64,000 nt of DNA, from assembly GCA_003514005.1 (NCBI GenBank), contig DOSJ01000004.1, positions 101,533 through 165,532 of the forward strand, given 5' to 3'. The notes under the pieces are model-generated. The model searched no databases, was not told the origin of the DNA, and was given only the letters and a program-made list of their open reading frames with translations. The stretch comes from Candidatus Falkowbacteria bacterium. GTDB lineage: Bacteria; Patescibacteriota; Patescibacteriia; Patescibacteriales; UBA12075. Within the stretch, counting starts at the first letter, position 1; every line of letters starts with the position of its first letter. The position numbers were made by a program, and so were the translations under genes. Shown piece by piece: positions 1 to 64,000 of this stretch.

Positions 1-1017
1 TTTGATTGTTTGGACAATACGATCAACTGTTGAATCAAGGTCAAAAGATGTTCGCTCATTCTTACATGTCGTCTTTTGCGGATTATCGTAATTGTCGCAT
101 TGCGGATAGACCAGAGTAAAACTTACTGTCACCAATTCATCATCCTTGATCGTGGAGTAGTCATAAGTAGTGTAAACAGAACCGGCCGCACCCTCGCTAT
201 TTGCTTTGACACAATATGTCCGGTTGTCGACCATCCGCTTTGCAACTCTCTGGGGTAGACTGCTCTCGGCTGGCGTTTCTAAACAATTTAACTGATGATC
301 ATTGTTTGATACAGCAACCTTCGGAGGCCAAGATTGAGTAAAGATATAATCGGTTAATAATCTTTCCGGATACTTAAATGAGATTCCAGTTTGACCGTCA
401 GCACTAAGTTTCCATAGATCATTATTTGCTTCACCCGGGCATTGGGCAAATTCACATCTAGGTCCAGTGCGTCCAACATACGAGCCGTCTGGGCAAAGCT
501 TGGCCTCTTCCGTACAAGCTATTTGCCCAAAATTTGCCGAACTGTTGAGATGCCAAATTGAATAATTAAGATAACCGGCAAAACTTACCCAAAGGATGTA
601 TGGCAAAAGAAGCCACATGGCCGGACGAGAGATTTTCGCAAAAGCAATAATAGTGGCAACAATGGCGAACCAAAGAAAAATCATCTCAAAAAGAGCTCCG
701 CCCGGGCTGTGCAGGCCGAAAAAGATAATTGACCAAAGTGTATTTAAAACCAACTGTCCGATGAAAATGCCGAGGGCTATTTTTACATCCTTGCGATCCA
801 AACCTTTCTTCCAGATCAAGAACGCTGAAATACCCATCAGGACAAACAGTGTTGTCCAGACCGGTCCAAAGACCCATGCCGGAGGATTAAGAGCTGGTTT
901 GACTATATCTGCATACCAGCCGGAAATAGACTGTGTCGTAAACACCGAGCCGATGATACCAGCAAGCTCGGAGACTACGATAGCGATAATGAGTTTAAAT
1001 GTATTGTTTATTTTCAT
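1..1017 (-). CDS. TspO/MBR (tryptophan-rich sensory protein) family membrane protein fused to a C-terminal Cys-containing soluble domain; 3' end runs off the window
   Basis: Own translation of the minus strand from ATG at 1017-1015, open to position 1 (339 codons). It is absent from the ORF track because no stop lies in the window. The first ~155 aa carry TspO hallmarks: WYADIVKPALNPPAWVFGPVWTTLFVLMG, GQLVLNTLWSIIFFG, LPYILWVSFAGYLN. Track ORF 596..1033(+) is its antisense shadow. Confidence 0.8.
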   Translation of the reverse strand, partial: MKINNTFKLIIAIVVSELAGIIGSVFTTQSISGWYADIVKPALNPPAWVFGPVWTTLFVLMGISAFLIWKKGLDRKDVKIALGIFIGQLVLNTLWSIIFFGLHSPGGALFEMIFLWFAIVATIIAFAKISRPAMWLLLPYILWVSFAGYLNYSIWHLNSSANFGQIACTEEAKLCPDGSYVGRTGPRCEFAQCPGEANNDLWKLSADGQTGISFKYPERLLTDYIFTQSWPPKVAVSNNDHQLNCLETPAESSLPQRVAKRMVDNRTYCVKANSEGAAGSVYTTYDYSTIKDDELVTVSFTLVYPQCDNYDNPQKTTCKNERTSFDLDSTVDRIVQTIK

Positions 1018-1019
1018 AT

Positions 1020-1178
1020 TTATTTCCTTTTAGAATCGGCCCAAAGCGACAATATCCCCAAGGCTAAAAAGAGTGCCACCTCTACCCAATTCTGTTTTTG
1101 AAACGCATTGAAAAGCGCTGTTCCAAAAAAGATTATAAATATCGCAAGGCTGGTAAATTTATATTTTTCCATATTCAT
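1020..1178 (-). CDS. small hydrophobic protein (52 aa), hypothetical
   Basis: Own translation: MNMEKYKFTSLAIFIIFFGTALFNAFQKQNWVEVALFLALGILSLWADSKRK. It is below the track size cutoff. It sits 2-3 nt from both neighbouring minus-strand genes and has two predicted TM segments. Confidence 0.35.
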   Translation of the reverse strand: MNMEKYKFTSLAIFIIFFGTALFNAFQKQNWVEVALFLALGILSLWADSKRK

Positions 1179-1181
1179 ATT

Positions 1182-1499
1182 TTAGCGTTTAATTTTATAT
1201 TTGTCTGAAAGTCCCCATTGCCAACGCGGTTTTTCTCCTTTCTTATAGGCGACAACAACCAGAAGGATGGTCAAGACAATGATAGGTAGTGCGAACGTCA
1301 GGATATTGCTTCCCGAATCAGGATTTCCCGGAATGTCCTTTTCTCTGACGAGCACGAGGACTAGGATGAGTACGATATAGAGAAAGATGACGCACCATCC
1401 CTGCCATTTCGCTGGCGTCCAACCCCAGCCGTAAAGCTTGGCTTTAAACCAATATCCCTGCGGATTGTCTTTCAAGTATTTTATGTATTCTTTAATCAT
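1182..1499 (-). CDS. small membrane protein (105 aa), hypothetical
   Basis: Track ORF. It has a W/G-rich N-terminus (GYWFKAKLYGWGWTPAKWQGW) followed by two hydrophobic helices, and overlaps the upstream gene by 4 nt. Confidence 0.55.
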   Translation of the reverse strand: MIKEYIKYLKDNPQGYWFKAKLYGWGWTPAKWQGWCVIFLYIVLILVLVLVREKDIPGNPDSGSNILTFALPIIVLTILLVVVAYKKGEKPRWQWGLSDKYKIKR

Positions 1500-1822
1500 A
1501 AGCTTTTATCTTTGTGCTTTAACAATACTTCGGCCGGGGAGATTCCGCCAAGGACTTTGTGTGGAAAATAGTTCCAAGCATCAGTTACCAATTCAAGAAC
1601 ATTGCTTAATTCCGAAGCGTCTCCGCCACGATCAAACATGGCCACGACTTTCATCATGTCGTCATTATTCTCTTCGTGGAAAATAACGTCTCGGATATGA
1701 TCCAGAGTAAAATCACTCTCGGTTTCTTTGAGCATGTCCACCAGTTCCTGTTCGATCTCATTTCGACGTTCTAAAATTTGTTGTTTTGATTCTATTTCCA
1801 TAAAATTATTTTGCGAATGCAT
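1496..1822 (-). CDS. hypothetical acidic protein (108 aa) with DUF2384-like C-terminal motif
   Basis: Track ORF. The C-terminal TDAWNYFPHKVLGGISPAEVLL resembles the W..P...LGG.SP.ELL motif of Xre/MbcA/ParS-type antitoxin toxin-binding domains (from memory, unverified). Overlaps both neighbours. Confidence 0.5.
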   Translation of the reverse strand: MHSQNNFMEIESKQQILERRNEIEQELVDMLKETESDFTLDHIRDVIFHEENNDDMMKVVAMFDRGGDASELSNVLELVTDAWNYFPHKVLGGISPAEVLLKHKDKSL

Positions 1823-2672
1823 CGGAAAAAATCATCAACTCTTTACCTTTTCGTGATTTATAAGCATTGTAATTCAAAGAAAAATTTACAATTCTACGAT
1901 TTGGATAAAGAGATTTAATTTCTTTTTTATTATCATAGGTTAAAAGCCAGAAAGCGTCTGGATTCTGGTTTAATTTTTTTGCTAAAGCTTCATGGTTATC
2001 TTCTCGGTAGTGGTTAAGATAAAGAGAAGCACCCTTTTCAAAATATGGAGGGTCAAGATAAATAAAAACGTTCTTTTTGCTTAAATATTTATTGATAAGC
2101 TTAAGCCCATCTTCATTAAAGACCGATATTTTATCTTTGTATGCTGATATTTTTTTAATTCTTTCAATAAGGGCTTTCTTGTTAAACCTTGCATCAACTT
2201 TATATTTACCTTTTTGTTCTATCCCACCAATCACTCCTCCGTCCAAAATACCGGAAGTATTTGTTCGATTAAGAAAAAAAGTGGCAAAACCGAGATTAAA
2301 TTCACTCGCTTTCGGATTACTATAAATTTCTTTTTGTTTTTTCCATTCAGCAATTGTCACTGGAGTAGATTCTATTTTTCTAATAAACCTTGCAGAATGA
2401 AAAATAGATGAGTTCCAAAAAGAATAAACAGTTTTATCCAGATCATTGATTACTATTCGTTCAACTTTGCCAGACATTAACAATGCCAAGGCCGCACCAG
2501 CACCACCTGCGAACGGTTCAATGTAAGTAACCTTTTCCAAATGATTATCCTTTATCATGCTATCAAAAAATGGAAATAGAAAAGTCTTTCCACCAGGGTA
2601 TCTTAATGGGCTACAGTGTAATCGTTGGTTTCTTTTTTGTGGTATTTTTTGCATATTAATTTTTTTTGCCAA
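1806..2672 (-). CDS. DNA adenine methyltransferase, Dam/D12 class (N6-adenine)
   Basis: Motifs LRYPGGK, EPFAGGAG (SAM binding) and LDPPYFEKG (DPPY catalytic motif). An alternative start at MQKIPQ (2654) would remove the 17-nt overlap with the upstream gene. Confidence 0.9.
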   Translation of the reverse strand: MAKKINMQKIPQKRNQRLHCSPLRYPGGKTFLFPFFDSMIKDNHLEKVTYIEPFAGGAGAALALLMSGKVERIVINDLDKTVYSFWNSSIFHSARFIRKIESTPVTIAEWKKQKEIYSNPKASEFNLGFATFFLNRTNTSGILDGGVIGGIEQKGKYKVDARFNKKALIERIKKISAYKDKISVFNEDGLKLINKYLSKKNVFIYLDPPYFEKGASLYLNHYREDNHEALAKKLNQNPDAFWLLTYDNKKEIKSLYPNRRIVNFSLNYNAYKSRKGKELMIFSDAFAK

Positions 2673-4020
2673 AATAAAAATCTAATATGTCGGCGACAAT
2701 AAAAGAATCTTTTAAAATATCGGAGCGTTTGCAAACTATGTTTCCATGAGCATATTTATCTAAAATAACACCTAAATTACGTTGGTCTGAAAGCCATTCA
2801 TTGGTAAGCGATACGCCATTTTTGTCCTGTTGAGTTAATTGCTTTTTCGCTTCTTTGAGAAAATCCTCACAAACTTGATCTTGTTTAGCTTTTTTGCCAT
2901 CGCCTCGATTCTCGTAATGGACACGAGCCGCAATTTCAACCAATAATCGAAGTGCCATTCCAAGAAAGGGCAATATAGCATCATTGTTTTGACTTTTTTT
3001 ATCAATATCCACCAGAGCACGGTATAAATCATTTACCTTACCTTGCTGTAAAGAAAGGGTTCGTCCAAAAAGCTCATCGGCTGTTTTAGTGACCGGTGTT
3101 TTGCGAGCGATTTTTAATTTATAATCAGTGGCTATTCCTACTTTTCCAAAAAGATCTGTTTGTTTCTTGCTTTCGGCCTCTGTTATTTCGGTCGATGCCC
3201 GATCGAAGTCTTTATCAGAAATACTTTTTAAATAATCAAGTATTTCTTTGTTATTCAAACGAGAAAATAATTTGCCATTATACTGGCCATTTTTTAACAC
3301 ATCCCAAACAACCACTTTTAACTTTTTTTCAAAATCAGTATCTTTAATTTTCAATTTTTTATTTCCGTCAAAAGAAAAACCAAAAAATTCTTGAGCCGGT
3401 GTTTGCCCGATCAATCTCCAGAAAGTTGTCACATAGCCGGGCCCCAGTACTGATTCTTTTAATTCATTTGCTATTGTAAGACTGTTAATAACCTTTGTTA
3501 TTCCAACCCTTATCAACTCTTTCTCTCCGGCTTTTCCTCGACGTTCCTTGTGATGAGCTATTTCATTAGAGCCCCACGATACCTCATTGTTTTGATTAAG
3601 ATGTTTTCTTTCAATAAAGCGATAGCCTTCTTCCAAGTCCTCGGTTACGAGGCACTCTAATTCAAAATCCCCTGAAAGATTGATTTTTGATTTGATTTTT
3701 GAAAATTTTGTTTCTTGAGTGCCAGCCAGTTTGGGGTCTGCTAACAATTTATATGCGGCGACTCTTCTGTTACCTTCAAGAACAATATTGCGATCATTAA
3801 AACGCCAGACAACGATTTTCTCCAACTGAGGAAGATCAGCATCCTTTTCCATTTCGCTGGCCAATTTTAAAACCTGAAATTTACCAGTTATAAAGTGTTT
3901 TAATAAATCTTCCTCCGTAAGACCAAAATACTGATCAGAAAAACGAGCATTCTCGTCCCAGAGTGAGAGATCTTTAATCGCTATGTCTTTTTTGTTCCAT
4001 TTTGAATTGTGAGTGCTCAT
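2656..4020 (-). CDS. ParB/Srx-fold (ParB N-terminal-like, DndB/DGQHR-related) domain protein, 454 aa
   Basis: The N-terminus has IKDLSLWDENARF (equivalent of the ParB I..L...NPR box) and IVLEGNRRVAAYKLL (GxRR / DGQHR-like box). The remaining ~330 aa have no motif I recognise. Confidence 0.7.
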   Translation of the reverse strand: MSTHNSKWNKKDIAIKDLSLWDENARFSDQYFGLTEEDLLKHFITGKFQVLKLASEMEKDADLPQLEKIVVWRFNDRNIVLEGNRRVAAYKLLADPKLAGTQETKFSKIKSKINLSGDFELECLVTEDLEEGYRFIERKHLNQNNEVSWGSNEIAHHKERRGKAGEKELIRVGITKVINSLTIANELKESVLGPGYVTTFWRLIGQTPAQEFFGFSFDGNKKLKIKDTDFEKKLKVVVWDVLKNGQYNGKLFSRLNNKEILDYLKSISDKDFDRASTEITEAESKKQTDLFGKVGIATDYKLKIARKTPVTKTADELFGRTLSLQQGKVNDLYRALVDIDKKSQNNDAILPFLGMALRLLVEIAARVHYENRGDGKKAKQDQVCEDFLKEAKKQLTQQDKNGVSLTNEWLSDQRNLGVILDKYAHGNIVCKRSDILKDSFIVADILDFYFGKKN

Positions 4021-4053
4021 ATTATTTCTATTATAATTTTATCAAATTTTGGG

Positions 4054-7000
4054 CTATTTTTCTCCGCTCCAGTCCTTACACAAAACCTCGGCTTGTTCCA
4101 ATACTGTTTTGGTTGCCAATTCCTGCTTGTCTGGGGGATATTTATATTTGTTTAATAACTTCTTAACCAAGACGCGAAGCTTGGCCTGTACGCTTTGTTT
4201 GAGCGTCCAATCAATAGAAGTATTTTTGCGAAGCATAACCACCAGCTCTTGAGCAATCTTTTTTAAAATATCATCGCCAAGTTCCATAATCGCACTATCA
4301 TTAGCACAAAGAGCATCGTAAAATGCTACTTCGTCTTCAGTGAGATTAAGATTTCCTCCGCGATTCTTTTCCTCGCGAATCTTTTTTGCCAACTCAACTA
4401 ATTCAGCAATAACTTGAGCGGCCTCAATTGTCTGGTTTTGATATTTCTTGATTGTCTCCTCAAGCATCTTGGCGAACGATCGTGACTTAACCAAAAACTT
4501 CTTTTCCATCGTACGAATCTCGTCATTCAAAAGACGTTTCAAAACTTCCAAAGCCACATTCTTGCGTTCCAAGCCCTGAACTTCCTGCAAGAATTCATCA
4601 GACAAGACAGCAACATTCGGATTTTTCAATCCAGCTGCGTCAAAAATATTTATAACCTTATCCGAAGTCACAGCGTCGGAAACAATCTGCCGGATAGCTT
4701 GATCGTAATCTTCCATTGTCGGTCCACCAAGACCACCAGTCTGTTCAAATTTAGCGATGAAAGCCCGGACAGTTTGGAAAAAGGCTACTTCGTCACGAAT
4801 ATGTAAGGCCTCACTGCTTGGCACCGACAGAGCAAAGGCCTGCGACAATTCAGCAACGCTCTGCAAATATCGTTTCTTGCCGTTTTCCATTCCCAAAATA
4901 TGATCCATGGCCTTGCCGGCAATTTCTGCCTTATCTCGAGCTTTGTCAGAAAAATATCCAGAATAATCAAAGCCATGATACATCGCCTTAACCGTCTCAT
5001 ATTTTTCAAGCATGATACTAATCGCATCCTCTTGCTTAACGGTCGGTGCTTCTTTACCTTCTTGTGTGTAATAAGAAAGAGCTTCCTTGAGCGACGGTGC
5101 GATGCCAAGATAGTCAACAATAAGTCCGCCCGGTTTATCTTTATAAACTCTGTTCACACGAGCGATTGCCTGCATCAATCCGTGACCTTGCATCGGCTTA
5201 TCAATATACATCGTGTGCATTGACGGAGCGTCAAAGCCGGTTAGCCACATATCACGAACAATAACGAGTTTGAGTTCGTCCTTTGGATCTTTCATACGAT
5301 CAGCCAACAAATCTCGTTCTTCTTTGGTATGAATATGCTTCTGATAATTTGCTGGGTCGCCAGCCGATCCAGTCATCACCACTTTTATAAAACCTTTTTT
5401 AATATCATCGCTATGCCACTGTGGTCGTAATTTTATTATCTCGTCATAAAGTTCAACGGCAATTCTGCGACTCATAGATACAAACATACCTTTGCCGTCC
5501 ATAACGCCAAGGCGAGCCTCAAAATGTTCAACAACATCTTTGGCAATCAAAGCAACTCTTTTCTCCGAACCGATCATAGCCTCAAGGCGAGCCCACTTAC
5601 TCTTGAGTTTCTCTTTCTTCTCCACTTCTTCGCCCTCAGTCAATTCTTCAAATTCGGCATCAATCTTTGGTGTTATTTCTTTGAGCAAATCGATCTTGGC
5701 CAGTCGGGCTTCATAATAAATCGGCACGGTCGCTTTATCCTCTACGGCTCGAGTAATATCATACACATCAATATATTCACCGAAAACTGCTCGGGTATTT
5801 TTGTCTGACAACTCAATTGGCGTACCAGTAAAGCCAATAAACGAAGCGTTGGGCAAGGCATCGTGCATATGGCGAGCAAAACCGTCTATAAAATCATATT
5901 GGCTACGATGAGCCTCATCGGCAATCACGATAATATTTTTACGGTCCGAAAGAAGTGGATGTTTGTCGCCCTTAATCTCTGGCATAAACTTTTGAATAGT
6001 GGTAAATACCACACCACCGGAAGCGACCGAAAGAAGCTTTTTGAGATCAGACCTATCTTGAGCTTGCTTGGGAGTCTGTCGGATCAAATCACTGCAATGA
6101 GAGAATACCCCAAACAATTGGCCATCCAAGTCATTGCGATCAGTAAGTAAAACTAGAGTTGGATTATCCAAAGCCTGAATGATTTTGCCAGCATAGAAAA
6201 CCATAGACAAAGATTTGCCAGAACCTTGCGTGTGCCAAACAACGCCGGCACGTCTATCACCATTGGCAGATGACGCTTCGGCTGTTTTTTCAACGGCTTT
6301 ATTAACTGCAAAATATTGGTGATATGCTGACAGCTTTTTGATTGTCTTGCTGACATTATTTTTAGAATCCTTTTCGCTCTCAAAGACAATAAAGTTTTTG
6401 ACGATATCCAGCAGTCGCTCTTTAGCGAAAACTCCCTTGATCAGAATTTCCAAGTCGTTAGTTTTAACAATCTTTTTGCCATCAACACTTTTCCAACCAA
6501 CAAAGCGATCCATATCAGCCGAGATCGTGCCAACAACGGCACTCTTTACATGATCCGCCAAAACGCAAATCTCGTTATAGGCAAACAAAGATGGAATCTC
6601 GGCTTTATATGTTTGGATCTGATTAAATGCACTTTTAAGTGTGGCGTTGGCATCGGCCGGGTTCTTTAACTCAAAAATAGCAATCGGCAAACCGTTCACA
6701 AAAATCATCACATCTGGTCGGCGATTATGATTATTCTCAACGACAGTGAATTGATTGACTGCCAACCAGTCGTTATTATTCAAATTCTTAACATCAAAAA
6801 GGTACACCTTGTCACCAGCGATCGTGCCATCCTCTCGAGCATATTCAACATCGGTGCCTTCAGTCAGCATTTTATGAAAGGCTTGATTGGCAGTTAAAAG
6901 GTTAGGGTTGGAGTAAGCGACATTAACCGCTTTTTTGATTGCTTCCTCTTGAGCGTCTCTAGGAATATTGGAATTTATTTGAGCGACAGCACTACGCAAA

Positions 7001-7158
7001 CGATCAACCAAAACGACATCCTTGTACGATTGGCGTTCTGGATGTTCACCATCAAAAGCAATATCCGGTCCAAAGGCAACGGAATATCCAAGGTCTTCCT
7101 CAAACCATTCAAGGATTGCTTCTTCTAAATCTGATTCAATGTATTTGTAGTGCTTCAT
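4054..7158 (-). CDS. hsdR: type I restriction enzyme R subunit (helicase/endonuclease)
   Basis: 1034 aa. SF2 motor motifs [11 protein letters not shown] (motif I) and [10 protein letters not shown] (DEAH), an N-terminal nuclease-type region ([16 protein letters not shown]), and an operon with hsdM/hsdS. Confidence 0.95.
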
Positions 7159-8753
7159 ATTGTTTTATTAAAAATACAATCAAGTAATTCCTTATAAACC
7201 GTTGTTGCTGGGACAATCTGCTTTGATAGTAATAACTTAAAATCATTTTGATTAATGCCGGTAGTTATACCGCACAAAGACATTAATTCTCCTGTAGCAC
7301 TCTTAACATCTCCATTCTGAATATCTGTAATTTTTGTAGTATATTGTTCGCTGGTCACAGCAGGATATTGTTTTGACACAATTTCAAAATCAAATAGATA
7401 ATTCTCAATTTCTTTTCTTTTCAACATTCTATTCATTGTTGGATTTGCGGCAACAAAATCTTCTCTTTGTTGATCTGTAGTTGATGTTCCATCGGCATTG
7501 ATATCTTTATCTTTAAGTAGACAAAGCTCGACATCCTTAAACGCCTTATTAAGAACCTTAAGAGCAATAGCGGAGTATTTATCAGGTTCTGTGTTTCCAC
7601 CACTTGATATAAAAAGAGTATCCGGTTCACTTTCTTCAAAGATTTTATTGTAAACCTGAGCATCTATTCCGGCCTCTGCACCATTACCACTAGCTTCTTT
7701 TTTACCCTCACAATAGATAATCTTTTTGGGGGCTACTAAACCAGTTAAATCTTCTAACGCTGTTTGAAAAATTTTTTGCCAATTATTTCTACTCTTAACA
7801 ATAGGTGTTAAAGTTTTTGGTTCAGATGCGTAATCACCGTCAAACGCTATCACGGAACATTTATCATTCAAGTTTTCTTTCAAGGCAGTCAGAAATCCTA
7901 TACTGTGAGTTGCGACCCAAAGTTGGCAATTATCTGGTATAATTTTTTCAATTTCAATAAGTAAATTTTTCTGGATGCCAGTGTTTAAATGTAATTCTGG
8001 CTCATCAATGATATATACAGTGTCATCAAATTCTTTACGTTTGAGATACAAATCCAATAGAATATCCACAACCTCCTTCTCGCCGGACGATAAAACATTA
8101 AATTCAAACTCTTTCGGCTGGCTTGGTTTCTTAAAATATAAAGAACCCTTGCCAGATAGAATGTCACCCTCATCTGATATCTCTAAACCAAGACATTTTT
8201 TTAATATTTCGTTTAACTCACCTATAATTTGAGTTTTTGCTTGCTTATCCGTAAGATCGTTAGATTTTCTGTAATCGGTGATATAGATATACAACCTTTG
8301 ATAGTTATTGGTCATTTTATCATCGAGATCAATCGAGGAACTAGCACCAATATTATTCATCTTTATATCGGGAATTCTCTGCAAACTAGTTACATTAAGA
8401 TTTGAATTGTAGCGATATGGATTTCGGTAATTAAAGATTGTATTTTGTTTTCCCGTTGCTTGCTTAGCCGATCTTGTTGTAGAAAAATTACCACTATCAA
8501 AAGTGATTTCAATATTTTGGTGATTATAGTTTGCAACACCCTCCATTGAATGAAACTTGAAGTCCTTTTGCCCAAATTGACCAACGGCTTCGTGTGCGTT
8601 ATTTAAATAGAGCATCCCATCAAATACACTGCTTTTGCCACAGCCATTCGGTCCAACCAAGGCAATTATTTTTGAAGGTGTTTCTCCAAGATCAATAGTA
8701 AGATCTTTAAATCTTTTGTAGCCATTTTTGAATTGTATCTTTTTAATTTTCAT
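7155..8753 (-). CDS. ABC/SMC-type ATPase fused to Toprim/DUF4435-like domain (OLD / GajA / fused PARIS AriA-AriB-like)
   Basis: Walker [10 protein letters not shown], signature-like LSSGEKE, Walker [11 protein letters not shown] and ATHS. The C-terminal third has IIYCEGKKE (Toprim Glu), LLKDKDIN (DxD) and [10 protein letters not shown] (EIENYL box typical of DUF4435/OLD). Its stop overlaps the hsdR start by 4 nt. Confidence 0.8.
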
Positions 8754-8758
8754 AAAAA

Positions 8759-9928
8759 TTAATTTACTCTAATTTTCCCGCTCATCAGTCGAGGTAATAA
8801 AGAATCCCGAACCTGCTCGAGGTTTTTTGTCTGGCTCTCATTTTCGAGAATCATTCCAAAAAATGCAGTCAAAATTTCATTAAATTTATCTAGTGTTTTT
8901 TTGTCAGGAATAATCATCGGGATACTATTCATGTTGGCCTGATTGATTTTTGGCTGAACAGCACCAGTAACAAACGGCATAATATCTACTTGATCCAGGA
9001 ACACTTTTATATATTCTGTCGAAAATCCGTTTTTACCCTGCAAAACATGAGCATGATTGTTGACCCATATTTTACCTTGAACATATTGAACAAATGGCGT
9101 TCCGTCTTCTTTAGCAACCGAACCATCTTCGCCAAGTAATACATATGTCCCGTCAAAAATAAAATCATCCACATAATCCATAATCGAAGTAGCACCGTAG
9201 TAAGGATAACAACCCTGCTTTTTCTCACGTTCTCGACTTGATAGAGGAATACGCTTTGAGTCAAAATTTATTATCGCCTCACCGAATGTACCCATTCTCC
9301 ATCCCTTGGGTAATTCATCGCCAATATCAATAAACCATTTTTTGAATAGTGAGTTTGCCAATATTTCAAGATTTTTATTGATTTTACGATTGAGTTCTAT
9401 TTTGTCATCAAGAGATGAAAGAACCTCAGCAATTTGTTTTTGTTCTGACAATTTGGGAACTGGCCATGCAGTGTCCTTTAAATGATCCCAATCAGCTCGA
9501 GGCATACGAGTACCACTGCTCCCTCCGCTAGCAGATTTAATAAAATCTTCACTGGCGAATAACCAAAATAACCAATCCTGATCAAAACCGGTCTTTGATC
9601 GAGCCACCCAAATGTCTGTTGAGCATATGCCTGAAAATTTAGGCCTGTATACCTTTCTAAAATATGGCCTTAATTTTCCAAACAAAATATCTCCGTCTTT
9701 AAAACGGAATTTATTACTTGTTACATCAGATGATTTACCAACAGAATTAAGAGAAAGAGCTTGTTGGTTTATATGTTCCAACCCTATATAAGAAAGCTCT
9801 TCGTCAGCACTAGGTAAATAGGCATCCTTAACAAGCTCGGCAAATTTATATAACTCCAAACTGATCCATTCCTCTGGAATAGTTCCGATCTCTGTCTCTT
9901 TATATTTTGTGGCGATTTCCGTTTTCAT
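8759..9928 (-). CDS. hsdS: type I restriction enzyme specificity subunit
   Basis: 389 aa with two target-recognition halves separated by the conserved central helix (VPKLSEQKQIAEVLSSLDDKIELNRKINKNLE) and the C-terminal repeat (LEQVRDSLLPRLMSGKIRV). Confidence 0.9.
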   Translation of the reverse strand: MKTEIATKYKETEIGTIPEEWISLELYKFAELVKDAYLPSADEELSYIGLEHINQQALSLNSVGKSSDVTSNKFRFKDGDILFGKLRPYFRKVYRPKFSGICSTDIWVARSKTGFDQDWLFWLFASEDFIKSASGGSSGTRMPRADWDHLKDTAWPVPKLSEQKQIAEVLSSLDDKIELNRKINKNLEILANSLFKKWFIDIGDELPKGWRMGTFGEAIINFDSKRIPLSSREREKKQGCYPYYGATSIMDYVDDFIFDGTYVLLGEDGSVAKEDGTPFVQYVQGKIWVNNHAHVLQGKNGFSTEYIKVFLDQVDIMPFVTGAVQPKINQANMNSIPMIIPDKKTLDKFNEILTAFFGMILENESQTKNLEQVRDSLLPRLMSGKIRVN

Positions 9929-9931
9929 AAC

Positions 9932-10267
9932 TTAAATCAAATTTTTTACAATAAGAAATCCAAATAACCCGATAAAGATAAAGCCAAGCGAGAGCAGAAT
10001 TGCTGTTATTGGATTGTGATGTATTTCTTTCCATGAGATCAATGCCGTGGGGCCGGTATAAACATTCGGTGGTTTAATAGTTGAAAATTTTTGTTCAGCA
10101 ATCCAATAAGATATGCCAATTAGTAGCATTCCTATTCCAAGACCACATAGATGTTTGTTTTGGATAAAATCAATCTTCACAGTGAAAGACATAAAAATAG
10201 CACCTACGCCAAGTAATAGGATTATTTTCCACCAAGTATCTATTTTTAAGCTTTCAAGAAATTTCAT
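9932..10267 (-). CDS. small integral membrane protein (111 aa, ~4 TM) inserted between hsdM and hsdS
   Basis: Track ORF with four hydrophobic segments. It lies 2-3 nt from hsdM and hsdS on the same strand. Confidence 0.55.
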   Translation of the reverse strand: MKFLESLKIDTWWKIILLLGVGAIFMSFTVKIDFIQNKHLCGLGIGMLLIGISYWIAEQKFSTIKPPNVYTGPTALISWKEIHHNPITAILLSLGFIFIGLFGFLIVKNLI

Positions 10268-10269
10268 AG

Positions 10270-11832
10270 TTATTTTATTTCAAACCCAACACTCTTCAGG
10301 TTTTTCTTTATTCTATCCTCGAGCTCTTTAGACTGCTTAAACTGATCTCCAAGTTCGGCGGTGACTTTGGTCATCTTATCTTCAAAAGTTCCGTCGTCTT
10401 CCTCGACATAATCCGAGCCGACGTAACGTCCGGGGGTAAGAACAAATCCATTCTTTTCAACCTCTGTTATTTTGGCCGCTTTGCAAAAACCTTTAACGTC
10501 TTCGTATTTACCGTTGATTGTTCGCCAAGCGTGATAAACACCGGTAATCTTTTTCAAATCTTCGTCTGTAAGCTCACGGTTCTTGCGAGTAACCATCGTT
10601 CCCATTTTACGAGCATCAATAAAAAGAATCTCGTCGTGTCGATTGCGGAATTTATGATCGTAACGATCACGAGAGACAAACCAAAGACACGCTGGAATCT
10701 GCGTCGTATAAAACAGTTGGCTTGGGAGAGCGACAATGCAATCAACCAAACCATTCGTGATCAAGCTTTGTCTGATGTCTCCCTCGCCGGAGGTGTTCGT
10801 TGAAAGCGAGCCATTGGCCAAAACAAAACCTGCGATGCCGGTGGGGGCCAGATGATGAATCATGTGCTGAATCCAGCCGTAGTTGGCATTACTAGCCGGT
10901 GGCACACCGTACTTCCAGCGGACATCGTCTTTGAGCCGTTCACCACCCCAATCGCTGATATTGAATGGCGGATTGGCAAGAATAAAATCTGCTTTTAAAT
11001 CTTTGTGTAGATCGTTATGAAAAGTATCGGCATTCTGCGATCCAAGATTGCCGTCAATACCGCGAATAGCAAGGTTCATTTTGCAAAGCCTCCAAGTGGT
11101 AGGGTTTGACTCTTGTCCATAAATGGCAAGATCGTGAGTTTGACCGCCATGTGCTTCCACGAATTTCTCGCTTTGCACAAACATGCCACCCGATCCGCAA
11201 CACGGGTCATAAATACGACCCTTATACGGCTCGAGCATTTCCACAAGAAGCTTGACCACTGACTGGGGAGTAAAGAACTCACCTCCACCCTTACCTTCAG
11301 CACCAGCAAATCTACCAAGGAAATATTCATAGACACGGCCGAGCACATCTTTGCTTCGGCTGGCTTTATCACCAAGACCGATAGAACTCATAAGATCAAT
11401 AAGTTCACCGAGGCGGACTTTATCAAGATCAGGACGACCGTAATTTTTGGCTAACACACCTTTGAGACTTGGATTGTCCTTTTCAATAGCAATCATAGCG
11501 TCGTCCAAAAGCTTGCCGATCTCTGGTTTCTTGGCGTTGGCTTTTAGATATTCCCAGCGAGCAATTGCTGGCACCCAAAACACACCTTCAGAGATATAGG
11601 CGTCTTTATCTTCTTCTTGACCTTCATAATAATCAGCGTCAGCCTTGATGGATTTGTAGACTTCCTCGAATGAGTCAGAAATATATTTGAGAAAAATCAA
11701 ACCGAGAACCACGTGCTTGTATTCGGCCGGGTCCATGTTATTTCGCATCTTGTCGGCCAGTGACCAGAGCGTCTCTTCAAAGCCGACATTCGCACCGTTT
11801 GATTTTTTATTTTTGGCGATTTCCTTTGGCAT
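10270..11832 (-). CDS. hsdM: type I restriction-modification N6-adenine DNA methyltransferase subunit
   Basis: 520 aa. HsdM N-terminal domain ([32 protein letters not shown]), SAM motif DPCCGSGGM and catalytic LANPPFN. Confidence 0.95.
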
Positions 11833-11835
11833 ATA

Positions 11836-12021
11836 TTATTTATCAATTATTTCATAATTTTCTTTATCACCGTTTACCCGGACATAGTCATCACAACCAT
11901 CAACGGCGATAGACTTACATTGGCAGTAAGTCATTTTTTTCTTGGTATCACCAAAAATCTCATCACCGCATTTTTTGCATTTGATGAAAGTTTGCTTTTG
12001 GGGTTTGTTGGCGATTTCCAT
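11836..12021 (-). CDS. small zinc-ribbon protein (61 aa)
   Basis: CKKCGDE...CQC...GC cysteine pairs. It lies 3 nt upstream of hsdM and 11 nt downstream of the AAA ATPase gene. Confidence 0.5.
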   Translation of the reverse strand: MEIANKPQKQTFIKCKKCGDEIFGDTKKKMTYCQCKSIAVDGCDDYVRVNGDKENYEIIDK

Positions 12022-12032
12022 ATTTAAAAAAA

Positions 12033-13466
12033 TTAGATCAATAAGAAGTAATCTAACGGTACCTTAATAACATTGGCATCTTCTAAGAGAGTAAGAGAGT
12101 TTCGGCAAACTACTACACCGTATTTGGCGGAGCCCACTTTTTTCATAGTACTCCTAACTTGGGTGCCCAGCTTTTCGCCCATACCTACTTCAATTGGGAT
12201 TATATTCTTTTCTGCAATAGTTAGAATAAAATCGGCACCACCCTTTGAACTATCGTGGTTCAAGGCACCTCGACTGCTGGCTACAAACTCACGATATAAA
12301 GTCATGGCAACAATATCTTCCATTAATCTACCCTTTTGTTGAGCAAATATCTGCGGATTGCCGGCAACCGACAAAAAAGCTGATCGCATAGCTGACGACA
12401 TAAACTGATATTTTGACGGCTTTCTTACTTTTTTTGTATTAGAACCATATGGCATAACCCTTATTAACAATTCAGCGTGCTCTAACACTTCGAGAATACT
12501 GGAAATAGTATTAACGCTGGTTTCAAGAGTTTTTGCTAAATTTTGCACGCTCAAAACTTCAGACTCGGCTAGCAGAAATAAAACTCTTTTAATATAACCA
12601 ATGGTTTTTTGATCAAAGCGACCAAGGCTTTGTACATCTTGATTGATAACCTTATCGAGCAACAAAGTTATAGTTTGATAGACACGAGCTTCGTCCTTAA
12701 TCCTAATTGCGAATGGGAGCGTACCAATTTTTAAGTACTCATCAATGTAATGGCGATCTACCTGCGACCAAAAACTAAGCACCGATTGTTCAAAACTTTT
12801 TAATTTATCGTATGCTTCTTTTGCTGATTCTGATGCAAATAAAGCATCTTTGATATTTTTCTTTAATCCAGTGACCGGGTATTTACCATCTTTGATCATC
12901 AAGAATTCGCAAAAACTTGTTGGAAATAATTTCTCAAAAATTGCTCGGCGAATAACATCCGGATTTGTTTGTAAAGAAACAGCAGAGGAACCACTGCAAG
13001 CCACAAAAACCTTGTTTGATCTGTCATAAACAGTCTTCAACACAGATGCCCACTTTGGGTCATATTGTGCTTCGTCAATAAAAATAAATAACGGCTTGGT
13101 CAGTTTTTCAAAACTCTCACCGATTATTTTTTCATAAGCAGATAGCACATCCTTAAGAGATGAGCCGAGAACATTTACCACTTCATCAAGCGAAATATAA
13201 AGCATTCGCTGTTGACCAACCTCTTGGTAATGATTAAGAAACAACTGAGCAAGAATTGTAGTCTTGCCAACACCACGCAGACCGGGAATAATTATCCAAC
13301 GATCTCGAGCTTCCGGATTATGCAAAAAATCCCTCAAATATTTATCAACTTTAATATAAATATTTCTTTGAGGATACTTTTTACCTTGCTCATCTTGCAC
13401 ATAGGACTGTAGCCGAAAAGGGGCTTGGACGAGCTGATTTTGTACATATTTAAGCGTTTCTTCCAT
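12033..13466 (-). CDS. AAA+ ATPase of the AAA_14/DUF4143 type with nuclease-like C-terminus
   Basis: Walker A PGLRGVGKTT and Walker B FIFIDEAQY. The C-terminal GADFILTI...IPIEVGMGEK resembles a PD-(D/E)xK D...E.K arrangement (inference). Confidence 0.8.
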   Translation of the reverse strand: MEETLKYVQNQLVQAPFRLQSYVQDEQGKKYPQRNIYIKVDKYLRDFLHNPEARDRWIIIPGLRGVGKTTILAQLFLNHYQEVGQQRMLYISLDEVVNVLGSSLKDVLSAYEKIIGESFEKLTKPLFIFIDEAQYDPKWASVLKTVYDRSNKVFVACSGSSAVSLQTNPDVIRRAIFEKLFPTSFCEFLMIKDGKYPVTGLKKNIKDALFASESAKEAYDKLKSFEQSVLSFWSQVDRHYIDEYLKIGTLPFAIRIKDEARVYQTITLLLDKVINQDVQSLGRFDQKTIGYIKRVLFLLAESEVLSVQNLAKTLETSVNTISSILEVLEHAELLIRVMPYGSNTKKVRKPSKYQFMSSAMRSAFLSVAGNPQIFAQQKGRLMEDIVAMTLYREFVASSRGALNHDSSKGGADFILTIAEKNIIPIEVGMGEKLGTQVRSTMKKVGSAKYGVVVCRNSLTLLEDANVIKVPLDYFLLI

Positions 13467-13915
13467 ATATTTTATATACTTTTAAAATGATATAGTAACA
13501 TCACTTACTATATTACTCTAGTGATATAGTAAAGTCAAGTGCCTGTTTATCCCCTAAAATAGAGGCTTTTTATAGCCATTTACTAAATGGGTGTTGACTA
13601 TATTTTCCGTATTTCAGCAATAGGACAATAGTGTCTCAAAAGTGAGAAGTGGACTGGAAGTAACCTTAAAGGTAACTTCCAGTTCAGATTTGAAAAAGCT
13701 ATTTTGACCAGTTAGATCACTGTACTGTGCAAAATCGGGACTTTTTGCACACTTCCGAGAAATTTTTAACGGTGCTATAATAAAATCAACAAATAAATAA
13801 TTTTTGCCTCAAGGGGCAACCTGAACGGTATTCCGTGCTCAAGGGCTCGTAATCGCTATCACTTTTTGTGGTATCGGTTACGAGCTCTTTTGTTTCTCGG
13901 GGCATAAGCAAAAAT

Positions 13916-14497
13916 ATGGAAAATGAATATGAAAAATTGGCTTTTCTTAAAGCCTTGATTGATCTTTTAGATCATCAAACAAAAACTCCGAAAAAAGTGT
14001 TTCTGTCGTCATACTTCCCCGGATTTGAGATAGACAGACAAAAGACACTGCTCGGGGAGTTAAAGAAAAACAAGCTGATAAAAAGTTTTATCTGGAAGGA
14101 CGGCGATTTTATAATTACTAAACCAAGCCGATCCGGAATAATTGAGTTTTTTAACAAAATTGAAAATAAAAAGAACAAGCCAAAAGAAACCGGTCCGATA
14201 GACAACAAGATCAGATTTAATGAACAAACCGGAGTGATAAGTATGGGAGGAAAAACCTGCCCTATTCCGATTAATACTAACCAATACTTCCTATGCAAAA
14301 CTATTTTCGCAGTCCCGTTTGGCACACTGGTCAAAGAAATAGACTTTTTGGATTTAATGGACTGGGCAAAGGATAGCAAGGACAGTGTCTATGACGCTAT
14401 GCGAGCAGTCAACAAGAAAATCAAGCGTGATTTGGGAATAGACAAGTTTTTGAAATGGAAAGTTAGACGCATATTTATTGATTACAAAACCGAATAA
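13916..14497 (+). CDS. hypothetical protein (193 aa from ATG; track start 13868 is GTG)
   Basis: Long ORF in the plus-strand module, preceded by an extended -10 like TGCTATAAT at ~13782-13790 and followed by an intrinsic terminator. No recognisable motif. Confidence 0.5.
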   Translation: MENEYEKLAFLKALIDLLDHQTKTPKKVFLSSYFPGFEIDRQKTLLGELKKNKLIKSFIWKDGDFIITKPSRSGIIEFFNKIENKKNKPKETGPIDNKIRFNEQTGVISMGGKTCPIPINTNQYFLCKTIFAVPFGTLVKEIDFLDLMDWAKDSKDSVYDAMRAVNKKIKRDLGIDKFLKWKVRRIFIDYKTE

Positions 14498-14527
14498 GGT
14501 GGAGTCCGTCCTGATTCGGACAGCAAA

Positions 14528-14566
14528 GAGCAGACTGAAAGAAAACGGTCTGCTTTTTTATTTGCG
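14528..14566 (+). terminator. intrinsic terminator
   Basis: agcagac-tgaaagaaaac-ggtctgct stem-loop followed by ttttttat. Confidence 0.6.
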
Positions 14567-14580
14567 GGCCGGCAAACAAT

Positions 14581-14763
14581 ATGCCGAAGCCAATAATCAC
14601 AAAGAAAATACCGCCTCTCACCCCAGTTCAAATGGAGGAAATTTTTATGGACAGATTAGCCGATCTGATTGTCCGGCTTTTAGATTATCGCTACGAGCAA
14701 AAAGAAAAAGAGAAACAAACTAATAATCAAAATGAATATGAAAAACCAAACACCGGACAATAA
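14581..14763 (+). CDS. hypothetical small protein (60 aa)
   Basis: Track ORF. Lys/Glu-rich. Overlaps the next ORF by 32 nt in another frame. Confidence 0.3.
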   Translation: MPKPIITKKIPPLTPVQMEEIFMDRLADLIVRLLDYRYEQKEKEKQTNNQNEYEKPNTGQ

Positions 14764-14995
14764 TTTTACTACCAGCGACTTCTATGTGGCCGCTTTTTTG
14801 CTCGCCTACAAATATCAACTTGTTGGCATAAATAAAACCGATGCTCGCCGGTTTCGTTTTGTCTTTGTTGACCAACCAGGACGACCCCAATTCGTGGAGG
14901 GTTATTTTTTAGGCTATACCGACGTGAACGCCAAGGAATTTGTCTTGGCGATCAAAGAGTTGAAATCACTGATGTATAACGACGCTATCAGTTGA
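14732..14995 (+). CDS. small protein, DUF5659-like (assignment from memory)
   Basis: TSDFYVAAFLLAYKYQLVGINKTDARRFRFVFVD... matches my recollection of the DUF5659 pattern common in small mobile elements. Unverified. Confidence 0.5.
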   Translation: MNMKNQTPDNNFTTSDFYVAAFLLAYKYQLVGINKTDARRFRFVFVDQPGRPQFVEGYFLGYTDVNAKEFVLAIKELKSLMYNDAIS

Positions 14996-15014
14996 AAATA
15001 ATTGAATATGAAAT

Positions 15015-15788
15015 ATGGAAAATTTGCCATTCGAAATAGATAACAATGATTACGTAAAGCTTCCCCGAAGCATCAAGACCGCCCTCGTGGACGGCTATTT
15101 GAGTTTCGAGGAATACTCAATCCTCGTCTGGCTGTGGATCAATGCCAATCCCCGGATCGGCCGAGCTCAAGTAAGCTATGCCGGACTTTCCAAGGACTTC
15201 AAAGAAAAGTATTCCAAGAATCACATCAACCGGTTGATGCTGAACCCTAAGCGGAAGAAGTGGATGTGGTTTCCCGTACAGCAAGGTCGCAGAAGTTCGT
15301 TCCATGTTGATATCGCCAGTTATCCCTTATCAAATGGTGGTTTTGTCAACATTGAAGTACGCCAGAAACAGAAGTTCTGCAGAAGTGAGGATAATATTAC
15401 AGAGCATTCACCAGCAGAAGTGCCGACAGAAGTTAGCGACGTTCAGCAGAAGTTGAAAAGCGATAAAAACGCTTTAGTAGATAGGTTTTCTTTCGGTTCG
15501 GAAAGCTCGCTCGGCAGAAGTTCCAAGAACGACAACGAGAAAGAAAATAAAAACAACCGATCGAATCGTGGTCGACCCGTAAGAGAATATACTCCCAAGT
15601 CTTATGAGGAACAGAAATGTTGGGAGATTGCCCAAGAGCTGGGAGAAAAAGATATGACCTTTATTCTTTCGGCTTTGAAAAGATACGGACTGGCAAGAAT
15701 TGAGGAGGCCTACCGGTCTGTAATGGATCAACCAAACGAGAAAATTCGGCACAAAGGTGCGTATTTCAATAAATTATTAACCCTTTAA
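15015..15788 (+). CDS. hypothetical protein (257 aa), possible DNA-binding/replication-organiser type
   Basis: Long ORF. Winged-helix-like N-terminus (YLSFEEYSILVWLWINANPRIGRAQVSYAGLSKDF) and a C-terminal ...IRHKGAYFNKLL tail of the kind seen in DnaD/replisome-organiser-like proteins (weak). Confidence 0.5.
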   Translation: MENLPFEIDNNDYVKLPRSIKTALVDGYLSFEEYSILVWLWINANPRIGRAQVSYAGLSKDFKEKYSKNHINRLMLNPKRKKWMWFPVQQGRRSSFHVDIASYPLSNGGFVNIEVRQKQKFCRSEDNITEHSPAEVPTEVSDVQQKLKSDKNALVDRFSFGSESSLGRSSKNDNEKENKNNRSNRGRPVREYTPKSYEEQKCWEIAQELGEKDMTFILSALKRYGLARIEEAYRSVMDQPNEKIRHKGAYFNKLLTL

Positions 15789-15809
15789 AAGATACTAAAT
15801 GATACCCAA

Positions 15810-16244
15810 ATGGCAAAAAATGTAGATATAAAAAACGAAAAATATCAGAACGCAATCCGCTTAAAATATAGTGATTTCACTTATTCAGAGATTGCCCAAC
15901 TGCTAAAAGTCTCTCACGTTACCGTAAAGAGATGGTTTCGGTCAGACGGTTTACTCAAAGACGAATACGAACGATATGAAAAAGAAAGAAATAAAGTTCG
16001 TGACAAAGAGACCGATACCGTCCTCATGAAGCATGCCGAAGTCGCATCCAAAATGTTGGTTAGTCTCATGGGTGCTAAAAGCGACGCCATGAAATTCCGA
16101 GCGGCCAAAACCATTCTTGATTTTGTCCGAGGTCCGGCTGGAGGCAGAGACGATGATCTCAATGATGAGGAATATAAAAGAAGTAGTCGTCAAATAGAGG
16201 AAATTTTAGAGAAATACAAGAATAAAAAGACTGTGGGCAACTAA
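15810..16244 (+). CDS. helix-turn-helix protein (144 aa), terminase-small-subunit-like/regulatory
   Basis: YSEIAQLLKVSHVTVKRWF is an HTH. Position just upstream of the recombinase gene. Confidence 0.55.
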   Translation: MAKNVDIKNEKYQNAIRLKYSDFTYSEIAQLLKVSHVTVKRWFRSDGLLKDEYERYEKERNKVRDKETDTVLMKHAEVASKMLVSLMGAKSDAMKFRAAKTILDFVRGPAGGRDDDLNDEEYKRSSRQIEEILEKYKNKKTVGN

Positions 16245-16327
16245 CGCTTAGCTTGTTGCCAAAAATAGCGTATGTTGTGTTTGAAGCTACATCTAAAATT
16301 ATTAGCCAAAATTAAAATGAAAATAAT

Positions 16328-18025
16328 ATGGAACATGCATTAATTTACTGCCGAGTCTCAACCGAGGAACAGGCCGAGGACGGCCACCACTCCCTTGCGA
16401 CCCAGCTCAAGCTCTGCAAACGAGCGATCGAGGAAAGTAACAAATTCAAACTGATAGATGACGGTGTTTTTGAAGACCCCGGACGATCAGCCACCAACAT
16501 GAACCGCCCCGGACTGCAAGACATGCTACTTAAAATCCAAGACGACAAAACAATCAGAGCAGTATTTATTCAAGACACTGACCGACTTGCCAGAAACGCT
16601 CTTGATCACATGCAGATCAAGGCGATTATGAAAAAGCATGATGTTGAACTTTTTTCTGTCTCCCAGCCGGGCATTACCGATAGCCCCGAGGGAAACTTTA
16701 TGGACTTGGTGATTGCCGGTGTGAACCAACTCCAATCCCAAATCACTTCCAGAAAAACTCTAAAAAGTCTTGAGCAGAAATTCTGGGAGGGTTGGTGGCC
16801 GACCGGTGTGGCTGTCGGATATTTAAATGCTGGCGAACCAGACGATGAGAAAAAGAGAATTATTATCGTAGACGAGGAACGAGCCCCACTTATTCAAGAA
16901 GCCTTTAAAATGTATGTGACCGGAGATTATTCGGTCTTTGAAGTTCGCGATGCTTTATACAAAAAAGGTTTTAGAACTCACGCCGATAAACGGCTCGCTC
17001 ACAGCAAGATGATTGAGATATTAAAAAATCCTTTTTACTACGGCGAGATGAGGTGGCGAGGATTAGTTAACACCGGAAAACATAAACCGCTTATAGATAA
17101 AGATTTATGGGAACGAGTCCAACTAGTTATGGCCGAACACAATAGATATGCCTGTCGACGGCAAAAATTCAATTTCATTCTGCGAGGCCTGACCTTTTGT
17201 GCCAACTGCGGTCAAAGATACACCGCCGAACATCATCCTAAGAAAAACAAATCTTATTACCATTGCAACCGATCTGGCGATCAGATTAAATGCCAAGATA
17301 AGTATGTGGAAGTTTGGGATATAGAACAGCAAGTTGCCAACTTGTTCAAGTACATAGAATTCACTCCCAATTTTACCGACAGACTGGTGACCAAGATTGA
17401 AAAGATTTACAGCGGTCGCAAAGAAGTGATTAATAAAGATAAGAAAGCCCTGAATACTCAAAAGATGATGTTTGAAAAGAAACGGGATACAGCCGAGGAA
17501 AAACTTTTTGCCGGATTAATCACTGATGACGACTTCTCCAGAGTAAAAGTTAAAATCAAAGAACAGCTCGAGCTATTGCAAGACGAATTGTATGCCCAAG
17601 ATAAAAAACTCAATATGAGAATCGATGAACTGCAAGATATGCTCTTATTCGTCCGCAATGCTTACGAAGCCTATACCAAATCACCGGATGAAATGAAAAG
17701 ACTATTCCTTGGCCTTTACTGGGAGAGATTTGAAGTAGCCAACAAAAAAATCCAAACCGTAATACCGTCACCGATCATAAGGGGGCTGATGCAAGCCGAG
17801 GACATGGTCTTTACCAAGAAATACAAAGAAATTACCGGTCCGAGAATAATAACCGACTTGGCCGTAGAATTTACACCATTCATAGCCGGCAAATCAAAAT
17901 CCAAGATTGCCCCTAAAACGCAAAAATCCCGACAAATTGCCGAGATTCCTGCAATGATATCCAATCAACCAAACTCGGTTATATTAGATACCGTTTGGGG
18001 TGAGGTACGGGAATCGAACCCGTAA
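16328..18025 (+). CDS. large serine recombinase (integrase)
   Basis: N-terminal resolvase catalytic domain ALIYCRVSTEEQ and DRLARN, recombinase domain, Zn-ribbon CANCGQRYTAEHH...YYHCN...C, and coiled-coil. The last ~10 codons are antisense to tRNA-His. Confidence 0.9.
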   Translation: MEHALIYCRVSTEEQAEDGHHSLATQLKLCKRAIEESNKFKLIDDGVFEDPGRSATNMNRPGLQDMLLKIQDDKTIRAVFIQDTDRLARNALDHMQIKAIMKKHDVELFSVSQPGITDSPEGNFMDLVIAGVNQLQSQITSRKTLKSLEQKFWEGWWPTGVAVGYLNAGEPDDEKKRIIIVDEERAPLIQEAFKMYVTGDYSVFEVRDALYKKGFRTHADKRLAHSKMIEILKNPFYYGEMRWRGLVNTGKHKPLIDKDLWERVQLVMAEHNRYACRRQKFNFILRGLTFCANCGQRYTAEHHPKKNKSYYHCNRSGDQIKCQDKYVEVWDIEQQVANLFKYIEFTPNFTDRLVTKIEKIYSGRKEVINKDKKALNTQKMMFEKKRDTAEEKLFAGLITDDDFSRVKVKIKEQLELLQDELYAQDKKLNMRIDELQDMLLFVRNAYEAYTKSPDEMKRLFLGLYWERFEVANKKIQTVIPSPIIRGLMQAEDMVFTKKYKEITGPRIITDLAVEFTPFIAGKSKSKIAPKTQKSRQIAEIPAMISNQPNSVILDTVWGEVRESNP

Positions 18026-18071
18026 CAGGAGCGCCACAAGCTCATGTGATAACCGTTTCACCAACCTCACC
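17996..18071 (-). tRNA. tRNA-His (GTG), intact, with encoded G-1 and CCA
   Basis: Hand-folded: G-1 + GTGAGGT / TG / GTGA-AACGGTTA-TCAC / A / TGAGC-TTGTGGC-GCTCC / TGTT / ACGGG-TTCGATT-CCCGT / ACCTCAC / C / CCA. Confidence 0.9.
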
Positions 18072-18079
18072 ATAATAAT

Positions 18080-18550
18080 TTAAATTTTAATATTGTGTAT
18101 ATGTACAAGATGATGGCAATTCCAGCATAGCCAAACCAAATTTTCAATATCGTTGTTTTTTCTATTAACATCTTTATGATGAACTAATAAAATTCTTTTA
18201 TCTTGAATGCCACATTTTGCGCATATTTGTTTTTGTCCGCTTTTTTTAAGTATATCTCTATAGACATTTAATCCTCCTTTCCATAATTTATGTTTTGGTC
18301 CGGAATATATTGTGTTTCTCCATTTAGATTGACAGGATTTATTACAAAAAAACTTTCCACTTTTTGAATTTTTTAATTCTTTTGGCATTTTCCAGATTTC
18401 TTTCCCGCATACTTCGCAGTGTTCGAATTTTCCTTTTTTTTGAATTACAGTTCGACATTCCACTGAACAACATTTACTCCAGCCCCTGGCTAAATGTGAA
18501 GGTTTCGCGTAAAACTCTTTTTTGCAATTTTTACAAATTACTATAGGCAT
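18080..18550 (-). CDS. HNH endonuclease with N-terminal zinc ribbons
   Basis: HHKDVNRKNNDIENLVWLCWNCHHLVH (HNH motif), and several CxxC pairs upstream. Confidence 0.85.
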   Translation of the reverse strand: MPIVICKNCKKEFYAKPSHLARGWSKCCSVECRTVIQKKGKFEHCEVCGKEIWKMPKELKNSKSGKFFCNKSCQSKWRNTIYSGPKHKLWKGGLNVYRDILKKSGQKQICAKCGIQDKRILLVHHKDVNRKNNDIENLVWLCWNCHHLVHIHNIKI

Positions 18551-18598
18551 AATGACATCATATTATTAGCGAAATAAAATGTAAATATACAAATGAAA

Positions 18599-18637
18599 TC
18601 CACAACCCGATGTTCTAACCGCTGAACTATGGCCACC
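18599..18637 (-). pseudogene. truncated tRNA-His: 5' half only (G-1 through anticodon loop)
   Basis: G + GTGGCCA / TA / GTTC-AGCGGTTA-GAAC / A / TCGGG-TTGTGGA, then an unrelated AT-rich sequence where CCCGA should follow. The sequence differs from the intact tRNA-His at 17996..18071 except in the anticodon loop. Confidence 0.75.
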
Positions 18638-18692
18638 ATGATTTTAATTTTTAGTTTTTAAAAATTAAGAATCAAGAATTGAAAATAATCTA

Positions 18693-19235
18693 TTAAATTG
18701 TGTAGAAATAAACCTTCTCACCAATCCCGCTTACTTCGATTACTTTGTCGGGTTTTTTGTTTGGGAGTAGAAAACTGTAGCTGATTACTTTTGTGCCTAG
18801 TCGGCATTCTTTTATTATTTTTGGTTCTAGGGTTTTCATTACCCCGACGTTTAGAAAACAATACAAGAGATCGGCTTTGCTAAAATCATATTTCAGAAAA
18901 TCAGTTTTTACTAGCTCGAGTTTGCTTTTGTGTATTTTATTTTTTAATTTGGCAATCAGTAGTGGCCAAATATAAAACTCTAAACCAATCAATTGTGCTT
19001 TGGGAAAAAATTGTCTAAGTGCGCGTAAAAATTTTGCTTCACCACAACCGATTTCCAAAACAACTGCATCTTGTTTTATATCTATTTCTTTTATTATTTT
19101 CTCTATGATTGATTTTCTCGTTGAGATAAAAGGGGCGTGGTTTTTGACTAATACATTAAATAAAACATAGATGAAATAAAGCATTATTATCATCAATGTG
19201 AAAATCACAAAATATTGCCAGATCAGTATTAGCAT
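18693..19235 (-). CDS. class I SAM-dependent methyltransferase with N-terminal TM helix
   Basis: Motif [12 protein letters not shown], 180 aa, hydrophobic N-terminus. Confidence 0.7.
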
Positions 19236-19236
19236 G

Positions 19237-19310
19237 TGTACCCGACAGGGTTCGAACCTGTGACCTACAGCTTAGAAGGCTGTCGCTCTATCCAGCTGAG
19301 CTACGGGTAC
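19237..19310 (-). tRNA. tRNA-Arg (TCT)
   Basis: Hand-folded: GTACCCG / TA / GCTC-AGCTGGATA-GAGC / G / ACAGC-CTTCTAA-GCTGT / AGGTC / ACAGG-TTCGAAC-CCTGT / CGGGTAC / A. Confidence 0.9.
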
Positions 19311-19529
19311 CTTTTAATAGAAAAATAAAATAAAGTTGCCCGCTGTGGCAACGTATATAATGTAACAAAAATAGTGGTGAAAGTCAAGAGATTACGTACA
19401 TCTTTAATAATGAGTATTTTCTCAATCTAAGTCGAAAATAGGCTCGCTTTGTTTTTTTCTTGCATTGGACAAAGCTCTTTCTTTAAAAAATATTAAAAAT
19501 AGGCTAGAATATGGGTATAGATATTATTT

Positions 19530-21842
19530 ATGTTTAAACAAAAATTGGAAAATTTAAATAATTTAAAAAAACAGGACAGTAGCGATGTTTTTATTGAAAA
19601 AAACTTGGAGGAAGATAATAAAAAAAAGGAAATTCGGCAACAAATTTTTATAGAATTAAAGAACAATTATGTTGATGAAAATGAAAACCTAAGAAGAGAC
19701 AATGCTTTATATTGTGGAATTGATGTTGGTGAATATTATAAACCGATTATTAGCGATAAAATAGCGATATTATGGAATAAGTTATTAGATGACTATAATA
19801 TTGATGAATGGGATGAAGATAACAATAACATTCAGAATTTTTTTGGCAATATTGTTTTGGACAAAGATTTAGTCTGTTTGTTAAAAAAAAATTTTATTGA
19901 CAAAAAGGCTGATTTGAAAGATAGAATTATTTGCACAAATGTTATTCGAGATATTGCCAATAGTCTAGTGGAAAATGATCAAGAACATGTTGCCACTGAG
20001 TATGTTAATATGCTGGAAGACTTAGAAAAATCTAAAGATGTCCCTTATATTTTAAAAATATATTTAGAAAGAGTTGTTTCTGAGGCAAAGCAACTAATCG
20101 AATCAACTTATTTTGACAGTTATGACGATATTGAATTATCAAAAAATACTGATGAAAGGATGAAAATAATAAATGATTTTCATGATAATAAATATGACTG
20201 CATAAACATGGTTTTTGATGATAAAATGAAAATGATTTTAAGCGAAGCAGTTTACAGAGAGGGATATGGCGATATTTTTAGGCCAATCGGTAAGATGATT
20301 GATATCGACGGAAAAGAAGATTGGGATGGTGATTATATAGTTTCTCAGGCGGCACCGGGTAGAATTGGCATTTATTCTTTAAATGGAAATATGGTAGGGT
20401 GGAAAAAGGAAGATGAAATAAAAGAGGAAGTTGAAATTGACGGACAAAAAACATTTTATGATTTTGCGATAAATCAGAATGATGTATTTTTTATGAATCT
20501 GCTGACTAGCTTGCCTTTTCGTTCGGCGTTAAAAGACAGGATTGGTTTTGACATCGCTGGTTTGAGTCCGGAATATCAAAAAAGTTTTTTGATCTATATA
20601 AAGAATAAAACAGAAGATGAGATTGATGAATTGATAAGATTTATTAAAAAAAGTAATAATGAAAGTTGTGCAGTGAATCGAGTTAAGTCTTTTTTATCTC
20701 TTGAATCGGGTGAATTATCCGGAGAGGAGATTTTATTAATTAGTGAAAGCTTGAAAGATGATCAAGATATTGCGAATGGAATTTTTGCGGCATATGCTAA
20801 ACTGTCGGATCAGGCTGATATTTCAAGGGAGCAAATTAACGAATTTTTTAAAGTTGAGAAAGAGTTTAAAACCGAAGACGTAGATAAAGTATCCCGCTCT
20901 ATTTTAAATAAGGCGAATTCTCTTTTGGTTAATTATGTTAAGCAAATTAAAAAAGGAGAAGAAATAAGCACAAAAGAACTTTTGGATATTATAGAAAACT
21001 ATAAAGAAGACGCGGTTGTTTTTTCTTCTATTTTTAAAACGGCGCACGAGAAAGAAGATGTTATTAGCTTTGAAGAACTACGAGGCGTAGATTACAAAAC
21101 TTCATTTTCGGTAGAATTATCGAGCGAAGAGAAGAAGATGATTTTAGACGTCGTGAGGCTGAATTATCCGGACAAGGAACAGCAGGAAGATATTTTGCAG
21201 AAAATTGAAGAATCGTTTAAAAACGATAAGACCAAATGGCATCTTTTAACTAGACAGGGTGAGCAGGAAAAATCATTGGTGTCATGTTTGCGATTTGATG
21301 AACTGGACGAAAAGAATGTGTACGCGGCAACTTTCAATGTCGGCACTGCTTATCGCGGGTCAAAATTGGGAGACGCTATGTTTGATCGTGTCATGACCGA
21401 GGTTGCACAAAATAAAAAAATCCATGCCATCGCCGAGATGGATAAAAGCGTTAGCGATTATTATATAAACAAGGGCGGTTTTAATGCCAAAGGGATAAAA
21501 ACTAATGAAAAAACCCAAAGAAAGTATTATGAAATAGAGAGATTTGACCCGGAAAATGAGTTTTATGGAACCAAGAGAATCACAAGCAACAATGATTTGC
21601 TTACATATTATAAGGAAGGCGCTAAACCCGATGACCTTGTTCGGATGCAGAAATATATTTTGGTAAAAAAGGAAGACCTTAACAAAGCGTTTAATCAAAG
21701 AGAAATTGAATATATTTTAAATAATGGTTATTTATTAACCAGAACTATAAAAAATAAGCCGGTAAACGGTAGAAATGATTCATATTTGGTTTTTGAGAAA
21801 AAGGCCATGAAGGCAAGGGATGATCAAAAACAAGCGGCCTAA
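19530..21842 (+). CDS. large acidic/Lys-rich protein (770 aa) with C-terminal GNAT-like acetyltransferase motif
   Basis: Long uninterrupted ORF in very AT-rich DNA. Near residue 600, AATFNVGTAYRGSKLGDAMFDRVMTEV resembles GNAT motif A (R-x-x-G-x-G/A). The rest is unassigned. Confidence 0.55.
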   Translation: MFKQKLENLNNLKKQDSSDVFIEKNLEEDNKKKEIRQQIFIELKNNYVDENENLRRDNALYCGIDVGEYYKPIISDKIAILWNKLLDDYNIDEWDEDNNNIQNFFGNIVLDKDLVCLLKKNFIDKKADLKDRIICTNVIRDIANSLVENDQEHVATEYVNMLEDLEKSKDVPYILKIYLERVVSEAKQLIESTYFDSYDDIELSKNTDERMKIINDFHDNKYDCINMVFDDKMKMILSEAVYREGYGDIFRPIGKMIDIDGKEDWDGDYIVSQAAPGRIGIYSLNGNMVGWKKEDEIKEEVEIDGQKTFYDFAINQNDVFFMNLLTSLPFRSALKDRIGFDIAGLSPEYQKSFLIYIKNKTEDEIDELIRFIKKSNNESCAVNRVKSFLSLESGELSGEEILLISESLKDDQDIANGIFAAYAKLSDQADISREQINEFFKVEKEFKTEDVDKVSRSILNKANSLLVNYVKQIKKGEEISTKELLDIIENYKEDAVVFSSIFKTAHEKEDVISFEELRGVDYKTSFSVELSSEEKKMILDVVRLNYPDKEQQEDILQKIEESFKNDKTKWHLLTRQGEQEKSLVSCLRFDELDEKNVYAATFNVGTAYRGSKLGDAMFDRVMTEVAQNKKIHAIAEMDKSVSDYYINKGGFNAKGIKTNEKTQRKYYEIERFDPENEFYGTKRITSNNDLLTYYKEGAKPDDLVRMQKYILVKKEDLNKAFNQREIEYILNNGYLLTRTIKNKPVNGRNDSYLVFEKKAMKARDDQKQAA

Positions 21843-22582
21843 GTTACCCAAATAAATTCAAAAAGCGCCTTATGCATTGAATAGATATTTTCGTCTTCGA
21901 TCAAAGTACCGGTTAGATTTTTTTCTGTCATTGTGATATAGGCGATTTTGTTATCGTAAATATGAAGACTGGTTGAGAATGGGGTAATTTGCAAATTTAT
22001 CAGTTTTACATCGGTTAATTCGCTTGCGCTCGAAAAATGATTACGGGCGTAAGGCGAATCAAGGGCGAGAAGCCTTTTTTTAATACCTTTTTTGTTTCTT
22101 TTTGCCACGTATTCCTTGTTTATCTCTCTTAGATATTTATCAACCGCCTCAACATCGGCAATAGTTAGGATTTCAGTCTTTGCTGTAAGTGTGTCATTAA
22201 GAATTTTCCAAATCCCTTCCTCTCCCTCATAATACCTTACCCCCGGCTTGTTACTAAGCAAATTATAGGATGAAACCATATCTGGCAGGTAATTGTTAAA
22301 CAATTCCCTGTCTTTTTTTATTTGTCTTTCTTTTTGGTCAAAAAACTTTTCCATCTGCGCCGGGTGCCCGATGCGGAAATAGCTGATGGCGTTCGGCTTT
22401 TCTACCCGCTCAACAATATTTAAAACCACCATTTCCTCCAGATCTTTATAAACGATTGCTCTGGATTTTTTGATTTGCTTGGCAATTTCCGAGGCCTTGT
22501 CTTCTTTTTTATTGAATAAGTATTCCATTATGGCGGATTGAGTAGGGGTGAGGCCGGCTTTTTGGAAGATTTGTTTGTACAT
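21839..22582 (-). CDS. TrmB-family (winged HTH) transcriptional regulator
   Basis: The N-terminus GLTPTQSAIMEYLFNKKEDKASEIAKQIKKSRAIVYKDLEEMVVLNIVERV is a typical TrmB wHTH. 247 aa. Confidence 0.75.
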   Translation of the reverse strand: MYKQIFQKAGLTPTQSAIMEYLFNKKEDKASEIAKQIKKSRAIVYKDLEEMVVLNIVERVEKPNAISYFRIGHPAQMEKFFDQKERQIKKDRELFNNYLPDMVSSYNLLSNKPGVRYYEGEEGIWKILNDTLTAKTEILTIADVEAVDKYLREINKEYVAKRNKKGIKKRLLALDSPYARNHFSSASELTDVKLINLQITPFSTSLHIYDNKIAYITMTEKNLTGTLIEDENIYSMHKALFEFIWVT

Positions 22583-22590
22583 CTGGTTTT

Positions 22591-22675
22591 AAAAATTCTA
22601 AATTATAAGGTCTAATTTCTAATATTTTAAATCATTAATAGATTAGAAATTATAATTTAGATACTTAGAAATTAT
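22591..22675. repeat. hairpin repeat, family ttctaaattataa/gtctaatttctaa (copy 1 of 4, degenerate)
   Basis: Inverted arms aaattctaaattataaggtctaatttctaat / attagaaattataatttagatacttagaaatt. The same words occur at 27463, 48685 and 50478. Confidence 0.7.
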
Positions 22676-22737
22676 TTTTACAATCATTATCTAGAATAAT
22701 TATAGCATATCTATAAAAAATGTCAATATAAAAATTA

Positions 22738-22836
22738 GACAATATTGCATATGCAAATGCTTAATATATTGCAATATTGTCAACGTAATCACGGAAAATG
22801 ATATAAAATGCCTGGTAAAATACTTGACAATATTGC
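22738..22836. promoter_or_regulatory. three GACAATATTGC(A) operator-like boxes
   Basis: gacaatattgca 22738-22749, inverted copy tgcaatattgtc 22770-22781, and gacaatattgc 22826-22836 overlapping the -35 of the plus-strand promoter. They lie between the divergent TrmB gene and the non-coding locus. Confidence 0.5.
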
Positions 22837-22852
22837 TATTCTGTGATATACT
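22824..22852 (+). promoter_or_regulatory. near-consensus sigma70-type promoter
   Basis: TTGACA (22824-22829), 17-nt spacer ending TGa, TATACT (22847-22852). Confidence 0.6.
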
Positions 22853-22858
22853 GGTTAA

Positions 22859-23808
22859 TCAAGCTAAGAAACGGAGAATTTGTCAAATTGGTAAGAAGTT
22901 AAAAATTGCACATTAGAAAAAAAACAATATATTTCAAGAACTTATCGGCGGAGCTTTGAGTGGCGTAAATTATCGGAGAGAGAAAAGATGATTTCGTCCA
23001 AGCGAAACAGGTAAGGTTTTGGAATTACTAGCTAGAGATGCTTCTTTGGTCTCACGAGAGAAGAGAGCAAAGAAGAACTTTATCTGGTAAGGATACAGAT
23101 CATTACAATTTAATACTCTGGAGAGAGACAAGTGATTTTCGATTTTCGATTGGCGATTTTCGATTTAGTTTAACAGTGATTGGTTTCTCTTCATTAAATT
23201 AGTGAATAGAAATTGGTTGCTGTTTTTTAAAACTAAAAAATGATCAAAAATCTGAAGAGGAGAGAGATGCTTCCTTTTCTGAACTGCGGGTTTGCCCGTA
23301 GATTGGATAGGGAATGATAACAAAAATTATTCAGGGAAAGAAAATCATGTCAATCGTCCCAAAAGAATAATACAATATTCTCTTCAAATTTTTGTTCTTT
23401 TTAAAAAAATTAACTGCTTTGGGAAATTTCGCCAAAATGAAGTCTCGACCATGCTTGGAGAGTTCTTCCCCCGAAAAAATGCTTTGCATTCTCGGGGTAA
23501 AATTGGAGAGAGTAGATTTCTTGAAGTAATTATAACTAATCAAGTTCGACCGCGTAAAGATGCTGTGCATCCGCGCGGAAATGTGCCGAGCCCTGTGGGA
23601 TTTGTCTGGTTTCGTTTCGAACCGGAACTGATAAGTTCTGCAATTTTCAAGTAAGTGAGTGCATCTGTCCCGCGGAAACGCGAGGCAGGCCGCTGAAAGA
23701 AGGCTACGGACGATCGATATCTTATCAAAGAGATCGACTGCGCGTGAAGGATTGAACCCCCTTCGCGTTCAGAAATTTCTCTGGTAGAGAAAGAATTTTT
23801 TTAAACAA
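22859..23808 (+). ncRNA. ~950-nt promoter-to-terminator locus without a credible long ORF (micro-ORFs plus structured GC-rich 3' half); class unknown
   Basis: Bounded by the promoter at 22824 and the stem-loop/T-run at 23783-23808. Contains four GGAGAGAG boxes, covarying hairpins, a CGCG-GAAA-CGCG tetraloop hairpin (23671-23682) and a local GC content well above its surroundings. Confidence 0.4.
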
Positions 23809-23834
23809 AAAAACCTCCGTATTAGGCGGAGGTT
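23801..23834 (-). terminator. intrinsic terminator of the 88-aa gene
   Basis: aacctccg-tattagg-cggaggtt hairpin followed on the minus strand by a T-run (forward aaacaaaaaaa). Confidence 0.7.
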
Positions 23835-23848
23835 AAATAGTAAGGTAT

Positions 23849-24115
23849 TTATTTTTTGATGTTAACAGTATAAGGATTTAAACCAAGATGTACTTCGATA
23901 TTGGAAATGCGTTGTTCAAAGCGATCGTGGGCAGCCATGTTTGAAACGAAAGAATGTTCGATATTATCTAATTTATGCATGACCGCATCAACAGCCGACA
24001 AGACCGAGTCAAATTTTTGATTTAATTCATCCCTGGTTGCAAAATCTTTTAAGTCATCTTTTAATGCTATTTTATTGAATTGTTCTGGAGTAAGTGACAT
24101 ATATTTAATAATCAT
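23849..24115 (-). CDS. small coiled-coil protein (88 aa), hypothetical
   Basis: Track ORF with heptad-like composition and its own terminator. The start may be the internal MSLTPEQF. Confidence 0.5.
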   Translation of the reverse strand: MIIKYMSLTPEQFNKIALKDDLKDFATRDELNQKFDSVLSAVDAVMHKLDNIEHSFVSNMAAHDRFEQRISNIEVHLGLNPYTVNIKK

Positions 24116-24260
24116 TTTTTATAAATATAGTATAGCAACCAAACAATTATATTTCAATAGCGATTTTTATTAGGAATAATCAAATCAGTTGGAATATTTT
24201 TGCGGGGAAAGATTTTGCCCATAAAAATGTCCTAACTATTTTGGAGAGAGAAACTAGTCG

Positions 24261-24289
24261 TTGGATGGACTTCGACAATTGAATATACT
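24261..24289 (+). promoter_or_regulatory. putative promoter TTGGAT-N17-TATACT
   Basis: ttggat 24261-24266 and tatact 24284-24289. The same -10 hexamer occurs in the promoters at 22847 and 25228. Confidence 0.4.
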
Positions 24290-24299
24290 TATTGTTGAC

Positions 24300-24357
24300 T
24301 TTTAATCACCAATCAAAATTGTTTTTATATCAATGTAGTTTTGATTGGTGATTAAAA
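24300..24357 (+). promoter_or_regulatory. perfect 19-bp inverted repeat in the leader of the small-protein operon
   Basis: ttttaatcaccaatcaaaa (24300-24318) / ttttgattggtgattaaaa (24339-24357), with a 20-nt loop. Confidence 0.6.
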
Positions 24358-24406
24358 AACAAATAAGACCACGCTTCCGAGGGTTGATATCGGAGAGGGA
24401 GATGAA

Positions 24407-24616
24407 ATGAGAAAAAGTGATTTGAACTTTTCAGGAAATGAAACTAACGTCGTATCTGGAAAGGCGGTGAAAATCGTCAGCGATAAAGAAGGTAAATTTT
24501 TTGCTGTCGCAATATTGGGCGGCAGAGAATATTATCATCTTGTTGAAAAAAAAGATGGATGGGATGAAAGATTTTTACCTTCCCGGTATTTCGCTGAGGG
24601 AGGAATCAAAATTTAA
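24407..24616 (+). CDS. hypothetical small protein (69 aa)
   Basis: Track ORF preceded by GGAGAGGGAG 7 nt upstream of the ATG. Confidence 0.5.
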   Translation: MRKSDLNFSGNETNVVSGKAVKIVSDKEGKFFAVAILGGREYYHLVEKKDGWDERFLPSRYFAEGGIKI

Positions 24617-24626
24617 GGAGAAGAAA

Positions 24627-24929
24627 ATGATTGATATTTTTACTGTCGTTGATGATTCTGGCAGAATTACATTGGTGTCCCTGCCTTGTTCAGGAGAAGG
24701 ATATCGAGTGCATGTGTTCGCAGATGGTACATACGTGTGTGACGTTTGTGGTCATTGCGCAGGGACAAGCTTCATTCTCAACCGACACTGGTCGGTGGTT
24801 GGTGAAGCGAAGATTTATCTGAGAGGGAAGCTTCTCACAAAAAATCTGGTAGATAAATTCTTTGGACTGATACAGCCAAAGGATTTTGAGGTCATTTACG
24901 AAGATGAGGACGAGGACCATGAGAACTAA
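24627..24929 (+). CDS. hypothetical small Cys-rich protein (100 aa from MIDIFTVV; track start 24501 is probably too early)
   Basis: AAGGAGAAG SD 5 nt before the ATG at 24627. Contains CSGEG...CDVCGHC and an acidic tail EDEDEDHEN. Confidence 0.55.
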   Translation: MIDIFTVVDDSGRITLVSLPCSGEGYRVHVFADGTYVCDVCGHCAGTSFILNRHWSVVGEAKIYLRGKLLTKNLVDKFFGLIQPKDFEVIYEDEDEDHEN

Positions 24930-24981
24930 TTAGTTCTCGGGTTTAAGTAATCCTAAATAAATATTAAGGTTCAATTTTTTT

Positions 24982-25015
24982 GGAAGTTTTTTTAAAAAAC
25001 TTCCACTCTTTTTAG
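24982..25015 (+). terminator. intrinsic terminator
   Basis: ggaagttttt-ttaa-aaaaacttcc hairpin followed by actcttttt. Confidence 0.55.
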
Positions 25016-25159
25016 TCCGGCACAAAAATGGCGGCCTGAAAAAAGTGTGCATAAATAATTTTTCCCTCCATCAGGGCGGCCTGACACAAATAGTAATAGA
25101 TTCTCTCTCCCTATTGCTTAGTGTCACGCCTTCCTGATGGGGATATGAAAATAAAAAGA

Positions 25160-25233
25160 GTTTACAATTGGTTTACAATAAATTTAAACGTGGTTTACAA
25201 TCGGTTGACAATAATTAATAAATGCTTTATACT
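25160..25233 (+). promoter_or_regulatory. four phased GTT(T/G)ACAAT direct repeats merging into a TTGACA-N17-TATACT promoter
   Basis: Repeats at 25160, 25171, 25193 and 25204 (spacings 11, 22, 11 bp). The last one contains the -35 TTGACA 25205-25210, and the -10 TATACT is at 25228-25233. Confidence 0.6.
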
Positions 25234-25261
25234 GAATATATAAGTATTGTATTAGGCAGAT

Positions 25262-26302
25262 ATGTTGACAAAAGAAAAAATATTAAAAATAGTGGAAAAA
25301 AACGGGATATTAAAGACAAATGATATTGTCTTGACTTTTCGAGTGTCAAGACAATACGCAAATCGTCTGATAAAAGACTTGGTAATTGAGCGGAAATTAT
25401 TAAAAGTCGGGCTTGCTTCAAAGGCTATGTATGTCAGCCTGGGGTACGCCAAAAAACATCCGGAAATATTAAACTGTAAAATCACAAAAACTTTTGTTAA
25501 TAAAAATCTTGAAGAACATATTGTTTTAAACATAGTAGAATCCGAATTGCCATTGATTCTTAAACAAAAAGAAAATATTCGAAATATCTTTACTTTTGCG
25601 TTTTCAGAAATGCTGAATAACGCGATCGAACATTCAAGTTCTGCAAAAATTAAAATTGATGTTTTGTTTGCAGAAAAGATGTTCATTTTTACTATCGCTG
25701 ATTTTGGAGTAGGTGTGTTTCGGAATGTGATGAAAAAAAGAAATTTGAAATCCGAACTTGAAGCCATTCAAGATATTTTAAAGGGAAAAGTAACTACGAT
25801 GCCTGAATTGCATTCTGGTCAAGGTATATTTTTTACATCTCGTTCGGGTGATGAGTTTATTTTGGAAAGTTATGGTTATCGTTTGATTGTAAATAATCAA
25901 ATCAATGATGTATTTCTTGAGGAAATCAGTGGATCAAAAATGAAAAAAGGCACCAAGGTTACTTTTAAACTTTCAGTTGATTCAAAAAAGCATTTAAAAG
26001 AAATCTTTGATGAATTTTCTAATATTGATAAAGAAAACGAATTTGGTTTTGACAAAACCGAAATTAAAATTAAATTATATCTGAAAAGTGGAATTCATAT
26101 ATCGCGTTCGCAGGCAAGAAGGGTTTTATCCGGTCTTGAAAAGTTCAAAATTGTAGTTTTTGATTTTGACAAAGTTCCCATGATTGGACAGTCTTTTGCT
26201 GATGAAATTTTTCGAGTTTTTCAGAGTAAGCACCCAAAAATTCAGATTGAGGCAATAAATATGAATGAAGCGGTAAGATTTATGATTGACCGTGTTGAAT
26301 AA
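25262..26302 (+). CDS. wHTH + GHKL (SpoIIAB-like HATPase) + STAS-like DUF4325 domain protein
   Basis: N-terminal HTH (TNDIVLTFRVSRQYANRLIKDL). GHKL N-box FSEMLNNAIEHS, G1 DFGVGVF and G2 HSGQGIFF. The C-terminal ISRSQARRVLSGLEKFKIVVFDFDKVPMIGQSFADEIFRVF is typical of DUF4325. Confidence 0.8.
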   Translation: MLTKEKILKIVEKNGILKTNDIVLTFRVSRQYANRLIKDLVIERKLLKVGLASKAMYVSLGYAKKHPEILNCKITKTFVNKNLEEHIVLNIVESELPLILKQKENIRNIFTFAFSEMLNNAIEHSSSAKIKIDVLFAEKMFIFTIADFGVGVFRNVMKKRNLKSELEAIQDILKGKVTTMPELHSGQGIFFTSRSGDEFILESYGYRLIVNNQINDVFLEEISGSKMKKGTKVTFKLSVDSKKHLKEIFDEFSNIDKENEFGFDKTEIKIKLYLKSGIHISRSQARRVLSGLEKFKIVVFDFDKVPMIGQSFADEIFRVFQSKHPKIQIEAINMNEAVRFMIDRVE

Positions 26303-26513
26303 GTTTTTATTTTTTTTAGAAAGAAAAACTTATCGAAGTTAGTGGCTTCATTAATTAAGGCTATTAGCGGGTTTTTTTATATTTTTGGGTATATCCGCCC
26401 TCTTGCATTTTTTTTAACATTATGTTACTGTTAGCCTAGATTTAATAAATAATTTTACCCTATCTTGGTTATGCGTAAGGCTTAAGCATATCTCGGTTGG
26501 GGACAAGAAAAAC

Positions 26514-26903
26514 ATGTTAGCCAAAGAAGCAAAACAGAGGATTATTAACAAGTTTAAGATCCACAAGAACGACACCGGTTCATCCCAGGTGCAGATTGCT
26601 ATTTTAACAGCGGAAATCGAGGAATTATCAGAACACTTGAAGATCCACAAGCACGATCATTCATCACGTCGAGGGTTACTTAAAAAAGTTGGAGAAAGAC
26701 GCCGTTTGTTGAAATATTTGCAAAAAGAAGACGAGAATTCATTCATGGATATTGCGAAAAAACTTAAGCTTAAAATCGCTAAAAAAATGATTGAAGAAGA
26801 AGATGAAAAGAAACGGATTGAGGCCGAGATGCTTGCAAATGAACAATTAAAATTAAAAGACAGTGAGGAAGAGGAAGAAGTGGAAGAGGTTAAGGAGGAT
26901 TAA
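26514..26903 (+). CDS. rpsO: 30S ribosomal protein S15 with ~40-aa acidic C-terminal extension
   Basis: NDTGSSQVQIAILTAEIEELSEHLKIHKHDHSSRRGLLKKVGERRRLLKYL aligns with E. coli S15. The tail is ...EEEDEKKRIEAEM...DSEEEEEVEEVKED. Confidence 0.95.
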   Translation: MLAKEAKQRIINKFKIHKNDTGSSQVQIAILTAEIEELSEHLKIHKHDHSSRRGLLKKVGERRRLLKYLQKEDENSFMDIAKKLKLKIAKKMIEEEDEKKRIEAEMLANEQLKLKDSEEEEEVEEVKED

Positions 26904-26906
26904 GAA

Positions 26907-26937
26907 GTGTCGAATGACGAATGTCGAGTGTCGAATA
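26907..26937. repeat. gtcgaat-word repeat (intergenic copy)
   Basis: gtgtcgaatgacgaatgtcgagtgtcgaata. The same words occur inside yebC at 31718-31756. Confidence 0.7.
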
Positions 26938-26958
26938 TAAAATAATTAAGAATATTCA

Positions 26959-27453
26959 ATGATTAAACATAAAGAGCAGAGGATTGGGGTGCTGGTGGAT
27001 GTTTCCAATATGTACCACTCTGCTAAGAATTTATACCATAAGCGCGTTAATTATAAGGAAGTGCTTAAGGACGTTGTAGCGGGGCGCAAACTGATTCGCG
27101 CGATTGCTTATGTTATCAAGACTGAGTCAGAGGAAGAAATGCCTTTTTTTGAAGCGCTTTCTCAGCAGGGGTTTGAGGTGCGGATGAAAGATTTGCAAAT
27201 ATTTGCCGGCGGTGCCAAAAAAGCCGATTGGGATGTTGGCATCGCCATGGACGCAATCAAGCTTGCGCGGAATCTTGATGTTATCGTTTTGGTGTCCGGT
27301 GATGGCGATTATTTACCTTTGATGAATTATTTGCAAAGCACAACCGGCTGTCTTGTAGAAATTGCCGGTTTTCGCCAAACAACATCGTCTAAACTGATTG
27401 AAGAGGCGGATGATTTTATTAATTTGAGTGAGAATAAGAAGTTCTTGCTTTAA
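26959..27453 (+). CDS. NYN-domain (LabA/DUF88-like) predicted RNase
   Basis: IGVLVDVSNMYHSAKNLY and VLVSGDGDYLPL are NYN/LabA hallmarks. 164 aa. Confidence 0.85.
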   Translation: MIKHKEQRIGVLVDVSNMYHSAKNLYHKRVNYKEVLKDVVAGRKLIRAIAYVIKTESEEEMPFFEALSQQGFEVRMKDLQIFAGGAKKADWDVGIAMDAIKLARNLDVIVLVSGDGDYLPLMNYLQSTTGCLVEIAGFRQTTSSKLIEEADDFINLSENKKFLL

Positions 27454-27462
27454 TAATGCAAA

Positions 27463-27531
27463 AAATTTCTAAATTATAATGTCTAATTTCTAAATTCTAT
27501 TTTAGAAATTAGACATTATAATTTAGAAATT
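27463..27531. repeat. hairpin repeat, ttctaaattataatgtctaatttctaa family (copy 2; ~31-bp perfect stem)
   Basis: aaatttctaaattataatgtctaatttctaaa / tttagaaattagacattataatttagaaatt. Confidence 0.85.
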
Positions 27532-27617
27532 ATTTTATTAAAATATGGCTTGGCCATGAGATAAATAGTGCTGTGAGTAAGCTCATAGTCCTGTAATTTC
27601 ATTGCCAAGCAGAACTA

Positions 27618-27691
27618 AGTTCAAAGTTGGAAAGTTTAAAGTTATAAAGTTATTAATATGCTTTATGCTTTATAACTTTAAACTTTGTACT
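27618..27691. repeat. hairpin repeat, ataaagtt/aactttat word family (copy 1)
   Basis: agttcaaagttggaaagtttaaagttataaagttatt / atgctttataactttaaactttgtact, immediately upstream of the pnp start. Confidence 0.8.
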
Positions 27692-27701
27692 AACCAAAAA
27701 T

Positions 27702-29981
27702 ATGAATAATGAACAAGTATTCATTACTGAGTGGCTTGGCAGAACACTCACTATCAAAACCGGAAAGCTTGCTAAGCAGGCTGATGCCGCGGTAACCGTG
27801 CAATACGGCGATACCGTTGTTTTGGCTACGGTTGTTGAGGCAAAAACCGAAAGAGAAGGGATTGATTATTTCCCTTTGATGGTGGATTTTGAAGAAAAAT
27901 TGTATGCTGCCGGAATTATTAAGGGCTCGCGCTGGATCAAGCGTGAAGGCCGTCCAACAGATGAGTCCGTATTATCCGGTCGCATGATAGATCGCGCTTT
28001 GCGTCCGCTTTTTGATGACAGCTCGCGCAAAGACGTTCAGGTCGTGGTTACGATTTTGAGCGCTGATCAGGAGAATGATCACGATATCGTCGCCATAATC
28101 GCGGCTTCTGCGGCCTTGTCCATTTCCGGAGTAAAATGGGCCGGACCGATCGGTGGTATTCGCGTTGGACGCGATAAAGAAGGCAAATTTGTTTTTAATC
28201 CGACATACGCGGAACGTTTAGAAAGCGATTTGGATTTGATTGTTGCCGGTACCGTAGAAAAATCCATTATGATCGAAGCGGGAGCAAAAGAAGTAAATGA
28301 AAATGATATGTACGAGGCGATCGTAGCCGGGCAAAAAGAGATGCAGGCCGCTATTGCTTTGATTCATGAACTAAAGTCGCAGGTAATGCCCAAGGAAAAA
28401 ACAGAAAAAACCGAAAGAAAAAGCGAGGATGAATTAAAGTCAATCGCAGAAAAGAAAAAAATTATTGAAGTAGCGGAAGTGTGGCTAAAAGACAATGTTA
28501 ATAAAATATTGTTTGATAAAACCTATTATACAAAAGGCGAAAGAAAGTTGGCTGTAGCTGAAATTAAAAATCAGCTTGATGCATATTTGTTTGAAAAAGG
28601 TATTGGAAAGGATTTGCGTTCTTATGCAATAGCAAGAACGGCGGAAGCGGCCATTGATTTTGAAATTACTAATGAGATTTTAAAAAATGATCGCAGAGTA
28701 GATGGTCGTGGTATCAAAGAAATCCGAAATCTTGAAGCTGATGTCAATGTTTTGCCAAGAAACCACGGTGCCGGACTTTTTTCTCGCGGAGAAACCCAGG
28801 TAATGTCTATCGTTACTTTGGGAGCGGCCGGTTTGGCGCAGACTTTGGAAGGTATCGAAGGAACAAGCGAAAAAAGATACATGCATCATTATAATTTCCC
28901 GTCTTTTTCCGTGGGTGAAGCCAAGCCAAACCGCGGACCAAGCCGTCGTGATATTGGTCATGGCGCTTTGGCTGAAAAAGCCTTGGAACCGGTATTGCCG
29001 ATTAAAGAAGATTTTCCTTATACCATTCGCGTGGTATCGGAAACTCTCGGTTCAAATGGATCATCGTCTATGGGCGCGACTTGCGCTTCGACGCTTGCCC
29101 TAATGCATGCCGGCGTGCCGATTAAAAAAGCGGTTGCCGGTTTGGCAATCGGTTTGGCATCCAACGACGATATGAGCGAATGGAAAGTGATTACCGATAT
29201 CCAAGACCTGGAAGACGGCAAAGGCGGAATGGATTTTAAAGTAACCGGTACGGCTGACGGCATTACGGCGATTCAATTGGATACAAAAACAAACGGACTG
29301 GTTCCGGAAATAATCAAAGAAGCATTAGCGCAAGCGCGCGCTGGCCGTATGCAGATTTTGGAAGTAATGAAAGAAGCGATTCCAGAACCAAACAAAGAAT
29401 TATCACCGTACGCCCCAAGAATCACAAGCTTCCATATCAATCCGGATAAAATCCGCGAAGTTATCGGAACCGGCGGCAAAGTCATTAATGAAATTATCGC
29501 GGCTTGCGATGTGCAGATCGATATCGACGATGATGGTTTGGTTATGGTTTGCGGTACGAATGCCGAAGGCGCGGAAAAAGCGGTAAATTGGATCAAGGAC
29601 ATTGTTCGAGAACTGCAAGCCGGAGAAATCTTTGATGGCAAAGTCGTTCGCATTTTGGACTTCGGCGCTTTTGTTGAGCTGCTTCCCGGACGCGACGGTA
29701 TGGTGCATGTTTCAAAACTTGCGCCATATCGCATTGGGAAACCAAGCGATTTTGTAAATGTCGGCGATATTGTCCGCGTCAAGATTGACGAGATCGATGA
29801 CCAAGGACGAGTTAATCTAACCATGCTGGGCTTGCCTGAAAACGAGCACCTTTGGAAAGAAGAAAAAGGCAAGCAAGTTGGCGGCGGATTCGGCGGCAGT
29901 AGCAACGGCGGAGGAAGATTCAACGACCGCAGACCAAGCGGAGGAAGTCGCGGTGGATTTGGCGGGGGTCAGAGAAGATAA
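27702..29981 (+). CDS. pnp: polyribonucleotide nucleotidyltransferase (PNPase) with Gly/Arg-rich C-terminal tail
   Basis: Two RNase PH domains, KH and S1 regions recognisable (e.g. GETQVMSIVTLG, GHGALAEKAL, GSNGSSSMGATCASTLALM, GEIFDGKVVRILDFGAFVEL). The tail is GGGFGGSSNGGGRFNDRRPSGGSRGGFGGGQRR. Confidence 0.97.
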   Translation: MNNEQVFITEWLGRTLTIKTGKLAKQADAAVTVQYGDTVVLATVVEAKTEREGIDYFPLMVDFEEKLYAAGIIKGSRWIKREGRPTDESVLSGRMIDRALRPLFDDSSRKDVQVVVTILSADQENDHDIVAIIAASAALSISGVKWAGPIGGIRVGRDKEGKFVFNPTYAERLESDLDLIVAGTVEKSIMIEAGAKEVNENDMYEAIVAGQKEMQAAIALIHELKSQVMPKEKTEKTERKSEDELKSIAEKKKIIEVAEVWLKDNVNKILFDKTYYTKGERKLAVAEIKNQLDAYLFEKGIGKDLRSYAIARTAEAAIDFEITNEILKNDRRVDGRGIKEIRNLEADVNVLPRNHGAGLFSRGETQVMSIVTLGAAGLAQTLEGIEGTSEKRYMHHYNFPSFSVGEAKPNRGPSRRDIGHGALAEKALEPVLPIKEDFPYTIRVVSETLGSNGSSSMGATCASTLALMHAGVPIKKAVAGLAIGLASNDDMSEWKVITDIQDLEDGKGGMDFKVTGTADGITAIQLDTKTNGLVPEIIKEALAQARAGRMQILEVMKEAIPEPNKELSPYAPRITSFHINPDKIREVIGTGGKVINEIIAACDVQIDIDDDGLVMVCGTNAEGAEKAVNWIKDIVRELQAGEIFDGKVVRILDFGAFVELLPGRDGMVHVSKLAPYRIGKPSDFVNVGDIVRVKIDEIDDQGRVNLTMLGLPENEHLWKEEKGKQVGGGFGGSSNGGGRFNDRRPSGGSRGGFGGGQRR

Positions 29982-30001
29982 AAAAATATCATCACTTAAA
30001 T

Positions 30002-30035
30002 AAAAAAACACCGGAAATTTTCCGGTGTTTTTTTG
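30002..30035. terminator. bidirectional intrinsic terminator between pnp and pgi/pmi
   Basis: aaaaaaacaccggaaa-tt-ttccggtgttttttt, with A-run and T-run on either side. Confidence 0.8.
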
Positions 30036-30052
30036 CGTAATCATTTATGATT

Positions 30053-31054
30053 TTAAGCAAGCATTTTTTTTAGGTCTTCAACCATATCGACCGGGGTTGG
30101 ATCTTGGCCGTATGCCAGAGCTAAATAGTAGGATGCCCAGTCTCCGAGCGCTAATGTGCTGAATATTTTATTGAATATTCCATTTTCCGGCATTTCGATT
30201 ATGGTCGCGCTTACGTCTTTTTTCTTTAGAAGCAGGGCGGTCGTGCGCATTCTTTTATTATTTTGCGGATGGTCTTTTTTGTCCATAAGCATGATGACAT
30301 GAAATTTTCCTTGCGGAAGGGTATAGCCGACCATTTCATTGTGGTTTAATTCCGGAAAAAAATTATAGAATGCCGGGGTTTTTGCGTTTTCATTTATTTT
30401 GATTTTCCAAATCATTGCGAGCGCCTTGTATTCGGTTGATGCATAGATGACAGGAGTTTTCTTGACTAAAGAGTTGGCAATTTTTTTCCCTTGGCTTTCC
30501 AGTTTGATAATATTTTTTTCAAGTTTTTCCGCTTCTTCGATTATTTTTTTTGTTTCATCTTTGACCATATACATGTTTACCAGTATTTGGTACATAGCGG
30601 CAAAGAAGTAACCAGTGGCAAAACGCGGCTGAATGCCTTTTGGTAAAATGACGCAAGGAGTGTTGTTTTTTTGGCATAATTCGAGTAGTTTTCCGCCGGT
30701 TGCCAAACCGATTGATGGTAGCTTTTTTTTAATCGCTTCTTTAAAAGACGAAATAGTTTCTTCTGTATTGCCGGAATAAGAAGCAAAAAAATTCAAGCAA
30801 TTGTCATAGGCTTCATGCGGAAGGGAATAAAAACGATTTTGAAAAATAGCGAGTTTTTTTTTGTCGTTTTGGTTGCAAAAAATCCTAAGGATATTTGCAG
30901 GCAAGGATGATCCGCCCATGCCGGAAATTTCAAGTGACTTAAACTTTCCCTTAATCTTAATGTTTTTTGCCAGATTAAAGCCTTCTTTGAATTGCTTCGA
31001 AGAAGACAAAATAATACTACGCAGATCGCTTTTATCAAGTGAATTTTTTTTCAT
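30053..31054 (-). CDS. bifunctional phosphoglucose/phosphomannose isomerase family (SIS domain)
   Basis: ISGMGGSSLPANIL and SYSGNTEETIS are SIS motifs. The size (333 aa) and C-terminal pattern are typical of the PGI/PMI family. Confidence 0.8.
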   Translation of the reverse strand: MKKNSLDKSDLRSIILSSSKQFKEGFNLAKNIKIKGKFKSLEISGMGGSSLPANILRIFCNQNDKKKLAIFQNRFYSLPHEAYDNCLNFFASYSGNTEETISSFKEAIKKKLPSIGLATGGKLLELCQKNNTPCVILPKGIQPRFATGYFFAAMYQILVNMYMVKDETKKIIEEAEKLEKNIIKLESQGKKIANSLVKKTPVIYASTEYKALAMIWKIKINENAKTPAFYNFFPELNHNEMVGYTLPQGKFHVIMLMDKKDHPQNNKRMRTTALLLKKKDVSATIIEMPENGIFNKIFSTLALGDWASYYLALAYGQDPTPVDMVEDLKKMLA

Positions 31055-31306
31055 AAGGATGAGTTTATTTTTAAAATATTAAATAGTTCGTTAACATATT
31101 CTGTGAGCATTTCACGTCTGTGCCGGCCGAAAATATGTCGGAGAACCAATAAAGATATTGTATCATTTTTTTGAAAAAATAGAAATAATTTCAATATTTT
31201 CTCTTGATTTTTTATATGACTTATGGTAATTTTATAAAAGATAAGTAAAGACGACAAAATCAGAATATGCTGGATGTCGTCTATTTTATATATTAAGAAT
31301 AAACCT

Positions 31307-32020
31307 ATGTCAGGACATTCAAAATGGGCGACAATTAAACGAAAAAAGGAGGTTACGGACTCTAAACGCGGAGCCGTATTTACAAAATTGGGAAATATTA
31401 TCAGTATCGCGGCCAGGGAAAAAGGCGGCGATATTGAGACGAATTTTTCTTTGCGCATGGCAGTTGAAAAAGCCAAAGCCGCGAATATGCCAAAAGAAAA
31501 TATCGAGCGCGCGATCAAGCGCGGTACGGGCGAAGGTGGCGGAGAGCAGATTGTTGAATTGATTTATGAAGGAATCGGACCGGCTAATTCGCAGTTTATT
31601 GTAAAAGTTTTGACTGATAATAAAAACCGCAGCGCCGCGTCCGTGCGCCATGCTTTTACAAAATATGGCGGATCGCTTGGGACTGTGATGTGGAATTTTG
31701 AGCAGAAAGGAGTGATTCGAGTGTCGAGTGTCGAATTTCGAATTTCGAATGACGAAGATGAGCTAGAGTTGATTGAAGCAGGCGCTGACGATATTTTAAA
31801 AGAAGAGGAGGGAGTAACTATTTATACAAAGCCGGAGAATTTGCAGAAGGTTAAGAAGTTTTTGGATGAGAAAAAAATTAATACAGAATCTGCAGAAATT
31901 GAGTATATTGCGAAAGACGAGGTTGAGATTAGCGGGGAAGATAAAGAAAAGATTGAAAAATTTATTGATGAGTTGGATGGCATTGAAGACGTTTCGGATT
32001 ATTATAATAATGTATTGTGA
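31307..32020 (+). CDS. yebC: YebC/PmpR family DNA-binding transcriptional regulator
   Basis: MSGHSKWATIKRKKEVTDSKRGAVFTKL is the canonical N-terminus. The track start 31274 adds 11 non-homologous codons. Confidence 0.9.
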   Translation: MSGHSKWATIKRKKEVTDSKRGAVFTKLGNIISIAAREKGGDIETNFSLRMAVEKAKAANMPKENIERAIKRGTGEGGGEQIVELIYEGIGPANSQFIVKVLTDNKNRSAASVRHAFTKYGGSLGTVMWNFEQKGVIRVSSVEFRISNDEDELELIEAGADDILKEEEGVTIYTKPENLQKVKKFLDEKKINTESAEIEYIAKDEVEISGEDKEKIEKFIDELDGIEDVSDYYNNVL

Positions 32021-32025
32021 TTTTA

Positions 32026-32118
32026 GTAGGTAGCAGTAAGCCTGTAGCCTGTAGCTCGTAGCAGGTAGCAGGTAGCTTTTTAGAATGTAAATAATTGCTA
32101 AACGCTACAGGCTATAAG
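32026..32118. repeat. hairpin/word repeat gtagc(a/c)(g/t)
   Basis: agtaggtagcagtaagcctgtagcctgtagctcgtagcaggtagcaggtagc ... gctaaacgctacaggctataag. Confidence 0.7.
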
Positions 32119-32128
32119 TTAATAATCT

Positions 32129-32617
32129 ATGAATAACATAATTTTAGGCATTGATCCCGGTATTGCCGATACTGGTTGGGGCGTAATCCAGGTAGAAAAA
32201 AATGGCAGTTTAAAATGCCTTGGTTATGGCACGATAAAGACCAAGGCAAATACGGATTTGTTCAAGAGATTGGAAATAATAAATTTAGAGCTTAAAACAT
32301 TAATCGATAAATATAAGCCGGATTTGGCGGCGGTGGAGGAATTGTTTTTTTGCAATAACGCCAAAACGGCGCTCGTCGTCGGTCAAGCGCGCGGAGTCGT
32401 GCTTTTGACAATCCGTCAAAGCGAGGTATCGTTTGTCGAATTTACGCCTCTGCAGGTAAAACAGGCAGTATCGACATATGGTCGCGCCAGTAAATTACAG
32501 ATTCAGAAAATGGTAAAATTAATTTTGAATCTAAAAGAACTTCCGCGTCCAGACGACGCGGCAGATGCGCTCGCGATTGCGATATGCGCGGTTAATAGTT
32601 TTAAGTATAAAGTATAA
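32129..32617 (+). CDS. ruvC: crossover junction endodeoxyribonuclease RuvC
   Basis: ILGIDPGIADTGWGVI, AVEELFF and DAADALAIAIC are RuvC catalytic motifs. Confidence 0.92.
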   Translation: MNNIILGIDPGIADTGWGVIQVEKNGSLKCLGYGTIKTKANTDLFKRLEIINLELKTLIDKYKPDLAAVEELFFCNNAKTALVVGQARGVVLLTIRQSEVSFVEFTPLQVKQAVSTYGRASKLQIQKMVKLILNLKELPRPDDAADALAIAICAVNSFKYKV

Positions 32618-32709
32618 AGTTAAAAGTTATAAAGTTATTATTAAAAAAGTTTAAGCTTTATAACTTTTAACTTAATACTTTATAACTTTACACTTTATAA
32701 CTTTAAACT
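32598..32709. repeat. hairpin repeat, ataaagtt/aactttat word family (copy 2); left arm overlaps the ruvC 3' end
   Basis: agttttaagtataaagtataaagttaaaagttataaagttatt / aagtttaagctttataacttttaacttaatactttataactttacactttataactttaaact. Confidence 0.8.
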
Positions 32710-32717
32710 ACGAAAGA

Positions 32718-34181
32718 ATGTCTAAAAAATTAAAAATAGTATCAATCGCATCTGAAGTTGCTCCGTTCTCAAAGACCGGCGGACTAGCTGATGTTGCTCG
32801 CAGTTTGCCCAAGGCACTAAAACGTTTGGGTCATGATGTAATCGTGATTACGCCAATGTACGGCAAGATTATTGATAAGAAAAAAAACGATTTAAAATTG
32901 ATTTTTTCTGACGTTAAAGTATATCTAAATTCAACAGAAACGGTGCAAGTCAATTTTTGGAAAGGCTACTTAATGGAAGGTTTGCCGATATATTTTATTG
33001 AAAACAAAAAATATTTTTCGCAAAGAAAAAGTATTTACGGTTCGACACATGAGAACGCGCGCTTTTTAATTTTTGATGTTTCTGCTCTGAAACTGATTTC
33101 GCTTTTGAAATACGAAGCTGATATTGTTCACTGTCATGATTGGCAGACCGGACTTATTCCTTTTTATTTAAAAACCGATTTTCGTTATTCCAAAACGCTT
33201 AGCAAAGCGAAAACTATTTTTACTATTCATAATTTGGTTTTTCAATTTGGTAGGAATTGGTGGGAAGTACCACAAGATAAAAAAGATTTTGGACGCAAAC
33301 GCTTGCCGCATATTTCTGACCCGGATGTTGAATATTTGAATTTTGTAAAAAGGGCGATTCTTTCGGCGGATATAATCAATACTGTCAGTGAGCAGTATCG
33401 CGAAGAGATTATGACCAAGAATTTTGGGCAAGATTTGCACCGGATCTTAAAAAATCGCGAAGGTCGTTTGTTTGGTATTGTTAATGGCATAGATTATAAA
33501 GCGTATAATCCGCAAAATGATCCGGCGCTTATTAGTAATTTTACGCACAAAAAAGTTCATCGTAAAAAACTTAACAAAGAATATTTACAGAAAAAATTCG
33601 GTTTGCCAATCAATCGTGATATTCCCTTGATTTGCGCGACATCACGCGTTGCCTACCAAAAAGGAACAGAATTGATTATCAAAATTTTTGAACATTTATC
33701 CAGTATCAACGCACAATTCATTATAATGGGTGATGGTGACAAAGGTTATCTTAGTAAATTAAAAAAAATTAAACAAAATTATCCAAAAAAATTAGCTTTG
33801 CTTTCTTTTTCAGATAATCATAAAGATGAAACATTGCTCTATGCCGGATCTGATTTTTTTCTATTACCATCCCATCATGAGCCGTGCGGCTTAAATCAGA
33901 TGATTGCCATGCGTTATGGTGCGGTACCGATAGTTAGAAAAGTTGGAGGACTTCACGATACAGTTAAAAATTATAATGCGGAAAAAAATACAGGTACCGG
34001 TTTTGTTTTTGAAAAATTTAATGAGATTTTTTTATACGAGGCGATAATGCGTGCGTTGGAACTGCGGAAAAATTCAAAAGCTTTTCGCGATATGGTTGTG
34101 CGGATTATGCAAGAGTCAAATTCTTGGGAAATTCCCGCGAAGAAATATTTGGCGCTTTTTAAGAAGGCGATGAGAGGATAG
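32718..34181 (+). CDS. glgA: glycogen/starch synthase (GT5), copy 1
   Basis: N-terminal SEVAPFSKTGGLADV, HCHDWQTG and EPCGLNQMIAMRYG. Confidence 0.9.
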   Translation: MSKKLKIVSIASEVAPFSKTGGLADVARSLPKALKRLGHDVIVITPMYGKIIDKKKNDLKLIFSDVKVYLNSTETVQVNFWKGYLMEGLPIYFIENKKYFSQRKSIYGSTHENARFLIFDVSALKLISLLKYEADIVHCHDWQTGLIPFYLKTDFRYSKTLSKAKTIFTIHNLVFQFGRNWWEVPQDKKDFGRKRLPHISDPDVEYLNFVKRAILSADIINTVSEQYREEIMTKNFGQDLHRILKNREGRLFGIVNGIDYKAYNPQNDPALISNFTHKKVHRKKLNKEYLQKKFGLPINRDIPLICATSRVAYQKGTELIIKIFEHLSSINAQFIIMGDGDKGYLSKLKKIKQNYPKKLALLSFSDNHKDETLLYAGSDFFLLPSHHEPCGLNQMIAMRYGAVPIVRKVGGLHDTVKNYNAEKNTGTGFVFEKFNEIFLYEAIMRALELRKNSKAFRDMVVRIMQESNSWEIPAKKYLALFKKAMRG

Positions 34182-34255
34182 AAGACGAGAAGTAAGAAGT
34201 TAGAAGTAAGAAGGATTTAAAATTTTTCTTACTTCTAACTTTTTACTTCTAACTT
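34181..34255. repeat. hairpin/word repeat agaagtaag
   Basis: gaagacgagaagtaagaagttagaagtaagaagg / ttcttacttctaactttttacttctaactt. Confidence 0.8.
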
Positions 34256-34261
34256 AAAAAT

Positions 34262-35428
34262 ATGTTGTGGATCAATTTTTTACATTTTTATCAACCCGTA
34301 AATAAAGAAGCGAGCGTTATCCGCGAGGCTACAGAAAAAAGTTTTTTACGGGTTTTGCGCGGGATAGAGGAGCACAAAGATATTAAATTCACACTTAATA
34401 TCAATGCTTGTCTTTTTTTGCGCTGGGAAGAAATGGGGTATTTTGATATTTTTGCGCGTTTAAAAAAACTTTTGAAAGCCGGCAAAATAGAACTGACCGG
34501 AAACGCGGCTTATCATCCGCTTTTGCCTTTGATACCGATTGAGGAATGCAAACGACAAATATTGGAAACAGAAAGTATTTTTAAAAAAATTTTGGGTAAT
34601 GATTTTCAGAGAAAAGGTTTTTTTATGTCGGAAATGGCATATAGCGAACCTGTGGCAATTTTGATAAAAAGCTTGGGTTATGAATGGATTGTGCTTGACG
34701 AGATTGCGTACAATGGACAATTAAATCAAATTGATTATAATAAAAATTATTTTGATAAGGCGAGCGGTTTGCAAGTGGTTTTTCGTAATCGTAAAATTTC
34801 AAATACATACGTGCCAAAAACAATAATAAAATTGTTGGAAAAAAAGAGCACAAAAACACTGATAACCGCATCTGACGGTGAACTTTACGGACTCCGTCAT
34901 GAAGACCCGACAGCAGAGTTTGAAAAAGTTTTAAAAGAGCAGAGTTTAGAGACAGCACTTTTATCATCTTTTCTTCACGTTGAAAGAGAAAGTGAAATAA
35001 TTAAGATTATTCCATCAAGCTGGGAATCAACCGAACAAGAAATTGCGGACAAGAAGCCATATTTGATCTGGCAAGACAAAGACAAAGAAATTCAGCAAAG
35101 GCTTTGGAAATTGGCGAATTTTGCTTATCAAATTTGTGAGGAATACAAGAATGATAAGAATCGTAATTGGTCGCGCTGGCATCTGGTCCGCGGATTGGCT
35201 AGCTGTACTTTTTGGTGGGCTTCGGAAAAGGATTTTAAGCACAATTTTGGCCCTTTTGCCTGGAGTCCGGATGAGATTGAGCGCGGTATGAACGAACTTG
35301 TTCGCGTCGTCCGATCAATTGATAATATTGCGAGTAGGGAGCAAAAGATACAGGCGGAAAAAATATATATTGATTTAAAAAAAATAATCTGGGAAAAGCA
35401 TTGGGAGACTTATTGGAAAAAAAAATAG
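34262..35428 (+). CDS. glycoside hydrolase family 57-like protein
   Basis: FLHFYQP (HQP-type region I), GKIELTGNAAYHP (region II) and FFMSEMAYS (region III with putative nucleophile Glu). Confidence 0.7.
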   Translation: MLWINFLHFYQPVNKEASVIREATEKSFLRVLRGIEEHKDIKFTLNINACLFLRWEEMGYFDIFARLKKLLKAGKIELTGNAAYHPLLPLIPIEECKRQILETESIFKKILGNDFQRKGFFMSEMAYSEPVAILIKSLGYEWIVLDEIAYNGQLNQIDYNKNYFDKASGLQVVFRNRKISNTYVPKTIIKLLEKKSTKTLITASDGELYGLRHEDPTAEFEKVLKEQSLETALLSSFLHVERESEIIKIIPSSWESTEQEIADKKPYLIWQDKDKEIQQRLWKLANFAYQICEEYKNDKNRNWSRWHLVRGLASCTFWWASEKDFKHNFGPFAWSPDEIERGMNELVRVVRSIDNIASREQKIQAEKIYIDLKKIIWEKHWETYWKKK

Positions 35429-35553
35429 TATAATTCGAATACTACAAATGACATTCAAATACTATAAAAATAATTTAAAATACGTTCGTTTGTTATGCGC
35501 TCTGGTCTATCAAACAGTACGACACAAATATAGATTTGCAATAACTTAAAATT

Positions 35554-36573
35554 ATGAACAAAATTCTTGATCTATTTGATGAAGAAAAGGTAAAAGTATT
35601 GTTTAAAGAAAAAATATTGCCGTTTTATCCGAATTTTTGTGATATTAAAAAAATTGATATCAAGGCGTATAAAAAACAGATTTGGGAAACTACTTATCAT
35701 GTTGTCTTGGAATTTAATACCAGTTTCAAAACCAAAAAAGGCAAGATTAAAAAAATGCCGATTGTCTGTTCGGCGCATTCAAACGAGCCAAGAGAAAATT
35801 TTTATATTGCCTTGTCTTATTTGTGGGAGCATAATTTTTCCGGACCTTTCTTTTCGGTTCCGCATCCGCTTTTTTATTCCGATTATTATAGGGGCGTATT
35901 TTATCGTGGTGTAGCCGGCAACACGCTTTATCATCACATAAAGAAAAATAACCGCTCCGAAATTGAAGCAATCATTCCACTTACGGCAAAATGGTTTGCA
36001 AAACTTCACAATCTTTCGGTAAATGGTACGCCGAATTTTAATTTGGAAAATAGCCGAATTGAAACGGCGCTACCCGGCATAAAGCAGATATTGGCGCGTG
36101 TTCAAGTGGTTTATCCGGAGTATTATGATATTTATCACAAAATATACAAGAAATTGGACGAAAATGAGAAAAAATTTTTTGCATCAACGAAAAAAAAATG
36201 GTTGGTGCACGGTGATGCGCATCCGGAAAATATAATCAGCATGAGCAAGCGAAAAATTGCCGCGATTGATTTTGCCGATCTTTGTCTTTCGGACTACGCG
36301 CGCGATATCGGATCATTTACGCAGCAGCTAGATTATATGTGCGGACGAAAAATCGGTGATAGTGATTTTACAAAAAAAATAAAAGAATTATTTTTAAAAA
36401 TTTATTTTGAAAATTTTAAAAATGGACAACAAGCAGGCATTGATGATCGGATAAAAAATTATTATAATTGGACTGCCATGCGCACAGCAACGTATTTTTT
36501 GACCAGATACAATCCGGATCCGAGCCGAGCCGAGCCATTGATTGAGGCGGTTGCTCATGATTTAAGATTTTAG
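35554..36573 (+). CDS. APH/choline-kinase-fold phosphotransferase
   Basis: LVHGDAHPENII (HGDxxxxN catalytic loop) and IDFAD (DFG-equivalent). Confidence 0.7.
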   Translation: MNKILDLFDEEKVKVLFKEKILPFYPNFCDIKKIDIKAYKKQIWETTYHVVLEFNTSFKTKKGKIKKMPIVCSAHSNEPRENFYIALSYLWEHNFSGPFFSVPHPLFYSDYYRGVFYRGVAGNTLYHHIKKNNRSEIEAIIPLTAKWFAKLHNLSVNGTPNFNLENSRIETALPGIKQILARVQVVYPEYYDIYHKIYKKLDENEKKFFASTKKKWLVHGDAHPENIISMSKRKIAAIDFADLCLSDYARDIGSFTQQLDYMCGRKIGDSDFTKKIKELFLKIYFENFKNGQQAGIDDRIKNYYNWTAMRTATYFLTRYNPDPSRAEPLIEAVAHDLRF

Positions 36574-36630
36574 ATTTTTGATTTATGATTTTAAATTAAA
36601 TCCTAAATCAAAAATCCTAAATCATAAATT
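36560..36630. repeat. hairpin/word repeat gattt(t/a)tga / tcataaatc
   Basis: tttaagattttagatttttgatttatgatttta / aaatcctaaatcaaaaatcctaaatcataaatt. The left arm overlaps the stop of the kinase gene. Confidence 0.8.
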
Positions 36631-36638
36631 ATATTAGT

Positions 36639-37511
36639 ATGCTAATCGACCTTCAACTTCACTCAAGATACTCCGATGGTTATTTAACGCCGGAAGAATT
36701 GGCAAAGTTTATTGCCAAGCAAGGCGTTAAAGTGGCGGCGCTTACTGACCATAATACCGTACGCGGACTTCATCAATTTAAAAAAGCCTGTGAAAAATAT
36801 GGAGTTCGCGCCATTCCGGGGATTGAGATTTATGTAACGCTGAATAATCGCCATTTCAATATCCTCTGGTATAATTTGAATCATACCTCAACTGAACTGC
36901 ACGATATGTTGCGAAATAGCCAAATCCGAAGACGACAACAAATGCGCATTGTTTTGGAAAAGATCAAAAATAACGGTTTTGTTATTGATATTAACGCGAT
37001 TATAGATAAGTACAATCACTACGCCCCGGTTAATCATATTGTTGATGATATTTGCGCGATACCGGCGAACTTAAATAAAATAAAAAAAGATTTTAAAGGA
37101 AAAAGTTTTCGTGAAAGCGACATAATTAATGATTATTTTCAAAATAAAAAATTTCCGCCTGTATTGAAAAATAGCAATATCAGTTTGGAACGGATTCTGA
37201 AATTGCGGAAAAAAATCGGCGGACAGATCATTATTTGCCATCCGGCCAAAAGCCATTTTATGAAGCGAGATTTCTGGGAAAAAATCAAAAAGTTGGGAAT
37301 TGACGGTGTTGAGTTATTATCACCCCATCATTCCTACAATGCTATCATGCATATTCAGCATCTAGCTAGGGAAATGAAATTTATTGAAACCGGCGGTTCC
37401 GATTTTCATCGTTTTGAAGGTAGTGGACACAGTATCCAGAAATCATGGAATTATTTTTTAATCGATTCTGATAATCTTTTTGGGATTGAAAAAATAATTG
37501 GTAACAATTAG
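36639..37511 (+). CDS. PHP-domain metal-dependent phosphoesterase
   Basis: IDLQLHSRYSDG, ALTDHNTVRG and GGSDFH. Confidence 0.8.
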   Translation: MLIDLQLHSRYSDGYLTPEELAKFIAKQGVKVAALTDHNTVRGLHQFKKACEKYGVRAIPGIEIYVTLNNRHFNILWYNLNHTSTELHDMLRNSQIRRRQQMRIVLEKIKNNGFVIDINAIIDKYNHYAPVNHIVDDICAIPANLNKIKKDFKGKSFRESDIINDYFQNKKFPPVLKNSNISLERILKLRKKIGGQIIICHPAKSHFMKRDFWEKIKKLGIDGVELLSPHHSYNAIMHIQHLAREMKFIETGGSDFHRFEGSGHSIQKSWNYFLIDSDNLFGIEKIIGNN

Positions 37512-37538
37512 CTTATTTTATTATAATATTGCGTTTTT

Positions 37539-38801
37539 ATGAATATAGTTATCTTTAGCGGACTGGTAAATATTGACAAAAACTTGGTTGGTACTGCTGT
37601 GATTTATAAGAAAATCGCTGATTTGGCAAAAAAACTTGGTTATCAGGTAGACATGGTTATTCCTAATTTGATTGATGCGAAAGATGATGTAAAATATTGT
37701 GTTTGGGAGAAAAAAAATAATCAGAAATTAATCAATCAAGCAGACATAGTTGTTTTTGGCGCTTATCCACCTGTTGAACCCCTGAATTATGCGAGGCAAA
37801 AGAAAAAAATCATCGTAAGCTATCTTTGGAGCGTGGCGCCCATCGGTTCGATGGAGTTTCGTGATTACAAAGACGCGAATAAACAAAGGGAGCTACATGA
37901 ATTTATCAGCTCATCATATAATTTACAGTTGTTATTATCTGATAAAATATTTTGCCGTGACCATGAAGTTAGAAAATTAATTATCGGATCACTTTTGTCT
38001 TTGGGCAGGATTGATTTGAATAATTATTACGAAGACCGAACGTTAAACAGTTTAATCGAAGCAGCACCTTTTGGGATTGAAGATAGAGAGCCGAGACACA
38101 AAAAAAATATTTATCGAGGAATAATTAACGGCATAGAAAAGAATGATTTTTTATTGCTTTCAAGCGGCGGTATCTGGAATTGGAATGACGGAGAAACTCT
38201 AGTGAAAACAATGGGATTGATTGATGAAAAATATAAATTAAAAAATATCAAATTAATATTGCAAGGTTTTCGTCATCCAGATAAAAAACAAAAATTGTCT
38301 TTTGAGGCTGAAAAAACTTTAAAACTTGCAAAAAATTATGGTTTGCTTGGCAAGAACATTTTTTTGACTGATTGGGTGCCGTTTTTAGAGCGAGAGAATT
38401 ATTTGACAGAATGTGACGCGGGCATAGTTACCTCGCCTGATATTCCAGAAGCTAACTTTTTTTTAAAAACAAGAATTTATGATTATCTCTGGGCCGAACT
38501 TCCTGTCTTGCTTGGTGATAATGAAGCTTTTGCCGGCATAGTAATGAAAAATAGATTAGGCTTAATCGCAAAATGCGGTCAAGCGGATGATTGGGCCAAG
38601 AATATTGTGTATTTGTACAAAAACAAGAAAGGTCAAAAACAAATAAAAACAAATATTAAAAAAATAAAAAAAGAAATGACCTGGAAAAAAACATTAAAAC
38701 CGATTGAAATATTTTTAAAAAATCCGAAAAAAGATAAAAATCTTTTTAAGAATGATAGAAAATTATTTATTAACAATATTAAGTATAACTCCAAATTGTA
38801 A
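37539..38801 (+). CDS. putative GT-B-fold glycosyltransferase (weak)
   Basis: 420-aa ORF in the glycogen cluster. The C-terminal half (LLSSGGIWNWNDGETL...RIYDYLWAELPVLL) has the general look of a GT1/GT4 C-domain. No firm motif. Confidence 0.45.
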   Translation: MNIVIFSGLVNIDKNLVGTAVIYKKIADLAKKLGYQVDMVIPNLIDAKDDVKYCVWEKKNNQKLINQADIVVFGAYPPVEPLNYARQKKKIIVSYLWSVAPIGSMEFRDYKDANKQRELHEFISSSYNLQLLLSDKIFCRDHEVRKLIIGSLLSLGRIDLNNYYEDRTLNSLIEAAPFGIEDREPRHKKNIYRGIINGIEKNDFLLLSSGGIWNWNDGETLVKTMGLIDEKYKLKNIKLILQGFRHPDKKQKLSFEAEKTLKLAKNYGLLGKNIFLTDWVPFLERENYLTECDAGIVTSPDIPEANFFLKTRIYDYLWAELPVLLGDNEAFAGIVMKNRLGLIAKCGQADDWAKNIVYLYKNKKGQKQIKTNIKKIKKEMTWKKTLKPIEIFLKNPKKDKNLFKNDRKLFINNIKYNSKL

Positions 38802-38810
38802 TATAAACAT

Positions 38811-40226
38811 ATGAAAAAATTAAAAGTTCTCATGGCCTCAGCCGAGATTGCGCCTTTTGCCAAGGTGGGCGGACTTGGCGATGTTGTCGGATCATTGCCA
38901 CCGGCGCTTTTTGACTTGGGGGTTGATATCCGTTTGGTGATGCCTCTCTATGGCTCGGTTGATCGTAAAAAATATGGACTGAAAAAAATCTATTCCGATT
39001 TGGAAGTGCCATCCGGACGTTTGTTTATTAAAATAAATATTTGGGAAGCAGTATTATCAGGTACAAAGATTCCGGTTTACTTTATTGATGCGCCGGAATA
39101 TTTTGATTTTGATGAAGTGTATACGCACGGAGACAATTCGGAGCGTTATTTATTTTTTTCATATGCTCTACTGCACGCTTTGCCTGCGATTGATTTTGCA
39201 CCGGATATTATCCATTGTCATGATTCGCACACCGCACTCATTCCGGATATTTTAAAAGTAAGTAATTTTGAATATTTAAAAAATATAAAAACTTTGTTTA
39301 CGATTCATAATTTTCATTATCAAGGCAAAGCGAAGCTTCCTGTACTAAGCACCGGTAATCTACATATCAACTCGCTTAAGACGCTAACAAAGGACGCAGC
39401 TGACGGTGATATAAATTTTATGGTACAGGGCGTTTTGAATGCTAACTTTGTTAATACTGTTAGTTCGACTTATGCCAAAGAAATAACCACTAGTGCCTAT
39501 GGGGCAAGATTGGATAATGTGATCAGACAACGTAAAGAAGATTTGTCCGGTGTTTTAAACGGAATTGATGCGGATTTTTTTAATCCGGAAAATGATAAAT
39601 ATATCTTTAAGAATTATTCAGAAAAAACTCTTGAGAATAAAATTGATAATAAATTGGTGTTGCAAAAACGCTTGGGTTTGCCGGTTGATAAAAATATTGC
39701 CTTGGTCGGATTGGTTTCGCGTTTGGCTTGGCAAAAAGGAATCGATTTGATTACAAAAGATTTTTCAAAGCTTAAATGTCAATTCGTCTTTTTGGGAACC
39801 GGACATTTCGAGTATGAAAAACATCTCTTAAAATTATCGCATAAGTTTCCCGAACAGTTTAGCGCTCAGATCAAGTTTGAATTAAAACTGGCGCAGGAAA
39901 TATATGCTGGATCCGATATTTTTATTATGCCATCGCGTTATGAACCGTGCGGTTTGGGACAGATGATTGCCATGCGTTACGGCACTATTCCGGTCGTGCG
40001 CGCAACCGGCGGCTTGGTTGATACGGTTAATCCGCGCCTCGGGTTTAGTTTTAAAAATGTTGATAGCGGAGAATTTTATGGTGCCTTGGAAAAAGCGCTG
40101 GACGTATATTATGAGAATAAAAGTTTGTGGCGCGCTATGCAGAAAAATGGGATGAAGAGTGATTTTTCTTGGAAGAGGTCGGCGGGAGACTACTTAAAAC
40201 TTTATAGAAAGCTCGTTTTTAAGTAA
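38811..40226 (+). CDS. glgA: glycogen/starch synthase (GT5), copy 2
   Basis: AEIAPFAKVGGLGDV, HCHDSHTA and EPCGLGQMIAMRYG. Confidence 0.9.
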   Translation: MKKLKVLMASAEIAPFAKVGGLGDVVGSLPPALFDLGVDIRLVMPLYGSVDRKKYGLKKIYSDLEVPSGRLFIKINIWEAVLSGTKIPVYFIDAPEYFDFDEVYTHGDNSERYLFFSYALLHALPAIDFAPDIIHCHDSHTALIPDILKVSNFEYLKNIKTLFTIHNFHYQGKAKLPVLSTGNLHINSLKTLTKDAADGDINFMVQGVLNANFVNTVSSTYAKEITTSAYGARLDNVIRQRKEDLSGVLNGIDADFFNPENDKYIFKNYSEKTLENKIDNKLVLQKRLGLPVDKNIALVGLVSRLAWQKGIDLITKDFSKLKCQFVFLGTGHFEYEKHLLKLSHKFPEQFSAQIKFELKLAQEIYAGSDIFIMPSRYEPCGLGQMIAMRYGTIPVVRATGGLVDTVNPRLGFSFKNVDSGEFYGALEKALDVYYENKSLWRAMQKNGMKSDFSWKRSAGDYLKLYRKLVFK

Positions 40227-40248
40227 AGCATTTCTTAATAGAACGTTC

Positions 40249-40422
40249 ATTAGGGAATAGGGATGGGAAATTAGGTACTTAGGTACTTAGGGCATAGGAG
40301 TTGGAAATTTAAGATTTATATAAAAAAATAAACTCAATTATATTTGAGTTTATTTTTTTAGATAAAATGATGATACCATACCCCCTATGCCCTAAGTACC
40401 TAAGTACCTAATTCCCTTATTA
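40249..40422. repeat. aggtacttagg-family long inverted repeat clamping a bidirectional terminator; right arm overlaps the trmD stop
   Basis: Left arm ttagggaatagggatgggaaattaggtacttaggtacttagggcatagg and right arm ccccctatgccctaagtacctaagtacctaattcccttatt. They enclose aaaaaaataaactcaa-ttatat-ttgagtttattttttt (40322-40360). Confidence 0.85.
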
Positions 40423-41111
40423 CTCCGTCTCCATTTCTCAATCTCCGCATGATTGCCAGATAACAAAACCTCCGGCACCTTATGTTCATGGCTATTGCTA
40501 TCAATAAAAACCTCCGGTCTTGTGTACTGAGGATATTCGAGCTCGCCCGGAATAGAATGCGATTCGTCTTGCGCGCTTTGTTCGTTGCCGAGTACGCCGG
40601 GCAATAGTCGCGTGATTGAATCAACCAATGCCATTGCGCCGATTTCACCGCCGGTCAAAACATAATCGCCGATTGAGATTTCTTCGTCAATGAATTCCGT
40701 TATTCTTTCATCTACGCCCTCATAGCGGCCGCAGACTAGAGTGATGTTTTCTAAGTTCGCGTATTCCTTTGCTTTTTGTTGATTCCATTTTTGGCCTTTG
40801 GCAGATAATAAAATAATTTTTGTATTAGGTATTAAGTATTTAGTATTGTGCAATTCAGGCTGTATATTATTGCTTAATACTTGATACTTAATACTTGATA
40901 CTGTTTTGTATAAAATATCGACTTTCATAACCATTCCAGCGCCGCCGCCGTATGGTGTGTCATCGACCGTTTTATGTTTGTCCGTTGTATAGTCACGCAG
41001 ATTGATAATATTTATTTTTATATTCCCTTGTTCTTGCGCGCGCTTAAGAATGCTCTCGTTGAAATAAGAGTTGAAAATTTCGGGGAAGATTGTGATTATG
41101 TTAAAAGTCAT
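40392..41111 (-). CDS. trmD: tRNA (guanine37-N1)-methyltransferase
   Basis: TIFPEIF, DDTPYGGGAGMVM, VCGRYEGVDERI, IGDYVLTGGE and LLSGNHAEIEKWR. Start taken at MTFNIITIFPE. The track start 41126 lies inside the MITE terminal repeat. Confidence 0.92.
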   Translation of the reverse strand: MTFNIITIFPEIFNSYFNESILKRAQEQGNIKINIINLRDYTTDKHKTVDDTPYGGGAGMVMKVDILYKTVSSIKYQVLSNNIQPELHNTKYLIPNTKIILLSAKGQKWNQQKAKEYANLENITLVCGRYEGVDERITEFIDEEISIGDYVLTGGEIGAMALVDSITRLLPGVLGNEQSAQDESHSIPGELEYPQYTRPEVFIDSNSHEHKVPEVLLSGNHAEIEKWRRSNKGIRYLGT

Positions 41112-41120
41112 ATATGCATC

Positions 41121-41255
41121 TGTCATTCCCGCGAAGGCGGGAATCTTGGTTTAAAAATAATAAAATATTTTAATTTTTTGAAGGTTGTAAAATCATTTCA
41201 AGAAAATAAATTCGGTGATTTGTTTACCGAGATTCCCGCTTTCGCGGGAATGACA
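41121..41255. mobile_element. MITE-like element, copy 1 (135 bp) with 26-bp hairpin-containing terminal inverted repeats
   Basis: tgtcattcccgcgaaggcgggaatct ... agattcccgctttcgcgggaatgaca. No ORF. Lies between khpA and trmD. Confidence 0.65.
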
Positions 41256-41355
41256 AAAGTGTTTATTCGTAGATTAGCATTTTTATTTTTATTTGACTAT
41301 CAAAAAGCCACGAACAAAATGTTGTGGCTTTTTGAATATCTGATTTTGTTTTAGA

Positions 41356-41688
41356 TTAAATTCTTAAATCATCAACACTTGAAGTATCGATATCAGCAGT
41401 TGGACGTTGTTCTCTGCGTGCCGGTCTTTGTGATCCTTCCGGTTCGTTGATTTTTAAGTTTACTCGGGCGTTATTTTTTGCACCTACGATTTTAAGCAAA
41501 GTGCGGATAGCCTGAGCGGTTTGACCGCGGCGGCCGATAACATAACCCATGTCTTCGGGACTGATGGAAAGGGTCAAAAGAACACCTCTTTCATCAACTG
41601 TTCTGTCAACAGAAACGCCTTCCGGACGTCCGACAATCGACTTTACGACGTACTCTAAAAAATCTTTGTCTTGTACATTTTCTACCAT
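41356..41688 (-). CDS. khpA: KH-domain RNA-binding protein (KhpA/UPF0109) with C-terminal extension
   Basis: SVDRTVDERGVLLTLSISPEDMGYVIGRRGQTAQAIRTLLK matches the KhpA pattern. Extra ~30-aa tail. Confidence 0.85.
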   Translation of the reverse strand: MVENVQDKDFLEYVVKSIVGRPEGVSVDRTVDERGVLLTLSISPEDMGYVIGRRGQTAQAIRTLLKIVGAKNNARVNLKINEPEGSQRPARREQRPTADIDTSSVDDLRI

Positions 41689-41828
41689 AGTTTTTTGCTT
41701 TGGGATTTATGGCTTAATAGCCATAGACCTAAAGCGTACTTAATAATTAATTCATCCTGTTCGTTTTGCTATGCAGGAATATTATGTGTATATTATAACA
41801 CAAATATAATATTTGTCAATAGCCTGTT

Positions 41829-42224
41829 TTATTTGGCTTTTTCAGCAGTTTCTTCTGTATTTTCTTTTTTATCCTCAGTTTCGGTTTTTGCTTTTATATC
41901 GGCTAAACGCTTTTCGTTCTCTTCTTTTAAACGCTTTATCACCTCTTCTTTGGTATTTTTACCGGTTTTTGAGGCTGTAACCTTGTCACCTTTGATTATT
42001 TCTTTTTGTAATAAAAGGTTATTAACGGTCGGGGACATTCCAGCACCATTTTTCAACCAATATTCAATTCGGTCTTTTTTTGCGGTTAATTCCTTGGTAA
42101 ATGGGTTATAAGCACCTAATATTTCCAAGGCGCGGCCATATGGATCTTTGGTTTTTTCGGAAATAATCAGACGATAAGTCGGTTTTTTCTTTTTCCCGAT
42201 TCTTGATAATCTAATAGTTAGCAT
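41829..42224 (-). CDS. rpsP: 30S ribosomal protein S16 with Lys/Glu-rich extension
   Basis: MLTIRLSRIGKKKKPTYRLII...GAYNP...IEYWLKNGA aligns with E. coli S16. ~50-aa charged tail. Confidence 0.95.
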   Translation of the reverse strand: MLTIRLSRIGKKKKPTYRLIISEKTKDPYGRALEILGAYNPFTKELTAKKDRIEYWLKNGAGMSPTVNNLLLQKEIIKGDKVTASKTGKNTKEEVIKRLKEENEKRLADIKAKTETEDKKENTEETAEKAK

Positions 42225-42284
42225 AGTTTATGTAAAAATATCACGTTTATCTTTATGATTAGCGTTTATTTTTATTAAATCTCT

Positions 42285-42326
42285 CCGCGGATTTATGCGG
42301 ATATAAACGCGGATAGACGCGGATAT
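42285..42326. repeat. four GCGGAT(A/T) direct repeats upstream of rpsP
   Basis: ccgcggatttatgcggatataaacgcggatagacgcggatat. Repeat starts are spaced 10, 12 and 10 bp apart. Confidence 0.6.
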
Positions 42327-42692
42327 TTTTTGGAATAATCTTTATTTTATTTAAAAAAAATTTTTGCAGCAATAAAACAAGAAGAGCAAGAGCAAAAATT
42401 AAAAAAGATATTCAAAAATACCTTTTTAACCCTTTTGTTTTACATTGATAATATAGCAATTAGAGCGGGAGAAGTCAAGGGGATAGCTTCTCGATGCATG
42501 AGGCAAGTATAAAATGACTATTTTTTGACATCAATTATATTATTTGCTATTGTTGTAGTAACAATAGGAAAAAACTAGTCTAAATTGTTATTAACTTTTT
42601 AAATTCTTATTTTATTTTTAAAAATTCGATTTAAGCTTATTCATTTTTAGGCTTGATGAATCTGATATTTAAAAATAAAAACATAAAAAATT

Positions 42693-43652
42693 ATGAAAAA
42701 AATTCTGTTTTTGGTTTTAATTTTAGTTTTTTTTAGCGCAGGCTGTTCTTTGACTAGCAAAACCAAAGAGACAAAAGCATTAACTGCGGAAGAAGCAAAG
42801 GTGCGGGTGGTTGATTTTATTAATAAAAATTTAATGCAACCAGGATCTGAGGTGTCTATTAAAGAAATAAGCGAGGAGAATGGAATGTACAAGATTATTG
42901 TAAATATCAGCGAAGGGCAAGAAATCACATCATATCTGACAAAGGATGGAAAAAAGTTTTTCCCGCAAGTAATGGATATTGACGAGGTTGCCGCACAAAA
43001 CGCGCAAAAAAAAGAAGCTGGGGATGATTCTACGGCTGCTAATCAAGAAATTCCAAAACAAGACAAGGCAACAGCGGAATTATTTGTGATGGCTTTTTGT
43101 CCTTATGGCGTACAAGCCGAAGATGCGATGTTGCCGGTAGTTGATTTGTTAAAAGGTAAGGCAGATATCAATATTAGATTTATTGCCAGTATCGAGGGCG
43201 ATGATATTAATCAAGTGAAATCACTGCACGGCGCGATTGAAGGCATTGAAGATGCTCGCCAGCTTTGTGTTGCCAAAAATTATGACAATGCGACTTTATG
43301 GAAATATGTCAGTGAGATTAATAAAAATTGTTATTCCATATATAATCAGGGCGATGATGTTTACAAAAAGTGTTGGGAAGCGGCCGCAAAAACCGCAAAG
43401 GTGGATGTTGGTAAAATTACTAAATGCGTGAGCAGTGAAGGTCCTGACTTGATTCGCGCCGAGGACGCAGTAGCCAGCGCTAATGGCGTATCCGGTTCCC
43501 CGACATTGATAATTAATGGCGTGAAATACAACGGCAGTAGAACCGCCGATGGTTTCAAAAATGCGATCTGCAGTGGATTCACCACTCCACCAGCTGAATG
43601 TTCCGAAGTATTGGATACGACTGCGGCAGCAGCAAGCGGTGGTTGCGAATAA
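42693..43652 (+). CDS. lipoprotein with thioredoxin/DsbA-like domain
   Basis: Lipobox LVFFSAGCS. FVMAFCPYGVQAE has a CxxG/CPYG-type redox-like motif in a thioredoxin-fold context, followed by GSPTLIINGVKY. Confidence 0.6.
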   Translation: MKKILFLVLILVFFSAGCSLTSKTKETKALTAEEAKVRVVDFINKNLMQPGSEVSIKEISEENGMYKIIVNISEGQEITSYLTKDGKKFFPQVMDIDEVAAQNAQKKEAGDDSTAANQEIPKQDKATAELFVMAFCPYGVQAEDAMLPVVDLLKGKADINIRFIASIEGDDINQVKSLHGAIEGIEDARQLCVAKNYDNATLWKYVSEINKNCYSIYNQGDDVYKKCWEAAAKTAKVDVGKITKCVSSEGPDLIRAEDAVASANGVSGSPTLIINGVKYNGSRTADGFKNAICSGFTTPPAECSEVLDTTAAAASGGCE

Positions 43653-43682
43653 ACTTAATAAAAAGAATTGACATAAAACTAC

Positions 43683-43720
43683 TGCCCCACTTTTTTTGAA
43701 AGTTGGGGCGGTTTTTTTTG
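43683..43720 (+). terminator. intrinsic terminator
   Basis: tgccccac...gttggggcg stem followed by gttttttttg. Confidence 0.6.
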
Positions 43721-43759
43721 TTTTTTATAATTTCTTACTAATTCTGAAAAACCCGTTCC

Positions 43760-43875
43760 GTAAAGACTTGCATTAGTTATTTTCTTGCTGTGGAACTCGA
43801 CTTTTTTCTTTAATATTTATTTTGGAAGCGTCTCAGACAGTCCTCGCTTCGAAAATAACTAATGCAAGTCTTTAC
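43760..43875. repeat. perfect 24-bp inverted repeat with 68-nt spacer upstream of rpsA
   Basis: gtaaagacttgcattagttatttt (43760-43783) / aaaataactaatgcaagtctttac (43852-43875). Confidence 0.85.
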
Positions 43876-44062
43876 TTCACTGTCGTTTATTGTTTAAATT
43901 GGTGCTTGCATTTTATTTAATATATTGTATAATAAACAAAGAATAAAAACTGCATACACGCCTGTAATTAAATCTTTGGAAAAATACCCCTAATATTAGG
44001 GAAAGGCGGCCAAAGAACTTGCCCTAGGGCGGGTTAAGATGCTTTTTTTTATTTGTAATAAT

Positions 44063-45298
44063 ATGACAAAAATAGACGAAAAAGAAATTAGCCGAGATGA
44101 TTTCAGCAAGATGCTGGATGATTATAAATTCAAGGCGCCACAAGTCGGTGAATTGGTTACCGGCGAAGTTATTTCCGCTTCCAAGGCTGAAGTAAAGCTA
44201 GATATCAACGGAATCATGACCGGCGTAGTGCGCGGTCCAGAGCTATACGAAGAAGACGAAGAATATGCAGGATTAAAACCCGGAGAAACCGTAGAGGCTA
44301 CCGTATTGGAAATGGAAAATGAGAATGGTGAAATTGAGCTTTCATTTAAGTATGCCGGACAAGAAAAAGCTTGGGAAGGCTTGCGTGAAGCTGAGAAAAG
44401 CCGTTCGGTTATCAAGGTAAAAGTAATTGATGCGAACAAAGGCGGACTTTTGGTAAAATATCGTCAGATCTCCGGGTTCTTGCCAGTATCGCAATTGGCG
44501 CCGGAAAATTATCCGCGCATCAATGGCGGTGACAAATCAAAGATTTTGGATAAACTGCGCTCTTTTGCCGGACAAGAGTTTGAAGTAAAGGTTATGACTT
44601 TGAATGAAAAAGAAGACAAGATAATTTTCTCGGAAAAAGACGCATGGAGCGAACGCCAGAAAGATACTATTTCTAAATATCAAGTCGGGGCAATTGTTGA
44701 AGGCGCTATTACCGCCATTACCGATTTCGGCGTATTTATCAGCTTTGGCGAGAACTTGGAAGGACTAATCCATATCTCTGAGCTGGCTTGGCAAAGGATT
44801 GATGATCCGGCAGAGCTATACAAAGTCGGCGATAAAATCCAGGCCGAAGTAATCAGCTTGAGCGATTCCAAAATATTTTTGAGCGCGAAAAAACTGATCA
44901 AAGATCCATGGGTGGAAGTAAGTCAGAAATATAAAATCGGCCAGATTGTTAATGGTACCATTATCAAAGTTAACCCTTTTGGGCTATTTATTAAGCTCGA
45001 TGAAGATATTCATGGTTTGGCGCATATCAGCCAGATCGATTTGGCGCCAAAAGAAAAGATCAATGACAAATTCAAATCTGCGGATAAATTGAATTTTGAG
45101 ATCGTATCAATCGAAGCCAAAGAGCATCGTTTAGGCTTGGCTTATTCCGAGGAAATCGCGAAGATGAAAGAAGGCGAAGTGCGGGTTAAGAAAGGCGCGG
45201 CTGTTAAAGAAGAAGTTAAAACAGAGGTTGAAGATGAAGCGAAAGAAGCGAAGAGTGAGAAGAAGAGTAAGAAAAAGAAAGAGGAAGCAGTTGATTAG
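44063..45298 (+). CDS. rpsA: 30S ribosomal protein S1 (four S1 domains) with Lys/Glu tail
   Basis: Repeated S1 OB-fold units (GELVTGEVIS..., VIKVKVIDANKGGLLV, GAIVEGAITAITDFGVFISF, GQIVNGTIIKVNPFGLFIKL). Start taken at MTKIDEKE. Confidence 0.88.
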   Translation: MTKIDEKEISRDDFSKMLDDYKFKAPQVGELVTGEVISASKAEVKLDINGIMTGVVRGPELYEEDEEYAGLKPGETVEATVLEMENENGEIELSFKYAGQEKAWEGLREAEKSRSVIKVKVIDANKGGLLVKYRQISGFLPVSQLAPENYPRINGGDKSKILDKLRSFAGQEFEVKVMTLNEKEDKIIFSEKDAWSERQKDTISKYQVGAIVEGAITAITDFGVFISFGENLEGLIHISELAWQRIDDPAELYKVGDKIQAEVISLSDSKIFLSAKKLIKDPWVEVSQKYKIGQIVNGTIIKVNPFGLFIKLDEDIHGLAHISQIDLAPKEKINDKFKSADKLNFEIVSIEAKEHRLGLAYSEEIAKMKEGEVRVKKGAAVKEEVKTEVEDEAKEAKSEKKSKKKKEEAVD

Positions 45299-45477
45299 TA
45301 ATTAGTTAATTAGGGGCGATATAAAAACCGTTTTATCTGTATAAAACGGTTTTTTATTGAAAAAAATGTATTTGCCAAGCTTAAAAACGTGTTGTATACT
45401 GTATTAAGTACATTATTTAATAATTAGGTATTATAGATAATTCTTTGGGTAAATTTTTAAACGTTTTTTCCTTCACT

Positions 45478-45645
45478 TGTCATTCCCGCGAAGGCGGGAA
45501 TCTTGGTTTATTAATAACAAAATATTTTTATTGCAGGTTTGTTATGAAACTATTTTATCATATTTTTCTTTTGTTATTATAACACCGAGATTCCCGATCA
45601 TTTAGTATTAATTCCCTGCGGGGCCATGGAGTGTCGGGAATGACA
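45478..45645. mobile_element. MITE-like element, copy 2 (168 bp), right terminal repeat interrupted
   Basis: The left 33 nt are identical to copy 1 (tgtcattcccgcgaaggcgggaatcttggttta). The right end is agattcccg[39-nt insertion]cgggaatgaca. Lies upstream of ftsH. Confidence 0.65.
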
Positions 45646-45693
45646 AAGTATTTTACTCAAATGATTATCTAAAGAACCTTTAACATAAATAAA

Positions 45694-47520
45694 ATGAAAA
45701 ACTTATTTAAGAATTTTGGAATATTTTTTATTATTTTTATCTTGATTATCGCGTTATTCAATTTTTTTGGTATGCAGGACGAGGAAAAGACCAGAGTTGG
45801 TACCGAGGTTTTGATCGCGCGAATAAATCAGGAAGAGATTGAAAAAATTATAGTCAGTGGAACGAATATTGAAGTTATCTTGAAAGATGGGAAAAAAGAA
45901 GAAGTAAAAAAGGAAAGCGGGGAATCTTTTTCCGAATTGGTAAATAATTATGGCGTGGAAAAAGATAAGCTGGCAAAACTAAATATCGAAGTAAAGGAAG
46001 GCGAAGGCTTTGATTATTGGCTAGCCGCGATTTTGCCTTTTCTTTTGCCATTTTTATTGATTGGCGTGTTTATTTTTATTATGATGCGGAGCGTACAAGG
46101 CGCGAATTCACGAGCAATGATGTTTGGCCAATCAGGCGCCAAGGAATTTACCAAAGACGAAAAGAATCAGATTACTTTTAAAGATGTTGCCGGGGTCAAG
46201 GAGGCAAAAGAAGAGTTATACGAGGTTGTAGAATTTTTACGCAGTCCGAAAAAGTTTTTGGATTTGGGCGCGCGCATCCCGCGCGGCGTTTTGCTTTTGG
46301 GCAGTCCCGGAACCGGAAAGACATTGCTGGCGCGCGCTGTTGCCGGCGAGGCAAAAGTGCCTTTTTTCCATATTTCCGGTTCGGAATTCGTTGAGATGTT
46401 TGTCGGTGTGGGCGCGTCGCGTGTTCGTGATTTGTTTAAAAAAGCCAAGAAAAATACACCTTGCATCGTATTTATTGACGAGATTGACGCGGTCGGACGG
46501 AAGCGCGGTGCGGGTCTGGGCGGTTCGCACGACGAGCGTGAACAGACATTGAATCAGATTTTGGTTGAGATGGACGGTTTTGATCAGAGTACGAATATTA
46601 TCGTTATTGCCGCAACCAATCGTCCGGATGTGTTAGACAAGGCATTATTAAGACCGGGCAGATTTGACCGCCAAGTAGTTTTGGAAAATCCGGATATCAA
46701 TGACCGTGAAGAAATATTAAATGTTCATGCCCGCAAAAAGCCTTTGAGCAAAGACGTTAGTTTGCGAAAAATCGGCGAACGCACTCCTGGTTTTTCCGGC
46801 GCTGATTTGGCAAATCTTTTGAATGAAGCCGCAATTTTGGCTGCTCGCCGCGACAAAAAGATTATCGACATGGAAGAATTGATCGAGGCGATTGAAAAGG
46901 TGATGATGGGTCCGGAGCGCAAGTCGCGCGTGATTACAGTCAAGGAAAAAGATATTACAGCTTATCACGAGGCTGGACATGCGATCGTCGCACATTTTTT
47001 ACCAAACACCGATCCGGTTCACAAAATATCCATTATCGCGCGCGGACAAGCCGGCGGTTATACGTTAAAATTACCGACAGAGGACAGACATATGCATACC
47101 AAAACCGAATATGTTGAAGAGATTGCGGTGCTTTTGGGCGGATTTTTGACAGAAAAAGCGATTTACGGCGAAGTTACAACCGGCGCCACTTCGGACTTGC
47201 GCCGTGCGACAAATATCGCGCGCCGTTTGATTACCGATTTTGGCATGAGCGATATCCTGGGTCCGCGCACATTCGGCAACAAAGAAGAGATGATATTCCT
47301 TGGCCGCGAGATCACCGAACAGCGCGATTACAGCGAGAAGATCGCGGAAAAGATTGACGAAGAAATCTCAGGCTTTATCACACGCGCTACCAAATTGGCC
47401 GAAGAAATAATCTCTTCGAAAAGAGCAATGATTGATAAGGTGGTTAAGGAGCTATTGGAAAAAGAAACGATTGAGAAAGATAGGTTTGAGGAGTTGATGA
47501 AGGAAGAAGGTGTTGTTTAG
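45694..47520 (+). CDS. ftsH: ATP-dependent zinc metalloprotease FtsH
   Basis: [36 protein letters not shown] and HEAGHAIV. Confidence 0.97.
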
Positions 47521-47523
47521 GAT

Positions 47524-47628
47524 ATTAGGGTATAGGTACTTAGGTAATTAGGTTTTTTAAAACGTCTTGATAATACATCAAGACGTTTTTTGTTTTACAC
47601 CCCTTATTCCCTAAGTACCTATTTTCCT
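47524..47628. repeat. aggtacttagg-family inverted repeat clamping a terminator hairpin
   Basis: attagggtataggtacttaggtaattagg / caccccttattccctaagtacctattttcc, around aaaacgtcttga-taataca-tcaagacgtttttt (47558-47592). Confidence 0.75.
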
Positions 47629-47695
47629 TTTAACTTTTTCCTAAATATGTTATAATATAATTACTTAAATAATAAATAAAACTATTTTCAAAAAT

Positions 47696-48679
47696 ATGTC
47701 TTTATATCGCACAATTTTAAAACGAGCCTGGGATAACACTTGGCAACATAAATATTTGTGGTTTTTTGGGCTTTTTGCCGCATTGCTTGGCAATGGCGGA
47801 GAGCTTGAGCTTATTTTTCGCAATTATGACGGACAGGCGCGAGACGTTCTTTTTCCAACATGGCAAAGATTTGCCGAAACCGGAATATTCAACGGAAGCG
47901 CATTGTCAAATATCGCCAATTTGGCGCGTACAGAACCCTATACCTTATTTTTGGCTTTAACCACTTTATTTATCATTGTTTTACTTGTCATGTTTATTTT
48001 GTGGCTGACCATTATTTCACAGGTTGCTATCGTTCACAACACTGCCAAGATCAAACACGACAAAGAGCATGATTTTAAAGACGGGGTTATGCAGGGAATA
48101 AAGAATTTTTGGCCAGTGTTGGGTTTTAATCTGATAATCAAGCTGATTTCCGCTGTTTTGCTTTTTTTAATCGGTTTGCCGATTTTTTTCGGATTTGTAA
48201 AAACCACTTTTACGATAAATCTGACCTATGTTTTAATGTTTATAATTTTTATTCCAATCAGTTTGGTCTTATCGTTTGTGTTTAAATTTGCAATAGTGCA
48301 TACTGTGGTCAAAGGACAGAAATTTTTAGAATCAATCAAGTCCGGTTTTGAATTGTTCAAAAAAAATTGGCTTGTGAGCATGGAAATGGCTATCTTGCTC
48401 TTTTTTATTAATTTTCTAACTGGAATCGCTTTGTTAATGATGTTCTTGATTTTAGCAGTACCGCTTTTATTCGCGATTCTAATGTTTTCAAAGCTGTTTG
48501 CTTTTATAAATTTTTGGCTGTTTATCATGTCCGCAATAATTTTACTCTTACTTATGGTCGTTTTTGTCGGTTCAATGCTCTCAACATTCCAAATTTCCGC
48601 CTGGACGCATTTGTTTATGGAACTGGTCGGCAAAGGCGGCGTTAGTAAGTTGGTTAGAGTTTTTGGGAAAGAAAAATAG
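47696..48679 (+). CDS. polytopic membrane protein, hypothetical
   Basis: 327-aa ORF with ~6-7 hydrophobic helices. No catalytic motif recognised. Confidence 0.6.
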   Translation: MSLYRTILKRAWDNTWQHKYLWFFGLFAALLGNGGELELIFRNYDGQARDVLFPTWQRFAETGIFNGSALSNIANLARTEPYTLFLALTTLFIIVLLVMFILWLTIISQVAIVHNTAKIKHDKEHDFKDGVMQGIKNFWPVLGFNLIIKLISAVLLFLIGLPIFFGFVKTTFTINLTYVLMFIIFIPISLVLSFVFKFAIVHTVVKGQKFLESIKSGFELFKKNWLVSMEMAILLFFINFLTGIALLMMFLILAVPLLFAILMFSKLFAFINFWLFIMSAIILLLLMVVFVGSMLSTFQISAWTHLFMELVGKGGVSKLVRVFGKEK

Positions 48680-48684
48680 TTATT

Positions 48685-48763
48685 AATGTCTAATTTCTAA
48701 ATTATAATTACTAAAAAAGCATTAATAAAAAATTTAGTTATTATAATTTAGAAATTAGAAATT
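48685..48763. repeat. hairpin repeat, ttctaaattataa family (copy 3), upstream of the pilB-like gene
   Basis: aatgtctaatttctaaattataattactaaa / tttagttattataatttagaaattagaaattt. Confidence 0.8.
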
Positions 48764-48772
48764 TAGAGATTT

Positions 48773-50476
48773 ATGTCCGATATCCAATCAATTGAAGATT
48801 TGATCGCTTCCTCAAAGGGAGGCGGTTTTGATGATGAGAGCGCTTTGGGAAAATTTCAGGCAAAGCAAAAAGAGATCAATGTGAAAGAAGTAGAAAGATT
48901 AACTGAACAGAACGCGGTAAATTTGGGCGTGTCTTATATAAGTCTTTTTGGTTTTCCGATTAGTCCAGAGGCCCTGTCTCTGATCACCGAGCAAGACGCG
49001 CGCCAGTTTAATGTTGTTTGTTTTTTTTATGACGGCCAAAAAATCCGTTTAGGCGCGCTTGAACCGCATAGCGAGGCAGTAGTAAACAAACTCGAAGAGC
49101 TTTGCGCAACCTTTTTCTGCGAAGGCGAAACTTATTTGATATCCAAAAATAGTTTGGAATACGCGATAAGGCTGTATAACTCGATTCCAAAGGTTAGAGT
49201 AATTCCGCGCGGCGTAGAATTAACAGAAGATGATTTGAATAAATTCAGTGAAAAATTTTCCAGTTTTGCGGATTTGCAAAAAGAGATCAATCAGGCAAAA
49301 GTAACCGATATCGTAACCATGGTTATGGCGGCATCTATCAAGCTGGACGCTTCCGATATTCATATCGAAGCAGAAGAAGACGGCATAAAAGTGCGTTTTC
49401 GCGTTGACGGCGTTTTGCATGACGCTTCGGTAATCAGTAAAGATTTATGGAAAAAGATAATTTCACGCCTTAAAGTTATCGCCAAAGTAAAGATAAATAT
49501 TGCCGATAAGCCGCAAGACGGGCGCATGTCTATTATTACCGCGCATGATCGGATTGATATTCGCGTTTCTTTTTTGCCGACCAATTTCGGCGAAAGTGTG
49601 GTTATGCGTATTTTGAAAGCCAGCTCAGTCGGCTTGGCTTTTAATGATCTGGGCATCCGTGATCGCGCGTTTGAACAACTAAGGCGCGAAGTCGAGCGTC
49701 CGAACGGCATGATTATCACAACCGGTCCGACCGGTTCAGGGAAAACCACTACCTTGTATGCGATTTTAAAGAAATTAAATAATCAAGAAACAAAAATAAT
49801 CACGATCGAGGATCCGATTGAGTATCAGCTGGAAGGCGTTAATCAATCGCAGATTAGCGAGAAATACACTTTTGCTCAAGGTCTGCGCTCTATCGTGCGC
49901 CAGGATCCGGATATTATTATGGTTGGCGAAATTCGCGATTTGGAAACCGCCGAGATTGCAATCCAGGCTTCTTTGACCGGGCACCTGGTATTGTCCACTA
50001 TCCATACAAACGATGCCGCTGGCACTGTGCCGCGTTTCATATCCATGGGAACAAAGCCTTTTCTTTTGGCACCGGCTTTGAACGCGATGATCGGTCAGCG
50101 TCTGGTCCGCCGTATTTGTGAAAAATGCAAAGTTGTCGACGAATTGGATGAAGAAAAAAGAAAAAGAGCTTTGGATTATATCAAGGAAATTCCCGCGGCT
50201 GAGCGGGGCGAATTGGATTTTGACAAAATCGTATTTTATAAAGGCGCCGGCTGCGAGGCTTGCCAAGGCATAGGCTACAAGGGTCGGATCGGCATATATG
50301 AGATTGTTGTGGTTGACGAAGATATGGAAAAACTGATCTTGTCCGGAGCAGTTAATGAGTATGATATGCGCGCCGCGGCTGCGAAAAAAGGCACGCTTTC
50401 AATGGCACAAGACGGAATGCTCAAAGTTTTGGACGGAATAACTTCGGTTGAGGAAGTGTTTAGAGTTGCGGAGTAA
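48773..50476 (+). CDS. type II/IV secretion / type IV pilus assembly ATPase (GspE/PilB family)
   Basis: GPTGSGKTTT, IMVGEIRD, GHLVLSTIHTNDA, and the tetracysteine CEKC...CEAC. Confidence 0.92.
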   Translation: MSDIQSIEDLIASSKGGGFDDESALGKFQAKQKEINVKEVERLTEQNAVNLGVSYISLFGFPISPEALSLITEQDARQFNVVCFFYDGQKIRLGALEPHSEAVVNKLEELCATFFCEGETYLISKNSLEYAIRLYNSIPKVRVIPRGVELTEDDLNKFSEKFSSFADLQKEINQAKVTDIVTMVMAASIKLDASDIHIEAEEDGIKVRFRVDGVLHDASVISKDLWKKIISRLKVIAKVKINIADKPQDGRMSIITAHDRIDIRVSFLPTNFGESVVMRILKASSVGLAFNDLGIRDRAFEQLRREVERPNGMIITTGPTGSGKTTTLYAILKKLNNQETKIITIEDPIEYQLEGVNQSQISEKYTFAQGLRSIVRQDPDIIMVGEIRDLETAEIAIQASLTGHLVLSTIHTNDAAGTVPRFISMGTKPFLLAPALNAMIGQRLVRRICEKCKVVDELDEEKRKRALDYIKEIPAAERGELDFDKIVFYKGAGCEACQGIGYKGRIGIYEIVVVDEDMEKLILSGAVNEYDMRAAAAKKGTLSMAQDGMLKVLDGITSVEEVFRVAE

Positions 50477-50477
50477 A

Positions 50478-50549
50478 AAATTTCTAAATTATAATGTCTA
50501 ATTCCTAAACAATAAAATTTAGAAATTAAACATTATAATTTAGAAATTT
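50478..50549. repeat. hairpin repeat, ttctaaattataa family (copy 4), downstream of the pilB-like gene
   Basis: aaatttctaaattataatgtctaattcctaaa / atttagaaattaaacattataatttagaaattt. Confidence 0.85.
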
Positions 50550-50614
50550 TATATTTTAGGTATAAATATTAAGTATCACATGTATTATAAAAATATTGCA
50601 TGTAACGCAAAACT

Positions 50615-51184
50615 ATGATTAACAAGATTTTCATTCAAAAACTAAAGAAAGAACATGAGGAGAGCAATAACGAGAGAAGACAGATAATCAGTTTGGCAAA
50701 TATCGTTTTGCACGATTCCAAACGGGTGATATTTTCCTTGCATCGTGGCGATATGACTAAGGCCGAAGAAAGTTTAGTGGAGATTGAAAAAATATTAATG
50801 AAACTTGAAAAAAACTTTGGTTATGAACGCGTTTATTCCGAAGGCGCGTACAAAGCGGCGGTTGAAGAGTATGCCGAAGCCAAGACTTTGCATATGGTAA
50901 TTAACGGGAAAAAGATTGATAAATTCAGTGGCATCAAGCTGGATTACGAAACATATTTGGGCGGAATCTGCGACCTGACAGGCGAGCTTGTCCGCCGCGC
51001 AACAAACGAAGCCGCAAGCGGAAATCGAGATGAAGTAACGCGCGTAAAAAAAATTATCAACGATATCATGGCTGAACTAATCGAATTCAATATGTCCGGT
51101 TATCTACGAACCAAGTATGATCAAGCGCGCGGCAATCTGCGCAAGATAGAACAGATGGATTACGATTTGAAAATAAGAGGATAG
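50615..51184 (+). CDS. translin-family-like protein (tentative)
   Basis: All-helical 189-aa protein. YLGGICDLTGELVRRA resembles the translin/TRAX Y..G..D..GEL.R motif (from memory). Confidence 0.5.
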   Translation: MINKIFIQKLKKEHEESNNERRQIISLANIVLHDSKRVIFSLHRGDMTKAEESLVEIEKILMKLEKNFGYERVYSEGAYKAAVEEYAEAKTLHMVINGKKIDKFSGIKLDYETYLGGICDLTGELVRRATNEAASGNRDEVTRVKKIINDIMAELIEFNMSGYLRTKYDQARGNLRKIEQMDYDLKIRG

Positions 51185-51273
51185 ATTAGGGCGTAGGTAC
51201 TTAGGGAATAGGGGGATTTAAATTCTAATGCGATTATTAATAATCCTAAGTACCTAAGTACCCAAGTACCTAA
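51184..51273. repeat. aggtacttagg-family inverted repeat
   Basis: gattagggcgtaggtacttagggaataggggga / aatcctaagtacctaagtacccaagtacctaa. Confidence 0.75.
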
Positions 51274-51276
51274 AAT

Positions 51277-52422
51277 ATGCATAAAATAGTTAAAGATAAA
51301 AATTACTGGCAAGCCGTTGCGGTTATGATCGGCTATATTGTCGGGGTAGGAATGTTTAGCCTGCCTTTTTTGATTGCCCGTTCCGGTTGGCTGGTTTTTT
51401 TGATTTTGTTTTCGGTTTTGGGGCTTGTGCAGTATTTGGTTCATCTGATTTATGCCAGCGTGATTGTTGCCAATCCTGGATATAACCGTTTGCCCGGCTA
51501 TGTTTACAAATACCTGGGCTACAAAGGCAAGTGGTTGGCGTTTTTTGCAAAAGTATTCGGAAACTATGGCTCAATATTGGCTTATCTCATTATCTCTTCT
51601 ATTTTTTTACAAGAGCTGTTGTCGCCGGTTGTCAATGGCTCTTTATTTTTTTACGCAACTGCAATTTTTGTATTCGGCGCGTATGTGGTTTATAATGGTA
51701 TCAAAACGATATCAAAAGTCGAGCTGTATATGTCGATTTTGCTATTTTTGGTTGTCGGTTTGATGGCATATCAGGGCTCTGTATTTATGGAATCGGCTAA
51801 TTATGAATTTTTTAATTGGAAAAATTTTCTTTTGCCGTATGGCGCGATGTTGGTTGCCTTGGACGGCATCGGCTCTTTGCCCATGGTGGGCAGGATGGTC
51901 AAGAAAGACGCGCGTGTTTTTAAAAGCGTAATCCGTTCCAGCATGGTTTTGTCTTCGGTAATCTTGCTTGTTTTTGTGTTTGTCGTAGTCGGCATTTCCG
52001 GAGCAAGTACTACACCGGATGCGCTTTTGGGAATTAAAAACGTTTTATCCAATAGCGTTATTTCCCTTGTCTTGCTTTTTGGCCTGCTCTCTATGTTAAC
52101 ATCATTATTCGGCGTCAGCGAAGCGATCAAAGAAACCTTGGCTTGGGATTTCAAGATTAATGAAAAGCTTTCATGGTTCTTGGCAATAATCGTGCCGTAT
52201 CTGTTATACGTACTTGGAGTCAGGGATTTGATTGGCGTGATCAGCTTTATCGGCGCGGTCGGTGGAGGTGTCTGTATAACTTTGCTTTTGTTGATTTTTT
52301 TAAAAATGAAAAAACAAAAAATAAAATTATTAATGTTTACGAGCGTACCAAGCAATACTGTTATTTACAGTTTGATGTTTATGTTTTTTTTAGGAATTGT
52401 TTATACGATTTTAGGGCTTTAA
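51277..52422 (+). CDS. amino-acid permease-like transporter (~11 TM)
   Basis: WQAVAVMIGYIVGVGMFSLPFLIARSGW resembles the N-terminal signature of Aa_trans/Trp-Tyr permease families. Polytopic. Confidence 0.65.
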   Translation: MHKIVKDKNYWQAVAVMIGYIVGVGMFSLPFLIARSGWLVFLILFSVLGLVQYLVHLIYASVIVANPGYNRLPGYVYKYLGYKGKWLAFFAKVFGNYGSILAYLIISSIFLQELLSPVVNGSLFFYATAIFVFGAYVVYNGIKTISKVELYMSILLFLVVGLMAYQGSVFMESANYEFFNWKNFLLPYGAMLVALDGIGSLPMVGRMVKKDARVFKSVIRSSMVLSSVILLVFVFVVVGISGASTTPDALLGIKNVLSNSVISLVLLFGLLSMLTSLFGVSEAIKETLAWDFKINEKLSWFLAIIVPYLLYVLGVRDLIGVISFIGAVGGGVCITLLLLIFLKMKKQKIKLLMFTSVPSNTVIYSLMFMFFLGIVYTILGL

Positions 52423-52426
52423 AAAT

Positions 52427-52924
52427 ATGAAAATAGCAATTATCGCCGATATTCATGATAATCTCGTAAACCTTGAAAAGTGTTTGCGTTATTGTTCCGG
52501 GCAAAAAGTTGAAACATTACTTTGTTGCGGTGATGTAACAAATTTTGACACGCTTGAATATATATCAGAAAATTTTCCTGGTCAGATTTATTTGGTTCAG
52601 GGGAATATGGAGATTTATGAAGAAAAAGATGTTTTAAAATTTTCTAATATAAATTTTTTAGGTCGAGTTGGACGCATTGTTTTGGATAAAAAAAGTATCG
52701 GACTTTGTCATGAGCCGTTTTTAAAAAATAGCGCTTTAAAACTCGGCGCTTGCGACTTTATTTTTTACGGCCATACGCATAAGCCGTGGATAGAAGAGAA
52801 TGAAGGATACAAATTTATCAATCCCGGAACTCTGGGCGGCGTTTTTCAGCGCGCGACCTTTGCTTTGTGGGATACGGATAATGCGGAGCCGGAGTTGAAG
52901 GTTTTGGATTTGATAAAAGGATAA
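52427..52924 (+). CDS. YfcE/MJ0936-type metallophosphoesterase
   Basis: IAIIADIHDN, CCGDV, LVQGNME and YGHTHKP. Confidence 0.85.
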   Translation: MKIAIIADIHDNLVNLEKCLRYCSGQKVETLLCCGDVTNFDTLEYISENFPGQIYLVQGNMEIYEEKDVLKFSNINFLGRVGRIVLDKKSIGLCHEPFLKNSALKLGACDFIFYGHTHKPWIEENEGYKFINPGTLGGVFQRATFALWDTDNAEPELKVLDLIKG

Positions 52925-53014
52925 ATATTAAAAAAAATTGTAATAATAAATTATTTTTTTTATTTAATTTTAGCTAAAATATTAATAATTATCACATATT
53001 TTCGCATTTTGCTA

Positions 53015-53043
53015 TTGACAAAAAGATGAATATGTGATAGCAT
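53015..53043 (+). promoter_or_regulatory. putative promoter TTGACA-N17-TAGCAT flanked by a 10-bp inverted repeat
   Basis: ttgaca 53015-53020, TGa-tagcat 53035-53043. The inverted repeat atcacatatt (52991-53000) / aatatgtgat (53029-53038) brackets the -35. Confidence 0.45.
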
Positions 53044-53146
53044 GTTGTTATTAATCCTGAAAAGGAAAAATATAAGAATGTAGTACATTGACAATCCTCA
53101 CTTGTTTTTAACCGATCATTTAACCTGAAAGGAGGTGATGATAGAT

Positions 53147-53197
53147 ATGCGCCGTTTTAATACCAGAAAACGTAATTTTTTTGGAATGAAAAAATGA
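53147..53197 (+). CDS. micro-ORF (16 aa, MRRFNTRKRNFFGMKK; an in-frame ATG also lies at 53138)
   Basis: AAGGAGGTG at 53129-53137, 9 nt before the ATG at 53147. Very basic peptide. Confidence 0.25.
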   Translation: MRRFNTRKRNFFGMKK

Positions 53198-53268
53198 TCC
53201 TGCCCGGCTCCAGCCTGCGAGTCCACGCGAGCTCTCTGAAATCGCGTTACACCCCAAGGAGGTGAAAA

Positions 53269-53298
53269 ATGACACAACGGTCGTCTAGTTACGGGTAG
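53269..53298 (+). CDS. micro-ORF, 9 aa MTQRSSSYG
   Basis: Perfect SD AAGGAGGTGA (53256-53265) 3 nt upstream of the ATG. A paralogous copy lies 132 nt downstream. Confidence 0.4.
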   Translation: MTQRSSSYG

Positions 53299-53400
53299 TG
53301 AAATTACACCGGTTTGTAATAAACCTGCCCCCGGGTTGAATGCCCACATGCGGAAAAATTCAAGGTTACCCTGAATAACCACTCACCACAGGAGGTGATC

Positions 53401-53430
53401 ATGACACAACGGCCTTCGAGCTATGGGTAG
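53401..53430 (+). CDS. micro-ORF, 9 aa MTQRPSSYG
   Basis: AGGAGGTGA (53390-53398) precedes the ATG. It differs from the first copy at codons 5-8, and three of the four changed codons are synonymous. Confidence 0.4.
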   Translation: MTQRPSSYG

Positions 53431-53987
53431 CAGTTTCACTGTTGCTGAAAAAAACAAAATATACTAAGAAATAATGACCCGGAACTGACCCGCCCTACCT
53501 GGCCGCCATAAGCGCGCGCATGTAACGCGGCTCCCTACACCCGCTATTTTTCCCAATATTCGGGTGATTGTTTGGCGATTCAGTTTGGAAAACGGCCGGG
53601 GGATTTCCTGATGAAATCCAGCCCCGCCACTATATCCTCGAAGAAGTATCGGTGCCAAAACTGGTTGCGCTCCACCTTTATCGCCCATTGAGTGCACCTG
53701 CTTATCGGACCGATGTGGCTGGAAAACCAGACCACAAATGTGAAAATCCCTCTTGAATGAGGGCTATGACCGGGAAGAAGTCCTGGTTGAAGAAAGAGAT
53801 AAGTAAAAAGTATTCCCGTCGAAGGATGGGGAAATTTCCGGGAAAACATCCCGGTTTGTGTAACCGGCCTATCCTGAATGAATGTTGGCCGTCCCACCCC
53901 TTACCGTGTTCTGCAGACATGGTAAGGGGTTTTTTATATAAAAAAGCGCATAGTAACTATGTGCTTTTTAAATATTTGAAACTAAAA

Positions 53988-56900
53988 TTATCCAAGCGCT
54001 TTTTTCAAAAACTTACCAGTATGTGTATCGGTCTCCGCAACTTCAAGCGGTGTGCCTTGTGCAACAATATAGCCGCCTTTGTCGCCACCTTCTGGGCCGA
54101 GGTCAATGATGTGATCGACGGATTTTATTACGTCTAGGTTGTGTTCGATAATTAAGACGGTGTTACCTTTGTCAACCAGTTTGTTTAATACACCCAATAA
54201 GCGTTTAATATCTTCAAAATGGAGGCCGGTGGTTGGTTCGTCCAGAATATAGAGGGTTTTGCCAGTAGCGCGGCGCGAGAGTTCGCTAGCCAGCTTGATG
54301 CGTTGGGCCTCACCTCCAGATAGTGTCGTGGCAGATTGACCGAGTTTGATATAGCCTAGTCCAACCTCAAATAGGGTTAACATTTTGGTGTAAATAGTCG
54401 GGATATTTTTGAAAAAATCCATTGCTTCTTCGATCGTCATATTGAGTACATCGGAAATGTTTTTTCCTTTATAAAAAATATCAAGTGCTTCTTTGTTGTA
54501 TCTATGTCCATGGCAAACTTCGCATTCTACATAAACATCGGGCAAAAATTGCATTTCGATTTTAACCATGCCGTCGCCGGAGCAGGCTTCACAGCGGCCG
54601 CCGACAACGTTAAACGAGAAACGTCCGGCTTTGTAGCCTCTTATCTTTGATTCGGGTAAGCCGGCAAAAAGATCGCGGATAGGAGTGAAGGCGCCGGTAT
54701 AGGTAGCTGGATTGGAGCGCGGTGTTCGGCCGATTGGTGATTGGTCAATATCGATTACTTTATCAATAAAGCCCAGGCCTTCAATACGGTCATGTTTGCC
54801 TGGTTCGGCTTTGGCGCGGTAAAATTTTTTGCTCAAAGCCTTGGCAAGAATATCGGACATAAGGGTTGACTTGCCGGATCCGGATACACCGGTGATTGCG
54901 ATTAGCTTGCCCAAAGGAAATTCAACATCAATATTTTTTAGATTATGTTCGCTGGCGTTATAAATTTTGATCGCTTGCCGCAGTCCTTTGCGATAGGTTT
55001 TTGGGGCAATAATCGATTTTTTACCGGATAAATATTGCCCGGTCAAAGAAACCGTGCTTTTTTTGATCTGCGCTGGAGTTCCGGCCGCGATGATATTACC
55101 ACCATGTTCGCCCGCACCAGGGCCTACGTCAATTAGCCAATCAGCGGCATTCATGGTTTCTTCGTCATGTTCGACAACAATAACCGTATTACCGATATCG
55201 CGCAGTTTTTTGATAGTTTCGATTAGTCTTTTATTGTCTCTTTGATGAAGTCCGATTGAGGGTTCATCCAAGATATATAAAACTCCGACAAGCGATGTGC
55301 CGATCTGATTTGCCAAACGGATGCGTTGGGCCTCTCCGCCCGAAAGCGTGTTGGCCGCGCGGCCGATTGTTAGATAGCTAAGGCCGACATTGTTCAAAAA
55401 ATCCAAACGCGCGCAGATTTCTTTGATAATTTGGGTAGATATCTTTTTTTCTTTGGCGCTTAGCTCTTTGCTTTCCGCCATTTCACAAAAAAATTCTTTG
55501 GCTTTATCAATCGTTTTTGTGCTAACATCATGAATGGAATGGGAAAGAATTTTCACACCCAAAATCTCTTTTTTCAAGCGTTTGCCTTCGCAAGACGGAC
55601 AGATAAGTACGCGCATGTATTGCTCGATCTCTTTTCGTACCCAGTCGGATTCGGTTTGGTTGAAACGGCGTTCCAGATTTGGGACAACACCTTCAAATTC
55701 TGTCGAGAGCTCGCCGGAAAAGCGTTCGCTTTCGTAGTCAACGCTATAGTTTTTTTTGCCAGTGCCATATAGCACAATATCAAGCTGTGCCTTGGTCAAA
55801 TCTTTTATCAAAGTATTCAGATCAAAACCGTTTTTTGTAGCAACCGTACCAAGAATACGCATGAGCCAAGTTTGCCCGGTGGTAGTGCTGTGCGACCAAG
55901 GGCGGATTCCGCCTTGGGCGATTGTTAGGTTCTGATTTAAAATTAATTTTGGATCTATTTCAAGCTTTGTACCGATTCCGGAACACTCCGGACATGCGCC
56001 ATGGGGAGAATTAAACGAAAAATTGCGTGGTTCCAATTCAGGCAGACTGATGCCGCAATCCGGACAAGCAAAAAGCTTGGAATAAGTAATGTCTTTATTA
56101 TCCGCGCTTTTGCTTTCAGTCGCCCCTCCCCAGTCTTGGGAAGGGGATGGGGGTGGGGTGTTTTTTTTAATCGTAGGCGATACTGTTATCAATCCATTTC
56201 CCAAATCAAGTGCTTTTTCTACCGCTTCGGCAAGCCGTGCGCGGTCTTCGTTTCCATCCAGATTAAAGCGGTCAATAACTATTTCAACAGTATGTTTTTT
56301 TTGTTTATTTACTTCCAGGTCTTCAACCTCATCCAAAGTATAGTAAGAGCCATCAAAACGAACTCGGCTAAAACCGGCTTTGGCAATGCCGACCAAAATA
56401 TTTTTATGCTCACCTTTTTTGTCTTTGATTAATGGGGCAAGGATGGTAAGATTGGTTTTGGCAAACATCCGGGTTACGTTATCGACAATCTCGTCAACCG
56501 TATATTGGCGGATTTTTTTTCCGCATTCCGGGCAATGCGGTACGCCAATACGCGCGAAGAGTAGGCGCATATAATCATATATTTCTGTAATCGTACCAAC
56601 GGTCGAGCGTGGATTGTGCGGTGCCGTTTTTTGGTCTATTGAGATAGCAGGCGACAAGCCCTCGATCGAATCAACATCCGGCTTGTCCATAAGCCCGACA
56701 AATTGTCTGGCATAGGCCGAAAGTGACTCAACATATCGTCTTTGCCCCTCGGCATAGATAGTATCAAAAGCCAAAGAAGACTTGCCGGATCCGGAAAGTC
56801 CGGTAATCACGACAAATTTGTCGCGCGGTATTTCGACATTGATATTCTTGAGATTATGAACGCGTGCCCCCTTTATTTTTATTGAGTTATTGTTTGACAT
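53988..56900 (-). CDS. uvrA: excinuclease ABC subunit A
   Basis: Two ABC modules ([36 protein letters not shown] twice), zinc modules and 970 aa. Confidence 0.97.
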
Positions 56901-57065
56901 TTATATTATTCTTTAATTATTTAACGGATTTTATTATACATCAGTTTTTCGGGTAGCGCAAGGGGGAGTCGGTGATTTTTCTTTGATATTTTTTAGCTTG
57001 ACAAAAATAGGGAAAACATGTAGTATGAATTCAACAATTTCGCACATTTAATTTAAGGAGAAATT

Positions 57066-57698
57066 ATGATTAATTGTTTGTTCTTTGATTTTGGGAATGT
57101 TATTTATTTTGCGGATCAGATGATTGCGTATAAAAAATTTTCTGAGTATAGCCCTTTTTCAGCTGAAAAAATATACGAGCTGATTTATTTGGGTGGTATT
57201 GAGAAAATTCCAGATGAAGGAGGGACTTTTAGTAATTTTTATCTAGAATCTATTAAGAAAATCAAGGCCGACAAGAAAAAATTAACATCTGATATCTTTT
57301 TAGAAATTTGGTGTAATATTTTTAGCCCCGTTAATGGAATGGATGAATTACTTCAAAAAATAAAACCCGATGTTAGAAAAATTCTTGTATCAAATACAAA
57401 CTTTATCCATTGGCAAGGGACAATGTCAAAGCTTCCTTTGATAAAAAAGCATTTTTCAGAAAAAGAAAATCAAGTGCTCTCATTTCAAGTCGGCAAAAGA
57501 AAACCAGATAATTTGATGTGGATTGAAGCATATAAAAAGGGAAAGTGTAATCTGGATGAAGCATTGTTTATCGATGACGTGCCCTTGTTCGTAGATTCTT
57601 TTCAAATATTTGGGGGGAAAGGAATTGTGTTTAATGCAAAAACTGATTCCATTTATTTTCTAGAAAAAAAATTAAAGACGTACGATGTTTTAATTTGA
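57066..57698 (+). CDS. HAD-superfamily hydrolase (YihX-like)
   Basis: FFDFGNVIYF (motif I variant DxGxV), SNTN (motif II) and FIDDV (motif IV). Confidence 0.75.
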   Translation: MINCLFFDFGNVIYFADQMIAYKKFSEYSPFSAEKIYELIYLGGIEKIPDEGGTFSNFYLESIKKIKADKKKLTSDIFLEIWCNIFSPVNGMDELLQKIKPDVRKILVSNTNFIHWQGTMSKLPLIKKHFSEKENQVLSFQVGKRKPDNLMWIEAYKKGKCNLDEALFIDDVPLFVDSFQIFGGKGIVFNAKTDSIYFLEKKLKTYDVLI

Positions 57699-57832
57699 AA
57701 AAATAAATTATTACATAAAATAAACCTCGACAGACTTTGTTCTGAGCGAGGTTTTTTAGTTTGACAAAAATCAAGATTACCTGTATTGTAATTTCAACAA
57801 TTCAGAAACAAATAAAAAAGGAGAAAAATAAA

Positions 57833-58015
57833 ATGAGCCCTTTACCATTTATTATTGTAGGAAAAATTGTTTTGATTCCGGCGTATTTTGCCATTAAAAA
57901 ATTTGGCGTAAAAACTGTTGGTACTGCTCTTTTAAAAACCGCTGTTGGTACCACAATACTAACGGCAACATATAAAGGATTAAGGAGTATTCATGAAAAC
58001 AAAAGAGCAAATTAA
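57833..58015 (+). CDS. small membrane protein (60 aa)
   Basis: AAGGAGAA SD 8 nt before the ATG. Two hydrophobic helices. The track start at 57761 is the TTGACA of a likely promoter. Confidence 0.5.
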   Translation: MSPLPFIIVGKIVLIPAYFAIKKFGVKTVGTALLKTAVGTTILTATYKGLRSIHENKRAN

Positions 58016-58247
58016 AGCAGATTTGCGTTTTGGCAGATTTGCACGAATTGCAATGATTATATTGATAGTTATTTTGGCGTTAGTAGCAGTATTATCATCT
58101 ATTGATATCTATTTTTTTGGTCTTAATAAGTTCAATTTCGTATTACTTTTTGCTCCATCAATTTTAGTCTACAATTGTTTTTTGGTCGTTGAAATAGCTG
58201 ACAAGAATATTTTAAGGCTAAAAAATATTCCACTTAAGGAAGAGTAA
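57993..58247 (+). CDS. small membrane protein (84 aa)
   Basis: TAAGGAG SD. Two TM helices. Overlaps the upstream ORF by 23 nt. Confidence 0.5.
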   Translation: MKTKEQIKADLRFGRFARIAMIILIVILALVAVLSSIDIYFFGLNKFNFVLLFAPSILVYNCFLVVEIADKNILRLKNIPLKEE

Positions 58248-58258
58248 AAGGAGAGTTA

Positions 58259-58435
58259 GTGAATACAGAAAATATAGATAAGGAAAATTTTGGTTTTATC
58301 GAATTTTTAAAATCATTTCCAACTATGCTATTTCTGGTTTTCGTAGCCATGATGGTAGCCTTCTTCCTTTATGCTTGCATGACTGATGTGGGCACGATGG
58401 AGTTTGCTCGTTTTTTTATCGGGACGTTTATATGA
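58259..58435 (+). CDS. small membrane protein (58 aa, GTG start)
   Basis: Own translation (below the track cutoff): (M)NTENIDKENFGFIEFLKSFPTMLFLVFVAMMVAFFLYACMTDVGTMEFARFFIGTFI. AAAGGAGAG SD. Followed by the terminator at 58468. Confidence 0.45.
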   Translation: MNTENIDKENFGFIEFLKSFPTMLFLVFVAMMVAFFLYACMTDVGTMEFARFFIGTFI

Positions 58436-58467
58436 CGAGATATAGAGAAAATTTTAACTACCAATCA

Positions 58468-58501
58468 AACCCCGCTTGTAATATAGCGGGGTTGTTTTTT
58501 T
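58468..58501 (+). terminator. intrinsic terminator
   Basis: aaccccgct-tgtaatat-agcggggtt followed by gttttttt. Confidence 0.8.
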
Positions 58502-58599
58502 AAATATAGAAGTATTTTTACAAATTGACAAAATCAATTATTTATAATAAATTAAAGTCCTGAACATTCAAAATAGAATATTAAAAAAGGAGAGAGAAA

Positions 58600-59463
58600 A
58601 TGGAAAAAATTAAAAAATTGGTAAGCATTATTTTTGTATTTATGTTTTTTGTATCCGGACTTGCTTTTGCAGAGGATAAGATTCGAGTATTATTATCCGA
58701 GGGACAGCTTAAAAGCATAAGTGTCAAAAGAGTGAAGGATGTTGAGGTGCAAATTTCTTTCAGCGATGAATTATCGGGCTTGCATGAATATACTATAAAA
58801 GAAATTGTACAAAAACTTTTGATTGAAAAACAGCCGTTTTACTACAATGAAAGATTAAATACGCTAAGTAGTTTATTACCGCTTAGGATTAACCGGGAAT
58901 ATAGTTATAAAATATTTCTAGATCAGGAAAAGAATCTTATATATGGGGAAAAAATATTAAATGAACCCATTTCTGCATCTAAAATCTGGAGATGTTATAC
59001 AACGATGTTGCTATCATTATTTATTCTGGTACTGCCAATGATTTTTAAAATTACAATCCATTTTTATTCAAAAAATAAAGGATGGCTAAGCGTGTTTTTT
59101 GTTTCATTATTTTTGATTATGTTTGTTATTCAATTATGTATAGTGGGTGAATTTATAATGATTTTATTTTTAGCACAGATAGTTTTAATTGGCGCTTCAG
59201 TATTTATAAATGATGTATTTTTAGAAAAAATCAGCATAAGAAAATTTCCAGCAATTTTTGCCAGTACATTTTTGATGACAATTTCCGTTTTAGCAGGAAT
59301 TGTAGTACTGGTGAATATTCAAATTGCACAATCTATTAATTTTCTTCTAGTTCCGTATTTTATTTATTTTTTTATCACTTGCATATTGTTTTTTATTGTA
59401 TATTTCTTGGAAAAAAGAAAAACACAAACAATAAAATGCGATTTTCAATTTGATAGTAAATAA
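58600..59463 (+). CDS. membrane protein (287 aa): signal peptide, ~120-aa exposed domain, ~5 TM
   Basis: GGAGAGAG SD (58589-58596) 3 nt before the ATG. Signal-like N-terminus IIFVFMFFVSGLAFA. Confidence 0.6.
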   Translation: MEKIKKLVSIIFVFMFFVSGLAFAEDKIRVLLSEGQLKSISVKRVKDVEVQISFSDELSGLHEYTIKEIVQKLLIEKQPFYYNERLNTLSSLLPLRINREYSYKIFLDQEKNLIYGEKILNEPISASKIWRCYTTMLLSLFILVLPMIFKITIHFYSKNKGWLSVFFVSLFLIMFVIQLCIVGEFIMILFLAQIVLIGASVFINDVFLEKISIRKFPAIFASTFLMTISVLAGIVVLVNIQIAQSINFLLVPYFIYFFITCILFFIVYFLEKRKTQTIKCDFQFDSK

Positions 59464-59481
59464 AACAAAAATTTAACCTCT

Positions 59482-59510
59482 GGGCAGTGAACGCTTCACT
59501 GCCCTTTTTT
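59482..59510 (+). terminator. intrinsic terminator
   Basis: gggcagtgaa-cgc-ttcactgccc followed by tttttt. Confidence 0.8.
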
Positions 59511-59511
59511 A

Positions 59512-59563
59512 TTTGCAAATTAGAGTTTTTATGTTAATATATACCCATGATTAAAGAAAAAAT
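59512..59563 (+). repeat. 52-bp direct repeat A (copy of the valS promoter/leader)
   Basis: tttgcaaattagagtttttatgttaatatatacccatgattaaagaaaaaat. 50/52 identical to 60169-60220. Contains TTGCAA-N16-TAATAT. Confidence 0.9.
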
Positions 59564-59571
59564 ATTTGATA

Positions 59572-60042
59572 ATGGAAAATAATAATTTTGAAAATATAAA
59601 AAAATCAGCAGAAAGTTTTTATGGAAAAATTGGAAAAGTAAATTGTCCGGCTTTGAAAGAATTAGTGTATTTTAACTCGGAGGGCTTTAATCATTTGTTG
59701 TATAAAAATAAAAGCGTTCGAACGCAAAAAGAACAGGCGCTGAAATTAAAATTTTTAGCAATTGGAAAAGAGATAATTGAATTGTCGACAACTTATCAAG
59801 AATACGACGAATCTCTGAAAGAAATTCAGGTTAAACAATTTAAAAGGAAGGTGATGAAAACCGTAATGATTAAATATTGGGGATTGGTGGCTATTATCAG
59901 AGGTTGTAGAGTCAAAGTAATTGTGAGACAAATTGGTGAGGGTAAAAAGCATTTTTGGAGCGTGATGCCAACGTGGGGATATGATCATTATAGAGATACA
60001 AAATTTGTAATAAAATCAAAAGGAAATCTTGATGAAGATTAA
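59572..60042 (+). CDS. hypothetical protein (156 aa from ATG) inside a cassette bracketed by 52-bp direct repeats
   Basis: Track ORF (TTG start at 59566; ATG at 59572 MENNNFEN...). Motifs VYFNSEGFNHLLYK and KHFWSVMP. Family not recognised. Confidence 0.55.
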   Translation: MENNNFENIKKSAESFYGKIGKVNCPALKELVYFNSEGFNHLLYKNKSVRTQKEQALKLKFLAIGKEIIELSTTYQEYDESLKEIQVKQFKRKVMKTVMIKYWGLVAIIRGCRVKVIVRQIGEGKKHFWSVMPTWGYDHYRDTKFVIKSKGNLDED

Positions 60043-60043
60043 A

Positions 60044-60071
60044 AAACACCACCTAAAGGTGATGTTTTTTT
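60044..60071 (+). terminator. intrinsic terminator
   Basis: acaccacc-taaa-ggtgatgt followed by ttttttt. Confidence 0.7.
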
Positions 60072-60168
60072 GTATGCCTGCCTTCAGCTTAACGTTGAGC
60101 CGAATAGGGCTGACGCCCCACAAGCATACTTATATGATATAGAATATTTTATTTTTTGTCAATTGAAA

Positions 60169-60220
60169 TTTGCAAAATAGAGTTTTTGTGTTAATATATA
60201 CCCATGATTAAAGAAAAAAT
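60169..60220 (+). repeat. 52-bp direct repeat B (valS promoter/leader)
   Basis: tttgcaaaatagagtttttgtgttaatatatacccatgattaaagaaaaaat, 12 nt upstream of the valS ATG. Confidence 0.9.
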
Positions 60221-60232
60221 AAGAATAAAAAT

Positions 60233-62905
60233 ATGACAAAAGAAATGCCAAAGGCTTATGAGCCGGGCTTGTATGAGGATGATATTTATAAACAGTGGGA
60301 AGAATCCGGAGTTTTTCAGCCGGAAAATTTGGAAAATACTAGTGGGACGTATTGCAATGTTTTGCCGCCGCCGAATGCGAATGGTGAATTGCATTTGGGG
60401 CATGTTTCCGGATATGTGGCTATGGATTTGATGGGGCGCTATCAACGGATGCTTGGTAAAAAAACCTTGCTTTTGCCGGGCAAAGACCATGCCGGAATCC
60501 AGACCCAGGTCGTTTATGAAAAGAAAATAAAAAAAGAAAGAAATATTTCACGTCACAACCTGGGGCGCGAAAAGTTTTATAATGAAATTTATGATTTTTG
60601 CATTGATCGCTCGGCCTATATGCGAACGCAGGAAAAAAAGATTGGCTTGTCCGCGGATTGGAGTCGAGAGAAATTTACCATGGATCCCAAAATCGTTAAT
60701 AATGTCCTCGACACTTTTGTAAAAATGTATAACGAGGTTGATGAAGACGGGAACAGGATGATCTATCGCGGTGAACGGATTATCAATTGGTGTCCAAGAT
60801 GCGCGAGTGCTTTGGCAGATGTTGAGGTTGAACATGAAGAACAAAAAGCAAAATTATTCTATTTTAAATATGATAAAAATTTTCCAATAACAATAGCAAC
60901 TACTCGTCCGGAAACAAAACTGGGCGATACTGCGATTGCGGTTAATCCAAAAGATGAAAGATACAAGGAATATATTGGCAAGACATTTCAAGCGAATTTT
61001 TGCGGGATTGATTTGAATATCAAGATTATCACAGACCATAATATTGATTTGTCTTTTGGCGCTGGTGCACTTGGTGTTACTCCCGGGCATTCTGCAATTG
61101 ATTGGCAGATGGCACAGGTGAATGACCTAGAAATAATCAAAGTAATTGGCGAAGATGCAAATATCAGGCCTGGTTTTGGCGAATATTCTGGCAAGAGCGT
61201 TCTCGAGGCGCGTGAAATGATCGTTGCAAAACTAAAAGAACAAGGTTTGATTGAAAAAGAAGAAGAGTTTGATAATAATCTTTCAGTCTGTGAACGTTGT
61301 AAAACCGCTATTGAACCATTGGTTTCAGAGCAATGGTTTGTGAATGTTGACCACAAGAATTTTTCCTTGAAAAAAGAAGCGCGGAAAGTTATTGAAAACG
61401 GAGAAATAAAAATTTATCCAGAAAGATATAAAGACATTATGCTTTCTTGGATTGACAATGTTCATGACTGGTGCATTTCGCGCCAGATTTGGTGGGGACC
61501 AAGGATACCGGCGTGGTATCGGGAAATTTTCGATTTACGATTGCCGAATGCCGATTTGGATGATAATAAATCGAAAATCGAAAATCGGAAATCGGAAATT
61601 TATGTCGGTATCGAAAAACCAGACGGCGAAGGATGGATGCAGGATTCTGATACATTTGATACTTGGTTTTCATCCGGGCAGTGGGCTTATAATACGCTTG
61701 GGTTTCCGGAGGGAAATGATTATAAAGAGTTTTATCCGAGCGACACCATGATAATGGGACGGGATATTTTGCCGTTTTGGGCGTTTCGGATGATTATTTT
61801 GAGCATATATCGTACAAAGCAGATTCCGTTTAAAAATTTGTATTTTACCGGGTTGATTCGCGATGGACAAGGAAAGAAGATGTCAAAGTCAAAAGGGAAT
61901 GGCATTGAACCGCTTGAGATGATCGAAAAATTTGGAACCGATGCTGTGCGATTATCTATGATGATCGGGGCGACACCGGGGAATGATATGAATCTGAGCG
62001 AGGAAAAGATCGCGGGGTTTCGGAATTTGGTGAATAAGCTTTGGAATGTGGCGAGATTTGCGATTTCCGATTTGCGATTTCCGATTGTTGAATTAAATCA
62101 AGATATGCTTACTGTTTCTGATAGATATATTTTAGAAAAAATGAAATTTTTAATTAGAGAGGTAAGTGGTGATTTAGAAGAATATCGATTTTCTCAGGCA
62201 GGTGAGAAACTTCGCGAATTTACATGGAATGATTTGGCGGATTGGTATATTGAGGCTAGTAAGTTTGCTGTAAGCGATGGGAAAGACTTTGTTTTGATAA
62301 AGATTTTAACTGATTTATTAAAACTATGGCATCCGTTTATTCCTTTTGTTACCGAAGCGATTTGGCAAGAACTTGATTCTGATAAAAAATTAATTGTGTC
62401 GCGTTGGCCGCTTGCTTTGGATTATGAAGTTTATAAAACAAAGCAAGAAGATATTGATAATTTTGAGATAATAAAAAATATTATAATTGCGATTCGCAAT
62501 GCGCGTTCGGAAAATAAGGTGGAGCCGGCAAGGAAGGTTAAAGCGCTTATTGTTGCTGGTGAATATTTTGATTTGATAAATGATAATGAAGCTTTGCTAA
62601 AGGGGATGAGGACAGGGGTAGAGAAGTTAGAAGTTGTAAGTAAGAAGTTAGAAGAAAAAGATGAAAATGAAACTATTAAAATAGTTGTGGGAGAAATAAT
62701 AATATATTTATTTGGAGCGATAGACAAAGAAAAAGAAGCGGAGCGGATTAAAAAAGAAAAGGCGAATTTGGAAAAACAGATTGAAGTTTTGCGTGTAAAG
62801 CTTGGTAATAAAGATTTTGTGGAACGAGCGCCAGAGGCTATTGTAAAAACTGAACAAGAAAGACTTTTAAAAATGGAGAGTGAGTTGGTGAAATTGGGAG
62901 AATAA
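60233..62905 (+). CDS. valS: valine--tRNA ligase
   Basis: PPPNANGELHLGH (HIGH), KMSKSKGN (KMSKS), CISRQIWWGPRIPAWY, and a C-terminal coiled-coil. Confidence 0.97.
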   Translation: MTKEMPKAYEPGLYEDDIYKQWEESGVFQPENLENTSGTYCNVLPPPNANGELHLGHVSGYVAMDLMGRYQRMLGKKTLLLPGKDHAGIQTQVVYEKKIKKERNISRHNLGREKFYNEIYDFCIDRSAYMRTQEKKIGLSADWSREKFTMDPKIVNNVLDTFVKMYNEVDEDGNRMIYRGERIINWCPRCASALADVEVEHEEQKAKLFYFKYDKNFPITIATTRPETKLGDTAIAVNPKDERYKEYIGKTFQANFCGIDLNIKIITDHNIDLSFGAGALGVTPGHSAIDWQMAQVNDLEIIKVIGEDANIRPGFGEYSGKSVLEAREMIVAKLKEQGLIEKEEEFDNNLSVCERCKTAIEPLVSEQWFVNVDHKNFSLKKEARKVIENGEIKIYPERYKDIMLSWIDNVHDWCISRQIWWGPRIPAWYREIFDLRLPNADLDDNKSKIENRKSEIYVGIEKPDGEGWMQDSDTFDTWFSSGQWAYNTLGFPEGNDYKEFYPSDTMIMGRDILPFWAFRMIILSIYRTKQIPFKNLYFTGLIRDGQGKKMSKSKGNGIEPLEMIEKFGTDAVRLSMMIGATPGNDMNLSEEKIAGFRNLVNKLWNVARFAISDLRFPIVELNQDMLTVSDRYILEKMKFLIREVSGDLEEYRFSQAGEKLREFTWNDLADWYIEASKFAVSDGKDFVLIKILTDLLKLWHPFIPFVTEAIWQELDSDKKLIVSRWPLALDYEVYKTKQEDIDNFEIIKNIIIAIRNARSENKVEPARKVKALIVAGEYFDLINDNEALLKGMRTGVEKLEVVSKKLEEKDENETIKIVVGEIIIYLFGAIDKEKEAERIKKEKANLEKQIEVLRVKLGNKDFVERAPEAIVKTEQERLLKMESELVKLGE

Positions 62906-62971
62906 TTTTGAAATAAAAATAATAAAACCGGCGTTTCTCAGGCGTCGGTTTTTTTTGTTGAGATTTAAAGT

Positions 62972-63382
62972 TTATATGGCTGCTCGGATTTGAGCGGCTT
63001 CGAACTGGCTGGAACGACGGATGTTTGGAAAATTGATAATGCGTTTTTCCCTGCGCCATGCGTTTGTTCTTAAAATACTGTTTTTTTTCATAACAGCTTT
63101 TATAGTTGCTTCTTTGCGTAAGTAACCTGTACAGAGCAGTGCAGTTACCAAAATCTTTTCCCTTGTCGGGGTTTTTTCAAAATTCACTTCATCTGCCACT
63201 GCTTCAGTGCAGAATGGGCAGGGATATGACACGGGAACAGGACGACGACGAGGTGATTTTCTTACAATATCATCTGAAACATTGGAAGATATTGGTCTGC
63301 AAGCGCCAATATTAGGGAGGTAAAAAAACATTTCTACGCCGTTCACTTTAACAATTCTGTAGTCTTTTGAGTTTTTTCTCAC
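62972..63382 (-). CDS. hypothetical protein (136 aa, GTG start)
   Basis: AAGGAGAA SD 5-6 nt upstream of the GTG. Contains CPFC. No family recognised. Confidence 0.45.
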   Translation of the reverse strand: MRKNSKDYRIVKVNGVEMFFYLPNIGACRPISSNVSDDIVRKSPRRRPVPVSYPCPFCTEAVADEVNFEKTPTREKILVTALLCTGYLRKEATIKAVMKKNSILRTNAWRREKRIINFPNIRRSSQFEAAQIRAAI

Positions 63383-63515
63383 GCTATTCTCCTTGTTTTT
63401 TGTTTTAAAGGTTCTAACTTAATTTTCTATCATAGCACAATTATTAAAACTTGTCAAGATGTTGTTATTTGGCTTGTAAATTGTTATAATATATGAGTAT
63501 CAAAGCAATAAAAAC

Positions 63516-64000
63516 ATGTTTAAGAAAATCTTATTTTTTATAAAATATAATAATGCTGTTGTTTTAATATTGGCGATTATTTTTGTTGCCGGTACCGGTG
63601 TTTTTGCGGCCAGTGAACCGGGGCAGGAAATTATCGGGCAAAAAGAAACAGAGATTAGTGGTACTGATAATACCTTACTTTTGAGCGCTGATTTGGATGC
63701 TTTGGATATGGACTATAAGATTGAGAAAATTGAGGAGGACGCGGATTATTTTTTTGTTACTTATACATGTTTGGAATTGATAAAAAAAGATAATGCTTGG
63801 CAATATCAGCTGAATGAAAAGAATCGGAAAATATCCAAAAAAATCAAAAAAGATTTAGGCGTTTATCTGGCGGAAGAGCTTAAAGAAGAATACGAGGCAA
63901 AAATCAAGGATTTAAAAATAGCCAAAACAAAAGCACAGACCGAAGGTGAAAGCGTGCGTCAAGAAGTGTCGGCGTATTCCGGTTTGATTGGCAAAACATT
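63516..64000 (+). CDS. hypothetical secreted/membrane-anchored coiled-coil protein, 3' partial (runs off window)
   Basis: Own translation from ATG 63516: MFKKILFFIKYNNAVVLILAIIFVAGTGVFAASEPGQ... open to the window end. Absent from the track. TATAAT at 63485-63490. Confidence 0.55.
   Translation, partial: MFKKILFFIKYNNAVVLILAIIFVAGTGVFAASEPGQEIIGQKETEISGTDNTLLLSADLDALDMDYKIEKIEEDADYFFVTYTCLELIKKDNAWQYQLNEKNRKISKKIKKDLGVYLAEELKEEYEAKIKDLKIAKTKAQTEGESVRQEVSAYSGLIGKT

Follow-up and report, generated by a model that had tools for sequence, protein, structure and literature searches.

A conserved, structured non-coding RNA encoded head-to-head with a TrmBL2-like gene in Patescibacteria

Within a 64,000-nt stretch of a Candidatus Falkowbacteria genome (the window), positions 22859-23802 of the plus strand hold a locus of about 945 nt that is conserved among related bacteria, is non-coding, and contains helices that covary on the plus strand only. 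The locus is arranged head-to-head with a gene for a TrmBL2-like DNA-binding protein and lies behind a conserved, strong promoter. Taken together, the evidence leans towards a stand-alone, highly structured and regulated non-coding RNA of an undescribed family, here in its long form, that would present copies of the octamer GGAGAGAG (the boxes) to a partner molecule. Large, intricately folded bacterial RNAs are rare, and RNase P, tmRNA, OLE, GOLLD, ROOL and raiA have each opened new biology or brought structural surprises. The present class would be new, and it comes from the Patescibacteria (CPR), a vast group of ultra-small bacteria with tiny genomes, most of them uncultured; that about 1 kb of such a genome is given to a non-coding gene implies strong selection. 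Its architecture is both unusual and tractable, with one to six octamer modules, a 3′ core of 62 nt and two mutually exclusive covarying helices, and its conserved neighbor gene codes for a bacterial protein related to TrmBL2, a chromatin protein of archaea. The covariance model and the box signature described below can also be used to annotate a blank gap of 0.4-1.7 kb in many CPR genomes.

By virtue of its flanking signals, the locus can be delimited on both sides. The promoter (TTGACA-N17-TG-n-TATACT, 22824-22852, plus strand) matches the consensus at 11 of 12 positions, carries a TG before the -10 element and predicts a start site at about 22859. Homologs retrieved with nhmmer align end to end with positions 22861-23805. 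The 3′ side is marked by a terminator-like hairpin, UUUCUCU-GGU-AGAGAAA followed by GAAUUUUUUU, at 23776-23802 on the plus strand, the 5′ arm of which is also the 3′ strand of helix P1 in the 3′ core. With two G-C pairs in its stem the hairpin is weak, which is why it is absent from the list returned by a consensus terminator scan. A discrete promoter-to-terminator unit had been proposed in the first-pass annotation and is supported by these features; the terminal hairpin and T-run that it placed at 23783-23808 do exist, at the coordinates given here. The next gene after the RNA is a convergent 88-aa gene (23849-24115, minus strand) with its own terminator, a G+C-rich hairpin at 23811-23834 that bounds the RNA unit. 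Folding of 952 nt of the plus strand gave z = -5.5 relative to shuffled sequences, compared with a much weaker z = -2.6 for the minus strand. Across 23500-23750 the G+C content is 0.46-0.54 against 0.14-0.40 in the surroundings, in agreement with an earlier description of a GC-rich, structured 3′ half, and the CGCG-GAAA-CGCG hairpin seen at that time is present at 23671-23682 (plus strand) inside a variable hairpin of the 3′ domain. Transcription of the locus, the ends of its RNA and the abundance of that RNA are predictions from these sequence features.

Homologous intergenic regions, for which the first-pass annotation had proposed a search, were readily found. A single-sequence nhmmer search already matched the region upstream of TrmB homologs in three loci (L063, L008 and L005; E about 5e-17), and an iterated profile gave matches in 79 sources. 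None of the 93 locus matches of that profile shares a strand with the TrmB-like gene, and the search returned 0 matches when the database was reversed. The homologs vary from about 330 to 1700 nt in length. Among 117 TrmB-homolog loci with at least 1.5 kb of flank, a covariance model, R1, detects the 3′ core in 66, where it lies upstream of the TrmB-like gene in antisense orientation; positive loci outside the model-building set include L163, L068, L074, L017, L064, L054, L020, L072, L139 and L136. The sole match of R1 in the window is the 3′ core itself (64.4 bits, E = 1.5e-13), and elsewhere in 1.2 Mb the model has no match. Of the 51 loci without an R1 match, 20 have sense-strand boxes upstream of the TrmB-like gene, and neither core nor box is present in 31 of the 117, about a quarter. 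The suggestion that the locus is connected with the adjacent TrmB-family gene is strengthened by this pairing, which is kept in at least 66 of 117 related loci, and by the inverted repeats and promoter spacing described below. As far as sampled, the family is confined to Patescibacteria. No match to the locus was obtained in phage records by blastn, and viral contigs yielded 0 matches to the 3′ core in an exact-pattern scan and no TrmB-like relatives; with zero matches in both collections, a phage or satellite origin is unsupported. Literature searches on Patescibacteria/CPR, non-coding RNAs including GOLLD and ROOL, TrmB, the octamer and AG-repeat binding by Hfq returned no description of the locus RNA.

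The conserved divergent partner of the RNA is a gene at 21839-22582 on the minus strand, and 96 homologs of its protein were collected. The protein is laid out as a winged helix-turn-helix, a long helix and a PLD-like C-terminal domain, and its match to the Pfam TrmB family (PF01978) is marginal, at 26.0 bits against a cut-off of 25.6. An AlphaFold model with a pLDDT of 90.6 aligns in Foldseek over its full length with TrmBL2 (5bpd, 5box; E = 2e-13, about 265 columns), and the C-terminal half matches the NucT/Zucchini PLD fold. The profile match and the predicted structure point to a TrmB-family protein with a TrmBL2-like overall fold. The neighbor protein thus has the full-length architecture of archaeal TrmBL2 together with a TrmB N-terminal domain; it differs in being bacterial, in sharing only 15-17% identity, and in that it is coupled to one particular RNA gene, divergent and with palindromic sites, and is not described as a general chromatin protein.

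Between the two genes lies a dense set of symmetrical sites. The promoter of the TrmB-like gene (TTGACA-N16-TATAAT, 22699-22726, minus strand) matches at 12 of 12 positions. An inverted repeat, TGTCAA-N9-TAGACAA (22721-22742), is a putative operator 103 bp upstream of the RNA -35 element; its left half is the -35 element of the TrmB-like gene, and its right half is made imperfect by a one-base insertion. Of 68 distinct loci, 49 have a repeat of the type TGTCA-N6-10-TGACA, as a rule at a distance of 98-102 bp upstream of the RNA -35. Likewise, a promoter with an extended -10 (TGnTAnACT) occurs on the RNA strand in 49 of the 68 and can be aligned among homologs. A second inverted pair in the window, ATTGCAATATTGTCAA (22768-22783) and TTGACAATATTGCTAT (22824-22839), has arms of 16 nt that are 94% complementary, the right one overlapping the RNA -35, and related TTGACA-N3/4-TGTCAA palindromes sit on the RNA promoter in loci L075, L081 and L139. 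In all, TTGACA/TGTCAA hexamers occur at 7.6 per kb in the divergent region compared with 1.07 per kb overall. Judging by position and symmetry, the TGTCAA-N9-TTGACA and TTGACA-N3/4-TGTCAA repeats may be binding sites of the TrmBL2-like protein. Since they overlap the -35 elements of both the TrmB-like gene and the RNA, the protein would then control both promoters. A bolder proposal, unlikely enough to be called speculative, is that the RNA and the protein form a dedicated pair: the boxes would bind the protein or its PLD-like domain, the RNA of about 1 kb would titrate or scaffold this chromatin-type DNA-binding protein, the protein would control the RNA promoter, and a conformational switch at the 3′ end would set the amount of functional RNA. 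If true, the locus would be a self-contained feedback module of an RNA and a transcription factor, a new kind of riboregulator specific to the reduced genomes of Patescibacteria.

The most widely shared part of the RNA is the universal 3′ core (23725-23786, plus strand), a box-free element of 62 nt. Helix P1 pairs 23727-23734 with 23775-23782 and encloses P2/P3 (23738-23772), an internal loop of AUCGaCUG / CAGAAAU and a conserved loop AUUGAACCC at 23751-23759. In 50 sequences, the 20 pairs of the core are 90.7% paired, against 35-52% in slid controls, and 15 of them show compensatory changes; about 11% of the core cells are G.U pairs, which on the other strand become A.C mismatches. Immediately upstream lies an alternative helix, Alt-1 (23714-23737, plus strand), in which 23714-23721 pair with 23730-23737. 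Its 8 pairs are 84.4% paired (slid controls at most 61%), and 4 have compensatory changes, for example CCG/CGG to UCG/CGA, CUG/CAG, CAG/CUG and CGG/CCG. Because five nucleotides (23730-23734) belong both to Alt-1 and to the P1 5′ strand, formation of one helix excludes the other; both covary. At the other end, the 3′ strand of P1 can pair with downstream sequence in 72% of 68 homologs compared with 44% when the downstream sequence is shuffled, which lends modest support to its overlap with the terminator. A pyrimidine-purine-pyrimidine triple helix of Alt-1 and P1 on their shared purine strand was ruled out, because the Alt-1 strand runs antiparallel to the purine strand and the covariation is of the Watson-Crick type.

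Such overlapping pairings raise the possibility of a giant cis-acting leader, that is, a riboswitch or attenuator whose body senses a ligand, protein or RNA and in which P1 acts as an antiterminator that allows read-through. The ON-type platform and attenuator are exemplified by the pbuE adenine riboswitch and by the 1:2 / 2:3 / 3:4 logic of the trp leader. In the locus RNA, three overlapping conserved pairings follow that layout: P1 faces competition from Alt-1, on the upstream side, for its 5′ strand, and its 3′ strand is at the same time the 5′ arm of the terminator-like hairpin. Further in favor of a leader, a same-strand ORF starts 6-130 nt past the end of the RNA in about half of the loci. 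In roughly half, however, the first downstream ORF is on the opposite strand, and the genes downstream are non-homologous between loci except among close relatives. A conserved downstream gene that would make the RNA its leader is ruled out by these unrelated ORFs on either strand. In the window, the next gene is convergent and separately terminated, and the conserved partner is the divergent TrmB-like gene rather than anything downstream. The switch-like element is therefore placed, unlike that of a riboswitch or attenuator, at the 3′ end of a long conserved RNA with no conserved same-strand gene to follow it. Moreover, we know of no riboswitch that requires 300-1700 nt of conserved structure upstream of its platform, which we count against a leader; as a whole, this explanation is unlikely. 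In a stand-alone RNA, the favored reading, the same helices could act on the RNA's own 3′ end. While that end is being transcribed, Alt-1 would occupy the 5′ strand of P1, so that the 3′ strand would be available for the terminator hairpin; upon release or in response to a signal, P1 would assemble and give rise to the universal 3′ core.

Six helices in total carry compensatory changes: the 3′ core, the box-1, box-2 and box-3 helices, an internal hairpin and Alt-1. Their G.U pairs are compatible with the plus strand only. Alignments for four of the helix tests were taken from the nhmmer profile or from conserved-word anchors and are not fully independent of the model, and a consensus fold of the whole RNA by MAFFT and RNAalifold recovered the structure only in part. 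Starting from the 5′ side, a conserved motif UUUGAGUGGC (22955-22964, plus strand; family consensus UUAGAGUGRC) comes just before the box-1 hairpin (22967-22994, plus strand), where a stem of 22967-22974 with 22987-22994 holds GGAGAGAG (22975-22982) in its loop. The window stem, AAAUUAUC/GAUGAUUU, is a direct reading of the sequence; in homologs, compensatory changes affect 5 of the 7 predicted pairs, and two positions are occupied most often by U.G. A conserved linker (ACAUUACAAUU..AAUA) then leads to the box-2 hairpin (linker and hairpin 23100-23134, plus strand; GGAGAGAG at 23120-23127). In the window its stem, picked by eye, is short and weak (23114-23117 with 23131-23134). In homologs, where it reads AAUAAUGG[AAGGAGAGAG]CCAUUAU, the stem is 88.6% paired against at most 65% in slid controls, with compensatory changes at 6 of 7 pairs. 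The box-3 domain (23240-23399, plus strand) is closed by a long-range helix of 23240-23259 with 23380-23399, and GGAGAGAG (23259-23266) directly follows the 5′ strand; its 18 pairs are 88.5% paired (slid controls at most 64%), 8 with compensatory changes.

Box 4 (23505-23512, plus strand), which the short forms of the family have as well, starts the universal core. The surrounding sequence in homologs, GGAGAGRGUYCAUYUCC, may form a small hairpin, which offers no covariation to test because its pairs never vary. Further along is a candidate pseudoknot (23544-23625, plus strand) between GUUCGA (23544-23549) and UCGAAC (23617-23622), the latter in or at a hairpin (23606-23625) that covaries in homologs, with 5 of 7 pairs showing compensatory changes. 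Pairs picked by eye in homologs, namely GUUUGC/GCAAAC, AUUUAC/GUAAAU, GUUUCC/GGAAAC and GUUUCG/CGAAAC in place of GUUCGA/UCGAAC in the window, make a pseudoknot likely.

A fold of this intricacy may also suggest a ribozyme or a similar RNA in which the GGAGAGAG boxes and the internal loop of the 3′ core serve as an active site or ligand pocket. Invariant single-stranded nucleotides at helix junctions (the boxes and AUCGGCUG/CAGAAAU), the likely pseudoknot, the many domains and a universally conserved core of about 330 nt could all be accommodated by a catalytic RNA. Nevertheless, an active site would not ordinarily repeat one 8-mer up to six times, there is no evident processing site or substrate, and no Rfam ribozyme family matches even at E up to 10, which leaves a ribozyme quite improbable. 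Rfam 15 was searched with gathering thresholds on the whole window and on 13 short-form homolog loci, and with E up to 10 and lax filters on 22500-25300. The short-form loci gave no gathering-threshold matches, and at the locus itself only noise from plant and animal miRNA and snoRNA models was returned. A cmsearch comparison that the first-pass annotation had proposed, including GOLLD, ROOL, OLE, raiA and HEARO, gave no match to the locus for any of these five at gathering thresholds or at E up to 10. The same annotation had failed to recognize RNase P, tmRNA, SRP, 6S or a T-box by eye; there is no Rfam match to any of them, and ARAGORN was negative for tmRNA.

As a class, the RNA most resembles OLE, GOLLD, ROOL and raiA, large "ornate" bacterial RNAs whose functions are at best partly known. 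It is likewise several hundred to about 1000 nt long, lineage-restricted and non-coding, with many covarying helices, a probable pseudoknot and invariant blocks, and its gene also stands alone behind its own promoter and has a conserved protein-coding neighbor, as OLE has in oapA. In contrast to these RNAs, it matches none of their Rfam models in sequence or structure, occurs in Patescibacteria, is modular, with one to six domains that each carry GGAGAGAG, and belongs to an obligate head-to-head pair with a TrmBL2-like winged helix-turn-helix gene, with no phage association.

The boxes themselves are a defining feature of the family. Exact copies of GGAGAGAG start at 22975, 23120, 23259, 23505, 24243, 25103 (minus strand) and 58589, the first four of them inside the RNA. 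The repeated octamer and its four copies in the locus had been pointed out before; seven exact copies in the window compare with 0.64 expected, and 0 of 100 shuffles reached seven. In the family RNAs the octamer is enriched about 48-fold, with 167 sense-strand copies in 144 kb of RNA regions compared with 42 in 879 kb elsewhere (both strands). Copies per RNA number from 1 to 6. The boxes are invariant across the family, so covariation is silent on whether they pair with something. Exposed, repeated motifs of this kind are reminiscent of CsrB/RsmZ, where purine-rich, Shine-Dalgarno-like repeats (GGA there, GGAGAGAG here) occupy hairpin loops or single-stranded joints; in the locus RNA, loops contain boxes 1 and 2, and box 3 lies at a helix end. 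The locus RNA would also be stand-alone and regulated like those RNAs, and its motif copy number varies between relatives. It departs from CsrB/RsmZ in having only 1-6 copies of a longer, invariant 8-mer, in embedding them within an extensive conserved fold that has a probable pseudoknot and a universal 3′ core free of boxes, and in the near absence of GGAGAGAG from other parts of the sampled genomes; the Rfam Csr/Rsm models do not match the locus. Titration of many mRNA targets in the manner of CsrB is unsupported because boxes outside the RNA are few and only 7 of those 42 are spaced like a Shine-Dalgarno sequence relative to an ORF of 40 aa or more. What the stand-alone RNA could do instead is act in trans as a mature molecule, its one to six single-stranded boxes, displayed in hairpin loops and at helix junctions, forming a multivalent platform. 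The partner might be an RNA-binding protein, possibly the TrmBL2-like protein or a binder of AG repeats, or a pyrimidine-rich RNA.

Since the octamer looks like a ribosome-binding site, the locus had been described at first as a dual-function RNA or polycistronic micro-peptide mRNA with GGAGAGAG as its Shine-Dalgarno sequence. The three micro-ORFs on which this rested (22988-23014, 23132-23173 and 23267-23317) exist as written, with start codons following three of the window boxes. GGAGAGAG also precedes the real gene at 58600, and the variant GGAGAGGG, present at 24392-24399 as had been reported, is the Shine-Dalgarno sequence of a 69-aa ORF that starts at 24407. The octamer is not the usual Shine-Dalgarno of this organism, however, as GGAG stands upstream of only 2 of 42 long window genes. 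For that reason, a general Shine-Dalgarno or anti-Shine-Dalgarno sponge was dropped as a leading idea; we also take GGAGAGAG to extend complementarity to the CCUCC tail by only 4 nt, reckoned on the canonical 16S tail and not the organism's own. Across 32 distinct homologs, an ATG, GTG or TTG follows GGAG by 3-12 nt at 36 of 92 boxes, which is the level of chance (estimated at about 0.38), and the peptides encoded after the boxes are 1-47 aa long and mutually unrelated. In each of 28 homologs, all three sense frames contain 8-34 stops. A search for conserved translation with the window peptides found none apart from one antisense match of 15 aa (E = 0.004). Boxes 1 and 2 are instead hairpin-loop sequences held by covarying stems, and the 3′ arm of the box-1 stem accounts for the AUG or GUG that comes after box 1. 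The micro-peptide interpretation is accordingly very nearly untenable. The earlier statement that the locus lacks a credible long ORF holds: the longest, a TTG-start ORF of 120 aa (23292-23654), has no Pfam match and no conserved translation in homologs.

Scarcely credible, too, is a DNA-level element with an incidental transcript, for example a nucleation or architectural site of the chromatin-type TrmBL2-like protein or a region involved in replication, or else a decayed protein gene. In favor of a DNA element, TrmBL2 is a DNA-binding chromatin protein in archaea according to the descriptions of 5bpd and 5box, TTGACA/TGTCAA motifs are clustered on the 5′ side, and many homologs have a TTTGACAA motif at their 3′ boundary. 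Against it, compensatory changes preserve helices that contain many G.U pairs and can form on just one of the strands, and conservation extends to a strong promoter at the 5′ edge and to a hairpin and U-tract at the 3′ edge. Nor is any protein remnant seen, as the 120-aa ORF has no Pfam match and no peptide is conserved.

Two minor observations concern sequence words in and around the locus. By eye, GAAAGUCC and CAGAA..GGCU recall CR-I and CR-V of RNase P; the likeness was set aside because in short forms the two words adjoin each other instead of being separated by about 280 nt, and because no model matched. Downstream of the RNA and on the same strand, further boxes lie at 24243-24250 (GGAGAGAG) and at the 24392 variant site, and these two, like the copies at 25103 and 58589, are near ORF starts. 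An inverted-pair scan places the 25103-25110 copy, as GGGAGAGAG, in the loop of a minus-strand hairpin at 25068-25140.

Since the genes on either side carry consecutive NCBI locus tags (US83_C0003G0012 and G0013), the 1.27-kb gap between them (22583-23848) is unannotated. The flanking proteins are identical to those of Rifle aquifer MAGs assigned to Candidatus Falkowbacteria (e.g. GW2011_GWE1_38_31). Within the gap lies the predicted ~945-nt RNA (22859-23802, + strand), beside a TrmB-like gene on the - strand (21839-22582). Several features assigned to this locus by the first-pass annotation hold: the TTGACA-N17-TATACT promoter at 22824-22852 (11 of 12 positions matched, and TG preceding the -10), a GC-rich 3' part (0.46-0.54 versus 0.14-0.40) and a CGCG-GAAA-CGCG hairpin at 23671-23682. 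The proposed terminator is also present, with its position corrected to 23776-23802; a consensus scan had missed it because its stem is weak, having two G-C pairs. The + strand is predicted to fold much more stably than its shuffles (z = -5.5), compared with z = -2.6 for the - strand.

Homologous intergenic regions, which the annotation had called for, were found by nhmmer, as the window's intergenic DNA alone matches sequence upstream of TrmB-like genes at three loci (L063, L008 and L005; E about 5e-17). A total of 160 loci with homologs of the TrmB-like protein were gathered from species-representative genomes and metagenomes. An iterated nhmmer profile matched 79 sources and yielded no matches in the reversed database. 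In this sample, biased toward RNAs beside a TrmB-like gene because its loci were fetched through that protein, all 93 locus matches lie directly upstream of the gene on the opposite strand. A covariance model of the RNA 3' core (R1, 62 positions) has one site in the window (23725-23786, 64.4 bits) and sites in 75 loci, ten of these outside the model-building set. They too lie antisense to the TrmB-like gene, on its upstream side, bar two weak matches: one at L118, on the reverse strand and overlapping the strong site there, and an additional upstream match in L083. A search of the available literature found no description of this RNA, and phage and viral collections yielded no relatives of it or of the TrmB-like protein. 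We consider it very probable that this is a new family of structured noncoding RNA paired with a TrmBL2-like gene.

The 3' core is present in 66 of the 117 loci with 1.5 kb or more of sequence upstream; in the same set, 20 of the 51 loci without it carry sense-strand boxes, that is, copies of the octamer GGAGAGAG. Spacing between the core and the start codon of the TrmB-like gene is bimodal. Short forms (460-530 nt) correspond to an RNA of ~330-400 nt that has a single 5' box and, often, another in the 3' hairpin, and long forms (~730-1400 nt), of which the window RNA is one, contain 3-6 boxes. Host labels include Falkowbacteria, Moranbacteria, Magasanikbacteria, Kaiserbacteria, Paceibacterota and other Patescibacteria, with the caveat that MAG taxonomy labels are unreliable, third-party assemblies especially. 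One locus (L047) has two tandem core copies, at 2209-2272 and 2085-2145 (region 2085-2272). In another (L163, 6183-8000), the core and the TrmB-like start codon are ~1.8 kb apart within 2.6 kb almost devoid of called genes, from which an RNA of ~1.7 kb is deduced. Six loci (L005, L086, L023, L037, L092 and L138) have 4-6 sense-strand boxes and RNA 5' modules upstream of the TrmB-like gene; since the R1 scan of these finds no 3' core, they suggest a variant subclass whose 3' end differs.

Pair counts for four elements were set against slid-partner controls, some of the alignments having been anchored at conserved words or cut out of the profile alignment. The 3' core (helices P1 and P2/P3, 23725-23786) has 20 pairs, 90.7% paired, 15 compensatory (182 cells), against 35-52% in the controls. 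The other three are the box-2 hairpin around 23120 (7 pairs, 88.6%, 6 compensatory; controls at most 65%), the box-3 long-range helix joining 23240-23259 with 23380-23399 (18 pairs, 88.5%, 8 compensatory; controls at most 64%) and the Alt-1 helix joining 23714-23721 with 23730-23737 (8 pairs, 84.4%, 4 compensatory; controls at most 61%). RNAalifold predicts a box-1 stem and an internal hairpin, each with 7 pairs, 5 compensatory. The internal hairpin loop GCAAAC is complementary to an upstream GUUUGC, and because loop and upstream words change together by eye (AUUUAC/GUAAAU, GUUUCC/GGAAAC, GUUUCG/CGAAAC; GUUCGA/UCGAAC in the window), a candidate pseudoknot is suggested.

The octamer is repeated as claimed, with 7 copies in the window versus 0.64 expected, six of them within 22975-25110. 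RNA regions hold 167 sense-strand copies in 144 kb versus 42 in 879 kb (both strands) elsewhere, an enrichment of about 48-fold per strand, making GGAGAGAG essentially a signature of this RNA. Boxes 1 (22975) and 2 (23120) sit in hairpin loops, e.g. AAUAAUGG[AAGGAGAGAG]CCAUUAU, the long-range helix's 5' strand leads directly into box 3 (23259), and box 4 (23505), common to short forms, begins the universal core. As the boxes are invariant across homologs, covariation cannot reveal a pairing partner; the complementary CUCUCUCC does not occur in the RNAs. The best supported reading overall, which we favor somewhat, is a stand-alone, regulated, structured RNA that would act in trans by displaying its boxes to a putative partner; the box-platform step itself is considerably more tentative. 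One lead for such a partner, by analogy, is Hfq-type binding of AG repeats, as on the distal face of Bacillus subtilis Hfq (PMC3287200).

Within the 3' core, P1 (GAGGAnAU paired with AUnUCCUC) closes off an internal loop that does not vary (AUCGGCUG / CAGAAAU) and a hairpin whose loop reads YUUGAACMM. In Alt-1, the same GAnAUCGG stretch pairs as well with an upstream ACCGUnUC, and its variable 'n' covaries with both partners. The P1 3' strand is also the 5' arm of the terminal hairpin (UUUCUCU-GGU-AGAGAAA then U7 in the window), a pairing found family-wide in 72% of sequences versus 44% of controls. Alt-1, P1 and the terminal hairpin are predicted to form a 1:2 / 2:3 / 3:4 arrangement. It could be a co-transcriptional device allowing termination before the functional P1 forms or, alternatively, a genuine read-through switch. 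That the RNA is a cis-acting leader providing antitermination to variable cargo genes is rather unlikely, the homolog loci sharing no conserved downstream gene. A tail motif, (G)UUCUUUGAMAAnUGAAUAG / TTTGACAA, recurs past the terminal hairpin in homologs, 40-80 nt downstream of the core; candidate explanations are a U-tract, a terminal helix or an additional TrmB half-site. A similar AGUUCnUU word is found near the 5' end of short forms.

The RNA matches no class in Rfam 15, even at E up to 10, and a ribozyme or ligand-binding RNA appears improbable. The micro-peptide mRNA proposed at first pass is highly improbable. Its three micro-ORFs exist in the window, and ATG, GTG or TTG lies 3-12 nt from GGAG at 36 of 92 boxes in 32 distinct homologs; chance is estimated at ~0.38, and the ensuing peptides are unrelated to one another. 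The lack of a credible long ORF was borne out, the longest (120 aa, TTG start, 23292-23654) having no Pfam match. Each of 28 distinct homologs has 8-34 stops per sense frame, and the longest sense ORFs of homologs (31-120 aa) differ in position and frame. Six-frame window peptides reveal no conserved translation among the homologs, the sole exception being a 15-aa antisense match (E = 0.004). By these sequence criteria, the window RNA is judged noncoding. The genome scarcely uses Shine-Dalgarno sequences, with GGAG upstream of only 2 of 42 long genes in the window; since the other 40 ORFs (at least 150 aa) have A/T-rich, AAAATATG-like upstream regions without it, initiation in this Falkowbacteria genome may be mostly SD-independent. 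Equally remote is a decayed gene or an element acting at the DNA level: several positions have G.U as their most frequent pair, G.U fills ~11% of 3' core cells, and the helices therefore exist only in the + strand RNA.

For the favored trans-acting RNA, regulation would come from the divergent promoter region. Among 68 distinct loci, 49 have an RNA-strand promoter (TTGACA-N16-18-(TG)nTAnnnT) and 49 a TGTCA-N6-10-TGACA-type inverted repeat. The repeat overlaps the -35 of the TrmB-like gene and is usually 98-102 bp upstream of the RNA -35 (103 bp in the window, where it is imperfect). In some lineages the RNA promoter itself additionally carries a TTGACA-N3/4-TGTCAA palindrome, and the density of TTGACA/TGTCAA hexamers is 7.6 per kb across the divergent region versus 1.07 per kb overall. 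The predicted structure of the TrmB-like protein (pLDDT 90.6) aligns with archaeal TrmBL2 at full length (E = 2e-13), and its C-terminal half with PLD-fold nucleases; the HxK(x)4D motif, sought by eye, was not found. We infer that the TrmBL2-like protein would control both its own promoter and that of the RNA.

Downstream, a box at 24243 and a near-perfect hairpin (24295-24362, 24-nt arms) precede two small ORFs (69 aa at 24407-24616 and 100 aa at 24627-24929; region 24243-24929). Both have a strong GGAG-type Shine-Dalgarno, unusual for this genome, and neither protein has a Pfam match. On the - strand, a hairpin at 25068-25140 (23-nt arms, 25068-25090 with 25118-25140) displays GGGAGAGAG in its loop (25103-25110) in the same manner as the large RNA. 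It lies upstream of a 40-aa ORF (24930-25052), divergent from an HTH + HATPase + DUF4325 gene (25262-26302). The promoter of the latter (TTGACA-N17-TATACT, 25205-25233) is immediately preceded and overlapped by a tandem 33-nt repeat in which GGTTTACAAT occurs three times (25145-25233), probably an operator array. On the other side, a 770-aa ORF without a Pfam match converges on the TrmB-like gene with a 4-nt overlap (21839-21842; region 19530-22582); a 773-aa ORF near the P0027 TrmB homolog lies upstream, the opposite side from that in the window. Farther out, a large serine recombinase gene (16328-18025, + strand) has its 3' end overlapping tRNA-His (17996-18070, - strand); next come an HNH-like ORF (18080-18550), a methyltransferase (18693-19235) and tRNA-Arg (19236-19310). 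Situated ~3.5 kb from the TrmB-like gene, this region (16328-19310) possibly marks the boundary of an integrated element.

Follow-up and report, generated by a model that had tools for sequence, protein, structure and literature searches.

The yebC gene of a Candidatus Falkowbacteria bacterium contains an in-frame tract of six seven-nucleotide units, which is probably a long-resident, slippage-prone heptanucleotide array tolerated in the linker of YebC and shaped by selection on the reading frame and on stop codons. The tract was analyzed within a stretch of 64,000 nucleotides (GCA_003514005.1, DOSJ01000004.1:101533-165532), which is called the window from now on. The features are compiled in Table 1. 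YebC matches a protein of Candidatus Falkowbacteria bacterium GW2011_GWC2_38_22 (CPR/Patescibacteria) with 100% identity. Neighbouring genes are rpsO (26514-26903), a gene encoding an NYN-domain protein (26959-27453), pnp and ruvC, which lies directly 3' of yebC; yebC itself is a conserved housekeeping gene. Read in sevens the tract is ATTCGAG TGTCGAG TGTCGAA TTTCGAA TTTCGAA TGACGAA, which corresponds to 42 nt or 14 codons, and residues I137-E150 of YebC are IRVSSVEFRISNDE. The original prediction had assigned the segment 31718-31756 to yebC with the translation RVSSVEFRISNDE, and both the location and the peptide were correct. In an AF2 model of YebC (pLDDT 83.5, with a local pLDDT dip at the tract) a strand (131-140) is followed by a loop (141-148) and a helix (149-158); residues 137-150 comprise the strand end, the loop and the helix start. 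The model is consistent with a tolerant surface linker between the two YebC domains at the site of the tract.

Table 1. Positions of yebC and of the heptanucleotide arrays in the window.
Feature	Position	Strand	Basis or remark
yebC coding sequence, 237 aa, TACO1/YebC family	31307..32020	+	Pfam PF20772 and PF01709
In-frame heptanucleotide array in yebC, 6 units	31715..31756	+	YebC I137-E150; TRF period 7
TCGAA-type heptamer array, four units, rpsO-NYN spacer, lineage-specific insertion	26908..26936	+	TRF
GTAGCAG/GTAGCCT array, 4 nt past the yebC stop codon	32024..32076	+	TRF; one unit fewer in L001
Single GATTTTC array, intergenic	23134..23166	+	TRF
Inverted pair, AATTTCT-type, 31-bp hairpin after the NYN gene	27464..27532	.	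RNA fold -37 kcal/mol, z -12.6
Inverted AAGTATA/CTTTATA arrays between ruvC and glgA	32597..32709	.	TRF
Inverted pair AGAAGTA/TTACTTC, 30-bp hairpin, glgA to next gene	34188..34255	.	z -8.9; one unit fewer in L002
Inverted pair GATTTTA/TAAATCA, end of APH-family gene	36559..36633	.	TRF
Inverted pair TAATTTC/TTAGAAA	48684..48771	.	AATGTCT AATTTCT AAATTAT in common with the 27464 element
Inverted pair in frame within trmD, residues 75-102, SSIKYQVLSNNIQPELHNTKYLIPNTKI	40822..40902	-	Pfam; hairpin z -7.4
Inverted pair ATTTTCG/AAATCGA in frame within valS, residues 432-456	61526..61599	+	z -3.5
GATTTGC/GATTTCC array in frame within valS (RFAISDLRFPI)	62055..62086	+	
AGAAGTT-type array in frame within valS	62622..62654	+	TRF; two codons off consensus at predicted TAG

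The periodicity of the tract was compared with that expected from the encoded peptide. At a lag of seven nucleotides 29 of 35 positions match, compared with 14.6 ± 2.9 matches (P<5e-5) when the tract peptide was re-encoded using the codon usage of this genome; 0 of 20,000 resamples reached 29. Shuffling of the residues of the tract peptide gave 9.0 matches, which is below the value from synonymous resampling. YebC orthologs of ordinary bacteria, 73 of which served as controls, showed 5-16 of 35 matches. The tract also contains CGA twice and TCG twice, codons which make up only 15% and 14% of the Arg and Ser codons of the window, respectively. The high number of matches relative to resampled codons and the use of these minor codons therefore show that the repeat is a property of the DNA and not of the protein alone.

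According to the original prediction the segment adds about 6-8 residues to the inter-domain linker. Alignment of YebC orthologs did not bear this out. The segment from WNF to EAGA comprises 28 aa in the window, and the six close orthologs all have the same length without any gap; the tract is thus not an insertion in this lineage, and the linker length is normal for the clade. The consensus of the close orthologs over the tract residues, also gapless, is RIxNxExxIxNDE. In 52 of 79 distant YebC orthologs the segment from WxF to EAGA has the modal length of 26 aa, which leaves an excess of 2 aa here. The net excess over solved structures is +2 residues for the Aquifex protein (1lfp) and +3 for the Coxiella protein (4f3q). 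In relation to E. coli YebC it is about +4 by our own count. With 237 aa the protein lies at the short end of the range of its orthologs (235-248 aa).

The DNA of the tract was compared in six close relatives (L001-L006). At the same 14 codons L001-L004 have AATTTCT-type units (TTAAGAA TTTCTAA TGACAAA TTTCTAA TTTCTAA TGACGAG), and L006 reads TTTCGAA TTGCGAA TGACGAA TTTAAAA TTATAAA TGATGAA. The 7-periodicity is significant in L001-L004 and L006 (P 0.0001-0.02). The same resampling test detected no significant 7-periodicity in the tract of L005, which has lost the heptamer periodicity. More distant low-GC, Patescibacteria-like yebC genes carry further units at the tract site, namely ATTTCGG in L131, (AATTTCC)x3 in L163 with a segment of 41 aa (+15 aa), and a perfect (AAAATCA)x4.4 in L140 with a segment of 32 aa (+6 aa). 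Across the YebC lineages the segment length ranges from 26 to 41 aa, and the 26-aa orthologs are at background periodicity. Judged from these sequences, the inter-domain linker of YebC has repeatedly accommodated in-frame heptamer arrays, with units and lengths that differ by lineage. Since arrays with other units occupy the same site in many Patescibacteria lineages, the array appears to be old here.

Because 7 and 3 are coprime, a heptamer array is read in all three phases and encodes one cyclic peptide of seven residues; only gains or losses of three units at a time (21 nt) leave the downstream frame intact. (TTTCGAA)n is translated into the FRISNFE peptide, and a perfect (TTTCGAA)6 gives FRISNFE FRISNFE as compared with the actual tract peptide IRVSSVE FRISNDE. 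A unit with a stop codon in any phase would need correction once per 21 nt. A perfect array of the L001 consensus would contain TAA at codons 7 and 14; the actual codons are AAA and GAG. In arm 2 of the trmD pair both predicted TAA codons are AAA, and in array 4 of valS the predicted TAG codons are GAG and AAG. In these three arrays, all sites at which a perfect array would yield TAA or TAG bear a one-base change. Such corrections indicate that the DNA repeat preceded its translatability and was made translatable afterwards.

Changes by whole units were observed in the orthologous intergenic arrays. The array after yebC has 6.6 units in the window (TAGCAGT AAGCCTG TAGCCTG TAGCTCG TAGCAGG TAGCAGG TAGC) and 5.6 units with other unit duplications in L001 (TAGCAGT TAGCCTG TAGCTCG TAGCTCG TAGCAGG TAGC). 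The array after glgA has 4 units in the window as opposed to 3 in L002. Differences by whole units are characteristic of slipped-strand mispairing or of unequal exchange. The number of units also varies among distant YebC proteins (26-41 aa). No copy-number variation was found in the yebC tract of the close relatives, where six units are present in 7/7 genomes. Over 20.7 kb the window shows no difference from the assemblies ENA ERZ28564009 and NCBI GCA_003453605.1, and the identical YebC protein occurs on 24 contigs. A constant number of six units would be anticipated if gain or loss of a single unit caused a lethal frameshift. For the yebC locus itself we infer slippage or conversion from the behavior of the other loci.

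A second array of the TCGAA type (TGTCGAA TGACGAA TGTCGAG TGTCGAA T) is located in the spacer between rpsO and the NYN gene and ends 22 nt before the NYN start. Both tracts contain at least three head-to-tail 7-nt units, six in yebC and 4.1 in the spacer. The original prediction had placed a string at 26907-26937 in the rpsO-NYN spacer and had noticed that it uses the same words as yebC. Both observations hold; the string lies between the rpsO stop codon (26903) and the start of the NYN gene (26959). The two period-7 arrays detected by TRF have an exact 15-mer, TGTCGAGTGTCGAAT, and a 12-mer, TCGAATGACGAA, in common. The array is absent from the orthologous spacers of all five relatives inspected (L215, L210, L211, L213 and L216). 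In L215, whose NYN protein is 95% identical and which shares its sample of origin with L002, the spacer comprises 42 nt; the spacers measure 2 nt in L210 and L211 and 9-15 nt in L213 and L216. Since the spacer array is missing from these relatives and the closest yebC relatives are of the AATTTCT type, both TCGAA-type tracts are, within this set of relatives, states limited to the lineage of the window. The presence of CGAA units elsewhere in the clade is evident from the more distant L006.

The specificity of the match was assessed with foreign TCGAA-type arrays. Some 15-mer is shared by 14% of the array pairs of this family. The 15-mer common to yebC and the spacer includes TGTCGAG, a rare unit which makes up 1.6% of units; this 15-mer is present in 1 of 120 foreign loci, and the same adjacency together with a TGACGAA unit was found in only 1 of 243 foreign arrays. 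Copying or conversion may therefore plausibly link the two tracts, at roughly the 1% level. The lone foreign match is L113, an Elusimicrobia MAG, which contains the entire 29-nt spacer string four bases past a stop codon and followed by an inverted arm. This identity demonstrates that identical strings can arise without yebC and makes copying less certain. Of the proposed connection between an intergenic repeat family and a coding insertion, the repeat at the DNA level and its membership in the heptamer family of the spacer were substantiated; the in-frame insertion in this lineage was not.

The window and L001 differ unevenly along yebC. Divergence in the flanks amounts to 5%, whereas the tract reaches 29% (Fisher P = 4e-5) and nt 450-570 reach 17%. 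Within the divergent patch the distance between the window and L001 equals the distance of either one to L002-L004. This patch was delimited from a single pairwise comparison, window against L001. Homologous recombination which brought in a diverged yebC allele with a TCGAA-type tract would most likely account for such mosaic divergence.

Heptamer arrays are not confined to these two loci. Under a uniform criterion 15 period-7 arrays were found in the 64-kb window compared with 0.1 in shuffled sequences. Other periods between 4 and 13 yielded 0-3 arrays each, with period 14, a multiple of 7, excepted. The excess was measured on the window and on the loci of relatives. The window has an array density of 0.23/kb. 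Densities of 0.14-1.0/kb were obtained for Patescibacteria relatives, as compared with 0.01/kb for YebC loci with a GC content of at least 0.45. Non-coding sequence makes up 14% of the window but contains eight of the 15 arrays (P 5e-4), and the yebC tract is among the coding exceptions. Two classes can be distinguished. Single direct arrays (yebC, rpsO spacer, 23134 and 32024) have no significant fold, and inverted pairs fill the spacers of co-directional genes and fold into hairpins of 30 bp (z -12.6 and -8.9). Reading of the sequences against the ORF starts revealed that several hairpin arrays stop 2-9 nt before the next start codon. No RNA structure was detected in the yebC tract or the spacer array (z -1.1, +0.5 and, for the spacer array, +0.4), and a search for Rfam families gave only two tRNAs in the window and none at the tract.

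Further arrays are translated. The pair in trmD represents an insertion of 17 aa relative to S. aureus TrmD and is also extra with respect to short orthologs such as P0247. This site of TrmD is hypervariable in orthologs, ranging from about 5 to about 60 residues which are often periodic in seven (NTQHATH); in the ortholog P0290 it reads NLQPTTY NLQPTTS NLQPTAY SLPPTAC SLPPTAY. The valS insertion at residues 432-456 adds about 9 aa relative to T. thermophilus ValRS (1gax). The general idea behind the original prediction, that intergenic repeat families recur as in-frame coding segments, was thus confirmed by trmD and valS.

The tract is unusually conserved among L001-L004. It constitutes the least variable 42 nt of yebC in these genomes, with 2 variable sites against a median of 11. 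Elsewhere in yebC L001-L004 differ by 16-18%, and all 15 equally invariant windows of this length overlap the tract. Of 12 tract codons with conserved residues none varied synonymously, although the rate for these amino acids in the remainder of yebC would predict 6.8 (P about 1e-5). Third positions were variable at 2/14 sites in the tract as opposed to 141/220 (P 3e-4). Such synonymous conservation is not predicted for a neutral, function-free repeat and therefore counts against the explanation that we prefer. It may be due to selection on a cis element, to homogenisation against dispersed copies or to the recent spread of a recombinational patch.

Several other origins of the tract were considered. 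The period of seven could result from an amphipathic strand-loop peptide of I, S, N, E, F and R written in AT-rich codons, with the spacer match being chance. The peptide does carry part of the signal, because synonymous resampling yields more matches than residue shuffling (14.6 and 9.0), and some 15-mer is common to 14% of the family array pairs. Nevertheless, this codon-usage coincidence was ruled out by the synonymous resampling, in which no replicate came up to the observed value, by the 73 control orthologs (distant orthologs with ordinary linkers score 5-16) and by the rarity of the shared 15-mer; CGA and TCG are, moreover, minor codons, and we regard the coincidence as scarcely credible. 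Of the two findings which the original prediction had named as refuting it, a linker length normal for the clade was observed, whereas a codon-usage coincidence without other copies was not. The original prediction assumed a recent in-frame insertion of the intergenic repeat into yebC, which lengthened the linker by 6-8 residues. The 15-mer and all three unit variants are indeed common to the yebC tract and the spacer array, and genuine insertions of this kind exist in trmD, valS and the YebC of other lineages (L140, L163). However, six close orthologs align without gaps over the 28-aa segment, already carry an array at this site, and leave only +2 aa relative to the modal length; a recent insertion into yebC in this lineage is contradicted by these alignments and is very improbable. 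The tract might also be a contingency locus in which gain or loss of one unit toggles YebC, similar to the coding heptanucleotide repeats of neuO which are in frame only at three-unit multiples (PMC3046976, PMC13001214). An array of exactly six units would fit, but its imperfect units suppress slippage, no length variation exists in seven relatives or other assemblies, and yebC is a conserved housekeeping gene immediately followed by ruvC, which makes phase variation hardly believable. Finally, short repeats may be mis-assembled, and the sequence derives from a metagenome-assembled genome. An assembly or sequencing artefact is nevertheless practically negligible as an explanation, since two independent assemblies agree over 20.7 kb, the yebC ORF is intact and relatives from other samples carry arrays at the same codons.

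Another possibility, which we regard as unlikely but consider more seriously, would be a role of the array itself as a functional cis-acting element within the coding sequence. It might, for example, be recognized on DNA or mRNA by a protein that binds heptad-spaced motifs, as suggested for the intergenic TAACTGA arrays, with the peptide being secondary. The complete synonymous conservation in L001-L004 and the presence of identical unit families at several intergenic sites would agree with such a role, and S1, Csp or CsrA-type binders have been proposed for heptamer arrays by MacGregor (PMC4679880). On the other hand, the unit differs by lineage at the same site and L005 is aperiodic, and hence no single motif is kept; no significant RNA structure (z -1.1, +0.5) and no Rfam family were found; and the conservation could alternatively stem from homogenisation against dispersed copies or from recent patch spread by recombination. 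A wider form of this proposal, to which we also assign a low probability, states that dispersed heptamer families of Patescibacteria evolve in concert, exchange sequence between intergenic and coding copies and are retained as nucleotide sequences via a trans-acting factor, even the translated copies in the essential genes yebC, trmD and valS acting as cis elements. If true, it would explain the synonymous conservation, the two TCGAA-type loci in one lineage and the 29-mer in an unrelated phylum.

For the long-resident, tolerated array that we prefer, the following course of events can be proposed. Array turnover would be driven by slipped-strand mispairing and gene conversion. Selection would hold the length in frame, purge stop codons created by the units and restrict arrays to surface loops. 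In the lineage of the window the tract would have changed from the AATTTCT type to the TCGAA type as part of a more divergent patch which measures about 160 nt, and recombination with a diverged yebC allele would be the most likely cause of this switch. The same lineage would have gained the TCGAA-type array in the rpsO-NYN spacer, and copying or conversion probably connects it with the yebC tract. The encoded peptide is most likely just a linker.

Arrays of the TCGAA type with at least 3.6 units occur at more than 120 places in species-representative genomes of many phyla and also on 13 viral contigs, compared with a rough chance estimate of less than 1 match for a random 25-mer of such degeneracy. 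Open frames of at least 150 aa contain 92 of 130 foreign arrays; this count was left unused, since spurious long frames are common at high GC. As PMC4692102 states with reference to a 2007 survey, heptameric SSRs are over-represented in many bacteria, and a polymerase active-site footprint that favours 7-nt slippage has been hypothesized as the reason. Coding heptamer arrays have been described before (PMC4679880, PMC3046976).

The closest known counterpart is the STRR class of heterocystous cyanobacteria and Xanthomonas (PMC4692102). As in the window, STRRs consist of head-to-tail 7-nt units in a few to tens of copies at many loci per genome, mainly intergenic (here 8 of the 15 arrays), and some form inverted pairs able to fold into stem-loops. 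Close relatives differ in array length and sequence in both cases, here in the intergenic arrays after yebC and glgA, and heptamers are specially over-represented among the SSR periods. In contrast to STRRs, the host here has a small AT-rich Patescibacteria genome with many unit families instead of one to three, and several arrays are translated in frame within conserved housekeeping proteins. The TAACTGA repeats of Beggiatoaceae, Cyanobacteria and Bacteroidetes (MacGregor 2015, PMC4679880) are also heptamers of at least two units near gene boundaries, mostly in spacers. They have been proposed to regulate translation, the array lying a few nucleotides before a start codon that lacks a Shine-Dalgarno sequence. 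Their patchy phylogenetic spread suggests transfer, and some of them lie in ORFs and encode a 7-residue repeat (LSVISYQ), with stop codons constraining the orientation. Whereas the ORF copies of TAACTGA reside at protein termini or in hypothetical proteins, those described here occupy internal loops of YebC, TrmD and ValRS. Furthermore, the unit is a different one, stops are removed by point changes, and the yebC tract is internal to its CDS and does not precede a start codon; the spacer array lies 22 nt before the NYN start. The neuO VNTR of the E. coli K1 prophage CUS-3 (PMC3046976, PMC13001214) resembles yebC in being a coding 7-nt array with a heptad peptide and a three-unit frame rule. 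It is described as a phase-variable on/off switch, whereas the yebC array has four unit variants among six instead of near-perfect units, keeps six units in all relatives and belongs to a housekeeping gene. No frame-switching copy-number polymorphism of the neuO type was found in yebC among the assemblies, the 24 contigs or the relatives. The tandem repeats of Borgs (PMC9879509) create disordered protein regions; like the arrays here, they evolve fast, also occur within ORFs and add protein segments. Borgs are archaeal extrachromosomal elements, and in the window the period is 7, not a multiple of three, and the frame is kept only in three-unit steps.

The hairpin arrays of trmD and valS (z -7.4 and -3.5) also invite comparison with a different kind of element, which the yebC tract with its z of -1.1 does not. 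Rickettsia palindromic elements (RPEs; Ogata et al. 2000) are reportedly selfish or neutral repeats which conserved proteins tolerate in frame on their surface and which are found in intergenic regions as well; they are said to be about 100-150 bp long with one conserved sequence. The trmD and valS pairs closely resemble these elements. The yebC tract is not palindromic and, relative to its close orthologs, alignment of which is gapless, shows no extra segment; the arrays in the window are short, built of 7-nt units and belong to many unit families.

The class of heptanucleotide arrays is thus already known from STRR, TAACTGA and neuO. For CPR or Patescibacteria, a literature search brought up no account of such heptamer arrays. 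Relative to those papers and to this search, four aspects are new: Patescibacteria as the host, the placement of arrays within internal loops of conserved housekeeping proteins, their repeated occurrence at a single site where units turn over and stop codons are patched, and the conservation of synonymous sites.

These arrays outline a concrete route by which repeat dynamics at the DNA level would write protein sequence in reduced CPR genomes. Arrays of seven bases would settle in tolerant loops of essential proteins, shed their stop codons, and then remain there while turning over. Some lineage-specific insertions in housekeeping proteins of Patescibacteria could have arisen in this way. As a practical warning, such segments do not conform to what codon models and protein alignments assume, and as short repeats they carry a risk of mis-assembly. 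In PMC4692102 the heptamer excess, reported since the 2007 survey, is presented without a demonstrated mechanism or role. The synonymous conservation of the yebC tract offers a testable lead on the function of bacterial heptamer arrays.

In-frame heptamer arrays were also found in trmD and valS (see table). TrmD residues 75-102 are the in-frame translation of an inverted pair of heptamer arrays, and with these residues the protein is 17 amino acids longer than S. aureus TrmD. Among patescibacterial TrmD orthologs the corresponding site varies in length between approximately 5 and approximately 60 residues, often with a 7-residue periodicity, as exemplified by the NLQPTTY-type repeats of ortholog P0290. 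The gene for valyl-tRNA synthetase, valS, contains three in-frame array regions, the first of which is an inverted pair with an RNA-folding score (z) of -3.5. As we read the alignment, T. thermophilus ValRS possesses Cys residues at this site and the window protein none.

Positions of the described features (window coordinates unless a locus is named)
Feature	Position	Strand
rpsO	26514-26903	
TCGAA-type array, rpsO-NYN spacer	26908-26936	
Identical 29-nt string	L113, 6253-6281	
Hairpin elements sharing units	27464-27532; 48684-48771	
Hairpin upstream of pnp	27545-27612	
trmD inverted array pair	40822-40902	minus
valS array regions	61526-61599; 62055-62086; 62622-62654	
8-nt-unit family	40250-40411; 47533-47553; 51185-51273	
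GCCTGTACTCGCTTGWCGGGTGAA element	L006, 10718-10766; 15033-15078	

The four-unit array of the rpsO spacer recurs as an identical 29-nt string in locus L113 of an Elusimicrobia MAG (JACQWW010000128.1), where it lies four bases past an ORF's stop codon, with an imperfect inverted arm behind it. This identity would point either to transfer between phyla or to convergence. TCGAA-type arrays of at least 16 units were also observed at two sites approximately 13 kb apart on one viral contig (L223 and L228, IMGVR_UViG_3300042988_000801). The rpsO product, ribosomal protein S15 (129 amino acids), carries a Glu/Lys-rich C-terminal extension of approximately 40 residues, which is kept in relatives; the Pfam S15 match stops at residue 86.

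Two hairpin elements of the window have the unit order AATGTCT AATTTCT AAATTAT in common. They seem to be copies of a single element and not independent expansions. A further family, with 8-nt units (TAGGTACT / CCTAAGTA), is dispersed in the window. The first of its sites lies between convergent genes; here two 34-nt inverted arms flank a hairpin that resembles a classical terminator, with a T-run after it. In the relative L006 (77% YebC identity) the element GCCTGTACTCGCTTGWCGGGTGAA occurs in two different spacers, pointing to a further small family of dispersed repeats.

Upstream of pnp a hairpin of approximately 66 nt is kept in the window and four relatives. Compensatory changes were found among these sequences in 2 of the 26 predicted pairs, and no Rfam family matched at gathering score. 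By analogy with the leader of E. coli pnp, we guess that the role of this hairpin could be that of a PNPase leader or an autoregulatory element.

At the linker site of YebC where the heptamer arrays occur, ortholog P0037 has 10 additional residues (SAQGGPASGW) with no obvious heptad pattern. Therefore, this site accepts other kinds of insertion as well.

Follow-up and report, generated by a model that had tools for sequence, protein, structure and literature searches.

A heptamer-word hairpin translated in frame within trmD of Candidatus Falkowbacteria, with conserved silent sites in its paired arms

To our knowledge, palindromes lying in frame within housekeeping genes have until now been treated as a trait peculiar to Rickettsia. 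The trmD gene of a Candidatus Falkowbacteria genome carries one as well, and raises the question of what is being kept there: the pairing of the arms, the peptide that they encode, or neither. We analysed the 64,000-nt stretch of DNA around this gene, called the window below. In it, trmD harbours an in-frame, translated pair of heptamer arrays that form a hairpin, located in a permissive, hypervariable linker of the TrmD protein, the one that joins helix alpha3 to strand beta4. A version of different structure in bacteria of the Candidate Phyla Radiation (CPR) would show that the colonisation of protein loops by repeats recurs in reduced genomes, and the trmD hairpin would provide a concrete, testable case of selection on a nucleic-acid structure within an essential gene.

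The trmD coding sequence occupies positions 40392-41126 on the reverse strand, a 244-aa open reading frame (the NCBI call is 239 aa long and starts at 41111 with MTFNI...). Its product matches the Pfam family PF01746 (tRNA_m1G_MT, E 2.8e-51) as well as solved TrmD structures (E about 1e-61), and is 100% identical to P0001, a named TrmD of Candidatus Falkowbacteria. The palindrome lies in frame on the coding strand of this gene, as the first-pass annotation had described; the two segments that it quoted are both present and complementary at 22 of 26 positions, with the second starting at 40876 instead of 40875. The inverted repeat is real but longer than had been noted, with arms at 40822-40854 and 40869-40901. 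In the sense of the mRNA, the 5' arm (GTATCAAGTATTAAGTATCAAGTATTAAGCAAT, 40869-40901, reverse strand) encodes V76-N86 and is made of GTATYAA words with an exact 14-nt tandem duplication, reading GTATCAA, GTATTAA, GTATCAA and GTATTAA in succession. The 14-nt loop (40855-40868) encodes about N87-E91, and relatives differ freely in its sequence and its length. The 3' arm (ATTGCACAATACTAAATACTTAATACCTAATAC, 40822-40854) encodes (E91)L92-T102 and is composed of the words TTAATAC, TAAATAC and CTAATAC, in the order ..AATAC, TAAATAC, TTAATAC, CTAATAC. Both arms hold at least three tandem 7-nt units; Tandem Repeats Finder (TRF) reports GTATTAA with period 7 and 3.7 copies at 40822-40847, and CTTAATA with period 7 and 4.3 copies at 40873-40902.

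The whole hairpin spans 80 bp, with arms of 33 nt each that are 82% complementary. It had been asked whether symmetry of this degree exceeds that of shuffled sequence, and it clearly does: the mRNA (minus) strand folds at -22.2 kcal/mol (z -6.8) and the plus (antisense) strand at -33.7 kcal/mol (z -7.0), and none of 200 dinucleotide shuffles was as stable on either strand. The stem contains six mismatches, among which A.C and A.A mismatches weaken the sense strand. Third codon positions pair with third positions, and first with second, a register found in 8 of 9 lineages that are not phylogenetically independent.

The hairpin region (40822-40901) encodes residues 77-102, SSIKYQVLSNNIQPELHNTKYLIPNT, and V76-T102 reads ..VSSIKYQVLSNNIQPELHNTKYLIPNT.. 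in the protein. When the product is aligned to solved TrmDs with HMMER, gaps of 13+4 = 17 residues fall exactly at the segment encoded by the hairpin, which thus adds about 15-17 residues to the alpha3-beta4 linker. Counted from the GGG.GM motif up to the strand that follows, the linker spans 39 aa in the window; for most TrmDs from other phyla (about 150 loci among the matches listed from genome and metagenome contigs) it spans 22-25 aa, in agreement with the lengthening of about 15 aa that had been suggested. Among the matches listed, the linkers of other phyla fold no better than shuffles (z about 0). The element is therefore an in-frame insertion in a conserved gene that is absent from most orthologues, as RPE-like (Rickettsia palindromic element-like) insertions are.

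Two of the six mismatches sit exactly where a perfect word would create an in-frame stop. With GTATTAA in codon phase 3 the reading would be TAT TAA, and the gene has GTATCAA; with TTAATAC in the same phase it would be T TAA TAC, and the gene has TAAATAC. The frame through the hairpin is open, and the length differences among relatives are all multiples of three. On these grounds we rejected the reading of the insert as an excised intron.

An AlphaFold2 model of TrmD (41-sequence alignment) reached a moderate pLDDT of 67.6, with TrmDs as its best structural matches. In the model, the peptide of the left arm prolongs helix 69-86, residues 87-101 form a low-confidence coil (pLDDT about 52-65 in the modelled insert loop), and a strand follows at 102-108 (KIILLSA). 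Judging from the topology of the TrmD fold, the insert would precede the N-terminus of a strand that leads, through SAKG at its C-terminus, into the AdoMet-binding knot, and would lie on the side away from the active site.

We compared the DNA of this site in 11 relatives. Four independent assemblies of Falkowbacteria/Patescibacteria carry the same hairpin: L001, L002 and L168, whose TrmDs are 91%, 80% and 71% identical to that of the window outside the insert (z sense/antisense -6.4/-8.2, -7.4/-9.4 and -5.9/-7.7, respectively), and L163, with variant words (75% identity; z -5.4/-4.6). Other words build the hairpin in L170 (GTATGCA; 72% identity; z -5.5/-5.7), in L164 and L165 (GAATCAW; 69% and 68% identity; z -2.7/-6.1 and -7.8/-8.5) and in L171 (GGAATCA; z -6.9/-5.2), and in L169, L166 and L167 the site holds direct heptamer arrays without a hairpin (z about 0 to -1). 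It had been asked of this locus whether close relatives with an equally long linker lack the palindromic symmetry; the closest such relatives, L001, L002 and L168, are palindromic too.

The distribution of the hairpin is patchy on a rough neighbour-joining tree of 120 Patescibacteria TrmDs. The linker peptides of these proteins are three-frame translations of heptamer arrays, such as KSQITNH from (AAATCAC)3, HATRNTQ from (CACGCAA)3 and SIKYQVS from (AGTATCA)3, with FQFPISN-type peptides among them, and peptides of small GC hairpins (LPTGQAG, GAIHELPL, PLTKGARG) are found in Patescibacteria linkers as well. The trmD linker of other Patescibacteria either contains heptamer arrays in direct orientation or hairpins built of different words, or lacks an insert. 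Many relatives are without a hairpin at the site, among them some at 75-80% identity (P0007, P0009) that have no insert or a different array; any function of the hairpin is therefore lineage-specific and dispensable.

Where the hairpin is present, its arms are kept almost base for base, silent third positions included, between TrmDs that are only about 70-80% identical. Among the window, L001 and L002, the arms are invariant except for a two-base change in one word of the left arm of L002, and the loop differs at nearly every position. We asked how many codons are identical where the amino acid is the same, in the 19 codons of the arms and in the remainder of the gene (one-sided Fisher test). 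Between the window and L168, 17 of 19 arm codons are identical, as compared with 66 of 148 (45%) elsewhere in trmD (p=1.6e-4); the corresponding counts are 18/19 and 71/149 (48%) between L001 and L168 (p=4.6e-5), and 15/18 and 90/164 (55%) between the window and L002 (p=0.016). A hairpin of different words behaves in the same way, with 15/18 identical arm codons and 74/152 (49%) elsewhere between L164 and L165, which have GAATCAW words (p=0.0045). In two hairpin types, therefore, synonymous sites of the arms are about 5-fold more conserved than those of the rest of the gene, and in this small sample the suppression of synonymous divergence is limited to the paired segments, with the loop unconstrained.

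Changes in the arms also tend to come in pairs. In six sequences that share one pairing register, fixed by the protein alignment and not by structure, both sides had changed in 6 of 30 pairs, as compared with 1.6 +/- 1.1 in shuffles (0/500 reach this number), and when partners were slid by 1-3 columns only 0-1 such changes remained. Examples in L170 and L163 are replacements of A-U by C-G, U-A by A-U and C-G by G-C. The tests of constraint and covariation together draw on 6-9 DNA sequences that are phylogenetically non-independent. A column-wise covariation analysis over all hairpin types was dropped since the registers differ (-5 in type A, +7 in type B and 0 in L171). Judging from the sequences compared, the trmD hairpin is vertically stable in its clade, with synonymous constraint and compensatory changes confined to the arms.

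The conservation of silent sites, the free drift of the loop and the paired changes of the arms together suggest that pairing is selected at the nucleic-acid level. The arms would thus be under purifying selection for their pairing, and the peptide would be a tolerated passenger in a surface linker. Our main reading, to which we tentatively assign a probability of about 0.4, is that an in-frame word hairpin has been inherited at this site, that its pairing is selected, and that it acts in cis in the trmD transcript. The hairpin may have originated when a heptamer array expanded and was inverted within a permissive loop. In the transcript, its long imperfect stem could serve as a processing or decay site of the RNase III type, or as a pause site for the ribosome or RNA polymerase, and in this way would tune the amount of full-length TrmD. 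In E. coli, the trmD operon yields far less TrmD than products of its other genes. We favour a role in cis in the trmD mRNA because of this low production relative to operon partners and because sibling hairpins are found at mRNA 3' ends (see below); the mechanism would be analogous to the presumed role of these siblings. Against this reading count the mismatches that weaken the sense stem, the lack of a U-tract, of a terminator call and of an Rfam match, the terminator-like hairpin already present ahead of trmD, and the many relatives that do without a hairpin.

The siblings are numerous. A scan of the window for strong hairpins found 17, compared with 0-1 in shuffled sequence; nearly all of them start a few bases past a stop codon and are built of 7-8-nt words (for example TTTCTAA/ATTATAA, AAAGTTA, AGAAGTA, GATTTTA and AGGTACTT). 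The idea that the trmD palindrome shares its design with the intergenic hairpins is thereby borne out, and the build of heptamer words common to both makes the trmD hairpin a member of a genome-wide repeat class. TRF found 16 period-7 arrays in the window as compared with 0.3 expected from Markov shuffles, together with 3 arrays of period 14 and 5 of period 8, and about one of each other period. Heptamer arrays or hairpins that keep the frame are present within two further genes of the window, valS and yebC. Further hairpins of the AAGTATT word, for which a search had been suggested, turned out to be absent from the 64-kb window, and the flanks of the relatives (including 20 kb of L168) hold no copy either; over the window and these flanks the trmD hairpin is thus not a member of a multi-copy dispersed family, as an RPE would be. 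A scan of viral contigs with the arm word retrieved only pure (AAGTATT)n microsatellites, on one strand, and no hairpins.

Two siblings flank the gene itself. At 40266-40416, a gene-end hairpin of AGGTACTT words, with arms at 40266-40298 and 40384-40416 that are 97% complementary, encloses a canonical terminator-like hairpin at 40315-40366; the final codons of trmD and its stop (KGIRYLGT*) come from the right arm of the gene-end hairpin. On the other side, at 41110-41266, an inverted pair of GC-rich 'gtcattcccgcgaaggcgggaatc' mini-hairpins occupies the khpA-trmD spacer and overlaps the first ATG of the trmD reading frame. Both flanking word hairpins are absent from the 90%-identical L001, which keeps only small canonical terminator-like hairpins. 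Members of the class that lie between genes therefore turn over fast, and the member inside trmD is stable.

Could the hairpin have no function for the cell at all? It may be a neutral or selfish RPE-like coding palindrome, that is, a heptamer hairpin of the gene-end type that arose or landed in a permissive loop, and we regard this as possible but doubtful. The frame would then be kept by chance and by selection against stops, the element would persist as precise excision is rare, and the similarity of the arms would be kept by template switching within the hairpin and by concerted evolution of the words. Much about the linker fits such a history: it is a dumping ground for arrays of many different heptamers, mostly non-palindromic (KSQITNH, HATRNTQ, FQFPISN and others), and for small GC hairpins, and the close relative P0007 has no insert whatsoever. 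The in-frame arrays or hairpins of valS and yebC, the fast turnover of the intergenic siblings, the exact 14-nt duplication in the left arm (a trace of slippage) and the precedent of the RPEs (PMC10969869) point the same way. However, concerted evolution does not lower the rate of change between species, yet the silent sites of the arms are about 5-fold more conserved; the arms are conserved and the loop is not; and neither the 64 kb of the window nor 20 kb of L168 contains a copy of the word hairpin that might act as a donor for conversion. The double changes could come from hairpin-templated repair without selection. Selection on the protein would be another way to explain the insert, with the extra 15-17 residues (the helix extension and the loop) forming a new surface of CPR TrmDs that might contact, say, a partner or a feature of the tRNA, and the palindromy being a leftover of the origin. 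The arm peptides of the window and L168 are identical at 19 of 19 positions, as compared with 71% for the rest of the protein, and the AlphaFold model extends helix 69-86 through the left-arm peptide. These points notwithstanding, we consider this explanation highly improbable: it accounts neither for the conservation of silent third positions nor for the paired double changes, the loop is modelled with low confidence (pLDDT about 52-65), and the peptides of relatives are wholly different (5/19 identity in L164 and L165), consist of direct repeats, or are missing together with the insert.

The strand on which the hairpin would act deserves a separate look, since the antisense strand folds better than the sense strand in 8 of 9 lineages, with -33.7 as compared with -22.2 kcal/mol in the window. 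Such a bias could reflect a role of the other strand or of the DNA itself, either as a hairpin in an antisense RNA that stops convergent transcription from glgA, or as a DNA hairpin or cruciform bound by a replication, recombination or REP-type (RAYT-like) protein. In line with this, the plus-strand stem is followed by TGTTTTGT, and a convergent neighbour lies beside trmD in most loci. The asymmetry is, however, accounted for by coding. The hairpin has four G.U pairs in the antisense strand and none in the sense strand, and each of the four A.C mismatches comes from a T replaced by C on the sense strand; one of these replacements is needed to avoid TAA, and another is its copy in the 14-nt duplication. 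We therefore attribute the G.U asymmetry, and the better antisense fold, to stop avoidance and the 14-nt duplication on the coding strand; an antisense function is not needed. Moreover, the T-rich tail is what the conserved LYK codons give when read on the opposite strand, glgA has terminator hairpins of its own 400 nt upstream, and L163 retains the hairpin despite co-directional neighbours, so that we hold this explanation to be distinctly unlikely. The gene-end hairpins give a weak strand signal by the same G.U method.

A wider interpretation would treat the heptamer-word hairpins as a distinct class of Patescibacteria cis-elements. A putative mechanism would write 7-nt words symmetrically and so punctuate gene ends, and the copy in trmD (perhaps also that in valS) would have been captured as a conserved regulatory structure, selected for pairing while being translated, wobble to wobble. 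We regard this as unlikely and put it forward as a speculation. A search of the literature found no paper describing such hairpins or heptamer arrays in CPR bacteria, and known systems offer partial parallels. The REP/BIME elements of enterobacteria and pseudomonads are imperfect palindromes at gene ends, often arranged as inverted pairs around terminators, that protect mRNA 3' ends and bind proteins, a description that suits the intergenic sibling hairpins of the window well. REPs are by definition extragenic, follow one consensus throughout a genome and are associated with RAYT transposases. The hairpins also share with intrinsic terminators the stem-loop in a transcript and, in the case of the siblings, a location just past stop codons; unlike terminators, the trmD hairpin has an AT-rich stem of 33 bp, a loop of 14 nt and no U-tract on the sense strand.

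For a palindrome that is translated within a housekeeping gene, the closest parallel is offered by the Rickettsia palindromic elements, which are about 100-150 bp long and form dispersed multi-copy families, each with a conserved peptide (Ogata et al. 2000 Science, 2002 Genome Res, as summarised in PMC10969869). Like them, the trmD element is hairpin-forming palindromic DNA, in frame in a conserved housekeeping gene and translated where the fold tolerates an insertion, and it resides in a reduced genome with the same kind of repeat also between genes. Unlike them, it is only 80 bp long and assembled from 7-nt words in tandem; the 64 kb contain it once, its words differ from lineage to lineage, and it displays synonymous constraint and covariation. 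What sets the trmD case apart is thus the combination of heptamer words, a single copy in the sequence searched, and arms with conserved silent sites and compensatory changes.

Heptamer repeats as such have been encountered before. Cyanobacterial heptamers known as STRR were reportedly described by Mazel and colleagues in 1990. Heptamers are over-represented among bacterial simple sequence repeats (SSRs), and the GGGNATC arrays of Xanthomonas and Nostoc are G-rich, have been proposed to form quadruplexes, and were not described as inverted pairs or hairpins (PMC4692102). The arrays of the window resemble these in their 7-nt unit, their about 4 units per array, their strong genome-wide over-representation, their preference for the region within about 50 bp of stop codons, and their rarity inside reading frames. 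They differ in being AT-rich and forming long hairpins, and the trmD case differs further in lying in frame inside a gene. Many of the odd low-complexity peptides of CPR proteins (KSQITNH, HATRNTQ, SIKYQVL and others) are three-frame translations of 7-nt arrays, and the annotation and alignment of CPR genomes should allow for such translated arrays.

Searches for known element types gave little at the hairpin itself. No Rfam covariance model matched 40822-40901 at E<=1, and neither the terminator scan nor the promoter scan called it. An intrinsic terminator was rejected, as the sense strand lacks a U-tract and continues with AAAAAUUAUUUU; the canonical terminators of the window (30002-30034, 45323-45354 and 40315-40366) are separate from it. 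A MITE was rejected as well, with no consistent flanking direct repeat in the window, L001 and L002 and a single copy in 64 kb; the 8-nt ATACAAAA, which occurs on either side and was considered as a target-site duplication, overlaps the arm and is absent in relatives. A conserved terminator-like hairpin is already present between khpA and trmD, so that the hairpin inside the gene is not needed to uncouple trmD from the genes upstream. In the same spacer, the GC-rich mini-hairpins at 41110-41266 gave a sub-threshold Rfam match to WsnRNA46 (43.5 bits, E 3e-7).

The linker of TrmD, the segment after the GGG.GM motif into which the in-frame AAGTATT-word hairpin is inserted, looks like a general hot spot for heptamer arrays in frame. 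In TrmD proteins of Verrucomicrobiota, a different phylum, this linker carries peptides with a 7-aa periodicity, TPNAQHS TPNVQQS and TSNAQRP TSN.. (loci L035, 2680-2794, and L037, 2674-2803), and these peptides occur alongside period-7 arrays in the trmD locus. A second variable site lies after the RPEVF motif, at columns about 320-345 of the TrmD protein alignment A1 (P0057, P0063, P0090 and P0113), where the inserts include PLQKGGRG, PLTRGAR.. and PLIKGARGIYYPPLTREDKGG; these inserts look like translated GC-rich repeat hairpins. At locus L168, a heptamer-word hairpin of CGTTATG words (9954-10026, 90% complementary) overlaps the annotated trmD start, and the called TrmD N-terminus, MRYALCVMR, is therefore a translated repeat arm. 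At locus L169, a perfect hairpin with 39-nt arms spans the trmD stop.

The AAGTATT word itself was found as long, pure (AAGTATT)n microsatellites in the viral contig L183 (3836-3950) and in about 20 other, unrelated IMG/VR contigs, giant-virus bins among them. In every one of these contigs the repeat occupies a single strand, and none forms a hairpin.

Heptamer repeats in frame were also observed in other genes of the window. The valyl-tRNA synthetase gene valS (60233..62905, + strand) holds repeats at 61526-61599, 62055-62086 and 62622-62654: a heptamer-word hairpin of ATTTTCG/AAATCGA words, encoding the peptide IFDLRLPNADLDDNKSKIENRKSEI and folding on the sense strand at -24.6 kcal/mol, and two additional in-frame period-7 arrays with the words GATTTSC and AGAAGTT. 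The conserved yebC/TACO1 family gene (31274..32020, + strand) contains an in-frame array of TTCGAAT x5 at 31716-31756.

Between the convergent genes glgA and trmD, a AGGTACTT-word hairpin (40266-40298 / 40384-40416) has arms that are 97% complementary, with a canonical terminator-like hairpin at 40315-40366 enclosed between them. The final residues and stop codon of TrmD (KGIRYLGT*) are encoded by the right arm of the AGGTACTT-word hairpin. This entire structure is absent from L001, a relative whose TrmD is 90% identical, and the C-terminal end of the L001 protein differs from that of the window. A related copy of the AGGTACTT-word hairpin is located at 47532-47622, and CCTAAGTA x3.6 at 51245-51273.

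Upstream of trmD, the region between rpsP and khpA contains a perfect sigma-70 consensus (TTGACA, 16 nt, TG, TATAAT) at 41792-41819 on the - strand, and a terminator-like hairpin, CAAAAAGCCAC...GTGGCTTTTTG, lies between khpA and trmD (41300-41335); every base of the latter is kept in L001. Inverted pairs of a GC-rich mini-hairpin, gtcattcccgcgaaggcgggaatc, are found at 41110-41266 and 45495-45596, and spurious ORFs over them read VIPAKAGI / IPAFAGMT. The 41110-41266 pair, not present in L001, gave sub-threshold Rfam matches to the Wolbachia sRNA WsnRNA46 (43.5 bits, E 3e-7) and to Francisella FtrB.

Unlike the trmD hairpin, the gene-end hairpins with TTTCTAAATTATAATGTCTAATTTCTAAA arms are a true multi-copy family, with four copies in the window (22572-22686, 27460-27535, 48685-48763 and 50474-50553). 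Their arms are up to 97% complementary, and each copy begins a few bases past a stop codon.

Follow-up and report, generated by a model that had tools for sequence, protein, structure and literature searches.

What is encoded in a stretch of about 0.9 kb that lies between two genes of the uncultured groundwater Candidatus Falkowbacteria GW2011_GWC2_38_22? A sequence-only reading of the window, by which we mean the whole 64-kb stretch of DNA analysed here, had seen in it an undescribed large structured or dual-function RNA. None of the outcomes that would have refuted this proposal was seen, the transcription signals are strong and the 3' half is stable. It is weakened, however, by a fold that is only modestly strand-specific, and by searches that returned no homolog from the relatives and collections covered. 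The stretch has the look of a genuine and self-contained RNA gene, and its features are the following:

52990-53039, no strand assigned: inverted repeat and candidate operator, TATCACATATT (52990-53000) and AATATGTGATA (53029-53039), 11 nt, 100% complementary, 28 nt apart
53015-53043, plus strand: putative sigma-70-type promoter, TTGACA (53015-53020), 17 nt, then TGaTAGCAT, with TAGCAT at 53038-53043
53130-53197, plus strand: Shine-Dalgarno (SD) site SD1, AGGAGGTGAT within GAAAGGAGGTGAT, and micro-ORF1, ATG 53147 to TGA 53197, 16 codons, peptide MRRFNTRKRNFFGMKK
53257-53298, plus strand: SD2, AAGGAGGTGA, and micro-ORF2 (53269-53298), 9 codons, MTQRSSSYG*
53390-53430, plus strand: SD3, AGGAGGTGATC, with 11 nt that can pair with the canonical 16S tail, and micro-ORF3 (53401-53430), 9 codons, MTQRPSSYG*
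53461-53892, plus strand: multi-hairpin 3' domain, about 430 nt, about 50% GC, folding z about -3.3
53594-53628, 53714-53736, 53748-53763, 53768-53788, 53813-53832 and 53838-53854, plus strand: stable hairpins of the 3' domain, individual z down to -6.0
53896-53936, plus strand: intrinsic terminator, stem-loop 53896-53930 with a 15-bp stem and a 5-nt loop, then a T-run; -24.9 kcal/mol, z = -6.4

Transcription of the unit is predicted from the signals at its two ends. The promoter proposed earlier, TTGACA-N17-TAGCAT, is indeed present, with 10/12 matches and the TG of an extended -10, and it would place the transcription start near 53050. The inverted repeat that brackets it had been described as 10 bp long; it is there, but as a perfect repeat of 11 nt, which encloses the -35 hexamer and shares bases with both the spacer and the extended -10. 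At the other end, the locus has its own terminator (stem 53896-53930), distinct, as had been noted, from the uvrA terminator hairpin (53941-53969); it ends 52 nt short of the uvrA stop codon, with the uvrA terminator lying in between.

Strong ribosome-binding sites in an SD-poor genome

The 5' part of the locus contains three copies of AGGAGGTGA, at 53130, 53257 and 53390, and no further copy exists in the 64-kb window, where 0.19 would be expected and where none of 100 shuffles reached three. Each is followed by an ATG (53147, 53269 and 53401, after gaps of 8, 3 and 2 nt), so that the three consensus ribosome-binding sites reported previously were all recovered. In AAGGAGGTGA and AGGAGGTGATC the match extends to 10-11 contiguous pairs with the canonical 16S tail GAUCACCUCCUU, a tail that may not be that of the host. 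Counted against this canonical 3' tail, pairing reaches the level of at least 10 of 12 Watson-Crick pairs that marks strong-SD mRNAs for small peptides, and several small ORFs at workable start spacing lie within one promoter-terminator unit.

Most genes of this Falkowbacteria genome have no Shine-Dalgarno sequence, and this is what makes three sites with 10-11 nt of complementarity anomalous. When the 40 ORFs with 150 codons or more are examined, 38 have an upstream complementarity to the anti-SD that does not exceed 4 nt. In the Parcubacteria, an anti-SD motif was detected in only 48% of cases (PMC9297842). SD recognition is probably still operating in this genome, where AAGGAG stands at a spacing of 5-9 nt ahead of five consecutive genes (57056-58588). 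Within the locus, a small UCACC...GGUGA hairpin surrounds each SD, with GGA in its loop, and SD1 is half hidden by a weak one (-8.5 kcal/mol).

What follows these sites is short. Micro-ORF1 has alternative in-frame starts, GTG at 53135 and ATG at 53138, which would lengthen it to 20 and 19 codons, respectively. Micro-ORF3 is a paralog of micro-ORF2, identical to it at 25 of 30 nucleotides; four of the five differences fall at codon position 3, and all three single-position changes are synonymous (hypergeometric p ~0.03, our own estimate, made from five substitutions and no independent homolog). Because four of five differences occupy third-codon positions, the dual-function reading gains some support, and ORF2 and ORF3 look translated, as far as their nucleotides tell. 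Translation of the micro-ORFs is predicted, and their peptides may have a role. Frames of 9 codons are extremely short, a point which we counted against the reading that we prefer.

The 3' domain and the search for relatives

Every helix named in the sequence-only reading folds as claimed, including the two hairpins that have CCGG in common (53838-53854 and its alternative 53851-53867), both of which were detected. GC content lies between 0.45 and 0.55 over 53191-53890, as against a window mean of 0.38, and no other GC-rich segment without an ORF exists in the 64-kb window; the 3' half is thus GC-rich (about 50%), as had been said, but against a background of 0.38 rather than of about 35%. Without its terminator, this half folds with a z of about -3.3, compared with +0.97 to -2.11 in 11 coding controls of similar GC. 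The 3' domain is thermodynamically more stable than coding controls. By contrast, the 5' half has no significant structure (z = -1.1), and the label "highly structured", given to the locus earlier, fits the 3' half only. Strand specificity of folding is modest (z = -3.33 in the sense strand and -2.73 in the antisense strand). The tetranucleotide UGAA is enriched in a strand-specific way: it occurs 15 times in the sense strand, for which dinucleotide shuffles give 8.1 +/- 2.5, and 3 times in the antisense strand. The domain may have some role.

Does the locus belong to a known family, or is it a gene in disguise? The covariance models of Rfam 15 (families considered include RNase P, tmRNA, SRP, 6S, OLE, GOLLD, ROOL, HEARO, raiA, group I/II introns and riboswitches) gave no match in the locus at gathering thresholds, and only two tRNAs elsewhere in the window. 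With E values allowed up to 10, the body of the locus stays empty and only terminator look-alikes appear, the best, on the terminator pair, scoring 28.6 bits against a threshold of 59. ARAGORN finds no tRNA or tmRNA there. The check that had been asked for, a confident match to RNase P, tmRNA, SRP RNA or another family, thus came back empty.

Coding potential is equally lacking beyond the micro-ORFs: the rest of the locus is noncoding, and the claim that the 1.06-kb gap holds no credible ORF is borne out. Its period-3 power is 1.2 (shuffles 1.6 +/- 0.5), as compared with 3.6-12.2 in six real genes, and up to 10 of its reading frames have no match in Pfam, PHROGs or NCBIfam. Scanning 1.84 billion proteins by HMMER with the longest minus-strand frame (99 aa, containing a called ORF) gave back nothing but that spurious ORF itself and two weak matches, in several stretches, to long proteins, which we read as noise. 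Nor is there a sign of a decayed gene: besides the missing periodicity and the lack of a family match in any frame, tblastn of Inositol_P, Memo/AMMECR1 and other syntenic proteins against the locus yielded noise only (best E 0.015, no colinearity).

Other origins were tried and rejected. A sponge of the CsrB/RsmZ type is not indicated, as GGA occurs 15 times where 13.8 +/- 3.1 are expected, appears in loops only in the three SD hairpins, and no CsrA homolog is encoded in the window. A leader-peptide attenuator (erm, cat or trp type) would call for an ORF with coding signal before the terminator at 53896-53936, and there is none. As for tandem repeats, TRF reports nothing, and three "units" of about 130 nt align poorly except for the SD together with ORF2 and ORF3. 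A crude comparison of locus and window by blastn-short gave 13 nt as the longest complementary match, and no RNase J was found among nine window ORFs scanned with Pfam (five of them of at least 450 aa).

The locus is narrowly distributed. Five other samples yielded copies that are 99.9-100% identical and show one SNP within the locus; nhmmer finds no homolog in 80 uvrA loci of GTDB species, nor in 17 further loci. Distant-mode blastn against phages and plasmids and a pattern scan of IMG/VR returned no homolog or match, and a pattern scan of JGI metagenomes gave one chance match inside sucA, in a collection that is incomplete, since the scan missed a JGI contig in which the locus is known to occur. 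In relatives, the slot is occupied by inositol-monophosphatase and Memo/AMMECR1 genes; more generally, what follows uvrA differs by lineage (inositol monophosphatase, AMMECR1, tRNA, small ORFs, AbiEii and others).

Known systems and competing readings

Judged by its sequence, the locus can be likened to known RNAs with strong SDs and small peptides and to dual-function RNAs. Among dual-function small RNAs, Staphylococcus aureus RNAIII with hld (514 nt), Bacillus subtilis SR1 with SR1P and Escherichia coli SgrS with SgrT combine a small translated ORF, or several, with a multi-hairpin domain. The present locus resembles them in having small ORFs and a multi-hairpin domain on what would be one transcript of comparable size. 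It differs in that it has three ORFs instead of one, no homologs and no identified target complementarity, and a regulatory role is here entirely hypothetical.

A second likeness comes from the yrzI/spyTA polycistronic small-peptide mRNA of B. subtilis, which is protected from RNase J1 by ribosomes sitting on an SD with 11/12 pairs and has a structured 3' end (PMC12067863); the STAB-SD sequence of cry3A confers stability on its mRNA by the same means (PMC4113751). With this group, to which the hbs mRNA also belongs, the locus has in common a short polycistronic RNA, several tiny ORFs and a structured 3' end with a terminator. The B. subtilis mRNA has an "exceptionally strong" SD (11/12 pairs), whereas here a stretch of 10-11 nt able to pair with the canonical 16S tail occurs three times; and because the host genome is almost SD-free, the strong sites are here exceptional, and not the end of a continuum as they are in B. 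subtilis. That a bound ribosome stops 5'-exonuclease decay (PMC12067863; PMC4113751) can be proposed for our locus by analogy only. Sequence and peptides are not homologous, the ORFs are of 9-16 codons in place of 17-49, and the untranslated 3' domain reaches 430 nt. Finally, in SD-blind Bacteroidia, genes start without an SD through A-rich upstream regions, and a rare extended SD marks the rpsU transcript, read only by ribosomes whose anti-SD is free (PMC9976891; PMC13000453; PMC7797042). There too a rare extended SD singles out a special transcript in an SD-poor genome, but it precedes a real ribosomal-protein gene and not micro-ORFs, and some genes in the present window use AAGGAG.

The reading that we prefer, with a probability of roughly 0.4, takes the locus for a lineage-specific RNA, either polycistronic for micro-ORFs or dual-function, that would be protected by ribosomes sitting on its strong sites, its function being a proposal. 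This figure applies jointly to the whole reading, including an independent transcription unit of about 0.89 kb that would start near 53050, end at 53930-53936 and be specific to one species of Falkowbacteria. The 5' half would be a polycistronic region of 16, 9 and 9 codons, each frame behind 10-11 nt of perfect complementarity to the canonical tail. As most genes of the genome start without an SD, the three sites would recruit 30S subunits or ribosomes unusually tightly. Bound ribosomes would then translate the micro-peptides and, as in the B. subtilis systems, might shield the transcript from decay at its 5' end. The 430-nt multi-hairpin domain and the strong terminator would guard the 3' end, or else the domain would have a separate function at the RNA level.

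Set against this, the micro-ORFs could be incidental and the locus a purely noncoding structured RNA, with three AGGAGGUGA elements that bind the 30S subunit, a free 16S tail or an RNA-binding protein, making it a sponge, a sensor or a scaffold. The stability of the 3' domain beyond coding controls, the small hairpins that expose GGA around each SD and the strand-specific excess of UGAA all fit such a molecule, as does the use of strong SDs as ribosome-state sensors in SD-blind Bacteroidia (PMC9976891; PMC13000453). We hold it rather unlikely, however, with an ATG at workable spacing after all three sites, coding-like differences between ORF2 and ORF3, GGA unenriched (15 against 13.8) and no CsrA gene in the window, three sites being few for a sponge, and a 5' half whose structure is not significant. 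That the stretch is non-functional or decaying foreign DNA, which replaced ancestral genes in a recombination hot spot and acquired promoter-like and terminator-like flanks by chance, we regard as distinctly unlikely. Its absence from every relative, the lineage-variable content of the slot, its atypical GC and strong SDs and its want of conservation evidence (no homologs found) speak in favour of this; but promoter, operator-like repeat and 15-bp terminator are intact and in the correct order, decay in an AT-rich genome should push toward AT while the locus has 50% GC, no frame looks like any protein family or syntenic gene, and an analogous locus (L005/L093, described below) is clearly under purifying selection.

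Transcription that converges toward uvrA brings to mind a regulator that acts in cis on the neighbours: the convergent transcript might affect how the 3' end of uvrA is processed, for instance, or the locus might be a long leader or an attenuator. The mutually exclusive CCGG hairpins, the first followed by an attenuator-like UUUGUGU, and the similar locus that adjoins uvrA in L005/L093 go in this direction. Yet a strong terminator closes the unit 52 nt before the uvrA stop, with the uvrA terminator in between, no downstream ORF lies within the unit, and most relatives have no such element beside uvrA, all of which makes a regulator of this kind very improbable. Scarcely credible, and with no point found in its support, is a divergent version of a known RNA (RNase P, tmRNA, SRP, 6S, OLE, ROOL, GOLLD, HEARO or an intron), or else a protein gene or pseudogene that had escaped recognition: Rfam and ARAGORN leave the body of the locus empty, codon periodicity and matches in Pfam, PHROGs and NCBIfam are absent, and the 99-aa HMMER scan and tblastn gave noise.

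Should the locus prove real and expressed, it would count among the earliest candidates for a regulatory or dual-function RNA to be described from bacteria of the Candidate Phyla Radiation, and an almost SD-free genome would have retained a few transcripts of maximal SD strength. This raises the question whether the anti-SD of these reduced ribosomes still works and, if it does, which special messages it serves. With the element confined to one uncultured species, its practical value is limited for now.

Analogous loci

The layout had been said to mirror that of a locus at 22.86-23.81 kb of the same window. This is roughly so, with a consensus promoter, four GGAGAGAG sites each before a start codon and a 3' half that folds with z = -5.45, but the two have no sequence in common. 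A closer parallel is found in two other Falkowbacteria, the MAG JAZDLN01 (L005) and RIFOXYB2_FULL_47_14 (L093), which both carry a GC-rich locus next to uvrA that is not a described family. Position after uvrA, orientation (convergent with uvrA) and promoter type are the same. There too the leader is AT-rich, three micro-ORFs are each preceded by an SD, the body is GC-rich and ORF-free and the terminator is strong, in a host genome that is also SD-poor. The promoter layout cTATTGACAAA...TGTG...TAnnAT is common to all three loci. The order of ORFs and structured core is different, however, GC rises there to 71%, and the peptides are unrelated. Homology was rejected: blastn gives a best E of 0.2, nhmmer is empty in both directions, and a covariance model of the L005/L093 core, which finds the two sequences it was built from at about 239 bits, scores at most 3.2 bits here. 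As the two loci are not homologous, any argument from one to the other is by analogy only.

It is tempting to go further, although we consider this a long shot: SD-independent Falkowbacteria might carry, in the variable slot after uvrA, fast-evolving, lineage-specific "SD-armoured" RNA genes, of which the 22.8-kb locus would possibly be a second type. In a cell whose other mRNAs take no notice of the anti-SD, their rare sites of perfect complementarity to it would engage a special pool of ribosomes or free 16S tails, the RNA being a ribosome-state sensor or sponge, or its basic, aromatic micro-peptides would form a small ribonucleoprotein with the structured domain. If so, the two non-homologous loci of the same architecture would belong to a single functional class, whether by convergence or by rapid divergence.

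When the spurious antisense ORF of the L005/L093 locus was used to look for relatives of that locus, it matched only itself. Single-sequence fold tests of that locus gave ratios of kept to broken pairs of about 15:15 in the sense and about 6:16 in the antisense strand, weak support for a conserved structure. The comparison of its two members indicates that this locus is clearly functional and under purifying selection. All three micro-ORFs keep their frame across 6-nt and 9-nt indels, ORF2 shows three synonymous changes and the same ending, GKWP*, in the two genomes, and the noncoding core is about 93% identical, as against 78% at the fourfold-degenerate sites of uvrA.

The gap before the uvrA stop codon

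The sequence-only reading had placed an orphan transcription unit between convergent genes (here the 53-kb locus, on the plus strand and convergent with uvrA), and had named a promoter, an inverted repeat, a terminator, SD sites each followed by ATG and several helices. All of these signals were found in the gap before the uvrA stop, each helix folds as stated, and the observation is confirmed.

Features of the gap (window positions)
52427-52924: metallophosphoesterase gene flanking the gap on one side (Pfam Metallophos_2, E = 1e-27)
52990-53000 and 53029-53039: perfect 11-nt inverted repeat, the -35 hexamer lying between its arms
53015-53043: promoter, TTGACA, 17 nt, TGaTAGCAT (10/12 matches)
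53896-53936: terminator, 15 bp and T-run (-24.9 kcal/mol, z = -6.4)
53941-53969: uvrA hairpin, separate from the 53896-53936 terminator
53988: uvrA stop codon, the other edge of the gap

Ribosome-binding sites and micro-ORFs

In the whole 64 kb, AGGAGGTGA is present only at 53130, 53257 and 53390, three copies where 0.19 are expected, and at least three were obtained in 0 of 100 shuffles. An ATG follows each site, and the micro-ORFs thus opened (ORF1, ORF2 and ORF3) would yield MRRFNTRKRNFFGMKK, MTQRSSSYG and MTQRPSSYG. Because anti-SD complementarity is at most 4 nt upstream of 38 of the 40 window ORFs of at least 150 codons, these three sites of 10-11 nt are highly anomalous, complementarity being counted against the canonical 16S tail, which may not be that of the host. 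The SD-poor ORFs start in A/T-rich contexts, such as aaaaATATG, and the anti-SD motif is detectable in just 48% of Parcubacteria 16S genes (PMC9297842). SD recognition is probably still present in this genome, since AAGGAG stands at a spacing of 5-9 nt ahead of five consecutive genes (57056-58588). This unannotated cluster (57056-59463; starts at 57066, 57833, 57993, 58259 and 58600; 58-287 aa) lies just upstream of uvrA. Initiation in this genome seems to follow two regimes. AAGGAG also precedes a few other window genes, for example at 24616.

ORF2 and ORF3 are paralogs, with the same SD and the same initial 12 nt. Their remainders differ at five positions, four of which are third-codon positions: three codons change synonymously (TCT to TCG, AGT to AGC, TAC to TAT), and the single amino-acid change, Ser to Pro, affects one codon. 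By our own hypergeometric estimate, at least four of five changes would fall on the 10 third positions of 30 with p ~0.03. As internal evidence for translation this pattern is suggestive, not decisive.

Nature and distribution of the RNA

It is highly improbable that the locus is a known RNA family or a pseudogene. Rfam 15 gave no match at gathering thresholds and, with E relaxed to 10, only hits that mimic the two terminators; ARAGORN found nothing in the locus, and no frame matched Pfam, PHROGs or NCBIfam. Three-base periodicity is absent (1.2, as compared with 1.6 +/- 0.5 in shuffles and 3.6-12.2 in six real genes). A full HMMER scan of a 99-aa minus-strand frame against 1.84 billion representative proteins recovered its own spurious ORF, a positive control, together with two weak multi-stretch matches to long proteins, read as noise; a word-indexed protein search with the six frames joined by X runs missed two exact self-matches, and its result was disregarded. 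A purely noncoding RNA bearing 30S-binding or protein-binding motifs is a doubtful reading, though the best placed of the alternatives. The MFE z-score of the entire RNA is -4.3, owing to the 3' half, which in sense reaches -4.96 when the terminator is included and -3.33 when it is left out, and -3.41 and -2.73, respectively, in antisense; the 5' half has -1.1. This 3' half is unusually stable, since its z (-3.35 in one run) lies beyond 11 window-derived coding controls of 432 nt (GC 0.43-0.49; z +0.97 to -2.11), its strand-specificity being only modest. UGAA, often as YCUGAAW, shows strand-specific enrichment: it appears 15 times in sense between 53045 and 53936 (8.1 +/- 2.5 in dinucleotide shuffles; 3 in antisense), a count reached by just 0.3% of window tiles. 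GGA shows no enrichment, which leaves a CsrB-like sponge without support.

That the locus would be inert foreign DNA is unlikely, and a role as cis-regulator of uvrA much more so. The genome is that of Candidatus Falkowbacteria bacterium GW2011_GWC2_38_22, with a second assembly (GCA_003453605.1), and UvrA identity to its closest relatives does not exceed 84%. Among 80 GTDB and 10 additional metagenome loci around uvrA there is no homolog. In relatives the ancestral order begins with uvrA, followed on the opposite strand by Memo/AMMECR1, Inositol_P, Metallophos and Trp_Tyr_perm; Inositol_P and Memo/AMMECR1 lie between Metallophos and uvrA in L097, L098, L099 and L009, the counterpart of window positions 52925-53990. 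Here the 53-kb locus has taken that slot, the two genes are found nowhere else within the window, and tblastn with the slot proteins of relatives detected no remnant of syntenic proteins in the gap. What fills the slot varies in other relatives, where a tRNA, small ORFs, AbiEii or else a glycosyltransferase is present. No real match came from phages, plasmids, IMG/VR or JGI contigs, the JGI negative needing care as the pattern scan of JGI metagenomes missed contig Ga0208373_1014610 (L087), which has the pattern twice. Five other samples contain copies of 99.9-100% identity that show a single SNP within the locus, too little variation for any covariation analysis.

The reading that we tentatively prefer, with a probability of about 0.4, is that of a lineage-specific RNA with its own transcription, combining 5' polycistronic micro-ORFs behind maximal-strength ribosome-binding sites with a stable 3' multi-hairpin domain. 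The nearest precedent for such a mechanism is the small-peptide operon yrzI/spyTA of B. subtilis, which has a structured 3' end and in which RNase J1 is blocked by ribosomes on an SD with 11/12 pairs (PMC12067863); protection by the cry3A STAB-SD is of the same type (PMC4113751). Among SD-blind Bacteroidia, an exceptional strong SD flags a transcript read solely by ribosomes with free anti-SD (PMC9976891, PMC13000453). The initial proposal of an undescribed large structured or dual-function RNA stands in part. The locus is in no described family, but structured RNAs that bear small ORFs and ribosome-protecting SDs are already known as a general kind, and comparative analysis cannot strengthen the claim for an orphan element confined to a single uncultured species.

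Elsewhere in the window, an integrated mobile element is suggested by a gene for a large serine recombinase, with Resolvase, Recombinase and Zn-ribbon domains, that directly adjoins two tRNA genes; HsdM, a type I restriction-modification methylase, is also present, and cumulative GC skew is lowest near 13.5 kb.

10270-11832: HsdM
16328-18025: serine recombinase
17999-18070 and 19237-19310: tRNA genes

Loci of similar layout and a further element

L005, 9085-10135, minus strand: GC-rich locus adjacent to uvrA, Falkowbacteria MAG JAZDLN01
L093, 6950-8047, minus strand: its counterpart in Falkowbacteria RIFOXYB2_FULL_47_14
Window, 22825-23835: 22.8-kb locus, TTGACA-17-TATACT promoter within an inverted repeat

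The L005 locus (UvrA 77% identical) follows uvrA in the same convergent orientation, in a genome likewise SD-poor. It has a promoter (cTATTGACAAA...TGTGTTATTAT), an AT-rich leader, three SD-led micro-ORFs, ~850 nt at 55-71% GC without credible ORF and a terminator, with no Rfam match. Its true homolog in RIFOXYB2_FULL_47_14 (L093-L096, UvrA 98%) can be aligned with it over 1120 nt (83% identity, 26 gaps). The noncoding core is judged to be under purifying selection, since it is 86-98% identical (mean ~93%) while fourfold-degenerate sites of uvrA are 77.8% identical. The micro-ORFs (29-31, 15-18 and 14 codons) all stay in frame despite indels of 6 and 9 nt, and the GKWP-stop end of the second one (ORF2 of that locus) is retained despite three synonymous changes; compensatory-change tests, on two sequences only, are weak. 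No relatives were found beyond these two lineages. Homology with the 53-kb locus was rejected (blastn E = 0.2, nhmmer none; core covariance model at most 3.2 bits there, compared with ~239 bits on its own sequences), and it is by analogy only that this locus shows such an architecture can be functional.

The 22.8-kb locus, the other orphan of the sequence-only reading, has no sequence in common with the 53-kb one. It carries GGAGAGAG at 22975, 23120, 23259 and 23505, four of the six plus-strand copies in the window, with a start codon after all but the site at 23505; for its 3' half (23380-23811) the MFE z-score is -5.45. In a Saccharibacteria MAG (L016, 10440-10800), a TTGACA-17-TAATAT promoter precedes ~300 nt of GC-rich, hairpin-rich sequence ending in a strong stem-loop directly ahead of an SD-led gene. 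This element has no Rfam match, though RNase P RNA was detected elsewhere in L016, and could represent a leader or riboswitch-like element not described before.
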